Assembly: GCA_965198235.1 (NCBI GenBank) | Contig: OZ240248.1 | Location: 4,320,001 to 4,384,000 of the forward strand | Source of the DNA: Candidatus Poribacteria bacterium | Lineage (GTDB): Bacteria; Poribacteria; WGA-4E; WGA-3G | DNA: 64,000 nucleotides | Reading direction: 5' to 3' | Part shown: one piece after another, positions 1-64,000 of the stretch | How positions within the stretch are numbered: position 1 is the stretch's first letter | How the letters are laid out: the number at the start of each line of letters is the position of its first letter | The notes under the pieces: model-generated | Seen by the model: the letters and a program-made list of their open reading frames with translations, nothing else | What the model was told of the DNA's origin: nothing | Database searches by the model: none | Made by a program: the position numbers and the translations under genes

Positions 1-2
1 AA

Positions 3-533
3 CAGCCCCTCCCACAAGAAGGGCAGACCCTTCCACAAGCAAAGCAGATCGTTCAGGAATGGGTAGGAAAAACAGACAAAGATTACACCGATGGACAACT
101 CGCCGTAGACTACGCCCTGGAACAGTCCAACTGCCGACATATCATCATCTACGGCGGTTTACCGCGTCCAGCAGAATATGAAACAGACCAGTTCCTTGGC
201 AACCTCAAACTGATGCGTTTTGGGCATTACCGGGTATCCGCAGGTGAACCTTACACAGCCGAGATGCGGGATCCGAGACAAACAATCCACTACGTGCTAT
301 CAGCAGTGCGTTTAACCCGAAAAAACAGCCGACTGCAACGCGTCTCTCTCATTGCGGAATCTCCGAACGTCATCGTCGAAAAGAGCGAAAATCTACGTTG
401 GGACTTGGCATCACTACACATCCATCCCGATTTAACAAACGCCCTTCGCAACGAATTCGTAGAAGGTGCGGAATCGGCAACCGTCCAATTGACTGACGGA
501 TCTGCCCCCGTCTACGTGATTCACAACTGGTAA
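3..533 (+). CDS. thiN: Thiamine pyrophosphokinase, 5'-truncated by the window edge
   Basis: The frame of ORF 213..533 is open from base 3. The upstream translation contains KDYTDGQLAVDYA (ThiN KDxTD motif) and YGG...DQFLGN (GGRxDHxLxN-like). C-terminal SLI...NLRWDL...LRNEF fits the thiamine-binding domain. Confidence 0.7.
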   Translation, partial: QPLPQEGQTLPQAKQIVQEWVGKTDKDYTDGQLAVDYALEQSNCRHIIIYGGLPRPAEYETDQFLGNLKLMRFGHYRVSAGEPYTAEMRDPRQTIHYVLSAVRLTRKNSRLQRVSLIAESPNVIVEKSENLRWDLASLHIHPDLTNALRNEFVEGAESATVQLTDGSAPVYVIHNW

Positions 534-1486
534 CCGAGTACCTTCTTGAGCGTTTCCGTGTCCAGATTCGCACCGCTCATCACCATTACCACGCGTTTCC
601 CCGCCAGTGTATCCGCGAGTTTATGCGCTGCTGCTATCGGAGACGCGCCTGCACCTTCCGCCAAGTTGTGTGTCCACCGCAACGCCAAACGGATGCCTTC
701 TTCAAGTTCCGCCTCGCTGAGCAGAACAATGTCGTGAATGCCTTTTTTGATAATGGACAGTGGCAACGAAAACGGCGTACGGGTCGCAAGTCCATCGGCA
801 ATGGTATCGCAAGAATCGGTTTCTACACGCTTTCCCGTCTTCCATGAACGGTAGATAGCCGGCGCATTTTCCGCTTGCACACCAATGATCTTGACCTCCG
901 GATTAATCGCTTTAGAAACTGTAATAGCACCACAGCAACCGCTCCCACCGCCAATAGGCACAATGATTGCGTCCACGTCTGGGAGACTCTCAAAAATCTC
1001 AAGCGAATAGGTGCCGACACCGTGGAAAAGCGCAGATTCCAGGCACGGATGAACGTAGTAAAGTCCGCGTTCCGCTTGAAGCGTTTCACACAGCGCAAGT
1101 GCTTCGTCAAAATCGGCACCGTGTTCAATCAGTTCCGCGCCAAACGCTCGCATCGCGCTGTTTTTTTCAGGGTTATTCCCGTGTGGCACAACAACGGTAG
1201 CCTTGACACCATACTGCGCCGCAGCGTAGGCGATCGACTGTCCATGATTCCCGCGTGTCGCCGTCAGAACTCCCTTTTCACGTTGCGCTTGCGGTAGGTG
1301 GTGCATGAAATTGATGCCGCCGCGCACTTTAAAACTACCCGTTGGGTGATGGTTTTCGTGCTTGATGTATGCCTGAAATCCGAGTCGTTCGGACAATTCT
1401 GGATAGTGAACCAAAGGGGTGGGCTTTAAAAATCGTGATACGACGGATCGCGCTGCAATAATTTCCTGAAGGGTAATGGATTTCAT
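521..1486 (-). CDS. PLP-dependent threonine/serine dehydratase (no regulatory domain)
   Basis: KHENHHPTGSFKVRG (PLP lysine), TRGNHGQ, PIGGGSG, TIADGL and SGAN motifs of fold-type II dehydratases. Confidence 0.9.
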   Translation of the reverse strand: MKSITLQEIIAARSVVSRFLKPTPLVHYPELSERLGFQAYIKHENHHPTGSFKVRGGINFMHHLPQAQREKGVLTATRGNHGQSIAYAAAQYGVKATVVVPHGNNPEKNSAMRAFGAELIEHGADFDEALALCETLQAERGLYYVHPCLESALFHGVGTYSLEIFESLPDVDAIIVPIGGGSGCCGAITVSKAINPEVKIIGVQAENAPAIYRSWKTGKRVETDSCDTIADGLATRTPFSLPLSIIKKGIHDIVLLSEAELEEGIRLALRWTHNLAEGAGASPIAAAHKLADTLAGKRVVMVMSGANLDTETLKKVLGYQL

Positions 1487-1541
1487 TTTTTACTCCAATG
1501 TATTTTAAAAAGTCGTAGGACTCATGTAATTTGTCAGAATT

Positions 1542-1629
1542 TATGGTAAATTTTAGAAATATGTAGACATTTCAGTGAATAGCGGATAGAGAAACGTCCT
1601 CCCATCGCTGGCGAGGTTGCCAACCTCAC
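1542..1629. repeat. Partial copy of MITE-like family B (TATGGTAAA end)
   Basis: TATGGTAAA..AGAAATA..TAGACATTT...GGCGAGGTT..AACCT aligns with the reverse complement of 31080-31169. Confidence 0.65.
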
Positions 1630-1749
1630 AACCGACTGCTGACAACTGATAACTTTAAATAGGACCTTGCAAACCTATAAAATCTATGATAATATGATAA
1701 CATACCTCAATGCACATATTCAAAAGTAATGTACAGAAAGGAAACGCAC

Positions 1750-2691
1750 ATGGCACAAGAATGGCATTCCACAGCGTTAGAAATTGATGAAACCGAGGAC
1801 CTCATTGAGGCCTGCTATCAGAACGGATGGACGGATGGACTCCCCGTCGTTCCACCGACACCTGAACGCGTCGAACGCATGCTCAGCGGAATAGATCGGG
1901 ACCCGGAGGAACTCATTGCAGCAGTCCCTCCAAAATGGGGCAGAGCGACAGTCGAAAAGGTCGCGATTAACGCCGTCATGGCAGGATGCAAACCCGAATA
2001 TTTACCGCTTATCCTTACTGCAGTGGAAGCGATGACAACCGAGGAGTTCAACCTCCACGGCGTTCAGGTCACGACATCACACGTTGGGCCGATGCTCGTT
2101 GTGAACGGACCTATCCGAAAGCAGTTAGAAATCAACGACGGATTCAATCTGTTTGGACAAGGATGGCGAGCAAACGCAACAATTGGTCGCACGTTACGGC
2201 TCATCTGTACCAATATCGGCGGCGGACTGCCCGGTGAACTTGACCGCTCGGCATTCGGACACGCCGGAAAATATACCTGTTGCATCGCTGAAAAAGAGGA
2301 GGCAAGCCTTTGGGATCCCTTGCATGTCGAACGCGGTTTCCGAGCTGGCGATAGCACTGTCACCATCTTTGCGGGTGCCGGTCCCCAAACCGTTAACGAC
2401 CACGGTAATAACACCGCAGAAGGCATCCTCAGCACAATTGCGCACAACATCACCGCCCCCGGCAACAGTAGCGGCCAAACGCTTCTTGTCATAGGCGTTG
2501 AGCACGCAAAGACCATCTCAGAAGACGGGTTCAACAAAGCCGACATCCGGCAGTACATCGCTGACACCACAAAGCAGTACTCGACAGAGGATCTGCTGCT
2601 GATGGTAGCAGGTGGACCGGCAGGAAGATGGACGATTGTCGTTCCCGGATGGGGTTCACCGACCTCTCGTGCTATCACATTGGCAGTATAA
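1750..2691 (+). CDS. Uncharacterised protein with the DGLPVVPPT domain (UGSC/thioredoxin-associated family)
   Basis: GWTDGLPVVPPTPERVERML, ATVEKVAINAVMAGC and ANATIGR motifs. Start moved to ATG 1750 after AAGGA. Confidence 0.7.
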   Translation: MAQEWHSTALEIDETEDLIEACYQNGWTDGLPVVPPTPERVERMLSGIDRDPEELIAAVPPKWGRATVEKVAINAVMAGCKPEYLPLILTAVEAMTTEEFNLHGVQVTTSHVGPMLVVNGPIRKQLEINDGFNLFGQGWRANATIGRTLRLICTNIGGGLPGELDRSAFGHAGKYTCCIAEKEEASLWDPLHVERGFRAGDSTVTIFAGAGPQTVNDHGNNTAEGILSTIAHNITAPGNSSGQTLLVIGVEHAKTISEDGFNKADIRQYIADTTKQYSTEDLLLMVAGGPAGRWTIVVPGWGSPTSRAITLAV

Positions 2692-2860
2692 ACCAAGTTA
2701 GAAATTAATCTCTTGACTGTGCTTCTCTTTGATAAATTAAAGTCGAAATTTTTTGCCGAATATTTTCTTGCAAATCGGCGAAAAATGTGGTATCCTTTTT
2801 AAGTGAGAGAATAAGAAACCCAGATCTGTTTTCTGACGTTATAGTAAAGGAATAGATACG

Positions 2861-3289
2861 ATGGACACAAGAACACTGTCTTTGCCGATCAGCACACTGG
2901 ATTATAAGCAACCCGCCGCCGTGCAAGTCGGATCCCCTGTTTCTGTCGTCATTGATATGATGCAAGAGGGAGGAAGAGGGTGTGTTCTCGTCGTTGATGA
3001 GGATGAACAATTAGTTGGAATCATCACCGAACGGGATCTGCTCCAGCATGTGAGCGGGCAGCGCGCCGCACCCGCGGAATTTAAGGTCGAACAGGTGATG
3101 ACAGCGGACCCAGAGACACTACGCGCCAGTGACCCTATTGCCTTCGCACTAAACCTGATGCATCTTGGTCACTTCCGGCACCTACCTCTCTGTGTTTGGG
3201 ACGACCAAGGAGAGGCATACCCCATCGGAATAATTTCAACCCGCGATATCTTAGAACATATCGCCATATTTATAGAAAACCAGGCGTAG
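2861..3289 (+). CDS. CBS-domain pair protein
   Basis: LVGIITERDLL, VMTADP, HFRHLP and IGIISTRDIL; AAGGA RBS. Confidence 0.9.
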   Translation: MDTRTLSLPISTLDYKQPAAVQVGSPVSVVIDMMQEGGRGCVLVVDEDEQLVGIITERDLLQHVSGQRAAPAEFKVEQVMTADPETLRASDPIAFALNLMHLGHFRHLPLCVWDDQGEAYPIGIISTRDILEHIAIFIENQA

Positions 3290-3300
3290 GAGGCGTAACC

Positions 3301-3834
3301 ATGCTATATGACTTGGCAATTGACGAAGAATTAGAGCAGATGGACGAAGACGCTGCGTTAAGAGCATGGAACACGCAAGAGATTCAGGTTTCGCTAAAAG
3401 ATCTGATGCGTCCCGTCATTAAGATTGACATCAACTCCAGCACGAATGAGGCTATCGATTTACTCCTTGCTAACGAAATCGGCGCAGCACCTGTTGTTGA
3501 GAACGATTATCTCCGCGGGATATTTAGTGAGCGAGACGTACTCAACAAAATTCTCAATAAACAAGTCGGGGACTTGGACGACAGTCGCGTTAAAGAATTC
3601 ATGATCGCAGATCCGCAGACAGCACAAGCGGAAGATACACTGAACACCGCCATTCTCCACATGGCACGGGGCGGTTACCGACACGTCCCTATTGTTGATA
3701 CGGAAAATCGCCCGATTGGTATGGTATCCATTCGTGACGTAATCTCCTATCTTGTTGAGGAATTTCTTCAAGAAGTCTTAACACTACCACCGAAACCTGT
3801 TCGAGATGCGCTGAAAGCCCGAGAGGGTGCCTAA
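3301..3834 (+). CDS. CBS-domain pair protein
   Basis: LRGIFSERDVL, GYRHVPIVD and GMVSIRDVI. Start ATG 3301 follows AGGAGG; the ORF-track start overlaps the previous gene. Confidence 0.9.
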   Translation: MLYDLAIDEELEQMDEDAALRAWNTQEIQVSLKDLMRPVIKIDINSSTNEAIDLLLANEIGAAPVVENDYLRGIFSERDVLNKILNKQVGDLDDSRVKEFMIADPQTAQAEDTLNTAILHMARGGYRHVPIVDTENRPIGMVSIRDVISYLVEEFLQEVLTLPPKPVRDALKAREGA

Positions 3835-3859
3835 ATGCCTCTAAACTTTTCATATTTTT

Positions 3860-3928
3860 TAGGTGCGGTTGCCAAACACGTACCTGTCTTCTAATCTCTT
3901 GTAGGTGTCTTTACCAAACACGCACCTA
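3860..3928. repeat. Two REP-like GTAGGTG...CACCT imperfect palindromes
   Basis: TAGGTGCGGTTGCCAAACACGTACCT and GTAGGTGTCTTTACCAAACACGCACCTA in tandem. Confidence 0.5.
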
Positions 3929-3946
3929 TCCTAAAAAAGGACGATT

Positions 3947-5803
3947 GTGATGCGCAAGCCAGTAGAGCAAATCGAGGAAGCGACAATCCTATTTGCTGGC
4001 GACTCCGGCGATGGGTCGCAGACCATTGGCACACAAATGACTGAAACCACCGCCCTCATTGGGAACGATGTCGCCACGCTACCCGATTACCCCGCTGAGA
4101 TTCGTGCACCCGCCGGGTCGTTAGCTGGAATATCCGGGTTCCAACTCCACTTCTCAAGCGAACAAATTCACACCCCCGGAGATCTCTGCGATGTTCTCAT
4201 CGCGATGAACCCCGCCGCTTTAAAGGTACACCTCGACAAACTCAAGCCCAACGGCATCCTGATTGTAAATATAGACAATTTCGCGCGCCGCAATTTACGC
4301 CTCGCAGGATATGAAGAAGATCCACTCGAAGATGATAAACTTACGAAGTATCAAGTTTTCCGTGTCGAATTAACACAACTCACTCGAAAAGCACTCGAAA
4401 CAACGCAATTAAGCGTCCCAGAAATCGACAGATGTAAAAACTTTTTCGCACTCGGTATGATCCTCTGGCTCTACAATCGTCCAATGGAATATACGATGAA
4501 GTGGATCAAAGCGAAGTTCGCGAGCAAACCACAGTATGTAGAATCTAATATTCTTGCACTCCGCGCTGGGAATACTTACTGCGAAGCTACCGAGCAGTTT
4601 GCCGTCTCCTATGATGTCAAACCCGCCGTCTTTGAACCTGGGACCTACCGGAACATCGAAGGCAATATGGCAACGGTGCTTGGACTTGTCGCCGCTTCGC
4701 ATCAGTCCGGTTTACCCCTCGTTTACGGGAGTTACCCAATCACACCCGCAAGCGATATTCTCCACGGACTCGCACAATATCGGAATTTCGGTGTCGTTAC
4801 AATGCAGATGGAGGATGAGATTGCCGCCGTCGGCGTTGCAATCGGTGCATCCTTTAGCGGTGCACTCGGTGTGACCGGCAGTAGTGGACCGGGGCTTGCG
4901 CTTAAATCGGAAGCGATTAACCTCGCCATGATTGCTGAACTTCCACTCGTGGTGTGTAACATCCAGCGTGCGGGTCCCTCAACAGGCATGCCAACAAAGA
5001 CGGAACAGTCGGACCTCTTGCAGATGTTCTACGGCAGGAACGGCGAATCTCCGCTGCCTATCATCGCTCCCTCACGTCCGTTCGATTGCTTCGAGACCGT
5101 CTACGAAGCGTGTCGCATCGCTGTGAAATACAGGACCCCAGTGATTTTCCTCTCCGACCTCTACATCGGGATGGGAGCTGAACCGTGGAAGATTCCGCAA
5201 CTCTCCGAACTACCGGAAATTAGACCCGACTTCGCAGTGAGCGCAGATACCCGCAACGGGTTTGAACCTTATCTACGCGACCCAGAAACCTTGGCGCGTC
5301 CGTGGGCGAAACCCGGCACCGCCGGCTTAGAGCATCGCATCGGAGGGTTAGAGAAATCAGATGTGACGGGACACGTCAGTTACGATGCTGAAAACCACCA
5401 ACGGATGATAGAAATCCGAGCGGAAAAGGTCGCACGCATCGCCGATGAGTTACCACCGACGGAGGTTTTCGGCGCACAAGAAGGTGACGTTCTGCTCCTT
5501 GGATGGGGAGGTACCTACGGCGCAATCCGAACCACAGCAGAAAACTGTATCGCCGAAGGACTCCCAATAGCACACGTCCATCTCCGACACCTCAACCCCT
5601 TCCCTAAAGATTTAGCCGACATTCTACAGAGATTCAAAAAGATTTTAATTCCTGAACTAAACAGTGGCCAACTCCTCCAACTCATTCGTAGCACCTATCT
5701 CATTGATGCAATCGGGTTTAACAAGGTGCAAGGGCAACCCTTCCATGTTTTTGAGTTGACATCGAAAATTGACGAGATACTTGAAGAAACAGGGGACGCT
5801 TAG
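3947..5803 (+). CDS. korA: 2-oxoacid:ferredoxin oxidoreductase alpha subunit (gamma-alpha fusion)
   Basis: AGDSGDG, DYPAEIRAP, YPITPAS, EDEIAA, SGPG and QRAGPSTGMPTK motifs. Confidence 0.93.
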   Translation: MMRKPVEQIEEATILFAGDSGDGSQTIGTQMTETTALIGNDVATLPDYPAEIRAPAGSLAGISGFQLHFSSEQIHTPGDLCDVLIAMNPAALKVHLDKLKPNGILIVNIDNFARRNLRLAGYEEDPLEDDKLTKYQVFRVELTQLTRKALETTQLSVPEIDRCKNFFALGMILWLYNRPMEYTMKWIKAKFASKPQYVESNILALRAGNTYCEATEQFAVSYDVKPAVFEPGTYRNIEGNMATVLGLVAASHQSGLPLVYGSYPITPASDILHGLAQYRNFGVVTMQMEDEIAAVGVAIGASFSGALGVTGSSGPGLALKSEAINLAMIAELPLVVCNIQRAGPSTGMPTKTEQSDLLQMFYGRNGESPLPIIAPSRPFDCFETVYEACRIAVKYRTPVIFLSDLYIGMGAEPWKIPQLSELPEIRPDFAVSADTRNGFEPYLRDPETLARPWAKPGTAGLEHRIGGLEKSDVTGHVSYDAENHQRMIEIRAEKVARIADELPPTEVFGAQEGDVLLLGWGGTYGAIRTTAENCIAEGLPIAHVHLRHLNPFPKDLADILQRFKKILIPELNSGQLLQLIRSTYLIDAIGFNKVQGQPFHVFELTSKIDEILEETGDA

Positions 5804-5833
5804 CCCCTAACGCCAAAAGGCGGTAAACAAATC

Positions 5834-6886
5834 ATGAGAAGCAAAAGAACCAGAACTTCACGCATTCCCGCTGGGGCACCTACCCTCTCCAAAAAGGACT
5901 TTGTATCCGACCAAGACGTACGCTGGTGTCCCGGTTGCGGCGATTACTCCATTCTCGCTCAGACCCAACGTATTATGCCGGAACTCGGCATCCCGAAAGA
6001 AAACATCGTCTTTATCTCCGGTATCGGGTGTTCGAGTCGGTTTCCATATTACATGGACACCTACGGCTTCCACACCATCCACGGTAGAGCCCCAACGATT
6101 GCCTCCGGTGTAAAAATGGCGAACCCCGACCTCTCTGTGTGGGTTATCACAGGGGATGGTGATGCGCTCTCAATTGGTGGCAACCACTTCATCCACCTGA
6201 TGCGCCGCAATTTCGATGTCAACGTTCTGCTCTTTAACAACCGCATCTACGGACTTACGAAGGGACAATACTCACCGACATCCGAACAAGGGAAACGGAC
6301 AAAGTCTACCCCTCTCGGTTCAGTGGATACACCCTTTAATCCGATTAGCCTCGCATTGGCTTCCGGTGCTACATTCGTGGCACGCTCGCTGGATAGAGAC
6401 CCAAATCACCTCCGAACCATCATCAAGTCAGCGTTTGAACACAAGGGCACGTCCTTCATCGAAATCTACCAAAACTGCAACGTGTTTAACGACGGAGCCT
6501 TCTTTCAATACACGGAAAAAGAAACAAAGGCTGACCACACGGTGATTCTGGAGCATAACGAACCCCTCGTTTTCGGAACAGAACACGATAAGGGTATCCG
6601 CCTGAACGGCTTCGAACCCGAAGTCGTCAAAACCACAAATGGCGAATACTCCACTGAGGATCTCATCGTCCACGATCGGTACGCCGAGAACACCACCTTA
6701 GCGAACTTCCTTGCACGGATGAGCGACGCGCCTGACATGCCGGACCCCATCGGCATCTTCCGCAGTGTTCGACAGCCCTGTTACGAAGACCTGATGACGA
6801 ACCAGGTCCGCACCGCAAAAGAGCGCATGGGCGATGGCAACCTCGAAGCACTCCTCAACGCCGGCGAAACGTGGACTGTGACGTAG
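5834..6886 (+). CDS. korB: 2-oxoacid:ferredoxin oxidoreductase beta subunit
   Basis: WCPGCGD, SGIGCSSR, HGRA and the GDGD...NNRIYGLTKGQ TPP motif. Confidence 0.93.
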   Translation: MRSKRTRTSRIPAGAPTLSKKDFVSDQDVRWCPGCGDYSILAQTQRIMPELGIPKENIVFISGIGCSSRFPYYMDTYGFHTIHGRAPTIASGVKMANPDLSVWVITGDGDALSIGGNHFIHLMRRNFDVNVLLFNNRIYGLTKGQYSPTSEQGKRTKSTPLGSVDTPFNPISLALASGATFVARSLDRDPNHLRTIIKSAFEHKGTSFIEIYQNCNVFNDGAFFQYTEKETKADHTVILEHNEPLVFGTEHDKGIRLNGFEPEVVKTTNGEYSTEDLIVHDRYAENTTLANFLARMSDAPDMPDPIGIFRSVRQPCYEDLMTNQVRTAKERMGDGNLEALLNAGETWTVT

Positions 6887-6904
6887 TTTGGCAGGATTCC
6901 GACA

Positions 6905-7678
6905 ATGAAAATTTACATTCTAACCGACTTAGAAGGGGTTGCGATGGTATCCCGCTTCAGTCAAACCCGTGAAGAAGGTCCCCAGAAACAGACAGCCATG
7001 AAATTATTGACGCAGGAGTTAAATGCTGCTGTTGATGGCATTCTTGATGTGGATGCAGACGCAGAAATTGTGGTCTGGGATGGACACGGGACTGGCGGCA
7101 TTGATGTGCTCGAATTTCATCCGAAGGCGAAACTCATAGCGCGGGGTCCTATCCGTCCGCCCTACTATCTTGACACGACCTATGACGCGCTCTTTTTCTT
7201 AGGACAACACGCCATGGCAGGCACGCCAAACGCTCCGTTGAGTCATACGTATTCTTCTTTGTCAATTGAATACTACAAACTCAACGGGAAAATGATCGGA
7301 GAATTCGGATGCCGTGCAGCACTCGCAGGCACTTTCAATGTCCCAACGGTTTTCATCTCTGGCGACGATAAAGCGGTTGCAGAAGCGAAGCAACTTATAC
7401 CCAACATTTATGGCGTTGAAACCAAACAGGGGCTCGGACAGGAACTCGCGTTGCATCTATCACCGCAGCGGTCGCGAGAACTGATTCGAGAGGCTGCCGC
7501 GGATGCTTGCCGACATATCACTGAGATTGCCCCATTGAAAATCGATCCACCTTATACGTTTGAAGTCCGGGTGCTTGAAGGTAAATCAATTGATCGGTAC
7601 CTGCAACAGGGCGCGGTGAAGATTGATGATCGCACCGTCAGTTGGCACAGCGATGACCTTTACGCCCTGTCTATTTAG
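6905..7678 (+). CDS. M55 family metallopeptidase (DppA D-aminopeptidase-like)
   Basis: TDLEG, DGHG, GQHAMAG, HTYS, GEFG and SGDD motifs. Confidence 0.88.
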   Translation: MKIYILTDLEGVAMVSRFSQTREEGPQKQTAMKLLTQELNAAVDGILDVDADAEIVVWDGHGTGGIDVLEFHPKAKLIARGPIRPPYYLDTTYDALFFLGQHAMAGTPNAPLSHTYSSLSIEYYKLNGKMIGEFGCRAALAGTFNVPTVFISGDDKAVAEAKQLIPNIYGVETKQGLGQELALHLSPQRSRELIREAAADACRHITEIAPLKIDPPYTFEVRVLEGKSIDRYLQQGAVKIDDRTVSWHSDDLYALSI

Positions 7679-7679
7679 C

Positions 7680-10600
7680 ATGTCAAACCAGAACACATCT
7701 CTCCAGTCCGGCATCCGAGATAACCTTCGCCGTGGAACAGTTTATGAATTCTTAGCACAAGAAATCAAAAACGGCTCCCTTCTCTCCGTTGTATCCGCAT
7801 ACTTCACCATCAACGCCTTTGAGGCACTGCAAAAACCGCTGAACCAAATAGACAATCTCCGCTTTCTGTTTGGCGACCCGGATTTTATCAAAAGTCTCGA
7901 CCCGAGTAATACCGAGAAAAAAGCGTTTGGAATTACGGACACAGGCTTGGAACTCAGTAAGCAACTCCAACAGAAACCGATCGCGAAAGCCTGTGCCGAA
8001 TGGATAAAAGAGAAGGTCGAAATCCGATCAACACGAGAATCAAACCTCCTCCACGGGAAAATGTATCACATCGCCAATAATGGTGTTGAAAAGGCGATCA
8101 TGGGCAGCTCGAACTTCACCATGCGCGGTTTAGGGTTAACGCAGGAAAGCAACAACATTGAACTGAATCTGGAGGTGGATAGCGACCGCGACCGCAGCGA
8201 CCTGAAAGCATGGTTTGATGAAATCTGGAATGACAACAAACTCGTTGAAGATGTCAAGGGGAAAGTCCTCGCTACATTAGGACAGATAGGCAAAGATCAC
8301 GCGCCAGAACTCATCTATTACAAAACCCTCTACGAACTTTTTCGTGATGAGATCGAAACACGGAAAACTAACGATCAAACCCTTGAAGACACGCATCTGT
8401 ATGACACCAAAATCTGGGAAACGTTGTATGAGTTTCAGAAAGAGGGCGTGAAGAGTGTGATTGCCCGTCTATTACGGCACAACGGCTGTATCTTAGCAGA
8501 CAGCGTCGGTTTAGGAAAAACCTACACGGCACTCGCGGTTATCAAATTCTTTGAATTGCGAAACGAACGTGTGCTCGTCCTATGTCCTAAAAAACTGCAT
8601 GACAACTGGGCACTCTATCCCGCCTATAACTCGCAAGACACGAATCCATTCCTTGATGACAAGTTCGGCTACACGCTGCTGTCGCATACCGACCTCTCCC
8701 GTTACACGGGTGAATCCGGTGGCGTTAATTTGGAAAATTTCAATTGGCGTAATTTCGACATGATAGTGATTGACGAATCACACAATTTCCGCAACGACAC
8801 CAAACCTACCCGTGATGACGACGGCAACTTCGTCCGACACAGTCGCTACACACGGCTTTTGGAGGAGGTTATCAAGAAAGGCACGAAAACAAAGGTGCTG
8901 ATGCTTTCGGCAACACCGGTAAACACCTCGCTCACCGACCTTCGTAATCAGATTTACCTGATGACCGAAAAACGTGAGGATGCCTTCAGGAAAAGTTTGG
9001 GGATCGGTAATATCCGTTCAATGCTACAGCAAGCACAAAAGGCATTCAAGACATGGGAGGAGGACGGAGAAGAGAACGGGAAAAAAGACAAAGCGAAGTT
9101 GCTGGAAACACTCGGTGCCGATTTCTTCCAATTGCTCGGGGGTGTCTCTATCGCCCGTTCCCGACGGCATATTAAAACCTTCTATGCCGACGAAATAGAC
9201 CGGATCGGAGACTTCCCGACACCGCAGAAACCAGAAAATTTCCACCCACCGACCGACTTGACAGGTGAACTCTCCTACAAAGCCTTAGCAGATCAGATAG
9301 GCGAGTTTACACTCTCCATCTATCAACCTTCCAGTTATGTCATCAGCGAGGCAGCGAAACAGCGGTTAGCAGACGAAAAACAGAAATTTCGTTTCAACCA
9401 AGCAGATCGTGAGCGATTCCTTATCGGCATGATGCAGACCAACTTTCTTAAGCGTTTGGAAAGTTCCGCACACTCCCTCTCGGAAACGCTTGAGCGCACC
9501 GTCGGCAAAATTGACGCTATGCTGAAGAAGATTCACAAATATGAACAAAATCCACGTATACAAGACGCACAAGCCGACGTTCTACCTGATGGCGATGAAG
9601 ACGATGAGGAATTTTTGATTAACCGAGCGCGGAATCCTTATCACCTCAGTGAGTTGGATTGCACCCGCTGGAAAAAAGATCTCATCAAAGACAAACAGAT
9701 CTTAACCGCCGCGTGGGACAAAATCAAATCCATCACACCCGCCCGGGATGGCAAACTCAAAGCAATCAAGGCGCGTATTAGAGACAAGGTACTAAACTCA
9801 ACGACTGACAAGGACGGAAAAACCAACCGCAAATTGTTAGTCTTCACGACCTTCAAAGATACGGCGGTCTATCTCTATGAAAACCTGTCAGATATTGCGG
9901 CTGAATTAAACCTGAACATGGCGATGGTTTCAGGAAGCAGCACATACACCACCTGCGGACGAAACAACTTCAACGCTATCCTAACCAATTTTGCTCCGCG
10001 TGCGCGAGGACGTAGCGATAGCACAAGCGAGGACGTTGATCTCCTCATCGTCACGGACTGTATCTCAGAAGGGCAAAATCTTCAGGACTGCGATACGGTA
10101 CTGAACTATGACATCCACTGGAACCCTGTCCGTATTATCCAACGCTTTGGGAGAATTGATCGAATCGGCAGTCGTAATACTACGGTGAAGATGATCAACT
10201 ACTGGCCCACCGAAGACATGGAGGTTTACCTCCGTTTACAAAGCCGCGTGGAATCCCGTATGGCACTCGCCGACGCAGCCGCAAGCGGTGATGACGACCC
10301 GCTGAATGAATTCACTTATGAACAGGCACAGATGGAACTCAATTTCCGTGATGAGCAATTGAAGCAGCTCCGCGAAGATGTCTTAGACCTCGACGACCTC
10401 TCCGACGGAATCGTCATGAGCGATTTTACGTTTGATTACTTCTTTGCCCAATTGCTAAAGTATCTCGAAAGAAACAGGGCGGAATTAGAAGCCACACCGA
10501 AGGGGGCGTACGCCGTCACTACCAACGAAAACAGTCCGACAGAAACCGGTGTCATCTTTTTCCTCCAGCAACTTAATGCCACGACGGATATTGAGAAAAA

Positions 10601-10973
10601 GACACCGAGTCCCATCTACCCTTATTATACTGTCTACATCCGTAAAAACGGCGACATCCGTTACGGATGTGCAAACGCCAAACAGGTGTTAGATCTGTTT
10701 GAAGCGTCGGTTGTCGGAAGAAGCGATGAATTGCCAGAGTTGTGTCTCCAATTCGACCAAGAGACACAAAACGGCAAGAATATGGAAGCGTATAATAAAC
10801 TTCTGAACGCCGTCATTGCTCACATCACACGATCACATCAAAAAACGCAAACCCAAAACTTGGGCAGAGGTGGCACGCGCGGTTTCAAACTACCAGTCGC
10901 ATCCGAAGCCCCCAGGGACTCCAGCGATTTTGAACTGGTAACGTGGCTAATCATCACAACACGACCATCTTGA
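7680..10973 (+). CDS. PLD-nuclease domain fused to an SNF2-family helicase (R-M associated)
   Basis: N-terminal LHGKMY...GSSNFT (single HKD-type motif). Helicase motifs LADSVGLGKT, IDESHNFRN, SATP, SEGQNLQ and QRFGRIDRIGS. Start ATG 7680. Confidence 0.88.
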   Translation: MSNQNTSLQSGIRDNLRRGTVYEFLAQEIKNGSLLSVVSAYFTINAFEALQKPLNQIDNLRFLFGDPDFIKSLDPSNTEKKAFGITDTGLELSKQLQQKPIAKACAEWIKEKVEIRSTRESNLLHGKMYHIANNGVEKAIMGSSNFTMRGLGLTQESNNIELNLEVDSDRDRSDLKAWFDEIWNDNKLVEDVKGKVLATLGQIGKDHAPELIYYKTLYELFRDEIETRKTNDQTLEDTHLYDTKIWETLYEFQKEGVKSVIARLLRHNGCILADSVGLGKTYTALAVIKFFELRNERVLVLCPKKLHDNWALYPAYNSQDTNPFLDDKFGYTLLSHTDLSRYTGESGGVNLENFNWRNFDMIVIDESHNFRNDTKPTRDDDGNFVRHSRYTRLLEEVIKKGTKTKVLMLSATPVNTSLTDLRNQIYLMTEKREDAFRKSLGIGNIRSMLQQAQKAFKTWEEDGEENGKKDKAKLLETLGADFFQLLGGVSIARSRRHIKTFYADEIDRIGDFPTPQKPENFHPPTDLTGELSYKALADQIGEFTLSIYQPSSYVISEAAKQRLADEKQKFRFNQADRERFLIGMMQTNFLKRLESSAHSLSETLERTVGKIDAMLKKIHKYEQNPRIQDAQADVLPDGDEDDEEFLINRARNPYHLSELDCTRWKKDLIKDKQILTAAWDKIKSITPARDGKLKAIKARIRDKVLNSTTDKDGKTNRKLLVFTTFKDTAVYLYENLSDIAAELNLNMAMVSGSSTYTTCGRNNFNAILTNFAPRARGRSDSTSEDVDLLIVTDCISEGQNLQDCDTVLNYDIHWNPVRIIQRFGRIDRIGSRNTTVKMINYWPTEDMEVYLRLQSRVESRMALADAAASGDDDPLNEFTYEQAQMELNFRDEQLKQLREDVLDLDDLSDGIVMSDFTFDYFFAQLLKYLERNRAELEATPKGAYAVTTNENSPTETGVIFFLQQLNATTDIEKKTPSPIYPYYTVYIRKNGDIRYGCANAKQVLDLFEASVVGRSDELPELCLQFDQETQNGKNMEAYNKLLNAVIAHITRSHQKTQTQNLGRGGTRGFKLPVASEAPRDSSDFELVTWLIITTRPS

Positions 10974-11079
10974 CTTTTTATAATAGTACATGGTATTATA
11001 TTTCAAACATTGATGTAGATGCTGATTGGTTCAACCTCGCGTAGCCACTTATCGCTTATAGGTAGACGAAAAATCGTCA

Positions 11080-11418
11080 ATGCGTAACGCACGTCCGCGG
11101 ACAATAAATTTTTACCAGATTCCAAACGGTCCTGAACCTTTTACAAGATGGTTACTTTCAATTCGGGATACAAGCATACGACGGATTCAAGCGCGAATTA
11201 TTGTTATTGAAACCGGCAATCTTGGCGACCATAGATCTGTAGGTGATGGGGTTTGGGAACTACGACTTGACTTCGGACCAGGCTATCGTATCTATTATGG
11301 TGAAGTAGATAACACAGTTGTTCTGCTCCTCTGTGGAGGCGACAAGTCTTCGCAGAGACGGGATATAGAACGCGCAAAAAACTATTGGAAAGAATACAAA
11401 GAGAGGCACAAACAATGA
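11080..11418 (+). CDS. RelE/HigB-like toxin (addiction module killer family)
   Basis: GNLGDHRSVGDGVWELRLDFGPGYRIYY...LLLCGGDKSSQRRDI signature. Confidence 0.9.
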   Translation: MRNARPRTINFYQIPNGPEPFTRWLLSIRDTSIRRIQARIIVIETGNLGDHRSVGDGVWELRLDFGPGYRIYYGEVDNTVVLLLCGGDKSSQRRDIERAKNYWKEYKERHKQ

Positions 11419-11804
11419 AAATCTACGGAACATGGCATGCTTTCCTCATTGAACAACTCAAGGAAAAAGAAGATGTGGGAGGGTTTCTCGATGCAGTCAT
11501 CGAAGAATATCAGATCCACCGGAATCTCGCCACAGTTCAATTGGCTCTTCAGTATGTCGTTGAAGCACAAGGCGGAATTTCCGAACTCGCCCCAAAAATA
11601 GACATTGAACCACAAGTACTCTCGGAAATGTTAGATAGCACTAAAACACCAAAGACTGACACGCTTAGAACCGTACTCATTGCTTTGGGATGCCATCCTT
11701 CAATTAAGTCTTTAGAAACTGTAAATACCCCTACTGCAGCCGCAACTGATGGATCTGCAGTTGCACCCATAGAGGCTGTAGACCCTAACCGTAACCTTGA
11801 TTAA
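11415..11804 (+). CDS. HTH antitoxin (addiction module antidote family)
   Basis: ATGA overlap with the toxin stop; ALQYVVEAQGGISELA...PKTDTLRTVLIALG helix-turn-helix pattern. Confidence 0.8.
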   Translation: MKIYGTWHAFLIEQLKEKEDVGGFLDAVIEEYQIHRNLATVQLALQYVVEAQGGISELAPKIDIEPQVLSEMLDSTKTPKTDTLRTVLIALGCHPSIKSLETVNTPTAAATDGSAVAPIEAVDPNRNLD

Positions 11805-11942
11805 TACCACGTTTCAATAAAGGAAAGAGGGATACACGCCTGAATAGAACTGCATAAGTCGTTAGAACCTATTCACAAATAGTTGAAAATAATAGGGGCT
11901 GGCACACACTGCCACCCCATTTTTTATAGGAATTACAGCATA

Positions 11943-14900
11943 ATGAACAAGGAAGCGATCAAATCTACCTTAGCAGCCATATCCGCTGGTGATCTTTTGG
12001 AAAAATCAAAAGACCTCTTGGCAACTTTAGGTTACTGTAGTGAACGGACGCTTGAACTTTCAGGAACCGTGGACGATTTCATTCAGGAATTTGAGGCACT
12101 GAATCCAAACACCAAGACTGAACAGGAATTCCGCAACAACGCCGAATCCGTGAAACTCGTGTTCCAGTTTACCAGCGACGAAATCGCTGATGACCTGCAG
12201 CAGACGCTTTTTGAATCCGCTTCTTTCGACAAGGGAAATACAGACAGTTTTCTTTTCTGTGCGGTTGAATTAAAGGATAACAATTATTCACGGACCAAAT
12301 ACGCCGAGTTTACACGAGAAATCAATAAGCGATTGGGCGCGCCGACTGTGGTGTTATTCCGCGTTGTAAATCGTCTGATCGTCGCTTTTGTCGGTCGCCG
12401 TCCACACAAGGCTGACACAGATCGCGATGTCCTGGAGCAGGTCACACTGATTAAAGACATCCGCCTAAACAATCCGCACCGTGCACATCTGGACATTCTG
12501 TCCGAACTCTCACTTGAAGAATGTGCTACGTGGATGGATGCCAACAGAAAACCAAAAAACTTCGACGGTTTGCTGGCAGCGTGGCTCGCCAAACTGGACA
12601 CCGAAGAACTCAATAAGCAATTCTATCGGAAACTGTTCGCATGGTATGAATGGGCAGTAGAGGAAGCGAAGTTTCCAACAGATGAAAACCGCGTTTTGGA
12701 ACCGGCGGAACATGTCATCCGCCTCATCACACGCCTGCTCTTTATCTGGTTCATCAAGGAAAAAGGACTGGTCGCCGAGGAGTTGTTTAACAAATCACAA
12801 ATCCAAGGACTGTTGAAAGAGGATGCCTTCGATAACGGTGATTCCTACTATCGTGTTGTGTTACAAAACCTCTTTTTCGCCACGCTCAACACCGAGATAG
12901 GCAATCGAAAGTTTAGCACCGTTGGCTACTCCACTCATCGTGATTTCTCACGGTACCGTTATAAAAATCAGATGCGCGACCCTGACAAACTATTGGGCAT
13001 GTTTGTTACAATACCTTTCATCAACGGTGGTTTGTTCGATTGTCTGGATAGCTGGGAAGCAACGGGTGAAGATAGTTACCGTATAGATTGCTTTTCCGAC
13101 AAACAGTACAAGAAACTGTCCATCCCGAACCGTCTCTTTTTTGACAACGTCCGAGGGCTGCTTCCCTTACTTGAGCATTACAAATTCACCGTTGAGGAAA
13201 ACACACCGATTGAGCAGGAGGTGGCACTTGACCCAGAATTGCTCGGCAGAGCATTTGAAAATCTACTCGCTGCCTATAACCCGGAAACCGGTGCAACGGT
13301 GCGTAAACAGACCGGATCCTACTACACCCCGCGTGCTATTGTCGATTACATGGTGGAAGAAGCGTTAGTCGCTACGTTATCCCAAAAATGCGACCCAACC
13401 GATGGCGACACCAAACTGTGGGATGAACGTTTACATTATCTCCTCGACTATGCCCAAACTTTCGATGATGCCAACGAATGGTTTGATGATCTTGAGACAG
13501 ATGGAATTGTCCGAGCAATTTCCGAACTCAAGATACTCGATCCGGCAGTCGGCTCTGGAGCGTTCCCAATGGGAATGCTGCACAAACTGACGCTTGCACT
13601 GCGGAGACTTGACCCAGACAACAGCCGATGGGAAAAGTTACAGAAGGAACGCGCGATACAACGAGCAGAAATAGCGTTTGATACACAGCACGACCCAACG
13701 CGGCGTGAAGAACTCATCGAAATCGATGAAACCTTTAAACGTTACCGAGATTCAGACTTCGGACGGAAGTTGTATCTAATCCAAAACAGCATCTTCGGCG
13801 TTGACATCCAACCCGTGGCGTGCCAGATTGCTAAACTCCGATTTTTCATATCTCTCGCAATCGAGCAGGAACCGGAGCAAGACGCAGAGAACTTCGGTAT
13901 CAAACCGTTGCCGAATTTGGAGACGCGCTTTATCGCGGCAAACACACTGATAGGGCTCACAGCACAACGGATGCTGACAAGTAACACCGCGCGAGATTTG
14001 GAACAGCAACTGAGCGACAACCGCGAGCGGCATTTCCACGCCACCGCTCGTCAGCGTAAACGTGAATGCAAGCGAAAAGACGAGAAATTGCGCCGGGAAT
14101 TGGCAGCGGAATTAAAAAGCATGGGTATGCCCGACAATGATGCTGAAAGGATTGCTCGTTGGGATCCTTATGACCAAAACGCCACAGCCAATTGGTTTGA
14201 CTCGGAGTGGATGTTTGGAATCATTGACGGGTTCGATGTCGTAATTGGCAATCCCCCATATATTAATATTGAGAATCTTCCTATTGCAACCAAGGATTAT
14301 CTGTTCAATAACTATCGATCCTGTCAAGGAAGAACTGATATTTACATTGCTTTCCTTGAAAAATCTATTTCTATCCTTAGTGTCAAGGGAATTATGGGTT
14401 TCATTCTTCCTTACGCTTTCGCTATGCAAAAATACGGCGAGAAAATGCGTCAGATCCTGATAGAAAATCATACTATTCGGGAAATCGTGGATGCCAGTAG
14501 TTACAGAATTTTTGAGAACGCTGTTGTGTATAACATCATCTTGACAGTTGGTAATCATAAAGTGCAAGACCATACGAAAGTCCGCTTACATCACAGCAAT
14601 GCAGATTTTGACGAGCGTGGAGGCGAGGAATTCTTGATTGATCAACACACCTTTGCAAAACTCAAAGATTCTCGCTTTGAAACCAACACTCATGTATTTG
14701 ACAGTATCGAGATAAAAGAAAAGATATGGCGGAGCTCCGTTCGTTTCGACCAGATTTGCCTTGTTGCCTACGGTGCTCGACTCAATCACCGATCAAAAAA
14801 GTTGGGAAAAACGCACTATATCAGCCGGTCTCCAGTTTCAGTCAGCAAGAGGTTTTGCGAAGGAAAGAGCATTGAACGTTACTCGTTTGCTCAGGTGGGT

Positions 14901-15437
14901 TGGTTGAACTATAGACCAGATGAACACTACAACCCGATGTTTCCAGAGTTGTTTGAAAACAAGAAACTAATGTTCATCAATGTTGTGAAAGATCGGTTGC
15001 GCTTCGCTTATGACGATGAAGGTTTTTACAACAGTCACACAGTTGTAAATTGCGTCCGATTGGATTTGCTTTTAGGCGTATCCCATGTCTCCGCACGTCG
15101 CGCGGTCCGAAGTGTTGATATCAATCTCGCCAAGAAGTATGATTACAAATTTCTTCTGGGAGTTCTAAATTCTAACTTTATGAACTGGTACTTCCGTAAC
15201 TTCTTAAGCGAGGGGCTACACTTTTATCCGAATGATGCCAAAGCGTTGCCTATCCCTGATGTAGCACCTGAACAACAAACTCCTATTATTGAACTTGTGG
15301 ATCAAATCCTTGATACCAAACGGGATAACTCGGATGCAGACACTTCTGTTTTTGAAAATAAGATTGACAAACTGGTATACGTCTTATACGGCTTAACCGA
15401 CGATGAGATTGCGATTGTGGAGGATGCGGTGGAGTAA
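11943..15437 (+). CDS. Type IIG (Eco57I-like) restriction-modification enzyme: adenine MTase with TaqI-like TRD
   Basis: PFINGGLF, GSYYTP, ILDPAVGSGAF (motif I), GNPPY (motif IV) and C-terminal IDKLVYVLYGLT. Possible D...ELK nuclease motif in the N-terminus. Confidence 0.9.
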   Translation: MNKEAIKSTLAAISAGDLLEKSKDLLATLGYCSERTLELSGTVDDFIQEFEALNPNTKTEQEFRNNAESVKLVFQFTSDEIADDLQQTLFESASFDKGNTDSFLFCAVELKDNNYSRTKYAEFTREINKRLGAPTVVLFRVVNRLIVAFVGRRPHKADTDRDVLEQVTLIKDIRLNNPHRAHLDILSELSLEECATWMDANRKPKNFDGLLAAWLAKLDTEELNKQFYRKLFAWYEWAVEEAKFPTDENRVLEPAEHVIRLITRLLFIWFIKEKGLVAEELFNKSQIQGLLKEDAFDNGDSYYRVVLQNLFFATLNTEIGNRKFSTVGYSTHRDFSRYRYKNQMRDPDKLLGMFVTIPFINGGLFDCLDSWEATGEDSYRIDCFSDKQYKKLSIPNRLFFDNVRGLLPLLEHYKFTVEENTPIEQEVALDPELLGRAFENLLAAYNPETGATVRKQTGSYYTPRAIVDYMVEEALVATLSQKCDPTDGDTKLWDERLHYLLDYAQTFDDANEWFDDLETDGIVRAISELKILDPAVGSGAFPMGMLHKLTLALRRLDPDNSRWEKLQKERAIQRAEIAFDTQHDPTRREELIEIDETFKRYRDSDFGRKLYLIQNSIFGVDIQPVACQIAKLRFFISLAIEQEPEQDAENFGIKPLPNLETRFIAANTLIGLTAQRMLTSNTARDLEQQLSDNRERHFHATARQRKRECKRKDEKLRRELAAELKSMGMPDNDAERIARWDPYDQNATANWFDSEWMFGIIDGFDVVIGNPPYINIENLPIATKDYLFNNYRSCQGRTDIYIAFLEKSISILSVKGIMGFILPYAFAMQKYGEKMRQILIENHTIREIVDASSYRIFENAVVYNIILTVGNHKVQDHTKVRLHHSNADFDERGGEEFLIDQHTFAKLKDSRFETNTHVFDSIEIKEKIWRSSVRFDQICLVAYGARLNHRSKKLGKTHYISRSPVSVSKRFCEGKSIERYSFAQVGWLNYRPDEHYNPMFPELFENKKLMFINVVKDRLRFAYDDEGFYNSHTVVNCVRLDLLLGVSHVSARRAVRSVDINLAKKYDYKFLLGVLNSNFMNWYFRNFLSEGLHFYPNDAKALPIPDVAPEQQTPIIELVDQILDTKRDNSDADTSVFENKIDKLVYVLYGLTDDEIAIVEDAVE

Positions 15438-15438
15438 A

Positions 15439-15565
15439 TTGTCTGAATCGCGGATTACACGGATTGCGCAGATTTCACGGACTTTTGGGATTTGCATCAT
15501 CCGTGTCAGTAGGATAAGTTGTCTGAATCACGGATTACACGGATTACACAGATTTCACGGATTTC
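15439..15565 (+). repeat. Two ~46-bp units (TTGTCTGAATC plus four RCGGATTAC-like 9-mers) spaced 80 bp apart
   Basis: Units at 15439-15485 and 15519-15565 separated by 33 bp of unique sequence. Confidence 0.9.
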
Positions 15566-15627
15566 AACCTGTGCTACATATACCCCTTGTGATTCAGATA
15601 GTCATAAGAATGAGGGATACTGCAAAA

Positions 15628-16035
15628 ATGAACAATAATCTAAAACATAAGGATGTAACTCAGAAGATTATCGGAGCTGCCTTTGAAGTACATAAGTTTT
15701 TAGGGAGCGGTTTCCAAGAGGTAATTTACCAACGAGCATTGGCATTTGAAATGAGGAAAGCAGGACTGGAGTTTGCCCGGGAAATTGAGCAGGATATTTT
15801 CTATAAGGATTTTCCAGAACCTATCGGCACACGTAGAGCAGATTTTGTGGTCGCAGGAAATGTGTTGGTGGAATTAAAGGCTATTACGGCATTAAAAGAT
15901 GTGCACGAGGCACAACTTTTAAATTATTTGAAAGCGTATCGGTTAGAAATCGGTTTATTACTCAATTTCGGGTCAAAGAGTTTGGAAATCAAAAGACTGA
16001 TTCTTACACAACCCACTCGCAGATTCAAGAGCTAA
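15628..16035 (+). CDS. GxxExxY family protein (PD-(D/E)XK-like)
   Basis: IIGAAFEVHKFLGSGFQEVIYQRAL, RADFVV...VELKA and QLLNYLKA..LEIGLLLNFG. Start at ATG 15628; the upstream ORF extension is repeat-derived. Confidence 0.93.
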   Translation: MNNNLKHKDVTQKIIGAAFEVHKFLGSGFQEVIYQRALAFEMRKAGLEFAREIEQDIFYKDFPEPIGTRRADFVVAGNVLVELKAITALKDVHEAQLLNYLKAYRLEIGLLLNFGSKSLEIKRLILTQPTRRFKS

Positions 16036-16059
16036 CGGAAGCAATAAAACAGCCTCTTC

Positions 16060-16373
16060 AATCCGCGTCATCTGCGTAATCCGTGATAATCCGCGATTCT
16101 GACAAATACACTCCCAATGATATAACAGAGCAAAACATGACACATAAGCCAGAAAGATAACCCCAATTAGAGAAACCCAAAAATCCGCGTCATCCGTGAA
16201 AATTCGAGATTCAGACAGACGCGCAGAGCAGTTCCGTGACAGCGACTCTTTCAATCCGCGTCATCCGCGTCATCCGCGTCATCCGCGATTCAGACAATAG
16301 AGAGAACCCGCCTCCAAACTTCAAGATTTCTCAATCTGCATCTGCGTCATCCGTGACAATCCGCGATTCTGAC
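16060..16373 (-). repeat. Four units of the same repeat in inverted orientation with unique spacers
   Basis: Units 16060-16105, 16182-16217, 16253-16297 and 16333-16373, each ending GATTCWGAC. Spacers of 76, 35 and 35 bp. Confidence 0.9.
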
Positions 16374-16458
16374 TTGTTCGCAAAATTGAGATTGCTAAAC
16401 GAGTGCATACATGGTATGATTTAACATTAGAGGGAATCCGCATCGTGGAGAACAGAAT

Positions 16459-16653
16459 TTGAACGCGCAAAAAACCGAACTGAACAGGATTTTGGAGATA
16501 ATCGGTAGAATAGCGGAAACAACTGCCGATGGCGACTACATTTACCGCGGTGAACCTCAACACTATGAGGAAGTATCCTCAAGTCTGTGGCGTGAATGCA
16601 GAAAAGAAGGAGACATAAAACATGCAAACACGGACAGATCAGGCATCTTATGA
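16459..16653 (+). pseudogene. N-terminal fragment of an FRG-domain protein
   Basis: YIYRGEPQHYEEVSSSLWR matches the FRG start motif. The ORF ends after 64 aa, out of frame with the overlapping TPR ORF. Confidence 0.6.
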
Positions 16654-17428
16654 AAACGCCATCCAGCACTATAACAAAGCAATTGAACGGAGACCCACCT
16701 TTGCCCAAGCCTATAACTATCGAGGCATCGCTTATGGCAATATAGGCGAAATTGACCGAGCCATTGAAGACTTTAATACAGCGATAAGACGCAAGGAAAA
16801 CTATGCCGAAGCCTACAGTAACCGTGGTGGTGCCTATCGTCTCAAAGGTGACTATGACCGCGCCATCAAAGACTGTAACACCGCGATAAGACTGGACCCC
16901 AATTTAGCAGAGGCATACAACATCCGTGGGGTGGCTTATCGACTCAAAGGCGAGTTTGACCTCGCCGTTGAAGACTATAACACCGCGATAGAACTTAATC
17001 CAAGTTTTGCTTATGCCTATTACAATCGAGGCATCGCCTACCAAGAAGAAAGACACGAGTTTGATCGCGCCATCAACGACTATAACAAGGCAATAGAGCT
17101 GAGACCAGACCTTGTCCATCCCTACAACAACCGCGGTAACGCTTACTCCCAAAAAGGCAAATATGAATTTGCCATCAAAGACTATGATAAGGCGATACAA
17201 CTCAAACCCGATTTACCAGAAGCACATTACAATCGCGGTATGGCGTTTTTACACTTACAAGAATGGAAAAAAGCCAAATCAAACCTGACTGATGCAAGAG
17301 ACATGCAAGAAAATATCATCATTGAGAACTTTGGTAAAGACTACGGAAGCATTGCAGACTTTGAGCACAAACATAATGTTAAACTACCGGAAGACATTGC
17401 CGCAATGCTAACTCCCCTACAGGTATAG
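16622..17428 (+). CDS. Tetratricopeptide repeat protein (probable C-terminal part of an FRG-TPR gene)
   Basis: About six 34-aa repeats of AYxNRGxAY...AIxDYNxAIxLxP. Confidence 0.88.
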   Translation: MQTRTDQASYENAIQHYNKAIERRPTFAQAYNYRGIAYGNIGEIDRAIEDFNTAIRRKENYAEAYSNRGGAYRLKGDYDRAIKDCNTAIRLDPNLAEAYNIRGVAYRLKGEFDLAVEDYNTAIELNPSFAYAYYNRGIAYQEERHEFDRAINDYNKAIELRPDLVHPYNNRGNAYSQKGKYEFAIKDYDKAIQLKPDLPEAHYNRGMAFLHLQEWKKAKSNLTDARDMQENIIIENFGKDYGSIADFEHKHNVKLPEDIAAMLTPLQV

Positions 17429-17463
17429 CACAGGTATAGCAGCGAAACAAAAACTGTCTCCTT

Positions 17464-17519
17464 AACGGATTACCTGATGTTACAGATTATCAATCCGCGT
17501 CATCTGTGGCATCCATGAT
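17464..17519. repeat. Degenerate head-to-head copy of the 9-mer repeat
   Basis: AACGGATTACCTGATGTTACAGATT followed by AATCCGCGTCATCTGTGGCATCC. Confidence 0.6.
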
Positions 17520-17593
17520 AAACTACAACGATCTGCGCAATTGGCATAAATTGCAAACGCATGCTATAATTTAAAATATAGAAAAGAAAATGA

Positions 17594-18475
17594 ATGGCAA
17601 ACTTTGATACCATCACGAAAACACAGGCGCGGACACATCCCATGGATTTCGTTAACCTCTGCTTTAAATTTGAGCAGCGGGATGTAGACTTTTTGGAGAT
17701 TATTACGCCTGAGCAGCCGACGGTTGAAATGCATCAGGCAGATATGCTTATCAAAGTGCGGCTCAGTGGTGAAGAGGTCCTGATACATTTCGAGTTTCAA
17801 ACGACTAACAGTTCCGATCCCGAAATGGCACTTCGGATGGCAGGTTATATCGTCCGAACGGTTGAAGCCTATAGGTTACCCGTATATTCCAGTGTCATCT
17901 ACCTTCGTCCCGATGCAGGTAGGAGTGATCCAGGACACTATGTGCAAGACATAGCAGGGCATCAAATCTTCATTGAATACCAAGTACTCCGTCTGATTGA
18001 AATGAATGGCGAACATATCCTTGATGCGAAGCCAGCAGGGTTAATCCCTTTCACACCTTTAATGAAACGTCCAGCAGATGTGAGTGCGGAGGAATGGCTA
18101 CGCCGCTGTGTTCAAATAGCGGATAGTATTGATGTGCCGAACAAACCAGTGTATCTCGGAAGCCTTGCAGTTTTGGGCAATTTAGTGTACGCGCCAGAAA
18201 CGATTTTGAACATTATTTTGGAGGAAACCATGCATCAACCTTCTATCGTCGAATACTTAGCAGAAGAGGCACATCAACAAGGGGCGAGAGAAACCGCTCG
18301 CGAGGATATCCTTGAGGTACTCTCACTCCGATTACAACCGGACACGCTGGACACCTTCAAACCGAGACTCGATGCCATTGAAGACTTGCAACACCTTAAG
18401 CGGCTGCTTCGCGCTGCAGCACTTGCTGACACGCTGGAAGACTTTATGCAAGTTTTGGACACAAACCAAAACTGA
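17594..18475 (+). CDS. Rpn/YhgA-like recombination-promoting nuclease (putative transposase)
   Basis: QADMLIKV...LIHFEFQT PD-(D/E)XK-like motif, RMAGY, VIYL, and a helical C-terminus LEVLSLR...IEDLQHLKRLLRAAA. Confidence 0.8.
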   Translation: MANFDTITKTQARTHPMDFVNLCFKFEQRDVDFLEIITPEQPTVEMHQADMLIKVRLSGEEVLIHFEFQTTNSSDPEMALRMAGYIVRTVEAYRLPVYSSVIYLRPDAGRSDPGHYVQDIAGHQIFIEYQVLRLIEMNGEHILDAKPAGLIPFTPLMKRPADVSAEEWLRRCVQIADSIDVPNKPVYLGSLAVLGNLVYAPETILNIILEETMHQPSIVEYLAEEAHQQGARETAREDILEVLSLRLQPDTLDTFKPRLDAIEDLQHLKRLLRAAALADTLEDFMQVLDTNQN

Positions 18476-18492
18476 CACATTAGACTTTACTT

Positions 18493-19614
18493 ATGGAAAC
18501 TTTTGACTGCGAACTAAAACAACAGGTCATCTTCGGTGACAACACGATTGAAAGACTCAGTGAGCTGACCCGTTCACTCGGAGGTAGCCGCGTCCTCATC
18601 GTGACAGATGCCGGTATCGAAAAGGCAGGCATCCTCGCGAGAGCCGTCTCAGCACTGCAAAGCGACAGGATCGCCGCTTATGTTTTTGCCGATGTTACTC
18701 CCAACCCGACGACAGAAGATGTTGATGCTGCGCTTGCGGTCGCGAAAACCAACGCACCGATAGACCTCATCATCGGACTCGGCGGCGGCAGTTCAATGGA
18801 TTGTGCGAAAGGCGCAAACTTCCTGCTCACAAACGGCGGAAAGATGGAGGACTACTGGGGCACAAATAAGGCAACACAACCGATGCTCCCCTCTATCGGC
18901 ATCCCGACGACTATCGGCACCGGCAGCGAGGCACAGTCCTTCGCACTCATCGCACAGGCAGATACACACATCAAAATGGCGTGTGGCGATAAAAAAGCAC
19001 GATTTGGCACTGTCCTTTTAGATGCGACGCTCACCAAAACCTTGCCGAGACCGATCGCCGCAATCACCGGTATAGACGCGATCGCACACGCTGTTGAAAG
19101 TTTTGTCTCAACCAGACACAACCCGATGTCCCAGATGTTCGCACGGCATGCATGGGAGTTGCTAAACACCCACTTTGAGGCATGCCTTGAATCCAACGGT
19201 TCCAAAGCCCGAAGCAAAATGCTGTTCGGTGCTTACCTCGCTGGACTCGCAATTGAAAACTCGATGCTGGGTGCCGCACACGCCTGCGCTAACCCTTTGA
19301 CAGCCAGATACGAGGTCATCCACGGCGTTGCCGTCGCGTTGATGTTACCCCACGTCATCCGATTCAATCGCACTGTCGCAGGAGAAGCCTATCGTGAACT
19401 GTACCCGGACGGCGACTTAGCAGACAGAATTACAGCACTCAAACAGATTGGCAATTTACCGAACAGACTTCGGGATTACCCCGTTCAATACACCATAGGA
19501 ACAGCAGACATACCGACATTGGCAAAGGAAGCGGCGACACAGTGGACAGCACAGTTCAACCCGCGTCCCCTCAATATTAGAGATTTTCTGAAACTTTATG
19601 AACAGGTTTATTGA
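18493..19614 (+). CDS. Iron-containing alcohol dehydrogenase
   Basis: GLGGGSSMDCAKG, IPTTIGTGSE, DAIAHAVES, AAHACA and HGVA motifs. Confidence 0.92.
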   Translation: METFDCELKQQVIFGDNTIERLSELTRSLGGSRVLIVTDAGIEKAGILARAVSALQSDRIAAYVFADVTPNPTTEDVDAALAVAKTNAPIDLIIGLGGGSSMDCAKGANFLLTNGGKMEDYWGTNKATQPMLPSIGIPTTIGTGSEAQSFALIAQADTHIKMACGDKKARFGTVLLDATLTKTLPRPIAAITGIDAIAHAVESFVSTRHNPMSQMFARHAWELLNTHFEACLESNGSKARSKMLFGAYLAGLAIENSMLGAAHACANPLTARYEVIHGVAVALMLPHVIRFNRTVAGEAYRELYPDGDLADRITALKQIGNLPNRLRDYPVQYTIGTADIPTLAKEAATQWTAQFNPRPLNIRDFLKLYEQVY

Positions 19615-20791
19615 AATACAAGCCCCAAAGGGCAATCCTAATTATCTCAAGTTAAAAGCTACGGCACAACGGCGTGTGCCTGCTACCTTTCTAATTTTCC
19701 TATTGTTCCTCGCCTCACACGCAACTTTCGGCAACTGGGTAAGTTTCCGTGGTAACCCACAACTCACGGGTGTCGCAGATTCCCAACTCCCCGAAAATCC
19801 CCAATTGCGCTGGACTTTTCAGGCAGGAGATATGATTGAGTCTACTGCCGCAGTCGTCGATGGCACAGTCTACGTTGGCGCGTTAGATGGAACCCTCTAC
19901 GCAGTCGACGCACAAACCGGCGAAAAGAGGTGGACGTATCAGGTAGAAGGAGCGATCAAAGCCTCGCCATCTATTCACAACGGAGTCGTCTACTTCGGTG
20001 ATGGGGATGGGATTTTCCATGCGGTGGACATTAACACCCAAGAAACGAAATGGCAGTTCACTACGGAAGGTGAAATCATATCATCAGCAAATGTCGTTGG
20101 CGACCGCGTGCTGTTCGGCTCGTATGACGGATTCCTCTACTGTCTCAACCAAGAAAACGGAGAGCTGGTCTGGAAATTAGAGACTGAAGGCTACGTCCAC
20201 GGCACCCCTGGGGTTTGGACACACGTCGCAAGCGATTCTGGCAAGGCAGAGAACTTCGCGATTGTCACCGGATGCGACAGTTATCTCCGCGTTATCAATA
20301 TTGACGACGGGACACAGACGCAACAGGTAAATCTCGGCGCGTATGTCGGTGCAAGTCCAGCGATTTCAGAAAACCGCGTCTATTGTGGCACGTACGGCAC
20401 CGAAATATTGGGAGTTGCCTTAGACACTGGGGAGATTGCATGGCGGTATCGGCATCCCAAACGCAGATTCCCATTCTTCGCTTCAGCCGCCCTCACGGAA
20501 GACAGCGTTATCATCGGAGGACGCGATAAGATGGTGCATGCGCTCTCACAGGCGACCGGCGAGTCGCTATGGACGTATACCGCTAAATCCCGTATTGAGT
20601 CTTCCGCCGTCATTGTTGGCAGGCGCGCCTTCTTTGGAACAACCGGCGGGGTGTTTATCGCTTTAGATATTACGACTGGGGAATCGGTCTGGGAATTCGC
20701 AACAGGTTCGTCTATCGTCGCCTCACCCAGCGTTTCCGACGGTAGAATTTATATCGGGACCGAGGACGGCATCCTGTATTGCTTTGGATAG
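19598..20791 (+). CDS. Exported PQQ-binding-like (BamB-type) beta-propeller protein
   Basis: Hydrophobic signal-like stretch, WVSFRGN, and eight SSPxVxDGxVYxG...TGExxW repeats. Confidence 0.85.
   Translation: MNRFIEIQAPKGNPNYLKLKATAQRRVPATFLIFLLFLASHATFGNWVSFRGNPQLTGVADSQLPENPQLRWTFQAGDMIESTAAVVDGTVYVGALDGTLYAVDAQTGEKRWTYQVEGAIKASPSIHNGVVYFGDGDGIFHAVDINTQETKWQFTTEGEIISSANVVGDRVLFGSYDGFLYCLNQENGELVWKLETEGYVHGTPGVWTHVASDSGKAENFAIVTGCDSYLRVINIDDGTQTQQVNLGAYVGASPAISENRVYCGTYGTEILGVALDTGEIAWRYRHPKRRFPFFASAALTEDSVIIGGRDKMVHALSQATGESLWTYTAKSRIESSAVIVGRRAFFGTTGGVFIALDITTGESVWEFATGSSIVASPSVSDGRIYIGTEDGILYCFG
19661..19687 (-). repeat. GTAG-type REP-like palindrome inside the propeller gene's 5' end
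   Basis: Reverse complement GGTAGCAGGCACACGCCGTTGTGCCGT matches intergenic 58933-58960 GGTAGTAGGCATACTCCGCTGTGCTGC. Confidence 0.6.
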
Positions 20792-20821
20792 ATTAGTTCT
20801 CAAGAATGGATTCATCAAGCG

Positions 20822-21018
20822 GAAACTTCTCAGTAATCAGCATCAGCGGATCTTTCTTCGCGACTACCCTGTAGGTGCGACTGAGGAACGGCTTCGATTC
20901 GAGATGCCCAATGGCATCCGGTAGATCTACGGCTCGCTCAACTCCCCACCACAGCAAATCGCGACGCGTTTCCCATATAGTTCTTTTTCACACCTCATAC
21001 GTATCACTGAAGCCTCTT
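20822..21018 (-). ncRNA. Candidate ~195-nt rod-shaped RNA (6S RNA-like architecture)
   Basis: Starts about 7 nt after a perfect promoter. Terminal hairpin 20858-20964 closed by TCGCGA/TCGCGA with apex GATGCC-4-GGCATC. The 5' end GAGGCTTCAGTGAT can pair with 3' ATTACTGAGAAGTTTC. Purine-rich central bubble; no credible ORF. Confidence 0.45.
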
Positions 21019-21024
21019 TTACGA

Positions 21025-21053
21025 ATTATACATCTGCTACCACAACCTGTCAA
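21025..21053 (-). promoter_or_regulatory. Consensus sigma70 promoter TTGACA-17-TATAAT
   Basis: Minus strand TTGACA ggttgtggtagcagatg TATAAT. Confidence 0.85.
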
Positions 21054-21060
21054 CATAGAA

Positions 21061-21090
21061 TTGGCATGATTCATCGTTTCATGCTATAAT
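21061..21090 (+). promoter_or_regulatory. Divergent sigma70 promoter with extended -10
   Basis: TTGGCA-18-TATAAT with TG one base before the -10. Confidence 0.65.
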
Positions 21091-21319
21091 AATGTGAACT
21101 TATACGAATGTGAGTTTGACTAAGAATCAGAGGAAACCGCCACAATACATTACGCCTGCAGTTCTAACGATGGATAGGTCACGGCAAGCCGAAGAAAGTG
21201 CTATTACTTCGCAGTGAGAATAGAAACTGGACTCACGTTATACGAACGTTATGCCCCACATCTCGTGCCGCAGGATTGCGAAAATGCCGATACGCGTTCA
21301 AGGCAAAGGAGCATCAATA

Positions 21320-22660
21320 ATGCCTGAAACAAAACCGGAACCTGCAACGGCAGGCATAGATTCAAAAGACACAACCGTAGGAAGCGTTTTCGTCTCCAAC
21401 TACCCGCCGTATTCCATATGGGGCGAATCCGATGTACCAGAAGTACAGCGCGCGCTTGGTGAACAGCCGCGCCCAAATGCCACACTGGGGCTATACCTCC
21501 ACATCCCTTTCTGTCGCAAGCGATGCAAATTCTGCTATTTCCGCGTCTATACCGATAAAAACAGTTCGGAAATCGACACGTATCTGAACGCACTTGCGAA
21601 AGAGGTCGAACTTTACAGCGCACAACCCGCAATCACAGGCAGACCTCTGAGATTCGTCTATTTCGGTGGTGGGACCCCTTCCTACATCAGCGTCAAACAC
21701 CTAACGGCTCTCGTTGACAGGATAAAACGGGTGATGCCGTGGGATGCTGCCGAAGAGGTCGCTTTTGAATGTGAGCCGGGCACCTTGACAGAAAAGAAAG
21801 TAGAGGCGATCAAAGGGATCGGTGTAACCCGACTGAGCCTCGGCGTTGAGAATCTGAATGACGAGATCCTCGCTGAAAACGGTAGAGCACATCTTTCTAA
21901 AGAGGTGTATCGCATTGTCCCGTGGATAAAGACGTTGGCGTTCGATCAGGTCAACATCGATCTCATCTCAGGCATGATAGGTGAAACGTGGGAGAGTTGG
22001 CGAGAAACCGTCAAAAAGACCATTGAACTTGATCCGGACAGTATTACCGTCTATCAGTTGGAATTGCCGTTCAACACCGTTTATTCTAAAGACATTCTCG
22101 GCGGTGACACACTGCCGGTCGCAGACTGGAAACTGAAACGTGAATGGCACCAATACGCCTTTGAACAGTTTGAGCAAGCCGGTTACGCACAATCCAGCGC
22201 ATATACAGTGCTCAAGAGAGACAAACACTGCCAATTCGTCTATCGCGATGCCGTATGGCAGGGCAGCGATATGATAGGCACAGGTGTCGCCTCCTTCTCA
22301 CATCTCAGCGGAATCCATTTCCAGAACGCACCCTCATGGGGAGACTACCTCAGCCATCTTGAGGAAGATAGGATCCCAGTTTACCGAGCACTGAAACCAA
22401 CGGAAACGGAACGGTTGACGCGGGAGATGATACTACAACTCAAACTCGGAAAGATCAGACCTTCCTACTTCAAAGTGAAGTTCGACGCAAACATCCTCGA
22501 TACTTTTGCCGAACCCTTCGAGAAACTGCAAAACGACGGCATGTTGCGTGTCAACGCCGCATCAGACGAAATTCAACTGACGCAACGCGGACTGCTCCAA
22601 GTCGATAGCCTGCTCCCGGCGTTCTATGCCCCTGAATACCAGAACACGCGATACACCTAG
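21320..22660 (+). CDS. HemN/HemW-like (class C-type) radical SAM protein
   Basis: LYLHIPFCRKRCKFCYF (CxxxCxxC), YFGGGTPS, RLSLGV and NIDLISG. Start ATG 21320 after AAGGAG. Confidence 0.9.
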   Translation: MPETKPEPATAGIDSKDTTVGSVFVSNYPPYSIWGESDVPEVQRALGEQPRPNATLGLYLHIPFCRKRCKFCYFRVYTDKNSSEIDTYLNALAKEVELYSAQPAITGRPLRFVYFGGGTPSYISVKHLTALVDRIKRVMPWDAAEEVAFECEPGTLTEKKVEAIKGIGVTRLSLGVENLNDEILAENGRAHLSKEVYRIVPWIKTLAFDQVNIDLISGMIGETWESWRETVKKTIELDPDSITVYQLELPFNTVYSKDILGGDTLPVADWKLKREWHQYAFEQFEQAGYAQSSAYTVLKRDKHCQFVYRDAVWQGSDMIGTGVASFSHLSGIHFQNAPSWGDYLSHLEEDRIPVYRALKPTETERLTREMILQLKLGKIRPSYFKVKFDANILDTFAEPFEKLQNDGMLRVNAASDEIQLTQRGLLQVDSLLPAFYAPEYQNTRYT

Positions 22661-22663
22661 GAC

Positions 22664-23911
22664 ATGGATACAAGAACACAATTACACCGCCTCCGTGAGA
22701 TGCTCGCTCCGGTGTTGGATACCAACGCCTTTTACAAACAAAAACTCACCGAAGCCGGGGTCACGCACCCAAACGACGTACAATCATTCGTAGACTACCG
22801 GCAGCTTCCGTTTACCACAAAGGAAGAACTCAGCACCGATCAAGTATCGCATCCACCCTACGGCACGAATCTCACCTTTCCATTGGATCGATATACTTGT
22901 CTCCACCGTACTTCAGGTACAACAGGTTCGCCACTGCGATGGTTGGACACAGCTGAGTCGTGGGATTGGTGGGGAAAATGCTGGGGAGAAATCTATCGTG
23001 CCGCTGGCGTAACCGCAGCCGATCGACTTATGATCGCCTTTTCGTTCGGTCCCTTTATCGGTTTCTGGAGTGCCTACCACGGTGCGCAGCAACTCGGAGC
23101 CCTCACAATCCCAAATGGAGGCATGACCTCCGACCAACGGATACGTGCTATTCTTAGCAACGATGTGACGGTGCTAATCGCTACGCCGACGTATGCGCTG
23201 CGGCTTGCTGAAGTCGCAGAACAGGATGGCATTGATCTACCTAAAGAAGCCTCAATTCGGGTGACAATTCACGCAGGTGAGCCGGGAGCGAGTCTACCGG
23301 CTACGAAACACCGTATTGAAAGCCGTTGGGGGGCGCGTGCGTACGACCATGCAGGCGCAACGGAAGTCGGTGCATGGGGCGTTATGTGCGAATCGCAAGC
23401 GGGTGTCCACCTCAACGAAGGCGAGTTTATCTGTGAAGTGCTTGATCCAGAAACTGGAAACCTCGCAGACGAAGGCGAATTAGTGATTACGAATTTAGGA
23501 CGTGTCGGTATGCCTGTCATCCGTTACCGGACGGGAGACTACGTCAAACTTAAACCAGCACCGTGTGAATGCGGTAGGCAAAGTCGCGTCCTTGATGGCG
23601 GCGTTATTGGACGATTAGACAAAGCCGTCATCATCCGCGGTCTGAATGTATATCCTGCTACGCTCGAAAACATCATCCTCAAGTTTCCGGACGTTCGCGA
23701 GTTCGCGGCACGTGTTTACGGAACGGGAACGCTCGATGAACTCGAAATCCAGATTGAATCCACAAATCCACGTCCTGCTGATACTGCCACTGCCGTCATC
23801 GCTGCGATTCGAGATGTTTTAGGTTTGCGTGCCGTAGTGAAAGCGGTCCCGATTGGAACTTTACCGAGGTCCGAACTTAAGTCAAACCGATTGACCGACG
23901 AACGGCTATAG
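22664..23911 (+). CDS. Phenylacetate-CoA ligase-like adenylate-forming enzyme
   Basis: LPFTTKEEL, TSGTTG, TPTYA, AGEPG, GATE, GELVIT, RYRTGD and GR.D...IIRGLNVYP motifs. Confidence 0.88.
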   Translation: MDTRTQLHRLREMLAPVLDTNAFYKQKLTEAGVTHPNDVQSFVDYRQLPFTTKEELSTDQVSHPPYGTNLTFPLDRYTCLHRTSGTTGSPLRWLDTAESWDWWGKCWGEIYRAAGVTAADRLMIAFSFGPFIGFWSAYHGAQQLGALTIPNGGMTSDQRIRAILSNDVTVLIATPTYALRLAEVAEQDGIDLPKEASIRVTIHAGEPGASLPATKHRIESRWGARAYDHAGATEVGAWGVMCESQAGVHLNEGEFICEVLDPETGNLADEGELVITNLGRVGMPVIRYRTGDYVKLKPAPCECGRQSRVLDGGVIGRLDKAVIIRGLNVYPATLENIILKFPDVREFAARVYGTGTLDELEIQIESTNPRPADTATAVIAAIRDVLGLRAVVKAVPIGTLPRSELKSNRLTDERL

Positions 23912-24056
23912 TACGCTCTCTCAACTATGTGTTGACGCGTGCTGCAACCTTACGTTATAATTGTTGTAAGGAAATTCCTTCAGCAAGTGCGCTGCAATTG
24001 CGACTTGCCTCTTCCAGCAGAAACAATTTAACTGCTAAAATGTTAGGAGAATTACG

Positions 24057-24326
24057 ATGTCATATTCTGATGATACCTCTGAAATTATCGCTGCCCGCGG
24101 CGAAGCACTCTATCAGCAAAACATACGTGACAACGTTGAATCCCTGCACAAAGGAAAGTTCTTGGCAATTGACATCAAAACAGGTGACTATGCAATTGCT
24201 GATGAAGATTTGGTAGCCACAGACAACCTTCTTGCCAAGCACCCTGATGCGACCATTTACGGTTTGCGAATCGGGTTTCCAGCTGCTTATCGGATCGGCT
24301 TTAAAGTTTCGTCCCCATCGCAATGA
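24057..24326 (+). CDS. Small conserved hypothetical protein, partner of the downstream aspartic protease
   Basis: GEALYQQNIR...GKFLAIDIKTGDY...RIG pattern; AGGAG RBS; ATGA overlap with the next gene. Confidence 0.7.
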   Translation: MSYSDDTSEIIAARGEALYQQNIRDNVESLHKGKFLAIDIKTGDYAIADEDLVATDNLLAKHPDATIYGLRIGFPAAYRIGFKVSSPSQ

Positions 24327-24691
24327 TTATAGGAAGAATTACAAATAATCAAGAAGCCATCATTGAATTGGAAATTGTTGGCTTAAATCAGCGAGAGAAG
24401 ATTGAAGTCGTCATTGACACAGGCTTTGATGGCCATTTGACCCTGCCGGGTGATTTAATTAACCGTATTGGTCTCCGACGGGCAGGTCGTCGATACGCAA
24501 TCCTTGGTGATGGAAATATAGTAGCCCTTGAACTATACCGTGCGAAAGTGTTATGGCATGGCGAAGAACGCGAAGTCCCTATTCTACGAACAGACGGTGG
24601 ACCACTGGTCGGAATGGCATTGCTTAAGGGGAATCGCGTGATTTTAGATGTTGTAACAGATGGCGATGTCAGAATTGATGTTTTATCCTAA
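24323..24691 (+). CDS. Clan AA (retropepsin-like) aspartic protease
   Basis: VIDTGFDGHLTLP and PLVGMALL motifs; 122 aa single domain. Confidence 0.88.
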   Translation: MIIGRITNNQEAIIELEIVGLNQREKIEVVIDTGFDGHLTLPGDLINRIGLRRAGRRYAILGDGNIVALELYRAKVLWHGEEREVPILRTDGGPLVGMALLKGNRVILDVVTDGDVRIDVLS

Positions 24692-24709
24692 TACGAGGCG
24701 AAACCTAAA

Positions 24710-24907
24710 ATGGCGAATGAACTTGACGAAATTCGTAGAATTCGACGAAAAATTTCAGCGCGGTTCAACCACGATGTCAGCAAACTGGTCGCGCACTATC
24801 AAGCATTAGAGCAAAAATATCGGAAGTCTGGCAAATATAAATTTGTGGATCCACCACCCGAGAAGCCTAAATCCACCGAATCAGATGATGAAAAAGCGGC
24901 AGATTAA
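24710..24907 (+). CDS. Small hypothetical protein (antitoxin-like)
   Basis: GAGG RBS; DEIRRIRRKISARFNHDV helical motif. Confidence 0.6.
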   Translation: MANELDEIRRIRRKISARFNHDVSKLVAHYQALEQKYRKSGKYKFVDPPPEKPKSTESDDEKAAD

Positions 24908-24956
24908 CCTCGGATCCTTAAAACTTGAAGTAATCTTCCTTACAGAACACGCGTAA

Positions 24957-26219
24957 ATGCATATACACCCTAACCACGACACTATCGTTATCGGGGGCGG
25001 ACCCGCTGGAAGCACCGTGGCAACGCTTGTTGCGGAACAAGGTCATCGCGTCCTGCTGCTTGAACGGGAAGCTGAACCGAAATTCAGAATCGGAGAATCG
25101 CTGATTCCCGCCACCTACTGGACTTTCAAACGACTCGGCATGCTCGAAAAACTGCGGACAAGCCATTTCCCACAAAAGTACAGTGTGCAGTTCTACTCTC
25201 GCACCGGCAAAGCCTCCACTCCGTTCTACTTTTTTCAAACCAACCCACATGAAAGTGCCGTCACATGGCAGGTCCTACGGAGTGAGTTCGACCAGATGCT
25301 CTTGGACAATGCCAAAGAAAAAGGCGTAGAAATCCGCAGGGGGATAGGCGTGCGAGAAGTCCTTTTTGAAGGGGACACAGCAACCGGCGTCGTTACGCAG
25401 CACACAGACGGCACCCGTGAAACCCTTAACGCCACCGTTATCGTGGATTCCACCGGGCAGCGATCCCTCATCGGAAGGCAGCTGAACCTAAATACGACAG
25501 AACCGAACCTCAAAATGGCATCGCTCTTTACACACTACGAAGGCGGACATAGAGACGAAGGCATTGACGAAGGTGCGACGCTCATCCTACACACCGAAGA
25601 GAAAGATTCTTGGTTCTGGTCAATCCCACTCCCCTATAATCGCACAAGCATCGGGGTTGTAGGCGAGCTGGACTACCTACTCCAGAACCGAAGAGATGTT
25701 GACGGCAAACTCAATGCCCAAAAAATTTTCACCGAAGAACTCGCGAAGTGCGCACCATTGCAACAACGGCTTGAAGGCGCGAACCAGCTTTTTCCGATCC
25801 AAAGCACGAAAGATTTCTCCTACCGTGCCAGCCGTATCGCAGGCAATAACTGGGTGCTGATAGGCGACGCATTCGGATTCTTGGATCCTGTCTACTCGAC
25901 AGGACTGTTTCTGGCACTCAAATCTGGTGAGATGGCGGCGGATGTAATCATCGAAGCGTTCCATAAGAATGACTTCTCCGAAGCGCAGCTCGGAAGTTTC
26001 GGACCTGCGTTTGTAAAGGGAATGGAGGCATTTCGGAAACTCGTCTACGCTTTTTATACAAAGGAATTTAGTTTCGCGCGGTTCCTGTCAGAATATCCAG
26101 AGCATCAGGGAGGCATCGTTGACATCTTGAGTGGAGACGTGTTTAGAAAAGACGTAACGCACATCTTCCCTGCAATGGCAGAGATGTGCCCATTTCCACC
26201 TGAAGTGCCGCTCAATTGA
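24957..26219 (+). CDS. Flavin-dependent halogenase-like FAD oxidoreductase
   Basis: GGGPAG, RIGESLIP, FPQKY (position of the halogenase catalytic Lys), WFWSIP (WxWxIP) and GDAFGFLDPVYSTG. Confidence 0.8.
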   Translation: MHIHPNHDTIVIGGGPAGSTVATLVAEQGHRVLLLEREAEPKFRIGESLIPATYWTFKRLGMLEKLRTSHFPQKYSVQFYSRTGKASTPFYFFQTNPHESAVTWQVLRSEFDQMLLDNAKEKGVEIRRGIGVREVLFEGDTATGVVTQHTDGTRETLNATVIVDSTGQRSLIGRQLNLNTTEPNLKMASLFTHYEGGHRDEGIDEGATLILHTEEKDSWFWSIPLPYNRTSIGVVGELDYLLQNRRDVDGKLNAQKIFTEELAKCAPLQQRLEGANQLFPIQSTKDFSYRASRIAGNNWVLIGDAFGFLDPVYSTGLFLALKSGEMAADVIIEAFHKNDFSEAQLGSFGPAFVKGMEAFRKLVYAFYTKEFSFARFLSEYPEHQGGIVDILSGDVFRKDVTHIFPAMAEMCPFPPEVPLN

Positions 26220-26225
26220 TCCGGA

Positions 26226-26248
26226 GTGGGAGGGCTTTGTAAGCCCGA
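26226..26248 (+). repeat. REP-like palindrome
   Basis: GTGGGAGGGCTTTGTAAGCCCGA; related copy GTGGGAGAGGTTTGTAACCTCGA on the minus strand at 58348-58370 with compensatory stem changes. Confidence 0.6.
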
Positions 26249-26275
26249 AACAACCATAACCTATAGGAGACTCTC

Positions 26276-27301
26276 ATGAAATCAATCCTGTCCTATCTAT
26301 CGATTCTCTGCGTTATACTCGCCATCGGGTGCGATAATGCTTCAAAACGCAACACCGCTCAAGATGAGAAGGGTGATACATCCGCTGAGTTAGTAAACGA
26401 TAATTCCACAAAACGCCGCTATATCAGCATCGGCACCGCCCCCGCCGGTGGCGCATTTTTCGTCGTCGGCTCCGCAATCGCCGAAGTGGTTGATGGTAAC
26501 GTTACAGAAGCGAACTGGGAAGTGACCGCTGAAGCCACTAAAGGCACACAGGAGAACATCCGTCGTATCGTGAACAGTGAACTGGAATTCGCGCTCGCCA
26601 ACGCCGCAATCTCCTATTTTGCCGTGCGCGGCGAAGGCGCGTGGGCAACCGAACACACTATCCGTAACGTCATGACACTTGCTCCCAATGTTGGATTATT
26701 CCTTACGCCGCAGTCCTCCGATATCCGTGGCATCCGAGACTTCGCCGGTAAACGGATTGTTGTTGGACCGGCGGGTGCAGGTTTCGAGTACTTCCTTAAA
26801 CCGATACTGGCGGCACACGGTATCACCTACGACGATTTCACACCGATCAACAGTACTTATATTGGGGCAGTAGATTTGTTAGCGGACGGTTCCGTCGCCG
26901 CCGCGTTCGTCGGCGGTGCGATCCCAACACCAGCCGCTATGCAAGCCAGCACGTCTCAAGACATATTCTTCATTCCGTTCGACGACACAGCGAAACAGTC
27001 TCTCTTTGCAGACTATCCCTTCTTTAACGCTGTAACTATCCCTGCCAATACCTACAAAGGACAGACGGAACCGTTCGCGAGCATGAACGTGGGCGCGATG
27101 CACCTCATCACCGCTGAGAACGTAGATGAAAACACGGTTTACGAATTCACGAAGACTTTGTATACACACCGGGCGGAAGTCGTGAAACGGCACGGTGCGG
27201 GCAAAGCCATTAACCCGAAAAATGTCGTCAAAGACACAGGCACACCTTTTCATCTGGGTGCCATTCGTTTCTACCGAGAAATCGGCATCTGGAACGAATA
27301 A
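26276..27301 (+). CDS. TAXI-family TRAP solute-binding lipoprotein
   Basis: Lipobox LAIGC; SIGTAPAGG, ATKGTQENI, VGPAGAG and PFHLGAIRFYRE motifs. Confidence 0.9.
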   Translation: MKSILSYLSILCVILAIGCDNASKRNTAQDEKGDTSAELVNDNSTKRRYISIGTAPAGGAFFVVGSAIAEVVDGNVTEANWEVTAEATKGTQENIRRIVNSELEFALANAAISYFAVRGEGAWATEHTIRNVMTLAPNVGLFLTPQSSDIRGIRDFAGKRIVVGPAGAGFEYFLKPILAAHGITYDDFTPINSTYIGAVDLLADGSVAAAFVGGAIPTPAAMQASTSQDIFFIPFDDTAKQSLFADYPFFNAVTIPANTYKGQTEPFASMNVGAMHLITAENVDENTVYEFTKTLYTHRAEVVKRHGAGKAINPKNVVKDTGTPFHLGAIRFYREIGIWNE

Positions 27302-27418
27302 AAACACTCTCTTCCATTTTTTGAAAAATCATGCACCCTTTTCGTCTCCAAACCGCGTCATTAACAACAAAGGAAATGGAAATCTGCAACATTTTAGCGG
27401 CTCGTTTGTAGTAATAAT

Positions 27419-27547
27419 ACGCGCATAGAGGGACCGGAAATAGGGTCTTCTCGGTCAAGAAATATGCTTGCCTGAAATGTCCCTATTTCCGGTCGGCTTC
27501 GGTCTGTGGGAGACTGTTCTCTTTTCAGACCGAAGTCTCATTCGCGT
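27419..27547 (+). other. Structured leader: predicted three-way junction
   Basis: Perfect 14-bp stem 27432-27445/27481-27494, adjacent 12-bp stem 27495-27506/27526-27537, and an outer ACGCG/CGCGT stem. Confidence 0.55.
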
Positions 27548-27569
27548 CCCAGAAAAAGAAAAACGTGAT

Positions 27570-29309
27570 ATGAAAGATGTTCTGCGACTTCTGTCATATA
27601 TAAAACCGTATTGGCATTTCCAAGTGCTTTACATTCTTTGCCAGCTCGGCTACTTTGGCGGGTTTATCGTTCTCCCTTGGATTGAAAAGATTCTGATTGA
27701 CGATGTCTTTCTCGCAAAAAATGCCGATAAACTGCTGCCCACTTGCGGACTTTGGATGCTGATAGCATTTGGCATGTACCTCTTTACACTTGGGTTCGCC
27801 TATTTTCCCATAAAGGTCTCACAAAATGCCGCGAAAGACATCGAACTCCAAGCCTACCACCATCTCCGTAGATTAGGGTTCAAGTTCTATGACACACAGC
27901 AAACCGGCAATGTCATGGCACTGTTCACGTCAGACACACCAAAGGCGATAGAGGGATTTCAGATATTTGCCAGCGACTATCCGACAAACACCATCCTGCT
28001 CATTGTTACCATCCCTGTCGTCATGCACGTCAGTTGGCAGTTATGCCTTCTCTCACTGCTCCTCGTCGGTGTGACTGTCTTGATGCCTATTTTTTTAAAC
28101 AAATCCCTTAATCGAATCGGGGAAGAAGTTCAAGAACAAAACGCTGTGCTGTCAAGCAACCTACAAGAAAGTATCGCCGGTTCCCGAGAACTCAAGGGAT
28201 TGGGAAAAGAACTTTACGATCTAAAAAACATCCATCACTTCCTGAAACAACTTGCGACAATTCGCATCAAACAGGTAAAGATCCAAAAGGTAGGGGATAT
28301 CTCAGTCATCTGGTGGCTAAGCAATGCGCTGGTGTTTCTGGTGGGAGGCGGGTATGTCTTACAAGATGCTATGACCGTGGGAGAACTCGTTGCAGTAGTC
28401 ATGTGGTTCAATGCCCTGCAACGTCCCGTGCACTTTCTCGTAATCCTGCATCTCAGCATTCCATCAGTCATGGCGGCTGCTCGCCGAATTTTCGCGTTCT
28501 TTGACGAACACGAGGAAGAACCGCAAGACGGGACACTGATCACGCAAATTGAGGGCAGCGTTCAATTCTCCGATGTCTCCTTTGAATACAGTGAAGCACA
28601 ACCCGTTTTGAAACGGATTCGTTTTCAAGCAGAACCCGGCGAAACAATTGCCATCGTTGGACCCAGCGGTGCTGGTAAGAGTACCTTGGTTAGCCTAATT
28701 CCGCGCTTCTACGAACCCCAACACGGTAATATCCTCATTGATACCACACCGATTGATACAATTCAAATTCAATCGTTACGCTCACATATCGGCATCGTTT
28801 TTCAAGATCCATATCTATTCGCTGAGAGTATCGCCTATAACATCCGTCTGGGTGCGGAAGACCCAGACGTAGTAACACACGAAGAGATAGTCACCGCCGC
28901 AAAGTTAGCAAACGCACACGACTTCATCATGAATTTCCCTGAGCAATATGAGAGTGAAGTCGGTGAGCGCGGGGTTCAGTTATCCGGCGGCGAGCAACAA
29001 CGGGTTGCCATTGCCCGCGTGCTCATCAGAGACCCCAAAATCCTCATTCTCGATGAGGCTACCTCGTCTCTGGATGCAGAATCCGAGGGATTGGTCCAAG
29101 AAGCACTCACACGCCTCATGAAAGGACGCACCAGTTTCGTCATCGCTCACCGACTCTCAACCATCTTGAACGCTGACAAGATTCTCGTACTTAGCGATGG
29201 AGAACTCGTTGAATCCGGCACGCATGTTGCGTTGATTCAACGGAGCGGTGTATACTACGATCTATTCCAGAAACAGTTCGCAGGGATGCAAAAAGGGGAC
29301 GTAACATGA
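27570..29309 (+). CDS. ABC exporter, fused permease/ATPase (MsbA-like)
   Basis: TM domain, then GPSGAGKST, LSGGEQQR, ILILDEATSSLD and IAHRLST. Start set by alignment with the paralogue (MKDVLRLLSY). Confidence 0.92.
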   Translation: MKDVLRLLSYIKPYWHFQVLYILCQLGYFGGFIVLPWIEKILIDDVFLAKNADKLLPTCGLWMLIAFGMYLFTLGFAYFPIKVSQNAAKDIELQAYHHLRRLGFKFYDTQQTGNVMALFTSDTPKAIEGFQIFASDYPTNTILLIVTIPVVMHVSWQLCLLSLLLVGVTVLMPIFLNKSLNRIGEEVQEQNAVLSSNLQESIAGSRELKGLGKELYDLKNIHHFLKQLATIRIKQVKIQKVGDISVIWWLSNALVFLVGGGYVLQDAMTVGELVAVVMWFNALQRPVHFLVILHLSIPSVMAAARRIFAFFDEHEEEPQDGTLITQIEGSVQFSDVSFEYSEAQPVLKRIRFQAEPGETIAIVGPSGAGKSTLVSLIPRFYEPQHGNILIDTTPIDTIQIQSLRSHIGIVFQDPYLFAESIAYNIRLGAEDPDVVTHEEIVTAAKLANAHDFIMNFPEQYESEVGERGVQLSGGEQQRVAIARVLIRDPKILILDEATSSLDAESEGLVQEALTRLMKGRTSFVIAHRLSTILNADKILVLSDGELVESGTHVALIQRSGVYYDLFQKQFAGMQKGDVT

Positions 29310-31063
29310 AAGACGTTCTGCGACTGTTGTCGTATCTAAAACCGTATTGGTATTTCCAACTGCTCTTTATCTTCTGCGCACTGGGCAACTCAGGCTGTAG
29401 TCTCATTTGGCCCTGGCTTCGGAAAATTCTGATCGACGACGTCTTTATCGTAAAAAACGCTGAACTGCTGCTGCCTACCTGCGGATTCTATGCACTGACA
29501 GCAGTCGGTATGTACTTCTTCCGATTTGGAGCCGCTTATTTCCCCGCGAAGGTTTCAGAGAATGGAGGGAAAGACATTCAACTCGAAGCCTACCACCACT
29601 TACGCAAATTAGGATTCAAATTTTACGACACGCACCAGACTGGAAAAGTCATGGCAACCTTCACATCAGACACGCCAAAAGCGGTGCAAGGATTCAATCT
29701 CTTTGCTGGTGATTATATCATAAACGGTATCATGCTCGTTGTAACACTCGGTATTATTACATACATCAACTATCAGTTGTGTATTCTCTCTTTATTACTT
29801 GTCGCCGTAAACATTATCATTCCCGCCGTTTTAGATAAACCGCTCAGTCGAATGAGTGAGGAAATCCAAGAACAGAACGCGCTACTATCGAGCAAACTAC
29901 AGGAAAGCATTGCAGGCTCTCGCGAACTCAAAGGATTAGGAAAAGAATTTTATGATTTACAGAACCTCCGCCAGTTTATCGAACGGCTCATCGCAATCAG
30001 CATCAGGCAGGGACTCATCCGGCAGGCGGGTGGTGGGTTTACCATCATTCTATTCTGGTTAGCCCAAGGTCTCATATTTTTGATAGGCGGCGGTTACGTC
30101 CTGCGCGATGCACTCACCATCGGCGAACTGCTTGTTATCATACACTACTTTGGCAACGTGCATACGCCTGTGTCACAACTTATAAAACTCCACCTCGGAA
30201 TACCATCGATCATGGTTGCGGCTCGGCGTATTTTTGTGTTCTTCGATGAACACGAAGAAGAATCGCAAGAAGGAACACCAATAGAACATGTTGAGGGACG
30301 TGTCCAATTTTCCAATATCTCCTTTGGATATAACGAAGCGGAACCCATTTTACAAGAAATGAACTTTCAAGCGGAACCCGATGAGACAGTTGCATTAGTT
30401 GGACCCAGTGGCGCAGGTAAAAGTACCCTGATTAGTTTAATTCCACGTTTCTATGACCCACAGCAAGGCAGTATTTTGATAGACACCATCCCCACCAAAG
30501 AGATCCAAATTCAGTCCCTACGCACCCATATCGGTATCGTTTTTCAAGATCCGTACCTGTTCGCTGAGAGCATCGCCTACAATATCCGACTGGGCACCGA
30601 AGACCCAGAAGCAGTAACACACGAGCAAGTTGTCGCCGCCGCAAAATTAGCAAACGCACATGACTTTATCATGAATTTCGCAGAACAGTATGAGACCAAA
30701 GTTGGTGAGCGCGGCGTTCGACTCTCTGGCGGTGAGCAGCAACGGATCGCTATCGCGCGGGTGTTGATTAGAGATCCCAAAATCCTCATTCTCGATGAGG
30801 CTACATCATCCTTGGATGCCGAATCCGAGGCACTCGTCCAAGAGGCGCTCACACGCCTCATGAAAGGACGAACCAGTTTCGTCATCGCACACCGACTCTC
30901 AACCATTTTAGATGCTGACAAAATCCTCGTTCTCAAAGAGGGTAGGCTCGTTGAAACCGGTACACATGCCGGACTGATTCAACAAGGTGGTGTCTACCAC
31001 GACCTATTCCAGAAACAGTTCGCAGGAATACAAGTAGGCAACTATGGTAAAATCCACAATTAA
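29306..31063 (+). CDS. ABC exporter, tandem paralogue
   Basis: Same motifs; ATGA overlap with the previous gene. Confidence 0.92.
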   Translation: MKDVLRLLSYLKPYWYFQLLFIFCALGNSGCSLIWPWLRKILIDDVFIVKNAELLLPTCGFYALTAVGMYFFRFGAAYFPAKVSENGGKDIQLEAYHHLRKLGFKFYDTHQTGKVMATFTSDTPKAVQGFNLFAGDYIINGIMLVVTLGIITYINYQLCILSLLLVAVNIIIPAVLDKPLSRMSEEIQEQNALLSSKLQESIAGSRELKGLGKEFYDLQNLRQFIERLIAISIRQGLIRQAGGGFTIILFWLAQGLIFLIGGGYVLRDALTIGELLVIIHYFGNVHTPVSQLIKLHLGIPSIMVAARRIFVFFDEHEEESQEGTPIEHVEGRVQFSNISFGYNEAEPILQEMNFQAEPDETVALVGPSGAGKSTLISLIPRFYDPQQGSILIDTIPTKEIQIQSLRTHIGIVFQDPYLFAESIAYNIRLGTEDPEAVTHEQVVAAAKLANAHDFIMNFAEQYETKVGERGVRLSGGEQQRIAIARVLIRDPKILILDEATSSLDAESEALVQEALTRLMKGRTSFVIAHRLSTILDADKILVLKEGRLVETGTHAGLIQQGGVYHDLFQKQFAGIQVGNYGKIHN

Positions 31064-31169
31064 GTGTACATTGGAGAGATAGCAAGGTTAGGAAACCTCG
31101 CCAACGGAGATGGTGCGTTTACGTCCGATCTCTCGCGAAAATGTCTATTTATTTCTCGGTTTTACCATA
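31043..31169. mobile_element. 127-bp MITE-like element (family B) with 10-bp terminal inverted repeats
   Basis: TATGGTAAAA (31043-31052) and TTTTACCATA (31160-31169); internal GCAAGGTT/AACCTCGC hairpin; partial homologue at 1542-1629. Confidence 0.7.
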
Positions 31170-31215
31170 AATCATTGGCATCACCGAAATTACTTAACAT
31201 AAGTTGAAAAAGTGC

Positions 31216-31245
31216 TTGACTTTAACGCGTCTTTTCTGATAAAAT
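31216..31245 (+). promoter_or_regulatory. sigma70 promoter of dnaN
   Basis: TTGACT-18-TAAAAT with TG extension, followed by an AAGGAG RBS. Confidence 0.6.
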
Positions 31246-31274
31246 TGTAAAAATGATTATAAGGAGAACCGGAA

Positions 31275-32378
31275 ATGGAACTAACCTTTGAAAAAGATGA
31301 CCTCTTGCACTCTTTGCAAGTGCTACAAGGCGTAGCGAGCGGGCGCACGACCCTACCTATTCTTTCAAACGTGCTTATCCAAGCCGCTGATGGGAAAATT
31401 GAATGTATCGCCACAGATCTGGAGGTCGGGATTAAGATCAAGGTGGAAGGTGCCATTCAAGAAGACGGGGGAATCACCGTCTCTGCCAAAAAGTTGGCAG
31501 ACATTGTCAAAGAATTGCCCGAAGACAAACCGATACACTTCGCAACGACAGCAAATGACCGGGTTGAAATCACTTGTGGGAACGGCGTTTATAAAATCAT
31601 TGGACTTCCGGACGAAGAATTCCCACAATTGCCTTCTGTTGACGGAGACTCATTAACTATCGACGGACCTATCCTGCGTGATCTACTCCACAAAACCGAA
31701 TTTGCCGCCGCAACGGAGGATGTCCGCTACTTCCTAAACGGACTCTACTTTAATTTCCTTCCAGATAAAACGGAAGTCGTTGCAACTGATATGAGATGGC
31801 TCTCACTCGTACGCTGTGAACTGCTCACGTCGTCGGAGAACGTAAAAGGGTTCATCATCCCACTCAAAGCCGTTAAAGAGATCGCTCGCACTTTTGCTGA
31901 ATCTGAGGAAGTACAGATCTCAATTTTTGAAAATCAGATTCTCTTCGCTGATGAGAACGCTACCTTAACCACGCGGCTCGTAGAGGGGGATTATCCGCCA
32001 TACCAGAAAATCATTCCTGAAGCTGCGGAAGGCAGAGTGGTAGTCTCTAAAGAACAGATCCTGCACGCGACACGGCGCGTTGCGTTGCTATCGAATCCGA
32101 AGAACTATGCGATTGCTTTGGAAATCAATACTGAGCAGGTCCAGATTTCGGCGAAGACCCCGGAATTAGGAGAGGCATACGAGCCCATTCCAGTAGAGTC
32201 TGGTACTGGACGCATACGGATTGGAATCGATGCACGCTTGTTGATAGGGACTTTGGGACACATCGAGGCGGAATCAATCGCAATAGAATTTAAAAGTGAA
32301 GTGGAGCCTGTAGTCTTTAAACCGATCGGTGAGGAAAATCACATCTGTCTTGTGATGCCGATGCGTCTGGAATCCTAA
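31275..32378 (+). CDS. dnaN: DNA polymerase III beta sliding clamp
   Basis: TLPILSNVL, ATDLEV, EEFPQLP, RYFLNG, VATD, RLVEGDYPPY and LVMPMRL motifs. Confidence 0.95.
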   Translation: MELTFEKDDLLHSLQVLQGVASGRTTLPILSNVLIQAADGKIECIATDLEVGIKIKVEGAIQEDGGITVSAKKLADIVKELPEDKPIHFATTANDRVEITCGNGVYKIIGLPDEEFPQLPSVDGDSLTIDGPILRDLLHKTEFAAATEDVRYFLNGLYFNFLPDKTEVVATDMRWLSLVRCELLTSSENVKGFIIPLKAVKEIARTFAESEEVQISIFENQILFADENATLTTRLVEGDYPPYQKIIPEAAEGRVVVSKEQILHATRRVALLSNPKNYAIALEINTEQVQISAKTPELGEAYEPIPVESGTGRIRIGIDARLLIGTLGHIEAESIAIEFKSEVEPVVFKPIGEENHICLVMPMRLES

Positions 32379-32406
32379 AGACGAATTTTGCAGTCACGAG
32401 GTCCGA

Positions 32407-32460
32407 AGACATCACCCTCCCACTGTAGGGATAGAGACATCACCCTACAGTAGGGATAGA
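32407..32460. repeat. Short tandem REP-like duplication
   Basis: AGACATCACCCT...GTAGGGATAGA occurs twice. Confidence 0.55.
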
Positions 32461-32527
32461 TGCTGTTTCGTGCCTTCGCTTTCGCGCGCAGATGTCCGGA
32501 AAAAAGCGATCTTTTTTTCCAAAAAAC

Positions 32528-32556
32528 TTGACATCCCCTCCGTTTTATGGTATTAT
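32528..32556 (+). promoter_or_regulatory. sigma70 promoter of the tRNA pair
   Basis: TTGACA-17-TATTAT, 12 bp upstream of tRNA-Phe. Confidence 0.8.
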
Positions 32557-32568
32557 TATATATTTGAT

Positions 32569-32641
<73 letters not shown>

Positions 32642-32670
32642 CTTCCTTTCTAACCATAATAATTTGCTAA

Positions 32671-32742
32671 GCCGGTGTAGCTCAGTGGAAGAGCAACTGA
32701 TTCGTAATCAGTAGGTCGGAGGTTCAAATCCTCTCATCGGCT
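32671..32742 (+). tRNA. tRNA-Thr (CGT), CCA not encoded
   Basis: GCCGGTG/CATCGGC acceptor stem, ACTGA-TTCGTAA-TCAGT anticodon arm, GGTTCAAATCC T-arm. Confidence 0.96.
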
Positions 32743-32880
32743 TTCTGTTTTTGAAGGACCGTTTTCGGTTCCATCGCCACCTTTCCCACCACAACGCATT
32801 TGCAATCAGTAAGATGCCGATCCTTTCATCAGTCTACTTTCTATTTCCAATGCAGTAGCCTGAAAGTCAAGGAGCTAACC

Positions 32881-33339
32881 ATGATGATTAGTGTCGGAGC
32901 ATTACAAAAAGCGTTGAAAGCAATAATCCCTCGTTTGCCCATGAGAGTTCAAAAATTGATGCCAGGGCTATTACCCTTCCTGCCATTAGCGTTTGAAATC
33001 GCTAAACTCTTATACACACATCGTGAAAAAATTAGGGATATTATCGGTAATCTGACGAAACAGACTCCAAACGCTGTTAAAAAGGAGGCTAATGGAATAG
33101 CAGAGACTGTTCCTCGTCTACCTAAGAAGATGGGGCGAAAGTTGCGTCGTTGGTTGGAGTATTTACCATTTGCTCTTGAGATTGCTAAGGCATCTTACGA
33201 AAAGAATAGTGGAAAAGTTCGTAGTTTAACAGCACCATTCCCAAGCAAGGTTAAAAAGAGAATTGGTAGAATATTAAAACGGCATCATTACCGGTCGCGT
33301 TGGAACTTTCTCCGTAGATTCCAACGTCGGAAGGACTGA
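32881..33339 (+). CDS. Basic hypothetical protein with an internal two-fold repeat
   Basis: AAGGAG RBS before ATG 32881; PRLP...LPFLPLAFEIAK and PRLP...LEYLPFALEIAK repeats. Confidence 0.6.
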   Translation: MMISVGALQKALKAIIPRLPMRVQKLMPGLLPFLPLAFEIAKLLYTHREKIRDIIGNLTKQTPNAVKKEANGIAETVPRLPKKMGRKLRRWLEYLPFALEIAKASYEKNSGKVRSLTAPFPSKVKKRIGRILKRHHYRSRWNFLRRFQRRKD

Positions 33340-33426
33340 ACTGTGGCAATCGTTTTTGTAGCAGCAGAATGAAGAGAGATTGTTCTCCCTTAATATTATG
33401 GGGTTATCCGTAAGAGCCGTTTCTTA

Positions 33427-34536
33427 TTACTCTTCGGATTCCATCTCGGCAGCAATATCTTCCTCAAGCGACTTGACATTTGCTAAGACAGTCGGGTGCG
33501 GCTCAATTTCATACACCTTGCGGTACACGTTCAGCGCAGCTTCCTTATCACCAAGGAAACTCGCATAAATTTCACCCATCCGTTCCCACGCACGAACTTC
33601 CTCCGGATCAAGTTCCACAATCCGTTCATAGACTTGCAACGCATCCACGTACTGACGCGTTTCGATATCCTGTCGCTCAAGCGCAGATGCCCGCACAAAG
33701 AGCAGTCGGATGAGATCATCAACAACTTCGTTCATTTCAGGCATCTTTTCATGTGCCTGCCCCAAGAAGAGAATCGACTCCGACTCAAGTCGTGTAACCT
33801 CAGCCAAATCCTCTTGGGTGAATTCCCTATCAAGAAACTGATAACCCTGAAGCATTTTGGTATATGTTCTCGACAGTTGAAGGCGAGCAAGGATACCGAT
33901 AGGTGCTTTTTCAGACGGGATGTTTAAGAACTCTGGATCGTTTTCAATTGCTTTTGCATAGTGCTTGGAGGCTAGCTCAAACTGCTTACTTCCCTGATAA
34001 AGAACACCGAGGAGATAGTGTGCTTCAGCATTGTTTGGAGCATTCTTGAGCACAGCGAGGAATTCTTCGGTGGCTTCCGCGAGCAACCCGTCATCACGAA
34101 ACAGTTTGCCGCGTAAGAGGCGGACTCCCGTATGTTCAGGCTGAATGCGCGCCGCATATTCCAAACGCGCCTGTGCATCTCTCAACCAATTACTTTGTAA
34201 ATAGATCTCTGCAATGCGGAGATTGGCGTGCAAACGAACTTCCGCACTCGTCTGTGAGGTGCCGTTTATCGAGATCCCTTGGATTTCATCCTCCGTTTCC
34301 AACGCTTGTAATGCCTGCCAATAGTAGAGGGCAGCATCGACAAGGTCCTGTTTCTTAAAGAGAGCATCTGCCTTCTCAATGAAAGCACTCACCTGCGATA
34401 GTGATGGCGATTCGGGTTCGGCAGTACCACGTTGAATATAGAAAAACGCAAGCACGACAAAACCGATTACTGCAACCACTTCTGCATAAAAAAGCCAACT
34501 CCGCAAGGAAACCAAGGATTTTGCATTAAACGGCAT
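33427..34536 (-). CDS. Membrane-anchored TPR protein
   Basis: N-terminal TM segment; TPR motifs AEAHYLLGVLY and RAWERMGEIY. Start ATG 34536 after AAGGAG. Confidence 0.8.
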   Translation of the reverse strand: MPFNAKSLVSLRSWLFYAEVVAVIGFVVLAFFYIQRGTAEPESPSLSQVSAFIEKADALFKKQDLVDAALYYWQALQALETEDEIQGISINGTSQTSAEVRLHANLRIAEIYLQSNWLRDAQARLEYAARIQPEHTGVRLLRGKLFRDDGLLAEATEEFLAVLKNAPNNAEAHYLLGVLYQGSKQFELASKHYAKAIENDPEFLNIPSEKAPIGILARLQLSRTYTKMLQGYQFLDREFTQEDLAEVTRLESESILFLGQAHEKMPEMNEVVDDLIRLLFVRASALERQDIETRQYVDALQVYERIVELDPEEVRAWERMGEIYASFLGDKEAALNVYRKVYEIEPHPTVLANVKSLEEDIAAEMESEE

Positions 34537-34609
34537 ATTTACTCCTTTGTCTCGACCTGAAGCATAAGGTAATAGAAGGGTTGCTTCGGCGGACACTCAA
34601 AACGACGCG

Positions 34610-36583
34610 CTACTGTGGACGTTTTTCAATGTCGTCAAGAATGCCAAGCATCTTCTCCGCACCAACAAATCCGGTGAATCGCTTGAGAACAGTGCCATCA
34701 GCATCCATAAAAATGACGACCGGTAATCCGGGAATCTGATATTTCTCGGTTAACGCCTCAGTCGTTTCGGAGCTGCGGGTGAAATCGAGTTTAACATTCA
34801 CATAATCATCGAGTTTCGCAGCGACCGCGGGATCCGCATAAGTTTTATGATCAAGTTCTTTACACGCAGCACACCAAGAGGCATAAAAATCAAGCATTAC
34901 GAGTTTGTCTTCCCGCTTCGCAATTTCAAATCCTTCGACCTCGTCGTAAATCCAATCCAAGTGGGGTCCGGCAGGCTGTTGGATACCTCCAACAAACATA
35001 TAGGCACCCAGTACTGCCAGCAAAAGTCCGCACGCCTTTTGGAATCGCATCCGTGGAGAGATGCCGCTGAAACGTTGTGTCAACTTACCGAGCCACACCC
35101 CAATGAGCACTAAACCCCCCGCAATCGCAAAAAACGGCAGCGAGTTCTGTAGGAAATCCTGCAACGGTGGAAACACATCTTTAAGAAAGTAGAGTGCCAT
35201 CGTAATAATGGCAATGCCGAAGACGTTTTCCAAAACATACATCCATCCACCTGAACGTGGTAGCGCGGAGAGCAACCCAGAGAACGTGCCAATGCCGATA
35301 AAGAGGAGTCCCATTCCGAGGGCGTAAGTGAACATGAGCCAGAATCCGAGGAAGAGACTTCCCGTCGTCGCGATATAAGTTAGCACGACTGCCAATGCAG
35401 GTCCCGTGCAAGGTGCGGCGATCACCCCTGCGACTGTCCCCATAGCGAAGGCACCTGCGAATCCGGTACCGCCAACGGTGTTCAGACGGTTCTGCACCGC
35501 ATACGGCAACCGAATCTCAAAAACACCGAACATAGACAGTCCCAAGGTCACAAGAATTAGACTGATGAAACCGACGACCCACGGGTTTGCCATTATCTGA
35601 CCGAAGACCGCCCCGGTCGAGGCAACCGCCACGCCTAAAATCGAATAGGTCATAACGATCCCGAGCACATACACAACAGAAAGTAGGAAAGACTTGAGAA
35701 AACCAGCAGACTCATTGGCACCGAAGACAGAAACGGTGATCGGTATGAGTGGGTAAACACACGGAGTCAAACTCGTCAAGATGCCCCCTGCAAACACAAG
35801 TAGGAATGCGAGCCAAACTTGCCCACCGGAGAGCGCCCGCGCGAGGCTACCTTCGTCGGCGCCGCTACTCGGCGGTGCACCGAATTGGACATTGGCGAAA
35901 ACCGCTTCATTAATCCGCTGAATGGTGTCCTCAATACCAACAATTTCAATAGGGACCGCAAAAGCAAGAACTTCGGGTAATAGACACTGCTCATCGTTAC
36001 ACGCCTGATATCTCAGTTCCAAATCCAGCATCATAGGGTCGAGCGGAGCAGTTTGACCTAAATCGGCTTGGACCCCGATAGTAATGGTATCGTGATAGAC
36101 TGGAGCTTCTCCAATTGAACCGAGTGCCAATACTTCACCCTTGGGATATACGACTTCACCGAAAGTAAGATGCGGCGTATCGGGTAAAATGACCTCGGTC
36201 GCGATTAATCCTTGATTCGCTGGATTGGCGTTGACGTGCCACCCTTCGGCAATCTCAACGACAACTGCAATTTGGAATTGGCTACCAGGTTGCACCTTGT
36301 CAATCGAGAGGTACCCCTTTGCCGAGAGTTTTTCAACAGGTAGTTTTTCACCAAATCCGAAATCCGTGAACTGCGCCTGTACATAAGCAGGAGCAATCAT
36401 TGTGATAAGCACTAACAGCCCACAGAATAGATTTTTAACTATGGGATCCTGGGCATCGTTCCAAATGTAAAGCCAAGACAAATTATGCCATTTAAGGAAA
36501 CCTAATTTCGTTTCACGAGGGTGTTTGGTGAATCGCGACTGGGTTAAAGGTATGTACGGTTTTAAGATCGTTCTCTCTGCCAT
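34610..36583 (-). CDS. dsbD: Thiol:disulfide interchange protein DsbD (alpha, membrane and thioredoxin domains)
   Basis: GWHVNAN and YQACNDEQC, SLTPCVYPLIP, AAPCTGP, and DFYASWCAACK motifs. Confidence 0.92.
   Translation of the reverse strand: MAERTILKPYIPLTQSRFTKHPRETKLGFLKWHNLSWLYIWNDAQDPIVKNLFCGLLVLITMIAPAYVQAQFTDFGFGEKLPVEKLSAKGYLSIDKVQPGSQFQIAVVVEIAEGWHVNANPANQGLIATEVILPDTPHLTFGEVVYPKGEVLALGSIGEAPVYHDTITIGVQADLGQTAPLDPMMLDLELRYQACNDEQCLLPEVLAFAVPIEIVGIEDTIQRINEAVFANVQFGAPPSSGADEGSLARALSGGQVWLAFLLVFAGGILTSLTPCVYPLIPITVSVFGANESAGFLKSFLLSVVYVLGIVMTYSILGVAVASTGAVFGQIMANPWVVGFISLILVTLGLSMFGVFEIRLPYAVQNRLNTVGGTGFAGAFAMGTVAGVIAAPCTGPALAVVLTYIATTGSLFLGFWLMFTYALGMGLLFIGIGTFSGLLSALPRSGGWMYVLENVFGIAIITMALYFLKDVFPPLQDFLQNSLPFFAIAGGLVLIGVWLGKLTQRFSGISPRMRFQKACGLLLAVLGAYMFVGGIQQPAGPHLDWIYDEVEGFEIAKREDKLVMLDFYASWCAACKELDHKTYADPAVAAKLDDYVNVKLDFTRSSETTEALTEKYQIPGLPVVIFMDADGTVLKRFTGFVGAEKMLGILDDIEKRPQ
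36432..36545 (-). repeat. Family A repeat (right half) inside the dsbD 5' coding region
   Basis: CACCCTCGTGAAACGAA...TGGAACGATGCCCAGG..CCCATAGTTAAAAA, shared with 38953-39033, with an extra 42 bp. Confidence 0.85.
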
Positions 36584-36600
36584 GGGTTAATTCTCCTCAA

Positions 36601-38256
36601 TTACCTCGGTTCAAGCACAACGCAAGGCAGAATCATCTCCTCAAGTGAAACACCACCGTGTTGGAAACTGCCCTGAAATATCTCTTTATAGACATCGAAT
36701 TGTCTTTCATAAACAAAGTAGTAGTCCTCTTTTGCGAGAACATAACTTCTTCGTGCTTCTTCACCCGGTAAGCGATACGCGCCTGGTTCCTTTATGACCC
36801 ACCCGGCTTCAGGTGAACACGAGATGTTTTTTCCTTCTTTAAACCGAAGCCCAGTCGTGAGTTCCGCTTGACTTGAAACTTTCGCTGCATTTTGGCAAAG
36901 GAGCGAACCGTGGTCAGACGTTAAGACGACCGTCATACCGCGTTCAGCCGCAATCCTGAATATTCTATAAAGATGCGAATGCTGAAACCACGCCTGGGCG
37001 AGCGTCCGAAATGCTGCTTCATCTGGAACGAGTTGCTGTAGTAAATCCATCTCATGCCGCGTATGGGTCATCATATCAAGGAAATCGACAACAAGTGCCG
37101 TCAAACTAATCCTGTCCGTAACGTTTAGCCAGTGTAAATATTGAATTTCGCCGCGTGTATCAAAAATTTTGAAGTAATGGAGAGGCGGCTTGAGAAGTAT
37201 GCCGTGCCGCTCAAGTTGTAAGCGCATGAGATCCTTCTCATAGCGATTGATACTCGTGTGCGCTTTATCGGGTTCTGCGTATAGGTCCGGGTGCCTTTCA
37301 GCAAATTCAAGCGGAAACAACCCGCTAAAAATAGCGTTTCGTGCATAACGGGTGGCTGTTGGCAGAATGGAATAATAGTAATCTGTGGTTATATGAAACA
37401 GCGGATACAGCAAGGGTTCAATTTTCAACCAGTGGTCCAACCGCATACAATCCATAACAACAAATAGGACCTGCTTCCCTGCCTGAACTTCAGGAATGAC
37501 ATATTTGTAAACGACATCCACAGATAAAGTAGGTGACGCTTCACTCGCAAACCAATTGTGATAGTTGGCTTGAATATAGTCAGCGAACGCAGCATTTGCC
37601 TCTCGTTTCTCTATTTCATGGATGGATTTAAGTTCATCGACGTTATGAAGGGTATCAAGTCGCAAATCCCATTCAACGAGGCGAACATAAGTATCAATCC
37701 ATGTCTGCCAATCGTCAGCGGAACTGTGTCCCTGCGTAGCACCACCTGATATTTGTGCCTTGTTAAAGTTCTGAGCGTAAGCCTGTGGTGTATATGCTTC
37801 CCGTCTCGTCTGTTTTTCAAGTATAAAAGCAAGCGATGTCTCCAACTGTCGAGACGAAGTTTCGTCCTGATCATTTGCTGTCCGTATGAAAACACTGTCA
37901 ACATCGTAAAGGCTTGCTTGCTGCAGCACTTCCTGTCCACCCTCGTGTGTTAGGAGAATAATAGGAATATGCGCATCCACACTCCGAATATACGAAAGCA
38001 GATTCTCCTCTCGCGTCGCTCCGTCATAATTCAATAGGACAGCATGATATTCTTCATCTTGGAGTAACGTAATACCTTCAGTAATAGTGTTTGTTAAAGA
38101 AATGTCGTATCCTTGATATTCCAGAAAGCGGATGTAGGGGTTGGATGTTATATTGGTCTGCTCCTCATGACCTCGCCCCTTAAGTTGCGCGCCAGATTGC
38201 TCTACATCAGATATCTGGTTATCAATCCACAGAATCCTCCATCTTTTTTCCTGCAT
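36601..38256 (-). CDS. PorX-like receiver plus PglZ (alkaline phosphatase superfamily) protein
   Basis: ILWID receiver start; PglZ motifs VMDCMRLDHW, ILPTATRYARNAIFSG, FLDMMTH, SDHG and FQHGGVSLEEM. Confidence 0.85.
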   Translation of the reverse strand: MQEKRWRILWIDNQISDVEQSGAQLKGRGHEEQTNITSNPYIRFLEYQGYDISLTNTITEGITLLQDEEYHAVLLNYDGATREENLLSYIRSVDAHIPIILLTHEGGQEVLQQASLYDVDSVFIRTANDQDETSSRQLETSLAFILEKQTRREAYTPQAYAQNFNKAQISGGATQGHSSADDWQTWIDTYVRLVEWDLRLDTLHNVDELKSIHEIEKREANAAFADYIQANYHNWFASEASPTLSVDVVYKYVIPEVQAGKQVLFVVMDCMRLDHWLKIEPLLYPLFHITTDYYYSILPTATRYARNAIFSGLFPLEFAERHPDLYAEPDKAHTSINRYEKDLMRLQLERHGILLKPPLHYFKIFDTRGEIQYLHWLNVTDRISLTALVVDFLDMMTHTRHEMDLLQQLVPDEAAFRTLAQAWFQHSHLYRIFRIAAERGMTVVLTSDHGSLLCQNAAKVSSQAELTTGLRFKEGKNISCSPEAGWVIKEPGAYRLPGEEARRSYVLAKEDYYFVYERQFDVYKEIFQGSFQHGGVSLEEMILPCVVLEPR

Positions 38257-38415
38257 ATTATGCCCCCTTTGTGGAATGTAGGTTTGCCAAAGCACCCTAC
38301 ATCTTGATAAACGGGCAACCTATTACGTGCCCGATGTCTTCGGGGTGAGCAGTCGTGAATCCTCCGATAAAAAGCAGAAAAGCATGTGGTGCTATCCTAC
38401 TGAAGCAAACAAAAA

Positions 38416-39831
38416 CTAAATACTCGAAACAAACCGACCCGGATTCAACAAACCAGTCGGATCGAATTTCGCTTTAAGCTGTTTCATTAAATTGAGTGTT
38501 CCTTCGACGGAACCCCAAACGTCAATGTGTCGTTTGAGTTCAGGTGGTGCAACTTCTATGATGAGATTTCCCTGCCTCGACATTGCAGTTTGACGCAGTT
38601 GCGCTAGCGCATTCGCAAGCGATTGGTAATCCGTGTCGGATGCCACAGGAATAGTGACATACAACACACCACTTCCGAGCAACGCCATCATCTGGGCATC
38701 ACGAGCCCAATTCGCCTCCACAATTTGCGCAGTAAATTCTGCGAGATCGGTGCGCTTCAGGTTCAATTTGGCAACCACTATTTCGGTATTTTTGTTATTT
38801 GCTGAGAATTCCTGAACAGCCTCCTGAAGGTGCTGTAACGATTCGTTTTCTATAATTGTGACACCTATCGCACCGTTTTGTTCCATAATTCCTTGGCACT
38901 GCGTCAATTGCCACGCCACAGTTTCGGGATCCCCACCGAACCCAACCACCACTTTTTTAACTATGGGCACCTGGGCATCGTTCCACTTCGTTTCACGAGG
39001 GTGTCTGGTTAATTCCGGCTGAGTTGGGGATTTGTCCGCTCTTAATTGGGTGCTTTCTGCATTGATGAATAGATTTACAAACATCGGCAGTGTTTGTGAA
39101 CTGACAATACCTAAACCCGTGTTAGCTGCGTCTTGAACGTTCTGAAAGTCTGCTGTAAGTATCGCTTGCCGTACGGGTATGGGTGACAACTTGAGGGTTA
39201 CCTCGGTAATGATACCGAGTGTCCCAAACGCACCAATATAGAGTTTGTTAAGATCGTAGCCAGCGACATTTTTCACCACTTTGCCACCACTTTTGACAAC
39301 GGTGCCGTCTGCCCGAACAACCCGCAATCCCAAGACCTGATTTCGGGCGGTCCCATGCCGTAAACGGAAAGAGCCACTCGCGTTTGTTGCTACAATCCCA
39401 CCGATGGTACATCGGTCTGCATACGGTGGATTCAACACCAGATACTGACGATGCTCCGCCAATTCAGTCTGGAGGTCCCTCAAGCGGATACCCGCTTCCA
39501 CGGTTACAGTTAAATCCGCCGGTTCATACTCAACAATACTATTCAGGGACGTTGTCGCCAGTACCACATCTACTTTCTGTGGCAGATTTCCAATACCAAG
39601 TTTCGTACCTGCACCCGCAGGCATAACCGACACACCTTGTTTTACCGAAAATTGGAGGACCTCTTGCATCTCTTGGACAGATGTCGGTAAAACGACTGCC
39701 TTCGGCACGTATCCATCAAAAGTGTAGGCTGCGACCTGTTCCTCCGGAAGGATGCCGGATTCGCCGACAATACCTTTAAGTTCATCGTGCAGTGCACGTG
39801 AATTTTCCATACACTTCTCTTTCTCGGTCAT
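38416..39831 (-). CDS. glcE: FAD-binding oxidoreductase, glycolate oxidase subunit GlcE-like
   Basis: GAGTK, YEPADLTVTVEAG, TIGGIVATN, GGKVVKNVAGYDL and KFDPTGLLNPGRF motifs. Confidence 0.85.
   Translation of the reverse strand: MTEKEKCMENSRALHDELKGIVGESGILPEEQVAAYTFDGYVPKAVVLPTSVQEMQEVLQFSVKQGVSVMPAGAGTKLGIGNLPQKVDVVLATTSLNSIVEYEPADLTVTVEAGIRLRDLQTELAEHRQYLVLNPPYADRCTIGGIVATNASGSFRLRHGTARNQVLGLRVVRADGTVVKSGGKVVKNVAGYDLNKLYIGAFGTLGIITEVTLKLSPIPVRQAILTADFQNVQDAANTGLGIVSSQTLPMFVNLFINAESTQLRADKSPTQPELTRHPRETKWNDAQVPIVKKVVVGFGGDPETVAWQLTQCQGIMEQNGAIGVTIIENESLQHLQEAVQEFSANNKNTEIVVAKLNLKRTDLAEFTAQIVEANWARDAQMMALLGSGVLYVTIPVASDTDYQSLANALAQLRQTAMSRQGNLIIEVAPPELKRHIDVWGSVEGTLNLMKQLKAKFDPTGLLNPGRFVSSI
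38953..39033 (-). repeat. Family A repeat (right half) in frame inside glcE
   Basis: Encodes SPTQPELTRHPRETKWNDAQVPIVKK; the DNA aligns with intergenic 54184-54267 and with the dsbD copy. Confidence 0.85.
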
Positions 39832-39925
39832 TATTGTAAAATGATTCTCTGTGGAAATACTTTAAAAGGGTGCCCAGAAACTCTGAGTAAGCGGTATTGT
39901 CCACTGTTAGATATGTCTTGAAGGT

Positions 39926-40171
39926 TTATGCATCAGGATTCTTAGTGAGGATTCTTATCTCAAACCCTTCTATTTTTTCTGTTTGATCTGTTTTAACGGG
40001 GGTTTGGTAAATGGAAAAATCTTCCAAATGTTTCACGCTCCGTTCAAGCAAAGATAGCCGCGCGTTCACTTTACCAAATTCTCGGACAATCCAGATGATA
40101 CCGCCCACGATACCAAGTAATACAGGTACCCCGGCTGCAAGTAAAGCAACTATGACCCTTGTCTCTATCAC
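39926..40171 (-). CDS. Small single-TM hypothetical protein with a coiled-coil
   Basis: Hydrophobic N-terminus, then KVNARLSLLERSVKHLED; starts 4 bp after the previous ORF. Confidence 0.55.
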   Translation of the reverse strand: MIETRVIVALLAAGVPVLLGIVGGIIWIVREFGKVNARLSLLERSVKHLEDFSIYQTPVKTDQTEKIEGFEIRILTKNPDA

Positions 40172-40175
40172 TCAC

Positions 40176-40502
40176 CTATCCCGCTACATTAATCTGGTCA
40201 AGACTGAAGTGAATCTGTCTCATCCAGTACTCCCCTGCCCTACTATCAAGGTATTCCATCTTGTCACCAGTGCTTGACATGCTCCCCTCAGAATCAAATT
40301 TATGTCCTAAAGCGGAAGCAAAAGTGTCAATGAACCGCTCGTAACTTCGGGTAGGGATAACAGGTATCTTATCTGCTTCAGTAATAATAATGCGGACCGC
40401 AAATTCATTACCTCCCAGATGTTCAATAGATTCGACTTCCGTAATGTTTTGAAGCATATCTCGGATAGTACTGATAACATCATCTTTGGAATAGGTTTTC
40501 AT
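40176..40502 (-). CDS. Hypothetical protein
   Basis: ATG directly follows the glcD stop (TAAATG); 108 aa; no family recognised. Confidence 0.55.
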   Translation of the reverse strand: MKTYSKDDVISTIRDMLQNITEVESIEHLGGNEFAVRIIITEADKIPVIPTRSYERFIDTFASALGHKFDSEGSMSSTGDKMEYLDSRAGEYWMRQIHFSLDQINVAG

Positions 40503-41936
40503 TTAGAAGTTCCTCACTGGATCGGGTTGCAAACCCAATTTCGCATAAGATTCGGCTGTTGGGAAAATTTTTCCGGGGTTGCAGAGACCCGTAGGGTCAA
40601 AAACTTCTTTGACAGTCGCCATTACTTGCAAATCGGCAGGACTGAAGATGAGGGGCATATAATCCATCTTCTCAACACCGATGCCGTGCTCCCCTGTGAT
40701 TGTGCCCCCGACCTCAGCGCACACAGACAGAATTTCCATATTGACATGCTCCACGCGTTCACACTGGTCAGCGTCTCGCTCATTAAAGAGGACAATAGGA
40801 TGAATGTTGCCGTCACCTGCGTGGAACACATTCGCGATGGGAATCTGATACTTCTCAGAGATCTCAGAGATCCGCCGCAGCACCTTCGGCAGCGTCGTCC
40901 GTGGCACGACACCGTCCTGAGTAATGTAGTTCGGAGCAAGTCGCCCGAATGAACCAAACGCGCTTTTTCGCGCCTTCCAAAGTTGCTGCCGCTCCGTCTC
41001 ATCTTTGGCGTAATCCACCTTCCGTGCGTTGTGCTGTGTGAATATCTCCAAGATCTGATCGGTCTGGTTCTTCATTCCTGCCTCAATACCATCAAGTTCC
41101 ACAATCAGAATCGCTTCGGCATCAAGGGGGAAACCGAACTGGAAGGCTTCTTCTAAAGCACGAATGACGAGAGTGTCCATCATTTCAAGGGCAGCCGGAA
41201 TAATACCTTCACCGATAATCGTTGAAACAGCATTAGAAGCATCGTCCATTGTCTCAAAGACAGCGAGCGCGGTTTGGTACGCCTGCGGATTCCGGGTAAG
41301 TCGGACGATTGCTTTCGTTACGATTCCAAATGTGCCTTCGGAGCCGACCATCACACCGCGGAGGTCGTAGCCGAGCGTTTCCTCAACAGCACCCCCCAAT
41401 TCAATAATTTCACCATCCGGCAAAACAACTTCCAACCCAAGCACATGGTCGGATGTAACGCCATATTTCAAGGTATGGGGTCCACCGGAATTTTCGGCGA
41501 TATTCCCGCCTATCGTGCATGCCTTCTGACTTGATGGATCCGGCGCGTAGTGATAGCCTCGGTTCTGCACCGCCTGTGTCAACAAGAGATTAACCACACC
41601 GGGTTCAATCACCGCTCGTTCGTTCTCAAGATCCACCTCTAAGATGCGGTCCATCCGGTTGAGGGCAATGATAATCCCGCCTTGGACAGAGAGCATACCA
41701 CCACTCAAGCCGGTGCCGCCGCCACGAGCGATAAACGGAGTGTCATATTTATTCGCCAACTTTACGATATCCGATACCTGCTGTGCCGTATCCGCAAAGA
41801 CAACAACGTCCGGCATCGCCTTAAAAGACGGAGCCGCATCGCATTCGTATACCGAAAGTGCGGTTGCATCCGTTAAGACATTCTTAGACCCAAGGCGTGT
41901 AGAGAGGTCAGCAATGAGTTGTTCTTTCTGGTCCAT
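40503..41936 (-). CDS. glcD: Glycolate oxidase subunit GlcD (FAD-linked oxidase)
   Basis: RGGGTGLSGG, PDPSSQKACTIGGN, GSEGTFG, HAGDGNIHP, GEHGIG and NPGK motifs. Confidence 0.92.
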   Translation of the reverse strand: MDQKEQLIADLSTRLGSKNVLTDATALSVYECDAAPSFKAMPDVVVFADTAQQVSDIVKLANKYDTPFIARGGGTGLSGGMLSVQGGIIIALNRMDRILEVDLENERAVIEPGVVNLLLTQAVQNRGYHYAPDPSSQKACTIGGNIAENSGGPHTLKYGVTSDHVLGLEVVLPDGEIIELGGAVEETLGYDLRGVMVGSEGTFGIVTKAIVRLTRNPQAYQTALAVFETMDDASNAVSTIIGEGIIPAALEMMDTLVIRALEEAFQFGFPLDAEAILIVELDGIEAGMKNQTDQILEIFTQHNARKVDYAKDETERQQLWKARKSAFGSFGRLAPNYITQDGVVPRTTLPKVLRRISEISEKYQIPIANVFHAGDGNIHPIVLFNERDADQCERVEHVNMEILSVCAEVGGTITGEHGIGVEKMDYMPLIFSPADLQVMATVKEVFDPTGLCNPGKIFPTAESYAKLGLQPDPVRNF

Positions 41937-42248
41937 AGTCTATTCCTTCTGCATGGCAATTTCTGATTATTCTTGTACTTAGTGTATCACAATTTTGGTT
42001 GAATGTCCAATTAGAAATTTAGCGAATGTTTCCAGATTTTTTTCTTTGTGATAGCCGCGTGCAGCGTGTTGCAATTATGAGACTGAATACAACCCACCAA
42101 AGTTTGATTATCAAGGCACTTTTCCGAGATACAATGAGTGCAGGAAACAAAAATGCGAAAACAGATTATAAATCCAGTTTCTGCCAAAATTTTCCTTGCG
42201 ATGCTGGCTCACAGCATGCTATAATGTAGACTTAAAGGAGGATGAACT

Positions 42249-42989
42249 ATGAAAACATTTATGATTCTCGTATGCGGAATCTTGTTGTGCAGCATCGTCG
42301 GAGTAGGCTCCGCCGGTGTATGGACGGACCCCTTTGACGGCGACGAACTCGTTGAAGGGTGGGAATTCCGCGACCATCGCGACAAAGTTACAACGTTTGA
42401 AGTCAAAGACGGTTTTCTACAGATGACCAATCCAAAGGGTGGATGGGGGCATACCACTCCTGATAAACCGATGCTTGAACGGGAAATCCCGAAAAGTGCC
42501 GCGAAAAACATAATAGTGAGTGGGATTTTTTCCACCGAACCGGATAAACCCGCAGACTCATGGATCGGTATTTTCCTTTACAGCGACGAAGACCTGAACT
42601 ACGCTTGTCTGCTATTTGGTGGCGAAGCCAATCAGCCACAAAAAACCCTCATTGGCAGCATGGTCCAAGGAGGTTGGCAAGACAAAGGACACTTTCAAAC
42701 AGGCTTCGATGTCCCGCTTCACCTCAAGATCGTCAAAGAGGGCGATGTCTTCTCCGGCTATTATCGAGAGAACGAGAAGGATGAATGGAAACTCTCTGGG
42801 GACAAAACGTGGAACCACAAGTTTGATGTAGAACGCGTCGGTGTCGGCTTCATGAACAGTTGGGGCGGTCAAACTGTTACCTTTCTTGTCGATACACTCT
42901 CCATTGAAGGCGAAGGGATTGAACCCTTGGAAGTTGCGCCAAACGGGAAACTGACGACAACATGGGGAACCCTCAAAGCGAGTCAATAA
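42249..42989 (+). CDS. Secreted beta-sandwich (concanavalin/LamG-like) protein with a C-terminal KLTTTWG motif
   Basis: Signal peptide, WTDPFDG..., HLKIVKEGDVFSGYY, ending VAPNGKLTTTWGTLKASQ. Extended -10 TGCTATAAT and AAGGAGG upstream. Confidence 0.75.
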   Translation: MKTFMILVCGILLCSIVGVGSAGVWTDPFDGDELVEGWEFRDHRDKVTTFEVKDGFLQMTNPKGGWGHTTPDKPMLEREIPKSAAKNIIVSGIFSTEPDKPADSWIGIFLYSDEDLNYACLLFGGEANQPQKTLIGSMVQGGWQDKGHFQTGFDVPLHLKIVKEGDVFSGYYRENEKDEWKLSGDKTWNHKFDVERVGVGFMNSWGGQTVTFLVDTLSIEGEGIEPLEVAPNGKLTTTWGTLKASQ

Positions 42990-43178
42990 TCTTCGGTGGA
43001 ATGTGTTTGCCTATAGAAAGAAAAGCAAATCCGTCCAGCACGCCAGTAGATTTAAAATGGGGTGGTGCAAGCACTGCCCCCATAATACTTCTTGAGCAAA
43101 TCGAATAGCATCAAAAGACAAACGCTTAAAGCCACTTAGGTGACAAAAGATTAAGAGCTAAGGAGAAATGTTACCACC

Positions 43179-46100
43179 ATGTCCATTCCCAAAATGTCCG
43201 TGAACAACCCGGTCTTAGCGAATATGCTAATGATTGTAATTATTGCTTTCGGGTTGTACGCATGGATAAACCTACCACGAGAACTCACACCAGAAATTGC
43301 CCTACAGAGCGCGACTGTGACGACCCTGTATCCGGGTGCTTCTCCGGAAGAAGTTGAAAAGCTCGTATCCGCCCCTATTGAAGACGCAATTGAAGAAAAC
43401 GTCAATAAAATCAATCTACTGCTCTCTAATTCTTCAGAGGGACGCTCGATTGTCTCCGTTGATTTTGAAGAGATGAGCAACCGTGATTTCGACAAGGAAC
43501 TTGAGAACCTCCGCACTGCTGTAGAACAGGTAAATGAATTGCCAGCAGAAATTTTGGACGATCCGAAGGTTGAAGAATTGGATGTCTCCTCTGGCTTTCC
43601 TATGTTGACGATTGTTGTGGGCGGCACCATTTCGGAAGCGCAGATGCGGGATATTGCCGAAAATCTCAAGGACGAAATCTTAGACATCAAAAACATTGCG
43701 TCCGTCCGAATAGCAGGTCTCCGTGAGAGGGAAATTTGGATTGAGGTGAACCCGGATCGGTTGAAGGCGTATCAGATTCCGATTGCATCTATCATCACCG
43801 CACTCGGTGCCAGTAATTTGAATCTCCCGGCTGGCACGATGGAACTTGGGAGCACGGAGTTTATGGTGCGGACAATGGGCGAATTTGCGAATCCAGACAC
43901 GATCGGTGAAACCATCATCGCTGTTCAACCGACAGGCACGCCACTCCGTCTGAAAGATGTCGCAACGGTTTCGGACACCTATGAGAAAGCACGAACGCTA
44001 TCACGGATCAGTGGGAAACCTTCTATTAGCCTAAGCGTGCAAAAGAAGACTGAGGGCAACACAATCACATTAGTTGCCGAACTTCGAGAATTGGTTGAAA
44101 AACGGCAAGGAGATCTCCCTGAAGGTGCCGAATTAACGCCAGTTAACGACTATTCGGTTATACTCAAAGAACGGTTGGGGATTCTTGAAACAAATGCATT
44201 TTTTGGTTTGATCCTTGTTGTGTTGATGCTTCTCCTCTTTATTGGATGGCGGAACGCGATATTCGCGGCACTCGGAATACCAGTTGCGTTCATGGCAACC
44301 TTCTGGTTCATGTCTATGACAGGTTACACACTCAGTGGTGTTTCTCTGTTCGGACTCATCTTAGTCGTTGGAATTGTTGTAGACGATGCTATCGTCGTGA
44401 TAGAAAATATTTATCGACACATTGAGAGAGGTGAACCCCCGAAAGTTGCCGCCATTCGTGGCGCACAAGAAGTCGGCTGGCCCGTCGTAGCTGCCAGCTT
44501 AACGACAATCTGCGCATTTGGTCCCCTGATGTTTATGTCTGGCGTTTCCGGACAGTTCATGCGGGTCGTGCCAGTCATGGCGATTCTCGTCTTGTTGGCT
44601 TCTCTCTTTGAGGTATTCGTCATTTTACCAGCACACGTCGCCGAGTGGGGGAAACCGAGGAGCCAAACGGGGCACAGTAGGCTTGATCGAATTCGGACTC
44701 GATCTCAGGGGGCTTTCACCGCGAGTGTACGCATCGTTGGTTTTTTGGTGTGGTTCAGCACGGTTTTTGACTTAATCCGGAACCGGTATGTTAGAATCCT
44801 GAAGGTAACGATTCGGCGGCGGTACGTCTTCGTCGGATTTGTTCTTTTCATGGGTTTGATTGCATGTGTCAGTGCGTTTTTGGTGCTTGACAAGGAGCTC
44901 TTTCCTGGGGAGGACTTTCCTCAATTTTATGTCAAAGCCGAAATGCCGCCTTCCTATGGACTACAAGAAACAACAGCAGTTATGGCGCAGGTCGAAGAAG
45001 CCGCCAAAACACTTCCATCATCTGAAATCGCCGCAATCGTTAGCAACATCGGTATACATACTCCGACTTCAGGATTGATGGAAGGCGTTACCTATGGATC
45101 AAATTTTGGGGAAGTTATCATTGAACTCACACCAAAACAGGAACGCACTCGAGGTGTAGATGAAATCATCGCAGAACTGCGTACAAAAACAGCAACAATT
45201 AGCGGAATCGAGCAGCTGAATTTCATCACACAGGAAGGCGGTCCACCCTCAGGGTCGGATGTTGAAGTCAAGGTAAAGGGACCGCGATTTGACCAACTTA
45301 CGGAACTCACCGATGTCCTTAAGACATCACTTATGCAGATGGATGGTGTTTACGATATTCGGGATGACTTTCGGATTGGTAAATCCGAAGTCCGTATCTA
45401 TCTGAAACCGGAGAAGGCACATCAATTCGGGTTAACTACATTCCAAATCGCACAAACAGTGCGTACCGCTATTGAAGGTGCTAAAGCAACAACCTATCGT
45501 GAAGGAGACGAAGCGATTGATGTCGTTGTCAAATATAAAGAAGACACCCTCACGAACCTTGTAGAACTTAATAACCTCTTAATTGCAACACCCACGGGTG
45601 CAATTGTCCCGCTCAAGGATGTCGCCAATATCGCAGAAGATAAAGGATATTCCGATATCCGTCGATTCGACGGTGAACGGGCAATTACGGTTTATGCATC
45701 GGTAGATACTGAGAAAACCACAGCGTTCAAAGTAAATCAGGCGCTCATCAGTGCTTTTGATGACGTGGAATCGCTGTATCCGGGATACAAGCTTGACTTT
45801 CGAGGGCTTTTCGATGAAATTCTGGATTCCTTCTCCGAATTGTGGAAATTGTTTATTGTCGGGCTGTTGTTAATCTATGTGGTATTAGGTGCTCAATTCA
45901 AATCGTTTATACAACCGATTATTATCATGTTTGCTGTTCCTTTTGGGATGATAGGTGCGATGGTTGGACTCCTCCTCTCCAATGCGACACTGAGTATTGT
46001 TGCGATGTTCGGTATCGTTGCACTCTCTGGAATTGTCGTGAACGATTCGATTGTCCTTATCGACTTCATTAACAAATATCGAGAACGCGGTTACAATAAG

Positions 46101-46406
46101 TGGTATGCAATCCTAAAAGGTGGCAGTGTCCGATTACGTCCCATTGTTCTTACCTCACTGACAACAATTATCGGACTCATTCCGATGGCTGTCGGTCTTG
46201 GTGGTAAATCACCGATCTGGATGCCGATGGCGTATACTATCATCTTCGGGCTCGCCTTCGCAACCACAATGACGCTATTTGTGATGCCTGCGCTTTATGC
46301 CATCACAACCGACTTACGAGGTCTCTTCCTGAGAAATCCAGAGGAACGCTTCCGAACCGTTTCAGAGGAAGAACTGTTGGGTGTTGCGGTCCCAGCTGAT
46401 GATTAA
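43179..46406 (+). CDS. RND (AcrB/AcrD/AcrF) transporter permease
   Basis: YPGASPEEVE, GIVVDDAIVVIENI, GIVVNDSIVLID and RLRPIVLTSLTT motifs; 1075 aa. Confidence 0.95.
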   Translation: MSIPKMSVNNPVLANMLMIVIIAFGLYAWINLPRELTPEIALQSATVTTLYPGASPEEVEKLVSAPIEDAIEENVNKINLLLSNSSEGRSIVSVDFEEMSNRDFDKELENLRTAVEQVNELPAEILDDPKVEELDVSSGFPMLTIVVGGTISEAQMRDIAENLKDEILDIKNIASVRIAGLREREIWIEVNPDRLKAYQIPIASIITALGASNLNLPAGTMELGSTEFMVRTMGEFANPDTIGETIIAVQPTGTPLRLKDVATVSDTYEKARTLSRISGKPSISLSVQKKTEGNTITLVAELRELVEKRQGDLPEGAELTPVNDYSVILKERLGILETNAFFGLILVVLMLLLFIGWRNAIFAALGIPVAFMATFWFMSMTGYTLSGVSLFGLILVVGIVVDDAIVVIENIYRHIERGEPPKVAAIRGAQEVGWPVVAASLTTICAFGPLMFMSGVSGQFMRVVPVMAILVLLASLFEVFVILPAHVAEWGKPRSQTGHSRLDRIRTRSQGAFTASVRIVGFLVWFSTVFDLIRNRYVRILKVTIRRRYVFVGFVLFMGLIACVSAFLVLDKELFPGEDFPQFYVKAEMPPSYGLQETTAVMAQVEEAAKTLPSSEIAAIVSNIGIHTPTSGLMEGVTYGSNFGEVIIELTPKQERTRGVDEIIAELRTKTATISGIEQLNFITQEGGPPSGSDVEVKVKGPRFDQLTELTDVLKTSLMQMDGVYDIRDDFRIGKSEVRIYLKPEKAHQFGLTTFQIAQTVRTAIEGAKATTYREGDEAIDVVVKYKEDTLTNLVELNNLLIATPTGAIVPLKDVANIAEDKGYSDIRRFDGERAITVYASVDTEKTTAFKVNQALISAFDDVESLYPGYKLDFRGLFDEILDSFSELWKLFIVGLLLIYVVLGAQFKSFIQPIIIMFAVPFGMIGAMVGLLLSNATLSIVAMFGIVALSGIVVNDSIVLIDFINKYRERGYNKWYAILKGGSVRLRPIVLTSLTTIIGLIPMAVGLGGKSPIWMPMAYTIIFGLAFATTMTLFVMPALYAITTDLRGLFLRNPEERFRTVSEEELLGVAVPADD

Positions 46407-46467
46407 CCAGAAGTGTAGAGCGAAATTTCCGACCCTCGCCTTTTAGAAAAAAGATTGGAAAATTGAT

Positions 46468-47427
46468 ATGAAAATTACCTTTATCGGTGTCGGTGGCATC
46501 ACCAGAAGTTATCGCCAAAGCCTCAAACAACTCGAACGTCCCATTGCAGCGGTCTGTGATATAAATGCCGAACGCGTCGCCTCTATCGCCGCCGAAGAGA
46601 GTGCGACAGCATACACTGACCACAACGAGATGCTACAGAAAGAGAAACCTGATGTCGTATTCACCTGCATACCACCCGGAGCACATACGACACAGGTTGC
46701 TGACGCAGCGGTGTCTGGGGCCGCGGTCTTCGTCGCAAAACCAGTCGCACAGGATTTGGACACCGCTCAACACGCCCGCGATGCGATTGCCACTGCCGAC
46801 GTTATCAACCAAGTCGGCTATATGGCGCGCTACAGCGACATCACAGCGAAAGCGAAAGCGTTAGTCGGAGATCGGAAACTTACAATGGGGATTGGACGGT
46901 TTCTCACGAGGATGGGTGCTAACCACCCGTGGTGGGGAAAATACGAGGTATCCCGTGGACAGATGGTCGAGCAGACAACCCACGTCTTTGACCTCATCCG
47001 CTACTTCCTCGGTGATGTCGCAAGCGTTCATGCGTCCGGTATCAAGGGGGTGTCCGACGGTATAACTGACTTTGAGGAGTGCACTGTCTGCAATATGCAG
47101 TTTGAAAGCGGAGCAGTAGGGAATATCACCAGTACCTGTGTCGCACGAGCGCACGACCATTTCGCAACGGAATTGGTCGGCGATGACATCTACCTCAAAC
47201 TTACGCTCGATCTCGGATTACGCGGACAAATCAGCGGTGAGGCGATCGACTACACCGGCACGGAAGCGGGTTACTTCCGACAGGTTGAGCAGTTCATCAA
47301 TGCGGTCGAAGCAAACGATCAGGAATTGGTTATTTCACCCTACGCCGATGCCGTCAAATCCCTTGCCGTCACACTTGCTGCGAATCGTTCCTTGGAAACA
47401 GGACAGGTTGAACGGGTTGAGGGATAA
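46468..47427 (+). CDS. Gfo/Idh/MocA family oxidoreductase
   Basis: FIGVGGI, VFVAKP (EKP variant) and EQTTHVFDL motifs. Confidence 0.88.
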   Translation: MKITFIGVGGITRSYRQSLKQLERPIAAVCDINAERVASIAAEESATAYTDHNEMLQKEKPDVVFTCIPPGAHTTQVADAAVSGAAVFVAKPVAQDLDTAQHARDAIATADVINQVGYMARYSDITAKAKALVGDRKLTMGIGRFLTRMGANHPWWGKYEVSRGQMVEQTTHVFDLIRYFLGDVASVHASGIKGVSDGITDFEECTVCNMQFESGAVGNITSTCVARAHDHFATELVGDDIYLKLTLDLGLRGQISGEAIDYTGTEAGYFRQVEQFINAVEANDQELVISPYADAVKSLAVTLAANRSLETGQVERVEG

Positions 47428-47493
47428 CCGAAAGAAACGGATATACTTAGCAATAGGCATTGACCGAACTTACAAATCGAGGGATGTGCAAAG

Positions 47494-47964
47494 TTAACGT
47501 TTCGTTGACTTTGCCAAAGCCTGTGCTAAGTTTCCTTGGTGACCGCATCGCGCAGTATTAATCGGAAATTCTGCACCTCGGAATCTGATTCTGGCAGTTC
47601 TAAGTCGGTTTCTCTGACTTCTGTGTATGCTACCTCCATGGACCAGGACAAGAACAAGGTTCATCTCAACGTCATTTGGAGTGCACCTGTCAACAATACG
47701 CGCTCCGTCTTGCAACTGTGCAACCGCTTCTGATGCATCAACATCGCCTCGCTTAAGTTCCATTGGAACTGCGACGAGACCGTTCTGGACATCGTCAATG
47801 TGGAAAAGGATCAGGTCACATTGATTTGTATCCGCTTGGTCTGTTGGAAATGCAAGATCTACATCCAATACAACGCGATTTGCTGGTTTAGATTGTAGAT
47901 TAGCCATAGAGACGCGACACCCTTCTTTGGTATAGGGGATGTCGCCTTTCTGTTTCCTACCCAC
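47494..47964 (-). CDS. Small PD-(D/E)XK-like protein, partner of the upstream ATPase
   Basis: QCDLILF...VPMELKRG...AVAQL pattern; GTG start after AAGGAG. Confidence 0.55.
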   Translation of the reverse strand: MGRKQKGDIPYTKEGCRVSMANLQSKPANRVVLDVDLAFPTDQADTNQCDLILFHIDDVQNGLVAVPMELKRGDVDASEAVAQLQDGARIVDRCTPNDVEMNLVLVLVHGGSIHRSQRNRLRTARIRFRGAEFPINTARCGHQGNLAQALAKSTKR

Positions 47965-47985
47965 TGGCGAATCTCCTTAAGAGCT

Positions 47986-49440
47986 TCATGCAGATTCACG
48001 TCCGCTGTTACCTTCCTGTTTCTCTAATTTCTGTTGGAGATTCACCGATCGATTGTAAAGCCCTTCCGCAACCTCCTCATAATCTTCTGGAGAGATGCCT
48101 TCTCCGGGTTTAAAAGGCATTTCCTTCACAGGTTTGTCCTTTTGGAAATGCCAAACACCAACTTCTTCTGGCAGCAGCCAACTCACAGGTTCATTAGTTT
48201 CTTTAGCCAGCAGTCCCTCAAGCGTTAGGTTGCTTATTTCCTGAAGCAGCCAATCACTATGCGTTGTTATAATTACTCTTACCCCTGCCCGAACCAAACG
48301 AGCGAGGATAACTGCCATGTCCGCCTGCGCTCCAGGATGCAGGTGCGCTTCCGGTTCCTCAATGATGAGCGTATCACCGGGCTTAAGGTCACTACGAAGA
48401 AACAACACCAACGGAGCGAGTTCCGATACCATTGAAGAGGCTTGACTCACAAGAATATCTTCCTCCATTCCCTGTGGACGGTAGAGAAACTCTGAGTGCC
48501 CACTTGGAGAAGATTTTGCGATTATGTCACCGGCGAGTACATCAGTCTCTAATGATTTGGCAATTGCAAACAATTTATCATTAGGTGTATCAGGTTCTTC
48601 GTAGAGTATCAGCAGCCGTAGGAAGTCTGCAAGCCCTCCTGATAACGTCGCAATATCTGAGGAATCTTCCATGAATGGGTAACTAATATGTGCTACAGAT
48701 GAACTCGCGATTATTTTGTGATTTTGCATTATGCCGCTTCGAGAAGATGGCAGATAATACCTTCGCAAATGCCTGATAGAGGGACGCGAACCTTCCAAAA
48801 TAGATACGGCATAAGAAACATGTGGTCTGATTAATTCAACGGGATTAACCACCATGTTCTCGTTAACTCGATCATTTATTACGATGCTATCACCAGAACC
48901 TTTCATCTCAACTGCCCAGAGCTCTTGACTTGCTTCACTAACCGATAAAGAAACATCCATTCTATGGTGCCGTCCATTGTCCAACCGAGGTAATTTGGAA
49001 ATCGAATTAAGATTAAAACAGCGTTTAAGTTCTTCCTCAAAAACCTTTAGATTCTTGAGCCCAGATTTTATTTCCTCACGGATGTCCTGAGGAAGTTCTG
49101 ACAACTTGACCTGCTTGTCAATTATTTTTATTTTTTCAACCAATTGATAAAATTTATTTATTTCATCTATTACCTCAATTACATCATCGAAAGAGTCTGA
49201 CTCAAATGTGGCTTTCGGTAAGGATAATATAGCGTGGTTCAACAAAGGATATCGCGGGAACCCCTCAAGGATACCATGCAGCGCATACACCAGCGTGGCA
49301 AAATAGGTTTTTCCCGTGTTGCTCGGACCAACAAATACCGTCAGCGGACGCAAATCAATGTTCGCCTCCGCAATGGGACCGAAATTTTTAACAACAATTT
49401 CGACGTTCGGATGCTGATGCGTTTCTTTGGCTTCGTTCAT
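47986..49440 (-). CDS. ABC-type AAA ATPase (AAA_15/AAA_21, AbiEii/OLD-like)
   Basis: VKNFGPI, GPSNTGKT, ASSMVSE, IIEEPEAHLHP and ITTHSD motifs. Confidence 0.88.
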   Translation of the reverse strand: MNEAKETHQHPNVEIVVKNFGPIAEANIDLRPLTVFVGPSNTGKTYFATLVYALHGILEGFPRYPLLNHAILSLPKATFESDSFDDVIEVIDEINKFYQLVEKIKIIDKQVKLSELPQDIREEIKSGLKNLKVFEEELKRCFNLNSISKLPRLDNGRHHRMDVSLSVSEASQELWAVEMKGSGDSIVINDRVNENMVVNPVELIRPHVSYAVSILEGSRPSIRHLRRYYLPSSRSGIMQNHKIIASSSVAHISYPFMEDSSDIATLSGGLADFLRLLILYEEPDTPNDKLFAIAKSLETDVLAGDIIAKSSPSGHSEFLYRPQGMEEDILVSQASSMVSELAPLVLFLRSDLKPGDTLIIEEPEAHLHPGAQADMAVILARLVRAGVRVIITTHSDWLLQEISNLTLEGLLAKETNEPVSWLLPEEVGVWHFQKDKPVKEMPFKPGEGISPEDYEEVAEGLYNRSVNLQQKLEKQEGNSGRESA

Positions 49441-49490
49441 TGTTATTTCTCCTAATCCGGTTTACATTGTAACGCAAGTTGCCACCTTTT

Positions 49491-49566
49491 TATAAACATA
49501 GCACTCCGCTGGAGTGCGGTGCCTTGACGATACGATTTTCTATAGACATATCACCCCTACGGGGTA
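49491..49566 (+). repeat. Doublet of TATARACAT-hairpin REP-like repeats
   Basis: TATAAACATA-GCACTCC-GCT-GGAGTGC and TATAGACATAT-CACCCC-TAC-GGGGT; degenerate copy at 63228-63254. Confidence 0.65.
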
Positions 49567-49671
49567 TGAACATCAGCTTTTTGGGTGAAAAACTTATGTT
49601 CAAATGTATAGGACATCTTGGGTAGCAACTTGGATTACATTGTAGGCGCGCTTGCAATGCGGTCTGAAAGA

Positions 49672-51045
49672 TTAAAAAAACGTCAGATACAGTTTTCCAA
49701 CAATCTCCCGCCATAACAGGACTGCGAGTTCGCGGGCGTGATAATCGCCCCACATCGAAGCCTCTCCACACGGAATCTTCCTGCCTTCCGGCACATAATC
49801 CCACCCATTCGGACGGTGATATATCGAATGCAACAGCAGCCCTTGATGCGTATCGGATTCAGAGAGATAGGGTTCAGCGAAGAGCGTCTTCGCGACTGTT
49901 AAGCCCGCTTGGTAATAGGAATCTCCTGCATCTGGTTCACCGTGTTTTCTGAGATAGTTGCCCAGCCGAATCAATCCTTGCGCCGCAATCGCGGCGGCGG
50001 AACTATCTACCGGTTCAAGATCGTTGAACGGATCCGCGGGGACTGCCAAATAATCGTTGATATATTCGGCTAAACCGGGCGCGCCTGTATCCCAATATGG
50101 GATTCCGTCCTGTGCCGTGTTTTCAATATAGAAATCAGCGGTGGCTTCTGCCGCTTTGCGCATGTGTGCCGTTGCCAGTTCATATCCACCGTAAGGTTCA
50201 AGCATATCTGCTGGTAGCGTGTCAAAAAATTCAAGTTGCTCGGCGTAACCCGTAATAATCCATGCGAGTCCGCGCGTCCACGTCGTAAACGGTGAATACC
50301 CCTGCTGCGTACTCGGACAGCGGTAGTTCCCATCGTTCGTATTGAAGATAGATTCATGTACCACCCGTCCACGCAGGTCGAATGCATCACGACCTTCGCC
50401 ATAGTAGACGTTATAGGTTGCCGTCGTCTGCGAATGCTGGAGCAAGCGTTCCAGTAGACTAACAGCGACATCGCCCTCATCCATAAGCACTGCGCCAAGG
50501 GTATGTCCAAGTCCCAAAACCCGTAGAGAACGAATAGTGTCTGAGAAAAGCGAATGCGGTCCATTGAAAGAGGCGATATATCCCGTGCCATCTTTAATAC
50601 GGGTCCAGCGACTCGCTTGCACGGCAGCGGAGGCTTTCAGTGCGAGTTCATAGAAATCCATCTCGCCATCGTTCAAGGGAATCACACCCTCCCGCATCAA
50701 ACGTCGGAGGTTGCCGTAAGTAGAGACATTATTGAAACCGTGATCATGGACACCAATGTGGGTCACATGGGGTGCCATCTTTTCAATCGTATTCCGTCTA
50801 CCGATCTCAAGGAACTGCTCATCGCCAGTGGCATCAAATTGGAGAATAGCGGAGCCGAATTGGAACCCTTGCGTCCACTCAGTCCAGCCGCGTGTCGTGT
50901 AGGTGCCAGCGACCGTAAAAACAGGTGTCCCTTTTTCGGGGGGCCATGTGTCTTCTATTGCTAAAATTTTTTGACCTGAACATTCAAAAAGCCTCTGAAT
51001 CTGAGGCTTCAGATCGGCGGGATGCAATGAATCGTTTATCTGCAT
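49672..51045 (-). CDS. Glycoside hydrolase family 88 (unsaturated glucuronyl hydrolase-like)
   Basis: WTQGF, HDHGF, TWTRGLAW, PYWD, DSSAAAI and WGDY motifs. Confidence 0.85.
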   Translation of the reverse strand: MQINDSLHPADLKPQIQRLFECSGQKILAIEDTWPPEKGTPVFTVAGTYTTRGWTEWTQGFQFGSAILQFDATGDEQFLEIGRRNTIEKMAPHVTHIGVHDHGFNNVSTYGNLRRLMREGVIPLNDGEMDFYELALKASAAVQASRWTRIKDGTGYIASFNGPHSLFSDTIRSLRVLGLGHTLGAVLMDEGDVAVSLLERLLQHSQTTATYNVYYGEGRDAFDLRGRVVHESIFNTNDGNYRCPSTQQGYSPFTTWTRGLAWIITGYAEQLEFFDTLPADMLEPYGGYELATAHMRKAAEATADFYIENTAQDGIPYWDTGAPGLAEYINDYLAVPADPFNDLEPVDSSAAAIAAQGLIRLGNYLRKHGEPDAGDSYYQAGLTVAKTLFAEPYLSESDTHQGLLLHSIYHRPNGWDYVPEGRKIPCGEASMWGDYHARELAVLLWREIVGKLYLTFF

Positions 51046-51226
51046 TTTTTAAATTTTCCTTGCGGTTCGGTGAGGTGCATTGGATGAACAACGATCCCCT
51101 CCGTAGATCCGCCTGCGCCGTTGTTGCAGGCTACAGTTTTGGTTTAACATTCCATTCTTAACCAGAAACCCGCATTCTCACTGCGAAGCAAATGGACACA
51201 GCGGGCCAGAAGCAATAAGTTAAAAA
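51046..51226 (+). mobile_element. Full-length family A MITE/REPIN-like element
   Basis: TTTTTAAATTTTCCTTGCGGTTCGGTGAGG ... TTAACCAGAAACC ... AGTTAAAAA; the ends are inverted TTTTTAA/TTAAAAA. Confidence 0.75.
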
Positions 51227-51238
51227 TCTAAAACTGCC

Positions 51239-51745
51239 TTACGGTGTGTCTGCGGCATCAGCATCTTTATACCGTTCACATATCACTTGGATGAGATTGG
51301 TTGTGGACTTACCCGGGACGTTCAAACCGACGATAACCTCACCACCGTTTGCCTCAACGATATCCCTTTCAATGAGTTGTTCCAGTTGATAGTCGCCACC
51401 TTTAACGTGGATATTCGGTTTGAGATCGGCAAGCAAAGAAATTGGCGTTAGTTCTGGAAAGATAACGACGTAATCGACGCATTCCAACCCAGCGAGCATC
51501 TCTGCGCGCTCATCTTCAGGAACGAGTGGACGATTTTCACCCTTGAGTTCCCGGACTGAACCATCACTGTTAACCGCCACCACGAGCAGATCCCCAAGCT
51601 GACGCGCCGCCTGAAGATAACGGAGATGGCCCAAGTGTAGTACATCAAAACAACCGTTGGTGGTGACAACAACGTCTCCGCCTGCTCTCGCTTGCTGAAG
51701 AAGGGATGCAAGTTCGTTGCGATGATAGATTTTTTGGCTTGACAT
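51239..51745 (-). CDS. rfaE2: D-glycero-beta-D-manno-heptose 1-phosphate adenylyltransferase (RfaE domain II)
   Basis: TNGCFDVLHLGH, NSDGSVRELKGENRP, VKGGDY and STT motifs. Confidence 0.9.
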   Translation of the reverse strand: MSSQKIYHRNELASLLQQARAGGDVVVTTNGCFDVLHLGHLRYLQAARQLGDLLVVAVNSDGSVRELKGENRPLVPEDERAEMLAGLECVDYVVIFPELTPISLLADLKPNIHVKGGDYQLEQLIERDIVEANGGEVIVGLNVPGKSTTNLIQVICERYKDADAADTP

Positions 51746-51890
51746 TTTTCTATTTCTAAACTTTAGTTTAGTATAGTTTAGCACGCATTAGACCGTTTGG
51801 CAAGTTTTTCCTTTATTGCCCAATTCATGATTCTGTGCTACAATGAAGTGGAAATTGTAGTAAAAAATTATGCCGATCAGGAGAAAAGAG

Positions 51891-53057
51891 ATGACACAGC
51901 AAAAAGAACACACGCATCGCAGGTTACCTATTTGCACGCTCGGCGCACCCGGACACGGCAAAACAACATTGACGGCGGCGATAGCAAAGGTCGTCGCGAG
52001 AATCGGTGCGATCCACACGAACGGAGATAGCGACTTTGAAATCCAAACCCCAATCAGCCACCCAATCCGAGAAGGGGTCGGCATCACCTACCGTGCAATA
52101 GCGTATGAAACCAGCGGTAAACTTTACAGACAAATCGATTGCGAGACACACATCGATGCTGTCAAAATGCTCGTCAGTGGGTCTCCAGCAATCCAAGGGG
52201 CAATTTGGATAGTAAATGCAGTCGAAGGGATAACACCCGACTCCGAGGCACATCTCCGCCTTGCCAGCCAGATGCAATTCCCGACAGTGTTATCCTTTCT
52301 TAACACAGGTGGTACTCCAAAGGACGATGAACTCATAGACATTTGCCAACAGGAAATGGAAGAACTGCTGAACGAGTGTGGATGGGATGAAGAAACCGCT
52401 CCAATAATCGTTGGCGACGTGCGCAAGGCATTAGACTACAGGGGAGACAGTATCACCTCCACACAGTGGCAACCGATCGTTGACCTTATCTTCGCAATGA
52501 ATCGGGCAATGCCTGCCCCCGTGGACACGGCACGCTTACCGCTTATTATGCCTATTCATGAAATCACTGAGGAAACGAAGGAGAGTGTATCCGTCCGCGG
52601 CGATATTGTGCAGGGACAACTCGCTGTCGGACAAGCCGTAGATATCGTGGGCAAAGGGGACAGAATTAAGACGCGGGTTCTCAGTATAAAGGAGGATGAA
52701 GTGTGCGTCGAATCTGAACCCGACTGGTTGTCTCTTGGACAGGTACTTTGTACACCGAAGACAGTCAAATCACATTCCGAATTTACGGCACTCATCTATC
52801 TGCTGACACACGAAGAGAGCGGCACACATATCCCCCTGATCGAAAACGACAGACCTGACATCTATCTATGGGGGACTGACATACCAGCGCATCTAAAACT
52901 CCCGCCAAGTCTCTCCCTTATTACACCGGGGGCTTATGCCCACGTCTCCGTTACACTCGACTTACCGCTGGTGATGGAGATCGGCACCCGATTTGAAGTA
53001 AAAAAGATGGATGTGCGAATCGGGTTCGGTGTTGTGACTGGCGTAGGTGATCTCTGA
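51891..53057 (+). CDS. Highly divergent three-domain EF-Tu paralogue
   Basis: GHGKTTLTAAI, YET...IDCETHIDAVK, GQVLCTP...YLLTHEESGTH.P, and RF...IGFGVV are colinear with EF-Tu. Start ATG 51891 after AGGAG. Confidence 0.88.
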   Translation: MTQQKEHTHRRLPICTLGAPGHGKTTLTAAIAKVVARIGAIHTNGDSDFEIQTPISHPIREGVGITYRAIAYETSGKLYRQIDCETHIDAVKMLVSGSPAIQGAIWIVNAVEGITPDSEAHLRLASQMQFPTVLSFLNTGGTPKDDELIDICQQEMEELLNECGWDEETAPIIVGDVRKALDYRGDSITSTQWQPIVDLIFAMNRAMPAPVDTARLPLIMPIHEITEETKESVSVRGDIVQGQLAVGQAVDIVGKGDRIKTRVLSIKEDEVCVESEPDWLSLGQVLCTPKTVKSHSEFTALIYLLTHEESGTHIPLIENDRPDIYLWGTDIPAHLKLPPSLSLITPGAYAHVSVTLDLPLVMEIGTRFEVKKMDVRIGFGVVTGVGDL

Positions 53058-53059
53058 TC

Positions 53060-53189
53060 CAAAACCTGAGCCCGTAAGCGTAGCGGAGGGGTGTTTTTGC
53101 TTGGGTATTTCTTCGGATTTCTTCAGATATACGTCAAAGAACGTTATTCACCCGTTGACTTCACCGAACCGCAAGGTATAATTAAAAAA
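53060..53189 (-). repeat. Family A repeat (left half), supplies the hisA stop codon
   Basis: Reverse complement TTTTTTAATTATACCTTGCGGTTCGGTGAAG...CCCTCCGCTACGCTTACGGGCT. Confidence 0.8.
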
Positions 53190-53895
53190 TATGTGCGGTA
53201 GCAATTGCGTCACGCAGCGCGAGGTCACCGGTATACAAAGCACGCCCTATTATCGCGCCGCTGGCACCGATCTGCTTCAAAGCGGCTACGTCAGCAAGCG
53301 ACGTGACCCCACCCGAAGCAATCACATCCGCAGATACGGCATCAACAACATCGGCAGTTGCGTCAACATTGGGACCCTTGAGCATGCCATCGCTTTTGAT
53401 GTCAGTGTAGATAAGCGTTTGGACCTCCGATATCTCCACGGCAAATTCGACAGCAGATTTTTGAGAGACCTCTAACCATCCGTCCGTGGCGACCCTTCCA
53501 TCTTTCGCGTCGATGCCGACAGCGACGCGCACACCGTGTTCGGCACACGCCTGCTTCACCAAACTCGGTTGTTTGAGCGCAACCGTGCCTAAAATGGCGC
53601 GATCCACACCTAACGCCAAAACCGCTTCTAATTGCTCCATGCTGCGGATGCCACCGCCAAGCTGGACAGGAATATCAAGCTCACATACGATTTCGCTAAC
53701 GATATGGAGGTTCGCCGATTCACCCTGAAACGCGCCGTCCAGATCCACGAGGTGCAAGTATTCTGCTCCCTCGGCTTGCCACCGCAATGCCATTTCCACA
53801 GGCGCGTCCGAGAAAATTGTCTCCTGCGACGCGATACCCTGCACTAAATTTACACACTTTCCACCGCGAAGATCAATTGCGGGTAGTATTTGCAT
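53182..53895 (-). CDS. hisA: ProFAR isomerase HisA
   Basis: ILPAIDL, LHLVDLDGA, QLGGGIR, TDIKSDGMLKG, IASGGV and IIGRALY motifs. Confidence 0.96.
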   Translation of the reverse strand: MQILPAIDLRGGKCVNLVQGIASQETIFSDAPVEMALRWQAEGAEYLHLVDLDGAFQGESANLHIVSEIVCELDIPVQLGGGIRSMEQLEAVLALGVDRAILGTVALKQPSLVKQACAEHGVRVAVGIDAKDGRVATDGWLEVSQKSAVEFAVEISEVQTLIYTDIKSDGMLKGPNVDATADVVDAVSADVIASGGVTSLADVAALKQIGASGAIIGRALYTGDLALRDAIATAHIF

Positions 53896-54267
53896 TTTTA
53901 ATTTTCCTTGCGGTATTTTAATTTTACCTTGCGGTTCGGTGAGGTGGGTTGGGGTACTGAAAGTTCCTCTCCGTATACCCGCTCTCCATTACATTACGAG
54001 CTACGTGCCTTGTTTATTGTTTTCACTAAAACCCTCAAACTCAGTTGCACATTTAATTTTCCTTGCGGTATTTTAATTTTACCTTGCGGTTCGGTGAGGT
54101 GGGTTGGAGTACTGAAAGTTCCTCTCTGTATACCCGATCTCCATTACATTACGAGCTACGCGCCTTAGTTTATTTCTTCCACCAAAACCCTCAAACATAG
54201 TTGAGACTTAATCAGAAACCTGCGCGTAATGGAATGGAGCGCAGCCAAGGCGTACATAGTTAAAAAA
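53896..54267 (+). mobile_element. Tandem family A elements (truncated copy plus full copy)
   Basis: ~156-bp near-identical direct duplication (53896-54051 and 54052 onward). Each copy has a doubled TTAATTTTWCCTTGCGGT end; the second ends CATAGTTAAAAAA. Confidence 0.85.
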
Positions 54268-54275
54268 CCTTTCCG

Positions 54276-55226
54276 CTATTCATCTCGGAAAATACCGAGC
54301 AACTTCAATTGGACGATTGAGATAACCGCAATAATGAAAAATAGCACCCAGCCGATTGTCGCCGCATAGCCGAGCCGCATGAATTGAAATCCGTTTTTGT
54401 AGAGATACATGACGATAGTCGACCCCGCATCCGCAGGTTCACCGCCGTTTGTTAAAATGAATGGAAGGTCAAAGAGTTGGAGCGAGCCTATCATCGAGAC
54501 AACGAAAACGAAGGCTATCACGGGGCGCAAGGAAGGGAGCGTGACATGGATGAACGCCTGCCACCAGTTCGCGCCATCGACCGCTGCCGCTTCATACAAC
54601 TCCTGCCGAATCCCTTGCAACCCAGCCAAAAAATAGATCATATTGAACCCTGCCCACTGCCAAACCCCTGTTAGGATGACCGCTGGCATCACATATTTCT
54701 CCTCGTTTAACCAACCGATCTCTTTGCCAAAAAGAACAAATTCCTGATTTATCAAGCCTGCCCGCTGGTCGTAGACGAGGTTAAAGATAATCGCGACGAA
54801 GACACCGGCGACGAGGACTGGTGCGAAAAAGGCGAGACGCAGGAAATTCTTCCCTTTGACGAATTTGGAATTGAGGAGAATCGCCAATAGCAAGGCAATC
54901 GGCAATTGGAGGGTGAGGGTGCCCGCGGCGAAATAGGCAGTGTTCCGTAGCGATTTCCAAAAAATTGGGTCACGAAACAGATCCGTGAAGTTACCGATGC
55001 CAACAAATATTCGGCTCTGGAACCCACGCATTTCATACAAACTCATAACGAGCGACGAAATGAGCGGATACCCCATAAAAATGACGAACAGCAGATAAAA
55101 CGGAGCGATAAAAAGATAGGGAGCGATTTTCTGTTGTTGATTCCAAAACCGGTTTTTAATTATTCCTTGCGGTTCGGTGAGGTTGGTTGGGGTTTTCACG
55201 TGTACCTCCGTAGAGTCAAGAAACAC
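54276..55226 (-). CDS. Carbohydrate ABC transporter permease
   Basis: YLFIAPF, GIGNF, ELYEAAAVDGAN (EAA loop) and GYAATIG. The start (GTG 55226 or GTG 55199) lies inside a family A repeat. Confidence 0.92.
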   Translation of the reverse strand: MFLDSTEVHVKTPTNLTEPQGIIKNRFWNQQQKIAPYLFIAPFYLLFVIFMGYPLISSLVMSLYEMRGFQSRIFVGIGNFTDLFRDPIFWKSLRNTAYFAAGTLTLQLPIALLLAILLNSKFVKGKNFLRLAFFAPVLVAGVFVAIIFNLVYDQRAGLINQEFVLFGKEIGWLNEEKYVMPAVILTGVWQWAGFNMIYFLAGLQGIRQELYEAAAVDGANWWQAFIHVTLPSLRPVIAFVFVVSMIGSLQLFDLPFILTNGGEPADAGSTIVMYLYKNGFQFMRLGYAATIGWVLFFIIAVISIVQLKLLGIFRDE

Positions 55227-55252
55227 CCTTCCACTTCGTTTCAGGCTACGTT
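55153..55252 (+). repeat. Family A repeat (left half) overlapping the permease N-terminus
   Basis: TTTTTAATTATTCCTTGCGGTTCGGTGAGG...CCTTCCACTTCGTTTCAGGCTAC; encodes NLTEPQGIIK on the minus strand. Confidence 0.85.
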
Positions 55253-55336
55253 TTCTCGACGATTTTTCAATTATTCCGTTGTCGCAATGCTAACGACTTT
55301 GGTCAAAGTTTTTTCAGTCAATGCTGTTTGAGAAAA

Positions 55337-56695
55337 CTACATGTCTCCCCATCTGCCTCTGTCTTTGGCAATAAGTGCTCGTACCTTCTCTGCCAAATCG
55401 GTTAAAGCCTCTCTCGGTGTCTGTTTCTCAGTGACAGCCGCGAAAATCGCATCGTTGAGCAGATCCGCCCCTTCCGACCAGTAGGGATTCTGATAGCGCG
55501 CTGGCAAATTGGGTGCCAATTCGATAAACAGTTCCCCAAGCGGTTGTCCCCCCAAGTAGACATCAGGTTCTTTAAAGATGGGTGCATCCCACGCCGATTT
55601 GAGAGGGGGAATAATTCGTGTCGTCTCGTATCGGTTGACAAGACCGGGTCTGTCAAAATAGGTAAACTTGAGTACTTCCCACGCGAGATCTGGGTTTTCG
55701 CACTGTTTCGTAATCCCGATCATCGTTCCACCGCGCGTCGTGGTCCGCCTGCCGCCGGGGTACCACGCAGGCATGCCAACCGCCTTCCATTTACCGGACA
55801 TCTGCGGCACCTGACTTTTGAGAATGCCGACGTACCAATCCGGTGCAAGGATAGAGAGAATCTTGCCGTCTTGCATCGCGGCGAAATTACTCGGATCGCC
55901 GTGCCATGTGCCGTATACTGGCGTAGCAATTTTATGTTCATTGAACAATGCCGTGAAAAATTCCAGTGTTTCAATCGCGAGTTCACTGTCGATAATGACG
56001 TTGCCCTCTTCGTCGAAAAATCCTCCGCCCTGTTGGAGGAGTAAACTGAAATAGTCGCTCTCTGTGCGCCGATCCAACACGATTGCGTACTGGTCAATCT
56101 TACCATCGCCGTCAAGATCGCGTGTCGCTTGCTTTCCGGCAACGATGAAGTCGTCCCACGTTTCAATTTCTGTCATCTCAACGCCAGCGGCTTTAAAGAG
56201 GTCATCTCGGTAGAGCAATACGACAGGATGCAAGTCGTGTGGGATGCCGAAAATCCGACCTCGGTAGGACCACGGCGTGAACCGACTCACGACTAATTTC
56301 TCCATCCAGCCTTCGCTCTCTAAACGCGGACGGAGATCAACAAAGCCGACTTCGTCAATTGCTCCTTTGAGAAACCGACCGATGGATGTAATCTCAACCT
56401 CAACGAGATCCGGCGCACCGAAATTGGACAACATCGCAGCGAGGAGTTTATCGTGCATTGTGCCACCGAAATTGATGAGTTGGACGTTGAGCCCTGGGTT
56501 CTCCGCTTCAAAGATAGGCACGCGTGCTTGGTATTCCTCGTAGTGGGTGTTCGCGAAAATCCAGAATTCGAGATTCTCACCCTCCTCCTCGGAACGCCCG
56601 AAGATGAAAAGTGCAGAGACAAGAAACAGAATTAACATTACCATCGGTCCCTTGCCGAGCGGAAAACTCTCAGAATCAATAGGAAGACGAAACAT
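55337..56695 (-). CDS. Carbohydrate ABC transporter substrate-binding protein
   Basis: N-terminal hydrophobic anchor; APDLVEV, GIPHD, YRDDLFKAAG, TWDDF and GGTMIGI motifs. Confidence 0.9.
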   Translation of the reverse strand: MFRLPIDSESFPLGKGPMVMLILFLVSALFIFGRSEEEGENLEFWIFANTHYEEYQARVPIFEAENPGLNVQLINFGGTMHDKLLAAMLSNFGAPDLVEVEITSIGRFLKGAIDEVGFVDLRPRLESEGWMEKLVVSRFTPWSYRGRIFGIPHDLHPVVLLYRDDLFKAAGVEMTEIETWDDFIVAGKQATRDLDGDGKIDQYAIVLDRRTESDYFSLLLQQGGGFFDEEGNVIIDSELAIETLEFFTALFNEHKIATPVYGTWHGDPSNFAAMQDGKILSILAPDWYVGILKSQVPQMSGKWKAVGMPAWYPGGRRTTTRGGTMIGITKQCENPDLAWEVLKFTYFDRPGLVNRYETTRIIPPLKSAWDAPIFKEPDVYLGGQPLGELFIELAPNLPARYQNPYWSEGADLLNDAIFAAVTEKQTPREALTDLAEKVRALIAKDRGRWGDM

Positions 56696-56841
56696 AAAAA
56701 ACTCCGATTACACAGAAGTACTCAGTTGTCAGCAATTAGTAAAGTAGCCATACACGGTAGGTGCAGTCACAAAACCCAATAGCAAAGAGGGGAACAAAGC
56801 AAAATGGAAAACCAAATGGCTTTGCGAATTACAAAAATTAC

Positions 56842-56870
56842 TTGACTTTTGCACGCGTAACGATTAAAAT
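56842..56870 (+). promoter_or_regulatory. sigma70 promoter
   Basis: TTGACT-17-TAAAAT upstream of the zinc-ribbon/CDF genes. Confidence 0.6.
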
Positions 56871-56943
56871 TTATCAGAATACGTTCTTTTTATCAACAAA
56901 CTTTTTATTGTGACAGAGCATAGCGAATCAGAAATCGCAAGGA

Positions 56944-56967
56944 GTCGCGAGCACAACTCGCTCCTAC
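56944..56967 (-). repeat. GTAG-type REP-like palindrome
   Basis: Reverse complement GTAGGA-GCGAG-TTGTG-CTCGC-GAC. Confidence 0.55.
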
Positions 56968-57012
56968 AAGGAACTCTGTCTGCCAATACATCAAAATGGA
57001 GGAGAAGTCTAT

Positions 57013-57324
57013 ATGCCTACATACGAGTATAAATGTCTTGCATGCGACAACCGATTCGAGCGGTTTCAGGGCATAACCGCCCCCGCAATCGAGGAATGTC
57101 CAGAGTGCAGTGGCAAAGTGAAGCGACTCATCGGAGCAGGTGCCGGATTAATTTTCAAAGGCTCTGGATTCTACATTACAGATTACCGAAGTGACGGCTA
57201 CAAAGAATCAGCGAAGAAGGATAAAAACGAGCCATCAGATAAAAGCACTTCATCGGACAAGGGCGAGAAAAAAGAAAAGAAAACCGATACGAGTAGCGAG
57301 TCAAAGAGCAAATCCACCGATTAG
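57013..57324 (+). CDS. FmdB-family zinc-ribbon protein
   Basis: MPTYEYKCLAC...CPECSG...FKGSGFYITDY plus a K/S/E-rich tail. Confidence 0.92.
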   Translation: MPTYEYKCLACDNRFERFQGITAPAIEECPECSGKVKRLIGAGAGLIFKGSGFYITDYRSDGYKESAKKDKNEPSDKSTSSDKGEKKEKKTDTSSESKSKSTD

Positions 57325-57393
57325 AAGCAAACGAACCTGCATTATAGGGTGAGGTCTCTACGCCTCAGTTCCGTTACCGCTAAGGGAGACGCT

Positions 57394-58332
57394 GTGCACA
57401 ATCACAGTCACGACCATCACGGCGATGGGCACGAGCATAGCCATCAAACGCATCTTCAGAAGAAATTCAAGTTTGCTGTAGCTGTCACATTTTGCGTTTT
57501 CCTCGGCGAACTCATCGGAGGTATCTGGTCAGGCAGCCTCGCACTCCTAAGCGATGCGGTACATGTAATGTCGGATGTCTTCTCGCTGCTGATTAGTTGG
57601 TTGGCAATTTATCTCTCGACACGCCCCGCGACCTCTTCTCGGACTTATGGGTATCATCGCGCAGAGGTCTTTGCTGCTTTTGTCAATGGGGTGTCGCTCA
57701 TCGGGATCTCCGGCTGGATTTTCTATGAAGCATACCAACGGTACATGTCGCCGACAGAAATAAAAGTGACGGGGATGTTTGTTGTCGCATGCCTCGGCTT
57801 CTTGGGGAACCTGCTCATCTTATGGCAGCTGCACGGTGAGAGTCATGGAAACCTCAACGTCCGGAGCGCTATGCTCCACGTCATTGGGGATACCCTCTCC
57901 TCGGTTGCTGTTGTTGTCGGAGGCGCGATCATCTTCTGGACAGGATGGTACCCGATTGACGCGTTACTGAGTTTCCTTATCGGTGGGATTATTCTTTTCG
58001 GCGCGGTGAATGTCACGAGAGAAGCGGTGCATATCTTGCTCGAAAACTCGCCGCGAAACGCAGACGCACACACCGTCGCGACGCATCTTCGCGGCTTAGA
58101 CGCAGTTAGAGATGTCCATGACATGCACATCTGGTCGCTGTGTTCTAACTACTGTGCACTAAGTGCGCATGTTGTGGTTGACGAAAACACAACTTTAGCC
58201 CCCGATCGGATTCTCGAACAAATCAACGCAGAACTGAAAACCCACTTCGGTATCAACCACACCACTTTACAGTTAGAACAGGTCGCGTGTGCACAAGCAG
58301 GAAATCTCCTGTGCAACGCGCAACACTCGTAG
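57394..58332 (+). CDS. Cation diffusion facilitator (CzcD/ZitB-like)
   Basis: His-rich N-terminus; SLALLSDAVH, TYGYHRAEV, NVRSAMLHVIGD and VHDMHIW. GTG start after GGGAG. Confidence 0.92.
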   Translation: MHNHSHDHHGDGHEHSHQTHLQKKFKFAVAVTFCVFLGELIGGIWSGSLALLSDAVHVMSDVFSLLISWLAIYLSTRPATSSRTYGYHRAEVFAAFVNGVSLIGISGWIFYEAYQRYMSPTEIKVTGMFVVACLGFLGNLLILWQLHGESHGNLNVRSAMLHVIGDTLSSVAVVVGGAIIFWTGWYPIDALLSFLIGGIILFGAVNVTREAVHILLENSPRNADAHTVATHLRGLDAVRDVHDMHIWSLCSNYCALSAHVVVDENTTLAPDRILEQINAELKTHFGINHTTLQLEQVACAQAGNLLCNAQHS

Positions 58333-58373
58333 TGCCTATCCATAGCATCGAGGTTACAAACCTCTCCCACAGT

Positions 58374-58916
58374 TTAACTGTGTTCCGCTTTTAGACGATG
58401 CGCTTTCCGAATCAGGTCGGCATCTTTCGCAAACCTCTGTGTCGCCTTGACCAACCCATCTACGTGTGACACCATGTCCTTCTCCACCTGCACAATCCGG
58501 TCCATCAAATACGGCTGATCGCTTCGCTCGATGGCTTTTCTCATGATAGAGAGAAGATACATATAGATAGCATCCGCTTCGCTTCCCTCAATTGCGATCG
58601 CAATCGCGAAGGCTTCATCGAGCGAAATTTCCCTACTACTGACCTTCTGCTCGTGTGCATCCAGCGCGTCCGTAATCTGCTGAACTGGGACATCCGATAA
58701 CTCCGTTACAGGCGAATCAATCCCGAAGGCATCAACGCATAAAGACCGCCCGAAATCCACGAGAATGTAGTGCTGCCATTCTTCCGTGCTCATCTGCTCC
58801 CAAAATCGTGCGATCCGTTCGTCAACGCTCCCCAACCGTAAAGAGAGGGAGGCATAGAGTTTCGCCTGACGCAGTTCAATGTCTTGACAAAGATCAAAGA
58901 GCTCACCGAGTGTCAA
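58374..58916 (-). CDS. Ferritin-like (rubrerythrin-type) four-helix protein
   Basis: IELRQAKLY...FWEQMSTEEWQH...AIAIEGSE pattern; TTG start after AAGGAG. Confidence 0.65.
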   Translation of the reverse strand: MTLGELFDLCQDIELRQAKLYASLSLRLGSVDERIARFWEQMSTEEWQHYILVDFGRSLCVDAFGIDSPVTELSDVPVQQITDALDAHEQKVSSREISLDEAFAIAIAIEGSEADAIYMYLLSIMRKAIERSDQPYLMDRIVQVEKDMVSHVDGLVKATQRFAKDADLIRKAHRLKAEHS

Positions 58917-58967
58917 ACGTCTCTCCTTTCAAGGTAGTAGGCATACTCCGCTGTGCTGCAACCCGTT

Positions 58968-60005
58968 CTAAATATGAAGCGGCAAAGTAATTGCGTTCCC
59001 CGATTGCATACTCAGTGTGACCGCCTCCGTAAACTCCATGTACTTTACACCGGTGTCAAAATCGGTGTGCGTGATAACCTCTTCGCCGCGGATCGCGTTC
59101 GCAAATTCTTCTTCGACGCGCCACGCACCAGCCTCTGACTCAGGAATATCAATCTCGGTGAGTTCAGTGTCACCTTTTTGCCCACCGTAGAGCCGATTTC
59201 CTGAGAAGCGTAAAGTCCCGTCACTGCCGAAGACATAAACCTCTGGTGAACCCGCCAACCCCGCAACGTTAGAAACCTGTATATGGACTTGCGCACCACA
59301 CGCGAGATCCCCGACAACATCAATATGTTCTGGAATCCGTACAGAACGCATCACGCCGTCAGCATCCGGGCGCATTTTGACGAAGGTTTTGCCCATTGCC
59401 ATAATCTGCGTCGCTTCTCCGACCCAACGTATCAACGCCTCATACCAGATCCCCATACTCATGATGTTAAGCCCACTGAGGTCAAAATCCTGTCGCCATT
59501 GGAGCGGTGCTTCGCTGTCCAGAAACGCGCCACCTGCGCGTGCTTCCACGGCAAGTACATCCCCGATATATCCATCGGCGATGAGACGTTTTATGGTGTT
59601 ATCTGCTCTCAGCGTCATCGGCGAAGGGACAATCTGCGCGATGAGATGTGTTTTCTGACGCGATACCTCCCGCATCTTATGCGCTTCTCTGGCGTTCATC
59701 GCCATCCGCGCCTCACACATTACGTGCTTATCCGCCTCAAGTGCCGCTATTGTAGCACGGCAGTGCATATAGGGCCATGTCCCAATGACAATCGCATTGG
59801 TATCCGCATCGGCGATCGCGTCCTGCCAATTGCCGTAGGTTTTCGGGATGCCGAACTGGTCCGCCACCCGCTGTGAAGATTCCAGACTCCGATTGCAGAC
59901 CCCGACGATCTCAACACCTTCGATGGCTTGGAGTCCGGGAATATGCCGTGATGTCGTGTTGCCACCCGCACCGATAACACCGACTCGAATTGTATCTTGT
60001 GCCAT
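58968..60005 (-). CDS. Gfo/Idh/MocA family oxidoreductase
   Basis: VGVIGAGG, VCNRS, GTWPYMH and KHVMCEARMA motifs. Confidence 0.9.
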   Translation of the reverse strand: MAQDTIRVGVIGAGGNTTSRHIPGLQAIEGVEIVGVCNRSLESSQRVADQFGIPKTYGNWQDAIADADTNAIVIGTWPYMHCRATIAALEADKHVMCEARMAMNAREAHKMREVSRQKTHLIAQIVPSPMTLRADNTIKRLIADGYIGDVLAVEARAGGAFLDSEAPLQWRQDFDLSGLNIMSMGIWYEALIRWVGEATQIMAMGKTFVKMRPDADGVMRSVRIPEHIDVVGDLACGAQVHIQVSNVAGLAGSPEVYVFGSDGTLRFSGNRLYGGQKGDTELTEIDIPESEAGAWRVEEEFANAIRGEEVITHTDFDTGVKYMEFTEAVTLSMQSGNAITLPLHI

Positions 60006-60128
60006 TCATTTTGCTCCTTCCATTTTTTATGTATCACATTCCCTACTTTAGCAGAAATTTGGGAAGGATGTCAAGGAATTTTCAGTTTTCCTTTCACTTT
60101 TTCACCTTTTCACCTTTTCACTCCTCAT

Positions 60129-60157
60129 TTGACATTCATAGAGAAGTGTAGTATAAT
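60129..60157 (+). promoter_or_regulatory. Consensus sigma70 promoter TTGACA-17-TATAAT pointing into the IS right end
   Basis: TTGACA ttcatagagaagtgtag TATAAT. Confidence 0.8.
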
Positions 60158-60242
60158 AGGAATATCCATTGATGCGCTCTGACATACTCCCAACCCTAAA
60201 GGATTGGGGTTCTTTTGTTCCTTTTAGAAACATTCCTTGGGT

Positions 60243-61475
60243 TTAAGCCAAGGCAACAGGGACTTTCAAACGAAAGCCCAAGGGCGGTGTCATTTTCATG
60301 GGTGTGCCCATGTCCGCCACTACAGGGTCGCCGAGGTGACCGAGATACTTTTGTCTTATATTTATAGCACCTACGCCGTCGCGATGATACTGAAAACCGC
60401 AGTTGCAGGTATAGTTTCGGTTGTTTGGTTTCTTTCGGTTGCCACACTTCGGGCAGGTTTGAGAGGTATACGCCTCATCTATGACCTCTACCTTGATACC
60501 GAGGGATACCTTTGCCTTGTAGGTAATCAAGTCCGTGATTTTACCGAAAGCCCACTGGTGGAGTTTTTGGTTCGTGCGTTTACCGTAGTCAATGTTTTCT
60601 CGGATACCCGTAAGGTCTCCAAGAATGATTCTGCCGATACCTATAGTTTGGCAATACTTCAGAAACTTTGTGGTATGCTTATGGAGTGCGTCTTTGATTT
60701 GGTCGTCAATCTTTTTGATACGCTTCCACTTTCTACGTGTGAGTTTCCACCAGCGTTTAGAATGGCGTTTACACCTACTGATAGCATGACTGAATTCAGC
60801 AAGCACTTTATTCCGCAGTCGGTATAGCGAGCGGATATACCGTCCATTGAAAATACGTGTATCTGCTCCGTCATGACTGACAATCGGGTGGATTTCGCCA
60901 ATATCAACGCCTATGATACCGCCACCTGTTTCAGTGGGTTTGGTTTCATATCTATAGGAGAAATGGAGCGTCCATTGACCGTGGTTATAGCATAAATCAA
61001 TCGTTGCGATATGTTCTGCTTTAGACATATCAAAGTTTTTCGGCAAAGGGATCCGTAGTTTCGGTCTACCTTTTCCCATGGAAAGTTCAACACACTTTTC
61101 TGCAAAGGTAATAGCAGATTTTAGCCAGCGTGTCGTCATGTAGTTTTTTTGCTTGTTTGGAGGTTTCGGATTCCGAATGCCACCCCTCTTTTTCAACGCA
61201 GAATAGGATGCCCAAGATTTGAAGTAGTGTTTCCGAATCGCTTGAATACTTTGCGAATGGAGCGGTTGTTTTTTACTCAGCTGTTTATCCACCCACCCCT
61301 CACAATCACCCCCGAAATAGAAGTGGTCGTGAGCATGTGGATAGCCACGATGCCATTGAAACATAGTCATTTGATACTTACACTCATTCCAAACGGAGGC
61401 AGACGCAGCGTTGATTTCAGAGTATATCGGTTGTGGCACTATTTTGAGTATCTCGGTTCTGTGAAACTTTGGCAT
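60243..61475 (-). CDS. tnpB: TnpB RNA-guided nuclease
   Basis: GVDIGE (RuvC-I), ILGDL, DEAYTSQTCPKCG...CNCG zinc finger, and HRDGVGAINI (RuvC-III). Confidence 0.95.
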   Translation of the reverse strand: MPKFHRTEILKIVPQPIYSEINAASASVWNECKYQMTMFQWHRGYPHAHDHFYFGGDCEGWVDKQLSKKQPLHSQSIQAIRKHYFKSWASYSALKKRGGIRNPKPPNKQKNYMTTRWLKSAITFAEKCVELSMGKGRPKLRIPLPKNFDMSKAEHIATIDLCYNHGQWTLHFSYRYETKPTETGGGIIGVDIGEIHPIVSHDGADTRIFNGRYIRSLYRLRNKVLAEFSHAISRCKRHSKRWWKLTRRKWKRIKKIDDQIKDALHKHTTKFLKYCQTIGIGRIILGDLTGIRENIDYGKRTNQKLHQWAFGKITDLITYKAKVSLGIKVEVIDEAYTSQTCPKCGNRKKPNNRNYTCNCGFQYHRDGVGAINIRQKYLGHLGDPVVADMGTPMKMTPPLGFRLKVPVALA

Positions 61476-61889
61476 TTAGACACCTTTTTGGTTCTCAATA
61501 TACTGCTTTAGAACTTCAAGGGTAACATTTCCTGCACTCGCTACAAACTTTGAACGCGTCCACAGACAAGGTAAACGACGCTTAAGTATTGGAAACTCAT
61601 TGCGTAGTATTTTTGCTGTGTAACCTTTGATTTTTCCAATTACACTTGTAACTGAAATGTCGGGGGGAATACTCGCAAGCAAATGAATGTGATCAGGCAT
61701 ACTTTCAACTTCTCTGACAACATAGTGATATGCCTCTTGTTGTTCAAGAATTAATGCTTTGAGTCTTGCTTGGATTTCTGGTGATAGAACAGAACGACGA
61801 TACTTCGTGCACCAAATCATGTGATACTCACAAGCATATAGACTTGTTTCTGTGGAAATATATTTGTGGTCATTGTTAGTAATATTCAT
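61476..61889 (-). CDS. tnpA: IS200-type HUH (Y1) transposase
   Basis: YHMIWCTKYRR, PDHIHLL, LW and KQYIENQ motifs. ATG 61889 preferred because TTG 61925 is part of the -35 box. Confidence 0.95.
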   Translation of the reverse strand: MNITNNDHKYISTETSLYACEYHMIWCTKYRRSVLSPEIQARLKALILEQQEAYHYVVREVESMPDHIHLLASIPPDISVTSVIGKIKGYTAKILRNEFPILKRRLPCLWTRSKFVASAGNVTLEVLKQYIENQKGV

Positions 61890-61896
61890 ACTATTA

Positions 61897-61925
61897 ATTA
61901 TATCACAAAGATTAGTTGTTGTCAA
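61897..61925 (-). promoter_or_regulatory. Consensus promoter of tnpA, probably giving a leaderless mRNA
   Basis: TTGACA-17-TATAAT, then 7 nt to the ATG with no RBS. Confidence 0.75.
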
Positions 61926-62031
61926 GTCAATTTGTAAAATATATTAGTTTTTGATATGTCAACCGATTAGCCGCTACTACATCCCAAACCTAAAGGATTG
62001 GGTTTTGTAGCGGAAGGTTTGATAATGATAA

Positions 62032-62065
62032 AACGCGCTACAGGAAGTGAAACCCAGAGCGCGTT
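62032..62065. other. Stem-loop (possible terminator or small-RNA hairpin)
   Basis: AAACGCGCT...AGCGCGTTT perfect 9-bp stem. Confidence 0.45.
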
Positions 62066-62133
62066 TGAATTGAACCACTAATTCCAGATAATACCAATGA
62101 CAAGCGATTATTAGTACCTCTACTTGTAAGAAA

Positions 62134-62397
62134 CTATTTTCTTTTTTTCGGTACCGTGATAGTTTCAACGATGGCTGCTGACTTCCCGAGTTCAGCTTCT
62201 TTACGAGTTATAAATCTGCCTGTCCGAGCATCACGACCCACCTTAAAAGTAGTCCCCTGCTGCTTCCTCTTGTTTGAAGATGTTGCTTTTCTAGCACCTT
62301 CCTCACCGTAAACAACCTTTTCTACTATACGTTTAACTTGGCTTTTGGTGAGTTTCCCTCGTTTGGGAGTGTCCTTGACAATTCTTCCTCTTGCCAT
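62134..62397 (-). CDS. Small basic hypothetical protein with a GRDARTGRFI motif
   Basis: AGGAGG RBS; 87 aa, Lys/Arg-rich. Confidence 0.7.
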   Translation of the reverse strand: MARGRIVKDTPKRGKLTKSQVKRIVEKVVYGEEGARKATSSNKRKQQGTTFKVGRDARTGRFITRKEAELGKSAAIVETITVPKKRK

Positions 62398-62420
62398 TCT
62401 AAGTACCTCCTTGAACCATA

Positions 62421-63050
62421 TTACGATAATTGATCTGCCTTAGCTCTCAACCATTGCGTAACCATAGAAGTATAATCGTTGAATATCAACTCTTCAACTA
62501 TTAGTCGTCCCTCTCTCGCCATTTGAGGCAATTTTTCCATAAACTCTTGATAACGCTCCCAAATGATGCCCCCACTTGGAATTGTTTCACGTCTCGATGT
62601 GTTGCGGAGCCAATTTCGGACGTGCATTATAACTTCCCTAGAACTGTTGTTATGTGCTTGAATATCCTGACCGGCAATATCAGAAATAAATTGCTGATAC
62701 CGATACCGTTCGGTATCCAGTATCAGACACTTTTTCCTTTTTTGCTCTTCTATACCGAATTTCTTTGCGCCGAGAAAAATTCCCAATTCTAACGGCATAT
62801 TAAACCGAGGAAGATTCGAATCCCTGTCTAATTCCGTTCTGGATATATCATGAATTCCATAACGGCAGTTCGCAATTATGTTATAAATCTTATCAATCCG
62901 AACTTGACTTGCATCGTCCTCTTCAAGCGCACAACGCGGGATAAAACCGCAATCGTGTACTGCGAATATCATTGCATCAAATAATGGCTTGTAAGCTGAG
63001 TCAAATGGACAATTGATAAAAACATTGTCATTATAGTGAATTAATTGCAT
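62421..63050 (-). CDS. Nucleoside deoxyribosyltransferase/TIR-like domain protein
   Basis: VFINCPF...RIDKIYNII..CRYGIHDIS...NMPLELG pattern of NDT/TIR-like folds. Confidence 0.6.
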   Translation of the reverse strand: MQLIHYNDNVFINCPFDSAYKPLFDAMIFAVHDCGFIPRCALEEDDASQVRIDKIYNIIANCRYGIHDISRTELDRDSNLPRFNMPLELGIFLGAKKFGIEEQKRKKCLILDTERYRYQQFISDIAGQDIQAHNNSSREVIMHVRNWLRNTSRRETIPSGGIIWERYQEFMEKLPQMAREGRLIVEELIFNDYTSMVTQWLRAKADQLS

Positions 63051-63252
63051 TAACCCCTACACCGGTTTCACTTGTGCTACAGATCTTCCAGCCGAATGGA
63101 TCTTTTAGGTCAGTAGAACACACAAAAGAACTAACCTCTACTGTTAATTTTATAATTTCAGTATAACATACACATCATGAAGAATCCAATCTTTTTACAA
63201 GGCTTTGATTTAGAAGAAACCGTCGGGCTATAAACATAACGCTCCAACAGGA

Positions 63253-63999
63253 CTAAGAAATATCCAGCTTAACCTTCGACTTCTTTCCACCGTGAATACT
63301 CGGCTCCTGACATAGTATTTTGCGAAGCAGTGCCAGCCCTTCATGCACATCGGGACGTTCTGACTCCGTGATGTCAAGTACCTCCGATAACAACAATCGA
63401 TCGAGTTCATGACGGACCCGATCAGTGTCCATCTGATTAAATGGTAGCATCTTTTGATGTTTTAGCGAGTTGAAAATCCGCTCAGCATTGGCGAGTGCCT
63501 CATTAGAGAACTTACGTACATCCAATGTAGGCATCGCGTTAAAAGTGGCCCGACTTAAGACTCCTCTCCCTTGCTGCTGCTTCCCACTCTGATACCAATG
63601 ACAAAGCAAGCCAAACGTTGAATTGCACCACAACGTCCAGGCGTATTCGTGAATTTTGTTATCAAAGAAGACATTCGGAAGTTTATTTACGCCGATAGCA
63701 TCTTGCCCCGTAAACATTACCGTCAATGAATTCGCATTAAACTGCAATTCTACATTGTAATGTACCCGTCCGTTTAGCATCATGATTCTTTGAACTTTTT
63801 CAGTGGAATTCGGACGAGGGTGTGCGTGGGCATTTGGCGGAACAAGCATTGCCCGCTGAGTATCCGAATCCGAATCTAAATGCCAGAGGCAGGGATATAT
63901 TGCGGTGTCAGGGCATTTTTCTTCGACATCAAACGCGCCTCTGCCACCGCCACCTCTTATATCTTTGGTTCCAATTCCCAGCGTCACAATTTCTGAAAC
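63253..63999 (-). CDS. C-terminal (TRD-like) part of a probable R-M methyltransferase, truncated by the window edge
   Basis: Frame open to the window end. LWCNSTFGLL.HW, MPTLDVR and RHELDRLL...LCQEPSI resemble type IIG C-termini; catalytic motifs are not in the window. Confidence 0.55.
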   Translation of the reverse strand, partial: VSEIVTLGIGTKDIRGGGGRGAFDVEEKCPDTAIYPCLWHLDSDSDTQRAMLVPPNAHAHPRPNSTEKVQRIMMLNGRVHYNVELQFNANSLTVMFTGQDAIGVNKLPNVFFDNKIHEYAWTLWCNSTFGLLCHWYQSGKQQQGRGVLSRATFNAMPTLDVRKFSNEALANAERIFNSLKHQKMLPFNQMDTDRVRHELDRLLLSEVLDITESERPDVHEGLALLRKILCQEPSIHGGKKSKVKLDIS

Positions 64000-64000
64000 C

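Follow-up and report, generated by a model that had tools for sequence, protein, structure and literature searches.

In the present study, we analyzed a 64-kb stretch of Poribacteria DNA (hereafter, the window), in which a 135-aa GxxExxY/PDDEXK_3 gene is enclosed by two repeat units on the plus strand upstream and four on the minus strand downstream. On balance, this module is probably a copy of a compact, horizontally mobile cassette that comprises the GxxExxY nuclease gene and its own cis-elements, with the nuclease acting on its own repeats. The best reading of the cassette is a logic similar to that of REPIN/RAYT systems, but with an unrelated enzyme and an unrelated repeat design. The occurrence of the gene-plus-repeat package in many phyla points to a putative mobile element, and no description of this gene–repeat partnership was found in a search of open articles. 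Among the articles listed on Poribacteria and repeats, those whose title or opening abstract centers on repeats deal with repeat proteins, not DNA repeats.

Each unit is built from one head (GTCTGAATC) followed by tandem 9-mers. The features of the module and its surroundings, in window coordinates, were as follows:

11883..15437, plus strand: type IIG restriction-modification gene (Pfam Eco57I 1.3e-35, N6_Mtase 2e-13, TaqI_C 1.9e-9)
15439..15485, plus strand: upstream unit 1, type A, with the head TTGTCTGAATC and four 9-mers (GCGGATTAC, ACGGATTGC, GCAGATTTC, and ACGGACTTT)
15519..15565, plus strand: upstream unit 2, type A, 80 bp downstream of unit 1 and 90% identical to it
15566..15627, plus strand: leader of 62 nt from unit 2 to the start codon, in which no sigma-70-like promoter was called
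15628..16035, plus strand: GxxExxY/PDDEXK_3 gene, 135 aa, protein clade I (profile matches, conserved motif residues)
16058..16105, minus strand: downstream unit 1, type A, inverted (repeat comparison)
16179..16218, minus strand: downstream unit 2, shorter, with a degenerate head (CTGTCTGAATC) (repeat comparison)
16250..16297, minus strand: downstream unit 3, the best-preserved copy, with GCGGATGAC three times (repeat comparison)
16333..16373, minus strand: downstream unit 4, adjoining the following gene (repeat comparison)
17455..17516, no strand assigned: degenerate tail-to-tail doublet of unit remnants, 3' of the TPR gene (repeat comparison)

The stop codon of the type IIG restriction-modification gene is located 1 nt 5' of the first unit, and the heads at this locus face outward. 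The upstream and downstream arms are 80–95% complementary, and the head of the fourth minus-strand unit (downstream unit 4) carries 2 mismatches. Since the reading frame runs through the upstream units into the GxxExxY gene, a longer ORF (15403–16035) is also present. Promoter prediction over 15300–16700 returned a sole promoter-like site, at 16392–16420. The initial annotation had described inverted unit arrays around the gene with periods of 80, 113, 79, and 78 bp, and we recovered the same positions and spacing (the minus-strand units end at 16105, 16218, 16297, and 16373, giving 113, 79, and 78). What it had called a head-to-head orphan copy is in fact a degenerate tail-to-tail pair with its heads outward (17455–17516). 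A Pfam scan of the neighbors returned restriction-modification, helicase/PLD, Gp49-like, and TPR domains; the type IIG and downstream TPR genes named previously were confirmed, whereas the FRG assignment was not, the 64-aa downstream ORF having no Pfam match, FRG included, at E up to 0.1.

The repeat arrays at this locus exceed chance in shuffle tests. When 3 mismatches were allowed, the double 9-mer RCGGATKACRCGGATKAC occurred 14 times in the 64-kb window versus 0.36 expected (0 of 100 shuffles), and all 14 matches fell in 15450–17516. The head, with up to 1 mismatch, occurred 10 times in the window versus 3.27 expected (1 of 100 shuffles gave 10), and half of these matches (5/10) were in the module.

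The enclosed protein is predicted to be a nuclease of the PD-(D/E)XK superfamily with a restriction endonuclease-like fold. It matched TIGR04256 GxxExxY (3.1e-39, 133.9 bits; curated cut-off 35) and PF13366 PDDEXK_3 (1.8e-37, 128.7 bits; curated cut-off 22). The motif residues are G28-F-Q-E31-V-I-Y34 and D72...E82-L-K84. Y34 and K84 were invariant in an alignment of 46 sequences, in which E31, D72, and E82 were conserved in at least 90%, and all five of these residues were invariant in an alignment of 12 sequences. The AF2 model (pLDDT 93.8, pTM 0.87) had its best VIA structural matches exclusively among PD-(D/E)XK proteins: the BpuSI nuclease domain (Z 7.5, rmsd 2.9, 95 aligned), followed by AF1548 (Z 7.4), TT1808 (Z 7.1), and Cas4 SSO0001 (Z 7.0). 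Since these Z values are middling, the model matches suggest a fold class rather than a function. A Foldseek search with the model returned nothing at E up to 0.001, there were no solved structures related by sequence at E up to 1, and Pfam found no transposase-family domain in the enclosed ORF. A search for the PDDEXK_3/GxxExxY family gave 16,272 cluster representatives (E up to 0.001), and its function is entered as 'Unknown' in a 2012 superfamily survey (PMC3424549). One further paper mentions a GxxExxY domain beside an RT gene.

The source genome, from a Poribacteria sponge symbiont (5.2 Mb, 96%-complete), contains about 121 units versus 1 for the control; a 19-mer with up to 2 mismatches gave 61 matches versus 0. 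Units also occur without the gene at many sites of the same genomes. Both GxxExxY genes of the source genome (n=2) are flanked by units on either side, although sequence within about 300 bp of a unit makes up only 1.3% of the genome. Among the 88 unit clusters, 67 are single units and the largest has 6, with between-unit spacing of 24 to 377 bp. The genome also carries 37 type B and 13 type C units, yet its GxxExxY genes belong to clade I only. In relatives, type A or B units were located within 250 bp of 19 of the 25 GxxExxY loci, and five of the remaining six had type C units, such that 24/25 loci had units.

Of the 17 genomes sampled in the order that gave no GxxExxY match (E up to 1e-10), 12 keep type A units. 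Type B units were present in 22/31 genomes and clade II genes in 3. Type A counts in the 19 genus genomes sampled overlapped (7–34 with the gene, 2–24 without), and the largest number of type B units (134) was in G016, which has a clade II gene, with 91 in G014, which does not. There is no clear dependence of unit number on gene presence, and a simple gene–unit dependence is further opposed by units outlasting the gene and by their variable orientation. The unit sequence is kept in three families of the order, and the inheritance of some units looks stable: a unit upstream of FRG-like/TPR genes occupied the same place in all eight genus genomes checked that are without GxxExxY there (loci L143, L148, L149, L152, L153, L155, L156, and L157).

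Known explanations for dispersed units were considered and rejected. We take the GGA-rich 9-mers to resemble CsrA sites; however, no PF02599 match was found in the source genome, while controls matched in 3 genomes. No Rfam family was matched at the gathering score by 20 unit-bearing loci (60 kb). As for a promoter or terminator role, the units showed no sense bias relative to the neighboring ORFs (co-directional gaps: 13 sense, 23 antisense), a result that is weak because the ORF calls are crude.

We then compared 80 loci from about a dozen phyla, whose proteins are 56–84% identical; they were gathered with the 12-sequence alignment because the 46-sequence alignment was too diverse. These homologues are annotated as Poribacteria, Bacteroidota, Cyanobacteria, Spirochaetes, Fibrobacteres, CPR, and others, and the gene appears to be horizontally mobile because identity is this high across phyla. 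Pairs of C[AG]GA[TA] spaced by 9 bp were located within 300 bp of the gene at 36/80 loci and absent by this strict test at 44/80, versus 1/80 for a reversed control motif, and 120 of the 154 motif matches fell inside this 300-bp range. Exact 5-mer triples close to the gene had period 9 at 15/80 loci, with other periods from 6 to 12 at 0–3. The same head and 9-mers as at the source locus were present at L073 (Spirochaete) and L132 (CPR Peribacteraceae), and a CPR genome of 1 Mb had 5 unit matches in all. Inverted doublets were present at some loci (L087, L073, and G074 C5), and units or inverted doublets also occurred at gene-less loci in other phyla (G073–G077). These comparisons showed that the GxxExxY gene and its units travel together across phyla.

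Nevertheless, there is no orientation rule for units around the gene. Upstream arrays were 31 plus and 16 minus and downstream arrays 19 plus and 22 minus, the simple plus/minus layout was present at 1 of 17 two-sided cross-phylum loci, and all nearby units had one orientation at 5/19 related loci. The unit association that the initial annotation anticipated at GxxExxY genes was recovered in the flank survey (36/80 versus 1/80), as was enrichment over the rest of the source genome (2/2 versus 1.3%), whereas the inverted layout, orientation bias, and constant spacing that it also anticipated were not.

The unit type matches the protein clade, even inside one genome, as judged from the repeat and protein sequences compared. 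RCG-GAT-KAC is found with clade I, CAG-GAT-TTA with clade II, and TGT-GAT-TTT with clade III. None of 102 loci had both type A and type B units, and contrasts within a genome were found in G020 (A and B), G028 (A and C), and G029 (B and C). As candidate specificity residues, only four alignment columns (positions 19, 65, 71, and 74), with a 2-aa indel beside position 65, separate the clades, with clades II and III represented by 3 and 5 sequences, respectively, and N-termini truncated by start-codon choice. The covariation of unit type and clade could come from the co-inheritance of one DNA block, without protein recognition.

Related genomes, which the initial annotation had suggested comparing for empty sites, provided an empty and a filled site. 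In G060 and G048, the hsdM stop overlaps the hsdS start (ATGAGAC/GTTATCC), and in G000 the same junction holds a 727-bp cassette. The hsdS frame opens with an ATG within the tail of the minus-strand unit and continues through the 9-mers (MDDNKIREIRLIRENPRF-RRYPEYK). At the 3' end of the restriction-modification gene in relatives, G007 has no unit, while the unit head supplies the TGA stop in G034 and G065; G034 has a plus-strand unit, 226 bp, and then minus-strand units, with no gene between. No consistent target-site duplication was found at the hsdM/hsdS junction or the 3' end of the restriction-modification gene, and no defined cut site at the junctions compared; in two genomes, roughly 22 nt of the end of hsdM are duplicated at the right junction. 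The insertions fall precisely at gene junctions, and the neighboring genes stay readable.

These observations are compatible with the following scheme for the mobile cassette. The predicted cassette element is a head (GTCTGAAYC) at the outer boundary with 2–5 tandem 9-mers (NNN-GAT-TNN). Several nuclease subunits may occupy the 9-mer array, much as proteins do at iterons or subterminal transposase sites, and the nuclease would cut at or beside the head. Cutting would mobilize, or copy by repair, any DNA between units. The gene-carrying cassette would be the autonomous form; gene-less units and doublets would be relics or non-autonomous forms. Insertion between tightly packed genes may do less damage owing to the 9-bp (three-codon) period, the TGA carried by the head, and a reverse frame that stays open. 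We also put forward a broader and more tentative proposal, which we regard as plausible but somewhat doubtful: GxxExxY cassettes would constitute an unrecognized class of prokaryotic mobile elements driven by a PD-(D/E)XK nuclease of ~130 aa that reads 9-bp iterons, with a variable triplet matched to the clade (an evolvable recognition code), with the elements crossing phyla, leaving gene-less copies in the genomes they enter, and being so constructed (3-codon period, stop codon in the head, and open reverse frame with a start codon) that overlapping genes are not silenced when one lands between them. To our knowledge, no 130-aa PD-(D/E)XK protein acts as a sole transposase.

Known systems share parts of this organization. 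In Tn7 and Mu, the ends carry subterminal multi-copy binding sites, and MITE derivatives occur. The cassette resembles such transposons in its outward boundary sequence with tandem putative binding sites inside, and resembles them and MITEs in having gene-carrying and gene-less forms and insertion polymorphism between related genomes. No DDE, serine, or tyrosine recombinase was found in the element, neither a consistent terminal inverted pair nor a clear target-site duplication was seen, and many units stand alone. Homing endonuclease genes of the free-standing kind, PD-(D/E)XK types among them, are selfish inserts at precise sites. The small nuclease gene, precise site, and little harm to neighbors are common to both; however, homing genes lack repeat arrays and dispersed gene-less repeat copies.

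A close parallel is with REPIN/RAYT systems, which are described as a small gene flanked by a repeat family dispersed in tens to hundreds of gene-less copies, with inverted doublets, a repeat type of its own for each gene lineage, and mostly vertical inheritance of the gene (10.1101/2022.05.22.493013, PMC3337134). Similarly, the GxxExxY gene is flanked by repeats that are dispersed gene-less through the genome (2/2 genes; ~121 units), inverted doublets occur, and the repeat type is particular to the gene lineage. However, the enzyme is of the PD-(D/E)XK type, whereas RAYT is a Y1 HUH (IS200-like) transposase, and the six Y1_Tnp genes of the source genome are not tied to units. Furthermore, the unit consists of a head and direct 9-mers, whereas REP is a palindrome; the GxxExxY gene is horizontally mobile, unlike the mostly vertically inherited RAYTs; and cassette units persist widely without the gene. 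The RAYT/REPIN-like unit proposed by the initial annotation holds in its logic (2/2 genes flanked, 24/25 relatives, 36/80 versus 1/80, dispersed gene-less copies, and clade-tracking repeats) and fails as family membership (PD-(D/E)XK enzyme, non-palindromic units, horizontal gene, and units in 12/17 gene-less genomes).

An unlikely alternative to the mobile cassette is that the units are host elements, such as host-protein binding sites or gene-end insulators, and that GxxExxY is a homing-type parasite that cuts the arrays and is copied in by repair without spreading the units. The units that persist in 12/17 gene-less relatives with their sequence kept across three families, the type B and C units without cognate genes in the source genome, and the fixed position upstream of the FRG-like gene in the eight genomes checked are in keeping with host elements, and the mixed orientations near the gene would be expected if it had inserted into arrays already present. 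However, the same units go with the gene into distant phyla, including the 1-Mb CPR genome, and this spread disfavors a host-specific element. Moreover, unit type follows protein clade within one genome, and the analysis turned up no candidate for a host protein that binds the units, CsrA not being found in the source genome. Simple coincidence, in which a small, often-transferred gene lands in repeat-rich intergenic DNA, is very improbable. Several kinds of intergenic repeats do cluster, such as at 606–607 kb in the source genome; however, both genes are flanked on both sides versus 1.3% of the genome near a unit, the motif occurs at 36/80 cross-phylum loci versus 1/80 for the control and is specific to protein clade, and of the 6 Y1_Tnp genes only 1 is within 1.5 kb of units.

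The arrays may also act in RNA. Some intervening sequences of 23S rRNA carry ORFs, and RNase III cuts them where their inverted ends pair. The module is outside rRNA genes but similarly has a small ORF inside inverted sequences able to pair in the transcript (in silico), and the inverted units might pair in an operon transcript, the stem being cut (e.g., by RNase III) to free the GxxExxY mRNA from flanking messages. The region 15430–16385 folds with upstream and downstream units paired (-271.9 kcal/mol versus -235.4 ± 8.7 for shuffles, z -4.2), although such a fold is expected of any inverted repeat. Cassettes are present inside operons, such as between hsdM and hsdS, and promoter prediction called nothing in the stretch from the units to the start codon. 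Contigs assembled from a metatranscriptome library (run X5) matched 15879–16172 and 16231–17000 exactly, with strand and ends missing and DNA carry-over possible; contig joints with short sides (23–40 nt) in repeat sequence were left out. We nonetheless regard this RNA-level role as improbable: related loci do not keep the inverted layout (one orientation at 5/19; the simple layout at only 1/17 two-sided cross-phylum loci). Moreover, 67/88 unit clusters are solitary, and the gene-less dispersed copies and the clade–motif match are left unexplained. Even less credence, almost none, is given to CRISPR-like arrays whose unique ~34-bp spacers yield small guide RNAs. Repeats alternate with unique spacers at the source locus, where three of the four are ~31–35 bp; their uniqueness as previously noted stands, whereas their regular length does not, lengths being irregular elsewhere. 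Unit length and 9-mer number vary, arrays are very short or single (at most 6 units, 67/88 single), and between-unit spacing is 24 to 377 bp. At L077, a 72-bp unit repeated six times is a plain tandem duplication with identical 'spacers'. The spacer region had no match in 50,697 phage records; nothing Cas-like was present among the neighbors scanned; a PADLOC search with the nuclease returned Cas4b alone (E 0.0023); and no Rfam family matched the 20 unit-bearing loci. The guide-like spacers suggested earlier are not supported.

If the mobile cassette is correct, another enzyme class would join the few proteins known to maintain dispersed bacterial repeats. A very large orphan family gains a testable role through the partnership with its own flanking repeats, and its members are small nucleases whose DNA specificity appears to shift readably between clades. 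The cassette is also relevant to the tolerance of mobile DNA within operons in the compact genomes of symbionts and CPR bacteria.

In the source genome, we also noted units beside a Y1 transposase gene with its own hairpin repeats at 606–607 kb; this Y1_Tnp gene (606918–607262) lies between hairpin repeats of another kind. Because ORFs and neighboring genes run through units, annotation artefacts recur. Neighboring genes gain unit-encoded N-termini, and database proteins carry unit-encoded peptide tails such as TDDTDCTDN or SAKSAKSADSD, from ORFs that run into units.

The GxxExxY gene of the window is bracketed by repeat units that point towards each other. The layout described in the initial annotation, with two forward units, the ORF, and four inverted units, was confirmed in the sequence:

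15439-15485 (+), upstream unit 1, preceding the GxxExxY ORF
15519-15565 (+), upstream unit 2, 80 bp from unit 1, the two being 90% alike
15628-16035 (+), GxxExxY/PDDEXK_3 ORF, 135 aa
ends at 16105, 16218, 16297, and 16373 (-), four inverted units downstream of the ORF, spaced by 113, 79, and 78 bp

A unit consists of the head TTGTCTGAATC and 2-4 9-mers (RCGGATKAC), with GCGGATTTT as the usual end. Double 9-mers occurred 14 times in the window (0.36 expected), in every case between 15450 and 17516, and the head, with one mismatch at most, occurred 10 times (3.27 expected). A 210-aa ORF (15403-16035) is the GxxExxY gene prolonged backwards across the upstream units. RNA-library contigs (run X5), which are uninformative on ends and strand, exactly matched 15879-16172 and 16231-17000.

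The window ORF encodes a full-length GxxExxY/PDDEXK_3 protein (PF13366, 1.8e-37; TIGR04256, 3.1e-39), in which E31, D72, E82, and K84 are conserved across relatives. Its AF2 model is confident (pLDDT 93.8) and resembled PD-(D/E)XK nucleases only, with middling scores: the BpuSI nuclease domain (Z 7.5), AF1548 (Z 7.4), TT1808 (Z 7.1), and Cas4 (Z 7.0). A Foldseek search with this model returned no match at E <=0.001. A 2012 superfamily survey lists the function of PDDEXK_3 as 'Unknown' and refers to 'multiple transfers' (PMC3424549). Among the best 150 cluster representatives, approximately 28 were tandem GxxExxY proteins (213-389 aa) that have two domains, with a matched stretch for each.

The surroundings of the module are a defence-island-like stretch. 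A type IIG R-M enzyme gene lies upstream and a gene carrying TPR repeats downstream, as had been claimed; the small ORF between the module and the TPR gene had no Pfam match, and its 'FRG' label is thus unconfirmed. This 64-aa FRG-like ORF (16459-16653) overlaps the 268-aa TPR ORF (16622-17428) in a different frame. In many genomes of the genus, both segments lie side by side with 78-88% conservation; they may be a single gene broken by a frameshift or two separate genes. The region 7623-11804, which precedes the type IIG gene, encodes a 1116-aa protein with a PLD nuclease and an SNF2/ResIII helicase and, after it, a small Gp49-like (toxin-like) ORF that overlaps a 139-aa ORF.

Gene-less units are dispersed in genomes that also carry the gene. 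In the 5.17-Mb Candidatus Poribacteria genome of the window (G000), the unit 19-mer (<=2 mismatches) had 61 matches (control 0). A looser definition gave 177 (control 8), 121 of which contained two or more GGAT/AGAT motifs (control 1). These 121 units form 88 clusters, including 67 solitary units, and the six-unit cluster of the window is the largest. The units have the head in common and fall into three types by strict pattern:

type A, RCG-GAT-KAC, 34 units (control 0)
type B, CAG-GAT-TTA, 37 units (control 0)
type C, TGT-GAT-TTT, 13 units (control 0)

Eight of the 13 type C units were located within a 22-kb stretch (1355586-1377726). Units were mostly intergenic (9/72 inside crude ORFs) and had no sense bias relative to their neighbours, with 13 sense and 23 antisense between co-directional crude ORFs. 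Only 1.3% of this genome lies within ~300 bp of a unit. It holds only two GxxExxY genes, the second of which (G000:C1:2715604-2716011) lies in a type I R-M operon, where it separates hsdM from hsdS, and has a + unit upstream and - units downstream.

Units accompany the gene in both inheritance and transfer. Among 31 genomes of the order, including that of the window, type A units were detected in 26 (controls 0), including 18/18 other genomes of the same genus; they were absent from one entire family (0/4) and from G019. GxxExxY genes (E <=1e-10) were present in 14 genomes; thus, 14 had both gene and units, 12 units without the gene, and five neither. Type A or B units were located within 250 bp of the gene at 19 of 25 GxxExxY loci. 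At five others (L033, L040, L044, L046, and L049) type C units were inverted around the gene, and the sole remaining locus (L052) is a gene fragment. Unit orientation was variable, and at 5/19 loci all nearby units pointed in one direction.

The unit type matches the protein clade. When 102 proteins were placed in a tree, members of clade I were associated with CG/CA-GAT 9-mers, a separate clade of L031, L032, and L039 (clade II) with AG-GAT 9-mers (type B), and a third clade, formed by the five loci with type C units (clade III), with GT-GAT 9-mers. NNGAT pairs at 9-bp spacing occurred 159 times in the flanks versus 3 for the TAG control, and A and B arrays were never found together at one locus (0/102). 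Single genomes carried cassettes of different types (A and B in G020, A and C in G028, and B and C in G029); therefore, host background does not explain the match. A search among aligned positions pinned down no residues behind the clade difference. The genome with the most type B matches in the sample (134; G016) carries a clade II gene.

Similar associations were found in other phyla. Proteins with 56-84% identity to the window protein, which is unusually conserved, were encoded at 80 loci. The records name Poribacteria, Bacteroidota, Chlorobiota, Latescibacteria, Cyanobacteria, Melainabacteria, Spirochaetes, Fibrobacteres, Chloroflexi, Nitrospirae, Caldiserica, Calditrichia, Verrucomicrobia, and CPR Peribacteria, and include cultured strains, such as Limnoraphis robusta and Reichenbachiella versicolor. 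C[AG]GA[TA] pairs at exact 9-bp spacing occurred within 300 bp of the gene at 36/80 loci (reversed motif, 1/80). When flanks were searched to 1.5 kb, 120 of 154 matches lay within 300 bp (control: 7 matches). Exact 5-mer triples by the gene had a period of 9 at 15/80 loci, and periods of 6, 7, 8, 10, 11, and 12 at 0-3. A Spirochaete locus (L073) had a head and 9-mers identical to those of the window, with two + and one - unit upstream and one + and three - units downstream, and a CPR locus (L132) had a single unit on each side, + upstream and - downstream. At cyanobacterial and melainabacterial loci, unchanged 9-mers were combined with a variant head, CTGAACAC. Odd N- or C-terminal tails in database proteins (TDDTDCTDN, SAKSAKSADSD, and CLNPDLEDL...NPQNPGSDK) look like translated units, to judge by their 3-residue periodicity. 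Five of these other-phylum genomes also contained gene-less loci with units, including inverted doublets. At L077 (1-410, an unclassified MAG), six head-to-tail 72-bp blocks (a unit plus an identical 'spacer') lie directly upstream of GxxExxY; arrays are thus able to grow by tandem duplication.

Insertion sites that carry the element in some genomes lack it in others. At the hsdM/hsdS site, the stop of hsdM and the start of hsdS overlap in G060 and G048 (…TTATGAGAC, then GTTATCCTGAATATAAAG). In the genome of the window, a 727-bp cassette is inserted between ATGAG and GTTATCC, its end being …GATTCAGAC followed by GTTATCC; hsdS starts at an ATG in the - unit tail and is read in frame through the 9-mers (MDDNKIREIRLIRENPRF-RRYPEYK…). 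G063 has one 9-mer fewer and keeps the hsdS frame. The element boundaries are at the head, and the neighbouring genes are still readable. At the right junction of the hsdM/hsdS insert in G016 (L178, G016:C1:3870000-3872300) and G012 (L042, G012:C22), a near-copy of the final ~22 nt of hsdM separates the - unit from a native-type start, ATGA(G/A)(A/G)C. This copy may have arisen as a long target duplication, or it may be a captured segment by which the start signals of hsdS are kept. At another G012 locus (L171, G012:C79), hsdM is followed by a + unit and leader as upstream of the second cassette in the window's genome, and then by an ORF for a hydrophobic protein starting MKKLNIRPF... in place of GxxExxY, a possible cargo replacement within the same unit frame.

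The end of the type IIG gene had the following forms:

G007, without a unit, running straight into the next gene
G065, one + unit
G034, a + unit whose head gives the TGA stop (…IAIVEGV*), 226 bp, and - units, without the gene
genome of the window, full module

The G034 arrangement (L139, G034:C21, 3128-3530) has two or three - units and a 226-bp core with hairpin repeats, and looks like a non-autonomous cassette form. The - unit by the FRG-like gene was at the same position in 8/8 checked genus genomes without GxxExxY there.

In our assessment, the cassette is a selfish gene that has dispersed repeats of its own, and we lean towards a nuclease that acts on its own units and mobilises unit-bounded DNA. 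The nuclease would bind the tandem 9-mers as multiple sites and cut at or near the head, cutting would move or copy the DNA between units, and units lacking the gene would be either relics or non-autonomous copies. The main rival, in which the units have a host function and the GxxExxY gene only homes into them, seems to us rather unlikely. It accounts for units outlasting the gene: type A units occur in 12/17 gene-less relatives, type B units in 22/31 genomes versus clade II genes in 3, and neither clade II nor clade III genes are present in the window's genome despite its 37 type B and 13 type C units. However, it leaves unexplained why units accompany the gene into distant phyla.

Looping of the RNA by pairing of inverted units in the transcript is improbable; its sole basis is a fold of the module, of a kind that any inverted repeat gives, and the inverted layout is not conserved among loci. 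We give almost no credence to guide RNAs derived from the spacers. The regular, guide-like spacers proposed initially did not hold up: spacing is irregular, arrays are small, some 'spacers' are tandem duplicates, and the spacers had no match in 50,697 phage records.

Regarding a RAYT/REPIN-like unit, which was also suggested, the logic of the module is the same; however, it differs from REPIN-RAYT in enzyme family, repeat structure, copy behaviour, and inheritance. No description of this gene-repeat partnership was found in the literature open to search. The present case contributes an order-wide population of dispersed units in Poribacteria; the occurrence of the window's head and 9-mer at Spirochaete and CPR loci; a single head shared by three 9-mer types that match the protein clades and contrast within genomes; an empty site defined exactly, with the downstream gene repaired in frame; and clear evidence for unit persistence without the gene.

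The Y1 transposase genes of the window's genome were not tied to units, which lay within 1.5 kb of only 1/6. One of these Y1_Tnp genes (606918-607262) was inspected; it is flanked by another kind of hairpin repeat (G000:C1:606680-607400; GCACTCCAGCGGAGTGC, then TAT..ATAGAAAA), and may form with it a separate REP/RAYT-type system. Similar hairpins adjoin many units and occur inside the gene-less unit pair of G034. One Y1_Tnp match lies inside the window at about 61488-61841 (-).

Follow-up and report, generated by a model that had tools for sequence, protein, structure and literature searches.

Introduction

Few proteins are as conserved or as much studied as EF-Tu, whose bacterial paralogues are usually near-identical copies homogenised by gene conversion. 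The 64,000-nt stretch of Candidatus Poribacteria DNA analysed here (the window) carries a gene that resembles EF-Tu along its whole length and yet departs from it in its G motifs and in domain II. What kind of protein is this, and why has it been kept? A sequence-only reading had proposed a pseudo-GTPase or altered-nucleotide enzyme with a role outside elongation. The features of the gene and its flanks, all on the + strand, are the following:

51816..51844, +: sigma-70-like promoter match TTGCCC-17-TACAAT with TG preceding the -10 hexamer (consensus scan, 9/12 positions; a pattern match only)
51879..51883, +: Shine-Dalgarno AGGAG, 7 nt 5' of the ATG, read from the sequence
51891..53057, +: EF-Tu paralogue coding sequence, 388 aa plus stop, an open frame to which EF-Tu models align over residues 5-385
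51891..52505, +: G domain, residues 1-205, Pfam GTP_EFTU (66 bits over residues 12-175; secondary structure from the model)
51942..51965, +: G1/P-loop GAPGHGKT, residues 18-25; the canonical His-Val-Asp is gone, GxxxxGK[ST] still fits
52077..52091, +: switch I remnant VGITY, residues 63-67 (RGITI in canonical EF-Tu)
52137..52151, +: G3 DCETH, residues 83-87 (DCPGH in canonical EF-Tu), the DxxG glycine substituted
52302..52313, +: G4 NTGG, residues 138-141 (NKAD in canonical EF-Tu), the guanine-specificity Lys and Asp gone
52413..52424, +: G5 GDVR, residues 175-178 (GSAL in canonical EF-Tu)
52506..52760, +: domain II, residues 206-290, a remodelled beta-barrel without a Pfam GTP_EFTU_D2 match, its strands predicted at pLDDT >90
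52611..52685, +: family-specific conserved block QGQLAVGQAVDIVGKGDRIKTRVLS, residues 241-265, the top-scoring 15-residue windows of the paralogue family
52713..52718, +: junction Ser275/Glu276 of a 14-residue deletion relative to canonical EF-Tu, a gap in 40/40 orthologues
52761..53054, +: domain III, residues 291-388, Pfam GTP_EFTU_D3 (50 bits, residues 291-385)
53084..53115, +: weak terminator-like stem and T-run 3' of the stop codon (1 found against 1.3 expected by chance; not significant)

An EF-Tu homologue with altered motifs

The claim of a full-length EF-Tu paralogue with an intact frame and three domains was borne out by both the profile searches and a predicted structure. NCBIfam EF-Tu models cover the protein end to end (residues 5-385) at 210-218 bits against cut-offs of 449-522, and its score with the TIGR00485 equivalog, 210.1 bits, lies below the curated cut-off of 522.4. 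In a six-frame search of the genome with TIGR00485, the paralogue scored 204.3 bits and the canonical tuf 724.3 bits. Pfam GTP_EFTU (66.2 bits, cut-off 26.5) and GTP_EFTU_D3 (50 bits, cut-off 27) are both above their gathering scores, which places the protein in the EF1 branch of the translational GTPase superfamily; Pfam GTP_EFTU_D2 has no match in it. The best PDB matches are all EF-Tu, and the protein aligns end to end with the genome's own canonical EF-Tu at 31-36% identity. The orthologues (40/40) start at the Met aligned with 51891 and the upstream ATG at 51870 is therefore not the conserved start.

The AlphaFold2 model of the paralogue (pLDDT 90.1, pTM 0.86) retains the domain II beta-barrel despite the absent Pfam match. 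In Foldseek it fits open EF-Tu structures best (TM 0.88), the open conformation being that of a single model from a pipeline in which canonical EF-Tu, given a 7-row alignment, reached a pLDDT of 48.7. Where the titles of the matched EF-Tu entries name a nucleotide, it is mostly GDP.

Motif changes were read from the alignment to the canonical EF-Tu of the same genome. All of those listed in the sequence-only reading are present, and the paralogue lacks the intact G1-G5 set of an EF-Tu (GHVDHGKT, RGITI, DCPGH, NKxD, SAL), but GAPGHGKT still matches the Walker A pattern GxxxxGK[ST], so that G1 is altered rather than destroyed. The changes described for domain II were also recovered by alignment: the canonical loop ISGRGTVV reads ETKESVSV, and a 14-column gap lies opposite the canonical stretch ...NEGQAGDNLGALLRGV. 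Both the deletion and the replacement of the GRGTVVTG loop occur in 40/40 orthologues. We take these segments to be the aminoacyl/CCA pocket of EF-Tu, which the paralogue would accordingly lack. Judged from these alignments, aminoacyl-tRNA delivery and GTPase switching have probably been lost, and with the parts that carry aminoacyl-tRNA and switch with GTP gone, a different job is probable.

Could that job be the carriage of a non-standard RNA or tRNA, for example a tRNA that is uncharged or bears an unusual acyl group, in a process ancillary to translation? Domain III is kept, as is Lys92, whose equivalent in canonical EF-Tu presumably contacts the tRNA 5' end, and the conserved blocks GKGDRIKTR and KKM contain basic residues specific to the family. 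There is also the precedent of aSelBL/MM1309, an EF-Tu-family paralogue that binds Cys-tRNA, according to the abstract of PMC4329189. However, we regard such a carrier as improbable, given a pocket segment deleted in 40/40 orthologues and a release that would have no GTP switch to drive it. The protein is moreover acidic (pI 5.0, net charge -20); charge and pI taken domain by domain revealed neither a basic domain nor a basic surface signal, and no recurrent RNA gene or tRNA-related neighbour was found at the loci examined.

Distribution and inheritance

A canonical tuf elsewhere in the genome, which the sequence-only reading had left to be confirmed, lies after fusA at G000:C1:4159920-4161116 (724 bits), 212 kb from the paralogue, and is the sole copy in the genome. 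Canonical tuf is present in 118/121 genomes of the phylum sample, and the paralogue is therefore an addition to it and not a replacement.

The paralogue occurs in 114/116 genomes of one Candidatus Poribacteria order and in all four of its families (f1-f4). Paralogue-level matches, defined by a best E at or below 1e-83, were found in 80/81 genomes of f1, 9/9 of f2, 19/19 of f3 and 2/3 of f4, and a profile search added divergent copies in G081, G121, G122 and G123. The order genomes without a match, G092 and G124, are 86% and 85% complete, respectively. In the neighbouring families f5-f8 (8 genomes) the paralogue was not found; six of these genomes have canonical tuf only and two gave no match. 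In the tree the paralogues form one clade (SH-aLRT 99-100), which is not close to Nocardiopsis P0139, and their branching order matches the genome families; the gene is vertically inherited within the order. Constraining the paralogues to group with Poribacteria tuf cost 18.8 lnL (p-AU 0.10; 39/96-row subset, LG+G4), so that an origin by duplication within the lineage is neither rejected nor shown by the AU test.

Purifying selection and decay of the GTPase motifs

Degenerate GTPase motifs might simply mark a tuf duplicate on its way to becoming a pseudogene, and one genome (G093) does have an in-frame TAG in the paralogue. This explanation is hardly credible. The sequence-only reading had held that a decaying copy would show absent or frameshifted orthologues and a dN/dS near 1; instead, an intact full-length ORF is found at 40/40 fetched orthologue loci and the median dN/dS is 0.093 (189/190 pairs usable), rising to 0.13-0.17 in the most degenerate genera. 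We reject decay on the intact ORFs, the low dN/dS and the retention across four families; the confident AlphaFold2 model and the presence of the sequence in RNA-library contigs also speak against it. Contigs from four sponge metatranscriptome runs span most of the ORF, one of them, of 704 nt, being identical to 51880-52583 (zero differences), although these are contigs from the RNA libraries of a single study and DNA can be present in such libraries. In RNA runs X5-X14, a fraction of 0.05-0.07 of the sampled words was present, and EF-Tu figures only generically in a preprint on a sponge holobiont proteome.

The paralogue is thus under purifying selection, at a dN/dS of 0.092 against 0.043 for tuf in the same 19 genomes and with a non-synonymous rate 2.6 times that of tuf. 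Constraint has shifted from the G domain towards domain II: mean pairwise identity is 0.42 in the 25 G-motif columns versus 0.51 in the other 361, and the order of domain conservation in the paralogue (II 0.54, III 0.52, G 0.49) is the reverse of that in canonical EF-Tu (G 0.87, III 0.85, II 0.79). Among the 92 columns that are conserved in canonical EF-Tu and variable in the paralogue are those of switch I, the PG of G3, the TREH of helix C and the GRGTVVTG of domain II. Almost every family has a G4 of its own, the series running through NKAD, NEVD, NKAE, NQTE, NTGG and DQPx, and the motif is canonical in a single one of 25 diverse members. In genera g12 and g20, where DQPx replaces NKxD, GK[ST] is absent because of a 3-residue deletion, and yet the ORFs are intact with a dN/dS of 0.13-0.17. 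By sequence and model, the family would therefore count among the pseudoGTPases, with the fold retained and the G motifs lost without family-wide constraint.

An alternative to a nucleotide-independent module is a nucleotide-binding regulator of altered specificity, in which the lineages with a P-loop would bind nucleotide, possibly ATP or any NTP/NDP, and would need either the bound form or slow hydrolysis, the condition of g12 and g20 being a secondary departure. Since NKxD is lost, such binding would be without guanine specificity. Both GxxxxGK[ST] and the G3 Asp are retained in 21/25 diverse members (the P-loop is deleted in the other four), the G, K and T columns of the P-loop have identities of 0.63-0.70, above the protein mean of 0.51, and NKAD persists in L047, a basal member from f4. 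Nucleotide binding may thus still matter in most lineages, and for those with a P-loop the earlier label of an altered-nucleotide enzyme is possible. As an account of the whole family, however, we find the regulator doubtful, though worth keeping in mind: the DxxG glycine is missing in 24/25 members, none of the five G-motif blocks varies as much as switch I (mean pairwise identity 0.26), G4 is unstable, and the P-loop-less genes of g12 and g20 persist under purifying selection.

Residues 241-265 form the most conserved block of the paralogue (mean pairwise identity 0.71-0.76 in 15-residue windows). In helix D, which we take to be the EF-Ts and L7/L12 contact of EF-Tu, D145, E147, L148 and E155 are invariant in the family and the same as in canonical EF-Tu; going by sequence, this could reflect a retained contact with EF-Ts or L7/L12. 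A predicted complex of the paralogue with the genome's EF-Ts scored 0.20 and 0.01, where the mark was 0.32; without matched controls, these values count neither for nor against such a contact. The role of EF-Ts or ribosome regulator, also offered in the sequence-only reading, is a conjecture that gains no support here.

Genomic setting

As the sequence-only reading had it, the gene has its own ribosome-binding site and lies outside the ribosomal (str) operon, adjoined by a divergent cytidylyltransferase-like gene and a convergent hisA. Its neighbours among the families are:

Family f1: cytidylyltransferase-like gene and hisA
Family f2: accA
Family f3, genus g9: M20 peptidase and isochorismatase-like gene, with a downstream gene without known identity
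Family f3, genus g7: hisD
Family f4, genus g10: NamZ and DUF3500
Family f4, genera g12/g20: enolase-superfamily gene upstream and HAD hydrolase downstream

No neighbour is kept across families at the loci examined, and a neighbourhood that varies in this way offers no clue to function. No fused form of the family was found among proteins of 680-2000 aa, where the two matches were generic EF-Tu (28-29% identity); this suggests, if only weakly, that the family occurs unfused. PF10116 (Balon/Host_attach hibernation factor), a candidate partner, has no match in the genome.

The sequence-only reading had also offered a decoy for EF-Tu-targeting toxins or proteases (Doc, Lit), and a decoy or guard against phage proteins belongs to the same idea. 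PMC13581612 presents EF-Tu as a phage-defence hub: in its open form EF-Tu is used by Avs7 as a structural component, and it is cleaved by Lit and by type IV Thoeris. Metagenomic EF-Tu-like domains fused to TIR and PD-T4-6-type kinase domains would fit with such a role, as would an AriA/PD-T4-4_A-like ATPase that lies 2.5 kb upstream of the paralogue in the window. The ATPase, however, recurs at only one of 20 further loci (L029, 45% identity), the family itself was not seen fused to other domains among the proteins of 680-2000 aa, and PADLOC-DB 2.0 gave 0 families for the paralogue P0001 (also 0 for P0122 and P0123). A gene present in 114/116 genomes of the order that follows the genome tree at a dN/dS of 0.09 is unlike the patchy, fast-evolving genes of defence. 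Furthermore, switch I and the C-terminal GGxT loop, which we assume to be the sites of Lit and Doc, respectively, are variable in the family. A decoy role is thus very improbable, and this part of the earlier proposal finds no support here.

A proposed role as a binding module

On balance, we lean towards an EF-Tu-derived pseudo-GTPase that has left elongation and been retained as a binding module independent of a nucleotide switch. The core of the sequence-only reading, a pseudo-GTPase paralogue outside elongation, gains support from the 40/40 intact loci, the low dN/dS, the weak conservation of the G motifs and the P-loop-less genera g12 and g20; that the protein serves as a binding or adaptor module is what we infer from this.

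The course of events may have been as follows. The probable source would be a tuf duplicated no later than the base of one Poribacteria order. With the deletion in domain II and the exchange of its loop, the aminoacyl-tRNA pocket would have been lost; the flexible DxxG switch would have gone as well, and the gene would since have been retained for a function independent of the GTP/GDP switch. The G domain may now persist mainly as a structural module with a vestigial nucleotide pocket, still phosphate-binding in appearance in most lineages and apparently gone in two genera. The remodelled, conserved face of domains II and III would then be the likely working surface for a partner; in EF-Tu the corresponding face binds the acceptor end of tRNA.

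A more specific version, speculative and rather unlikely as it stands, is a bacterial counterpart of Ski7/Hbs1, in which an EF-Tu duplicate became a nucleotide-independent adaptor whose remodelled tRNA-binding face (block 241-265 and domain III) would receive a protein or an RNA as partner, perhaps at the ribosome factor site or at EF-Ts via helix D. If true, bacteria would have their first described family of pseudo-GTPases derived from EF-Tu, and its genera would preserve successive stages in the decay of a GTPase centre. A family that spans the history of a whole order with stepwise decay to P-loop loss would represent a natural series from switch GTPase to pseudoenzyme, and would point to a new EF-Tu-like function in an uncultivated, ecologically important phylum of sponge symbionts. 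These genes are currently annotated as 'elongation factor Tu', 'GTP-binding protein' or 'hypothetical protein', and they should not be taken as tuf copies or EF-Tu markers.

Comparison with known systems

The paralogue shares its three-domain fold and its length with canonical bacterial EF-Tu (TIGR00485), from which it differs in the replaced G3 glycine, G4 Lys and Asp and G5 Ser, in the 14 residues deleted from domain II and in its place outside the str operon. Ski7 and Hbs1-type adaptors are eukaryotic EF1A-family paralogues that no longer carry aminoacyl-tRNA and act as binding adaptors, and the GTPase centre of Ski7 is degenerate. The likeness of the Poribacteria paralogue to them is one of analogy, across domains of life and of independent origin. 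Among bacteria, the only such subfamily named in the accessible part of Atkinson 2015 (PMC4342817) is actEF-Tu, described there as a condition-specific translation factor. Like the paralogue, actEF-Tu (EF-Tu3) of Actinomycetales is a distinct EF-Tu-like subfamily alongside canonical tuf, whereas the Poribacteria family has lost motifs and a pocket needed for the role of a translation factor and, as noted, does not lie close to Nocardiopsis P0139 in the tree. The archaeal SelB-like aSelBL/MM1309 is a paralogue from the EF-Tu/SelB family whose G domain is strongly diverged and whose role is unclear (PMC3037878, PMC4329189 and PMC4342817), and MM1309 still binds GTP analogues as well as Cys-tRNA, according to its abstract (PMC4329189); the Poribacteria family, in contrast, is without the pocket segment, and some of its members are without the P-loop. 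The pseudoGTPases treated in PMC12490416, PMC5593906 and PMC10731463 (p190RhoGAP domains, AAGAB and degenerate septins) have lost G motifs and kept the fold for protein-protein interaction. None of these derives from a translational GTPase or from bacterial EF-Tu, and it is by sequence and predicted model that the Poribacteria family resembles them.

EF-Tu homology, motif changes and gene setting

Profile searches place the 388-residue protein (P0001) in the EF-Tu family. Pfam GTP_EFTU (66 bits) and GTP_EFTU_D3 (50 bits) match it, with no match to GTP_EFTU_D2, and NCBIfam EF-Tu models span residues 5-385 at 210-218 bits against cut-offs of 449-522. By sequence, the solved structures that match it best are EF-Tu without exception (top 201 bits). 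A canonical tuf is indeed present elsewhere in the same genome (G000:C1:4159920-4161116, after fusA, 724 bits), and the two proteins align with 33% identity. The motif changes listed in the sequence-only reading are exactly borne out by this alignment.

Changes in the paralogue relative to G000 EF-Tu
G1: GHVDHGKT to GAPGHGKT
Switch I: RGITI to VGITY
G3: DCPGH to DCETH
G4: NKAD to NTGG
G5: GSAL to GDVR
Domain II: GRGTVVTG loop replaced
Domain II: 14-column gap

The G3 glycine serves the switch, and the G4 lysine and aspartate serve guanine specificity; we take the replaced and deleted domain II segments to correspond to the lining of the aminoacyl/CCA pocket. The description of G1 as degenerate holds only in part. 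Its sequence is altered, but G000 formally retains a phosphate-binding loop, since GAPGHGKT conforms to Walker A (GxxxxGK[ST]).

Features of the gene
51891-53057, + strand: EF-Tu paralogue ORF, open, 388 residues
7 nt 5' of the ATG, + strand: Shine-Dalgarno-type AGGAG, read from the sequence
51816-51844, + strand: sigma-70-like match TTGCCC-17-TACAAT, pattern match only

An alternative upstream ATG at 51870 gives a longer frame, but in all 40 orthologues the alignment begins at the 51891 Met. The gene was said to have its own ribosome-binding site outside any ribosomal operon, and this is the case: AGGAG is present and the flanking genes, both on the opposite strand, are cytidylyltransferase-like (divergent) and hisA (convergent). 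These neighbours are kept across most of family f1 and are different in f2, f3 and f4. PADLOC gave no match for P0001, and no Host_attach (Balon) gene was found in G000.

In four sponge metatranscriptome runs from one study, 0.30-0.67 of sampled words were found, and contigs span most of the ORF; in run X1 a 704-nt contig equals 51880-52583 with zero differences and a second covers 52655-53099. These contigs record presence in the libraries only, as strand and level are not given and DNA carry-over is possible.

Distribution and descent

A word-indexed search of 5.8 billion proteins (E <= 1e-10) returned 2314 matches. The best 120 have identities of 80% or more and lengths of 356-488 aa; among them, NCBI-named entries are 'Candidatus Poribacteria bacterium', annotated as hypothetical or GTP-binding protein, and two JGI rows are annotated as elongation factor Tu. 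When 1.84 billion representatives at 50% identity were scanned exhaustively with HMMER, only two more clusters rose above the EF-Tu background: P0122 at 431 bits and 50% identity, and P0123 at 267 bits and 39%. Below these, scores fall to 176 bits. In full-text literature searches, judged by titles and abstracts, neither a bacterial EF-Tu-derived pseudo-GTPase nor a Poribacteria EF-Tu paralogue came up.

Across 121 sampled genomes of the phylum, paralogue-level matches occur in 80/81 (f1), 9/9 (f2), 19/19 (f3) and 2/3 (f4) genomes. A profile search added highly divergent copies in G081, the f4 genome previously 'missing' one, and in G121, G122 and G123, which brings the count to 114 of the 116 genomes of the order; the paralogue was not found in G092 and G124 (86% and 85% complete). 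In families f5-f8 (eight genomes), single-protein and profile searches found canonical tuf only in six and nothing in two. One canonical tuf is present in 118 of the 121 genomes. The copy in G093 (G093:C4:1037327-1038484) has one in-frame TAG. That in G109 (G109:C1:3240959-3242194) was matched in two pieces, both inside one 440-aa open frame, which indicates an insertion near residue 170 and not a break.

In a 96-row tree the paralogues and P0123 form a single clade (SH-aLRT 99), whose internal branching tracks genome families and which is not nested within the Poribacteria tuf clade. Constraining paralogues and Poribacteria tuf together cost 18.8 lnL units (p-AU 0.10, 39-row subset); a within-lineage duplication of tuf as the origin is neither rejected nor shown by this test. 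P0123, from a 2122-bp JGI metagenome contig, is sister to the Poribacteria family (SH-aLRT 99). It retains GHLGHGKT, NKID and GSAR, and has an insert in place of the 14-residue deletion; perhaps it is a less derived relative.

Selection and constraint

Decay of the duplicate is excluded. Orthologues have intact ORFs in 40/40 fetched loci, and Nei-Gojobori dN/dS within the window's genus is far below 1 (median 0.093, range 0.058-0.149, 189 of 190 pairs usable). Compared within one set of 19 genomes, dN/dS was 0.092 for the paralogue versus 0.043 for tuf, and paralogue dN was 2.6 times higher.

Constraint has moved. Domain conservation in the paralogue (II 0.54, III 0.52, G 0.49) reverses the ranking in canonical EF-Tu (G 0.87, III 0.85, II 0.79). 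Conserved in canonical EF-Tu and variable in the paralogue are 92 columns, covering the N-terminus, switch I, the PG of G3, helix-C TREH, the K and D of G4 and domain II GRGTVVTG; a further 25 are conserved in each with different residues, and 61 with the same residues. Within the family, conservation is highest over residues 241-265 in domain II (QGQLAVGQAVDIVGKGDRIKTRVLS). Other family-specific blocks (YETSGK, helix D (D.EL..C..E), WQPI, AEPGW, H.P[LI], LW, FE..KM) are kept even in genera without a P-loop.

Across 25 diverse members, the GxxxxGK[ST] P-loop is kept in 21; in the other four, from genera g12 and g20, a 3-residue deletion removes it (GEKSN---DLC, GDRSY---DLC). Genes without the P-loop have intact frames of 386-401 aa, and the three pairs with unsaturated dS give dN/dS 0.13-0.17. 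The DxxG glycine is missing in 24/25 members; most have His at the position of the catalytic His, the others Tyr, Gln, Pro, Ser or Phe.

G4 sequences by lineage
f4 g10: NKAD, NEVD
f3: NKAE/NKSE/NKTG
f2: NQTE/NQSE
f1: NTGG/NTRN/NIHN/NVHN
g12, g20: DQPx/DQSE

Mean pairwise identity was 0.42 over the 25 motif columns, invariant in canonical EF-Tu, versus 0.51 over the other 361. The 14-column domain II deletion occurs in 40/40 aligned orthologues; near it lies an unrelated insert (~20 residues) in some f3 members and a shorter one in g12/g20. Altered G1 or loss of NKxD was also seen in many unfused ~395-aa proteins of other lineages (P0138, P0137, P0146, P0129 and others), for example in P0138, a Myxococcus 'GTP-binding protein' that has GHQGHGKT and lacks NKxD. 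Bacteria may have evolved divergent EF-Tu paralogues more than once.

Predicted structure and proposed function

An AlphaFold2 model from a 28-row family alignment (mean pLDDT 90.1, pTM 0.86) has domain II as a beta-barrel and switch I as a beta-hairpin. Its top Foldseek PDB matches are EF-Tu entries (TM 0.88, rmsd 2.3-3.2 Å), and the nucleotide, where named in their titles, is mostly GDP (6mij, 1d8t, 7vok, 1d2e, 1tui, 8rdw), with GTP in one (5opd). These best-fitting entries suggest an open EF-Tu arrangement in this one model, which has no valid same-pipeline control.

These results are consistent with an EF-Tu duplicate that would have lost aminoacyl-tRNA delivery and the GTP switch early; almost all family members share the deletion and lack the G3 glycine. 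The duplicate would since have been retained for a switch-independent function, while the nucleotide pocket would erode at unequal rates between lineages. Domains II and III most likely provide its working surface through their remodelled face. The main alternative, that nucleotide still matters in P-loop-keeping lineages, is based on the Walker-A motif and the G3 Asp, both kept better than the protein average.

Nearby elements and other EF-Tu relatives

A dispersed intergenic repeat is present in the window.

Copies of the repeat (core TCACCGAACCGCAAGG)
53155-53182, + strand: repeat copy
51057-51075, - strand: core copy
53926-53944, - strand: core copy
54081-54099, - strand: core copy
55164-55182, - strand: core copy

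Five copies lie in the window versus none expected by chance, and 27 exact copies in G000 versus 0 for a reversed control. The + strand copy is an 11/12 sigma-70 match (TTGACT-16-TATAAT) ending 9 nt before an ATG, antisense into hisA. RNA-library contigs stack at 53019-53196; they have many distinct flanks, and a 40-nt stretch in the middle varies. The element could serve as a promoter or 5'-leader cassette or be a small mobile repeat. In the opposite strand its copies yield spurious 'LRFGEVGW' ORF fragments.

Further genes in the window
49672-51045, - strand: 457-aa protein
47986-49440, - strand: 484-aa AAA_15/AAA_21 ATPase
47494-47964, - strand: 156-aa ORF

The 457-aa protein, whose gene has a repeat copy directly upstream, has no Pfam or PADLOC match and is 81-93% identical in 4 of 7 other f1 loci examined (L029, L030, L034, L035). 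The ATPase matches PADLOC models PD-T4-4_A (118 bits), PDC-M47A, NsnB and AriA; with the 156-aa ORF that follows it, which has no family match, it is a candidate two-gene defence module. Two further EF-Tu-superfamily genes of G000, 3 kb apart (C1:3674110-3675180 and 3677157-3677942, both - strand; frames of 671 and 606 aa), look like SelB and BipA/TypA from length and matched model ranges.

The suggestion that the paralogue is a decoy is countered by its universal, vertical and slowly evolving distribution, and we argue against it. It draws thematic support from literature on EF-Tu in phage defence (PMC13581612) and from metagenomic fusions of EF-Tu-like domains with TIR or kinase domains. No fused forms of the paralogue family itself were found among longer proteins. 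In the metagenomic proteins, full EF-Tu-like modules (G, D2, D3) are joined to an N-terminal TIR domain (P0140), a PD-T4-6-type Ser/Thr kinase (P0125), zinc ribbons with Sel1 repeats (P0172) or LRR/DUF285 (P0149). These look like immune or conflict proteins with an EF-Tu-like sensor or decoy. With 28-34% identity, none is closely related to the Poribacteria family.
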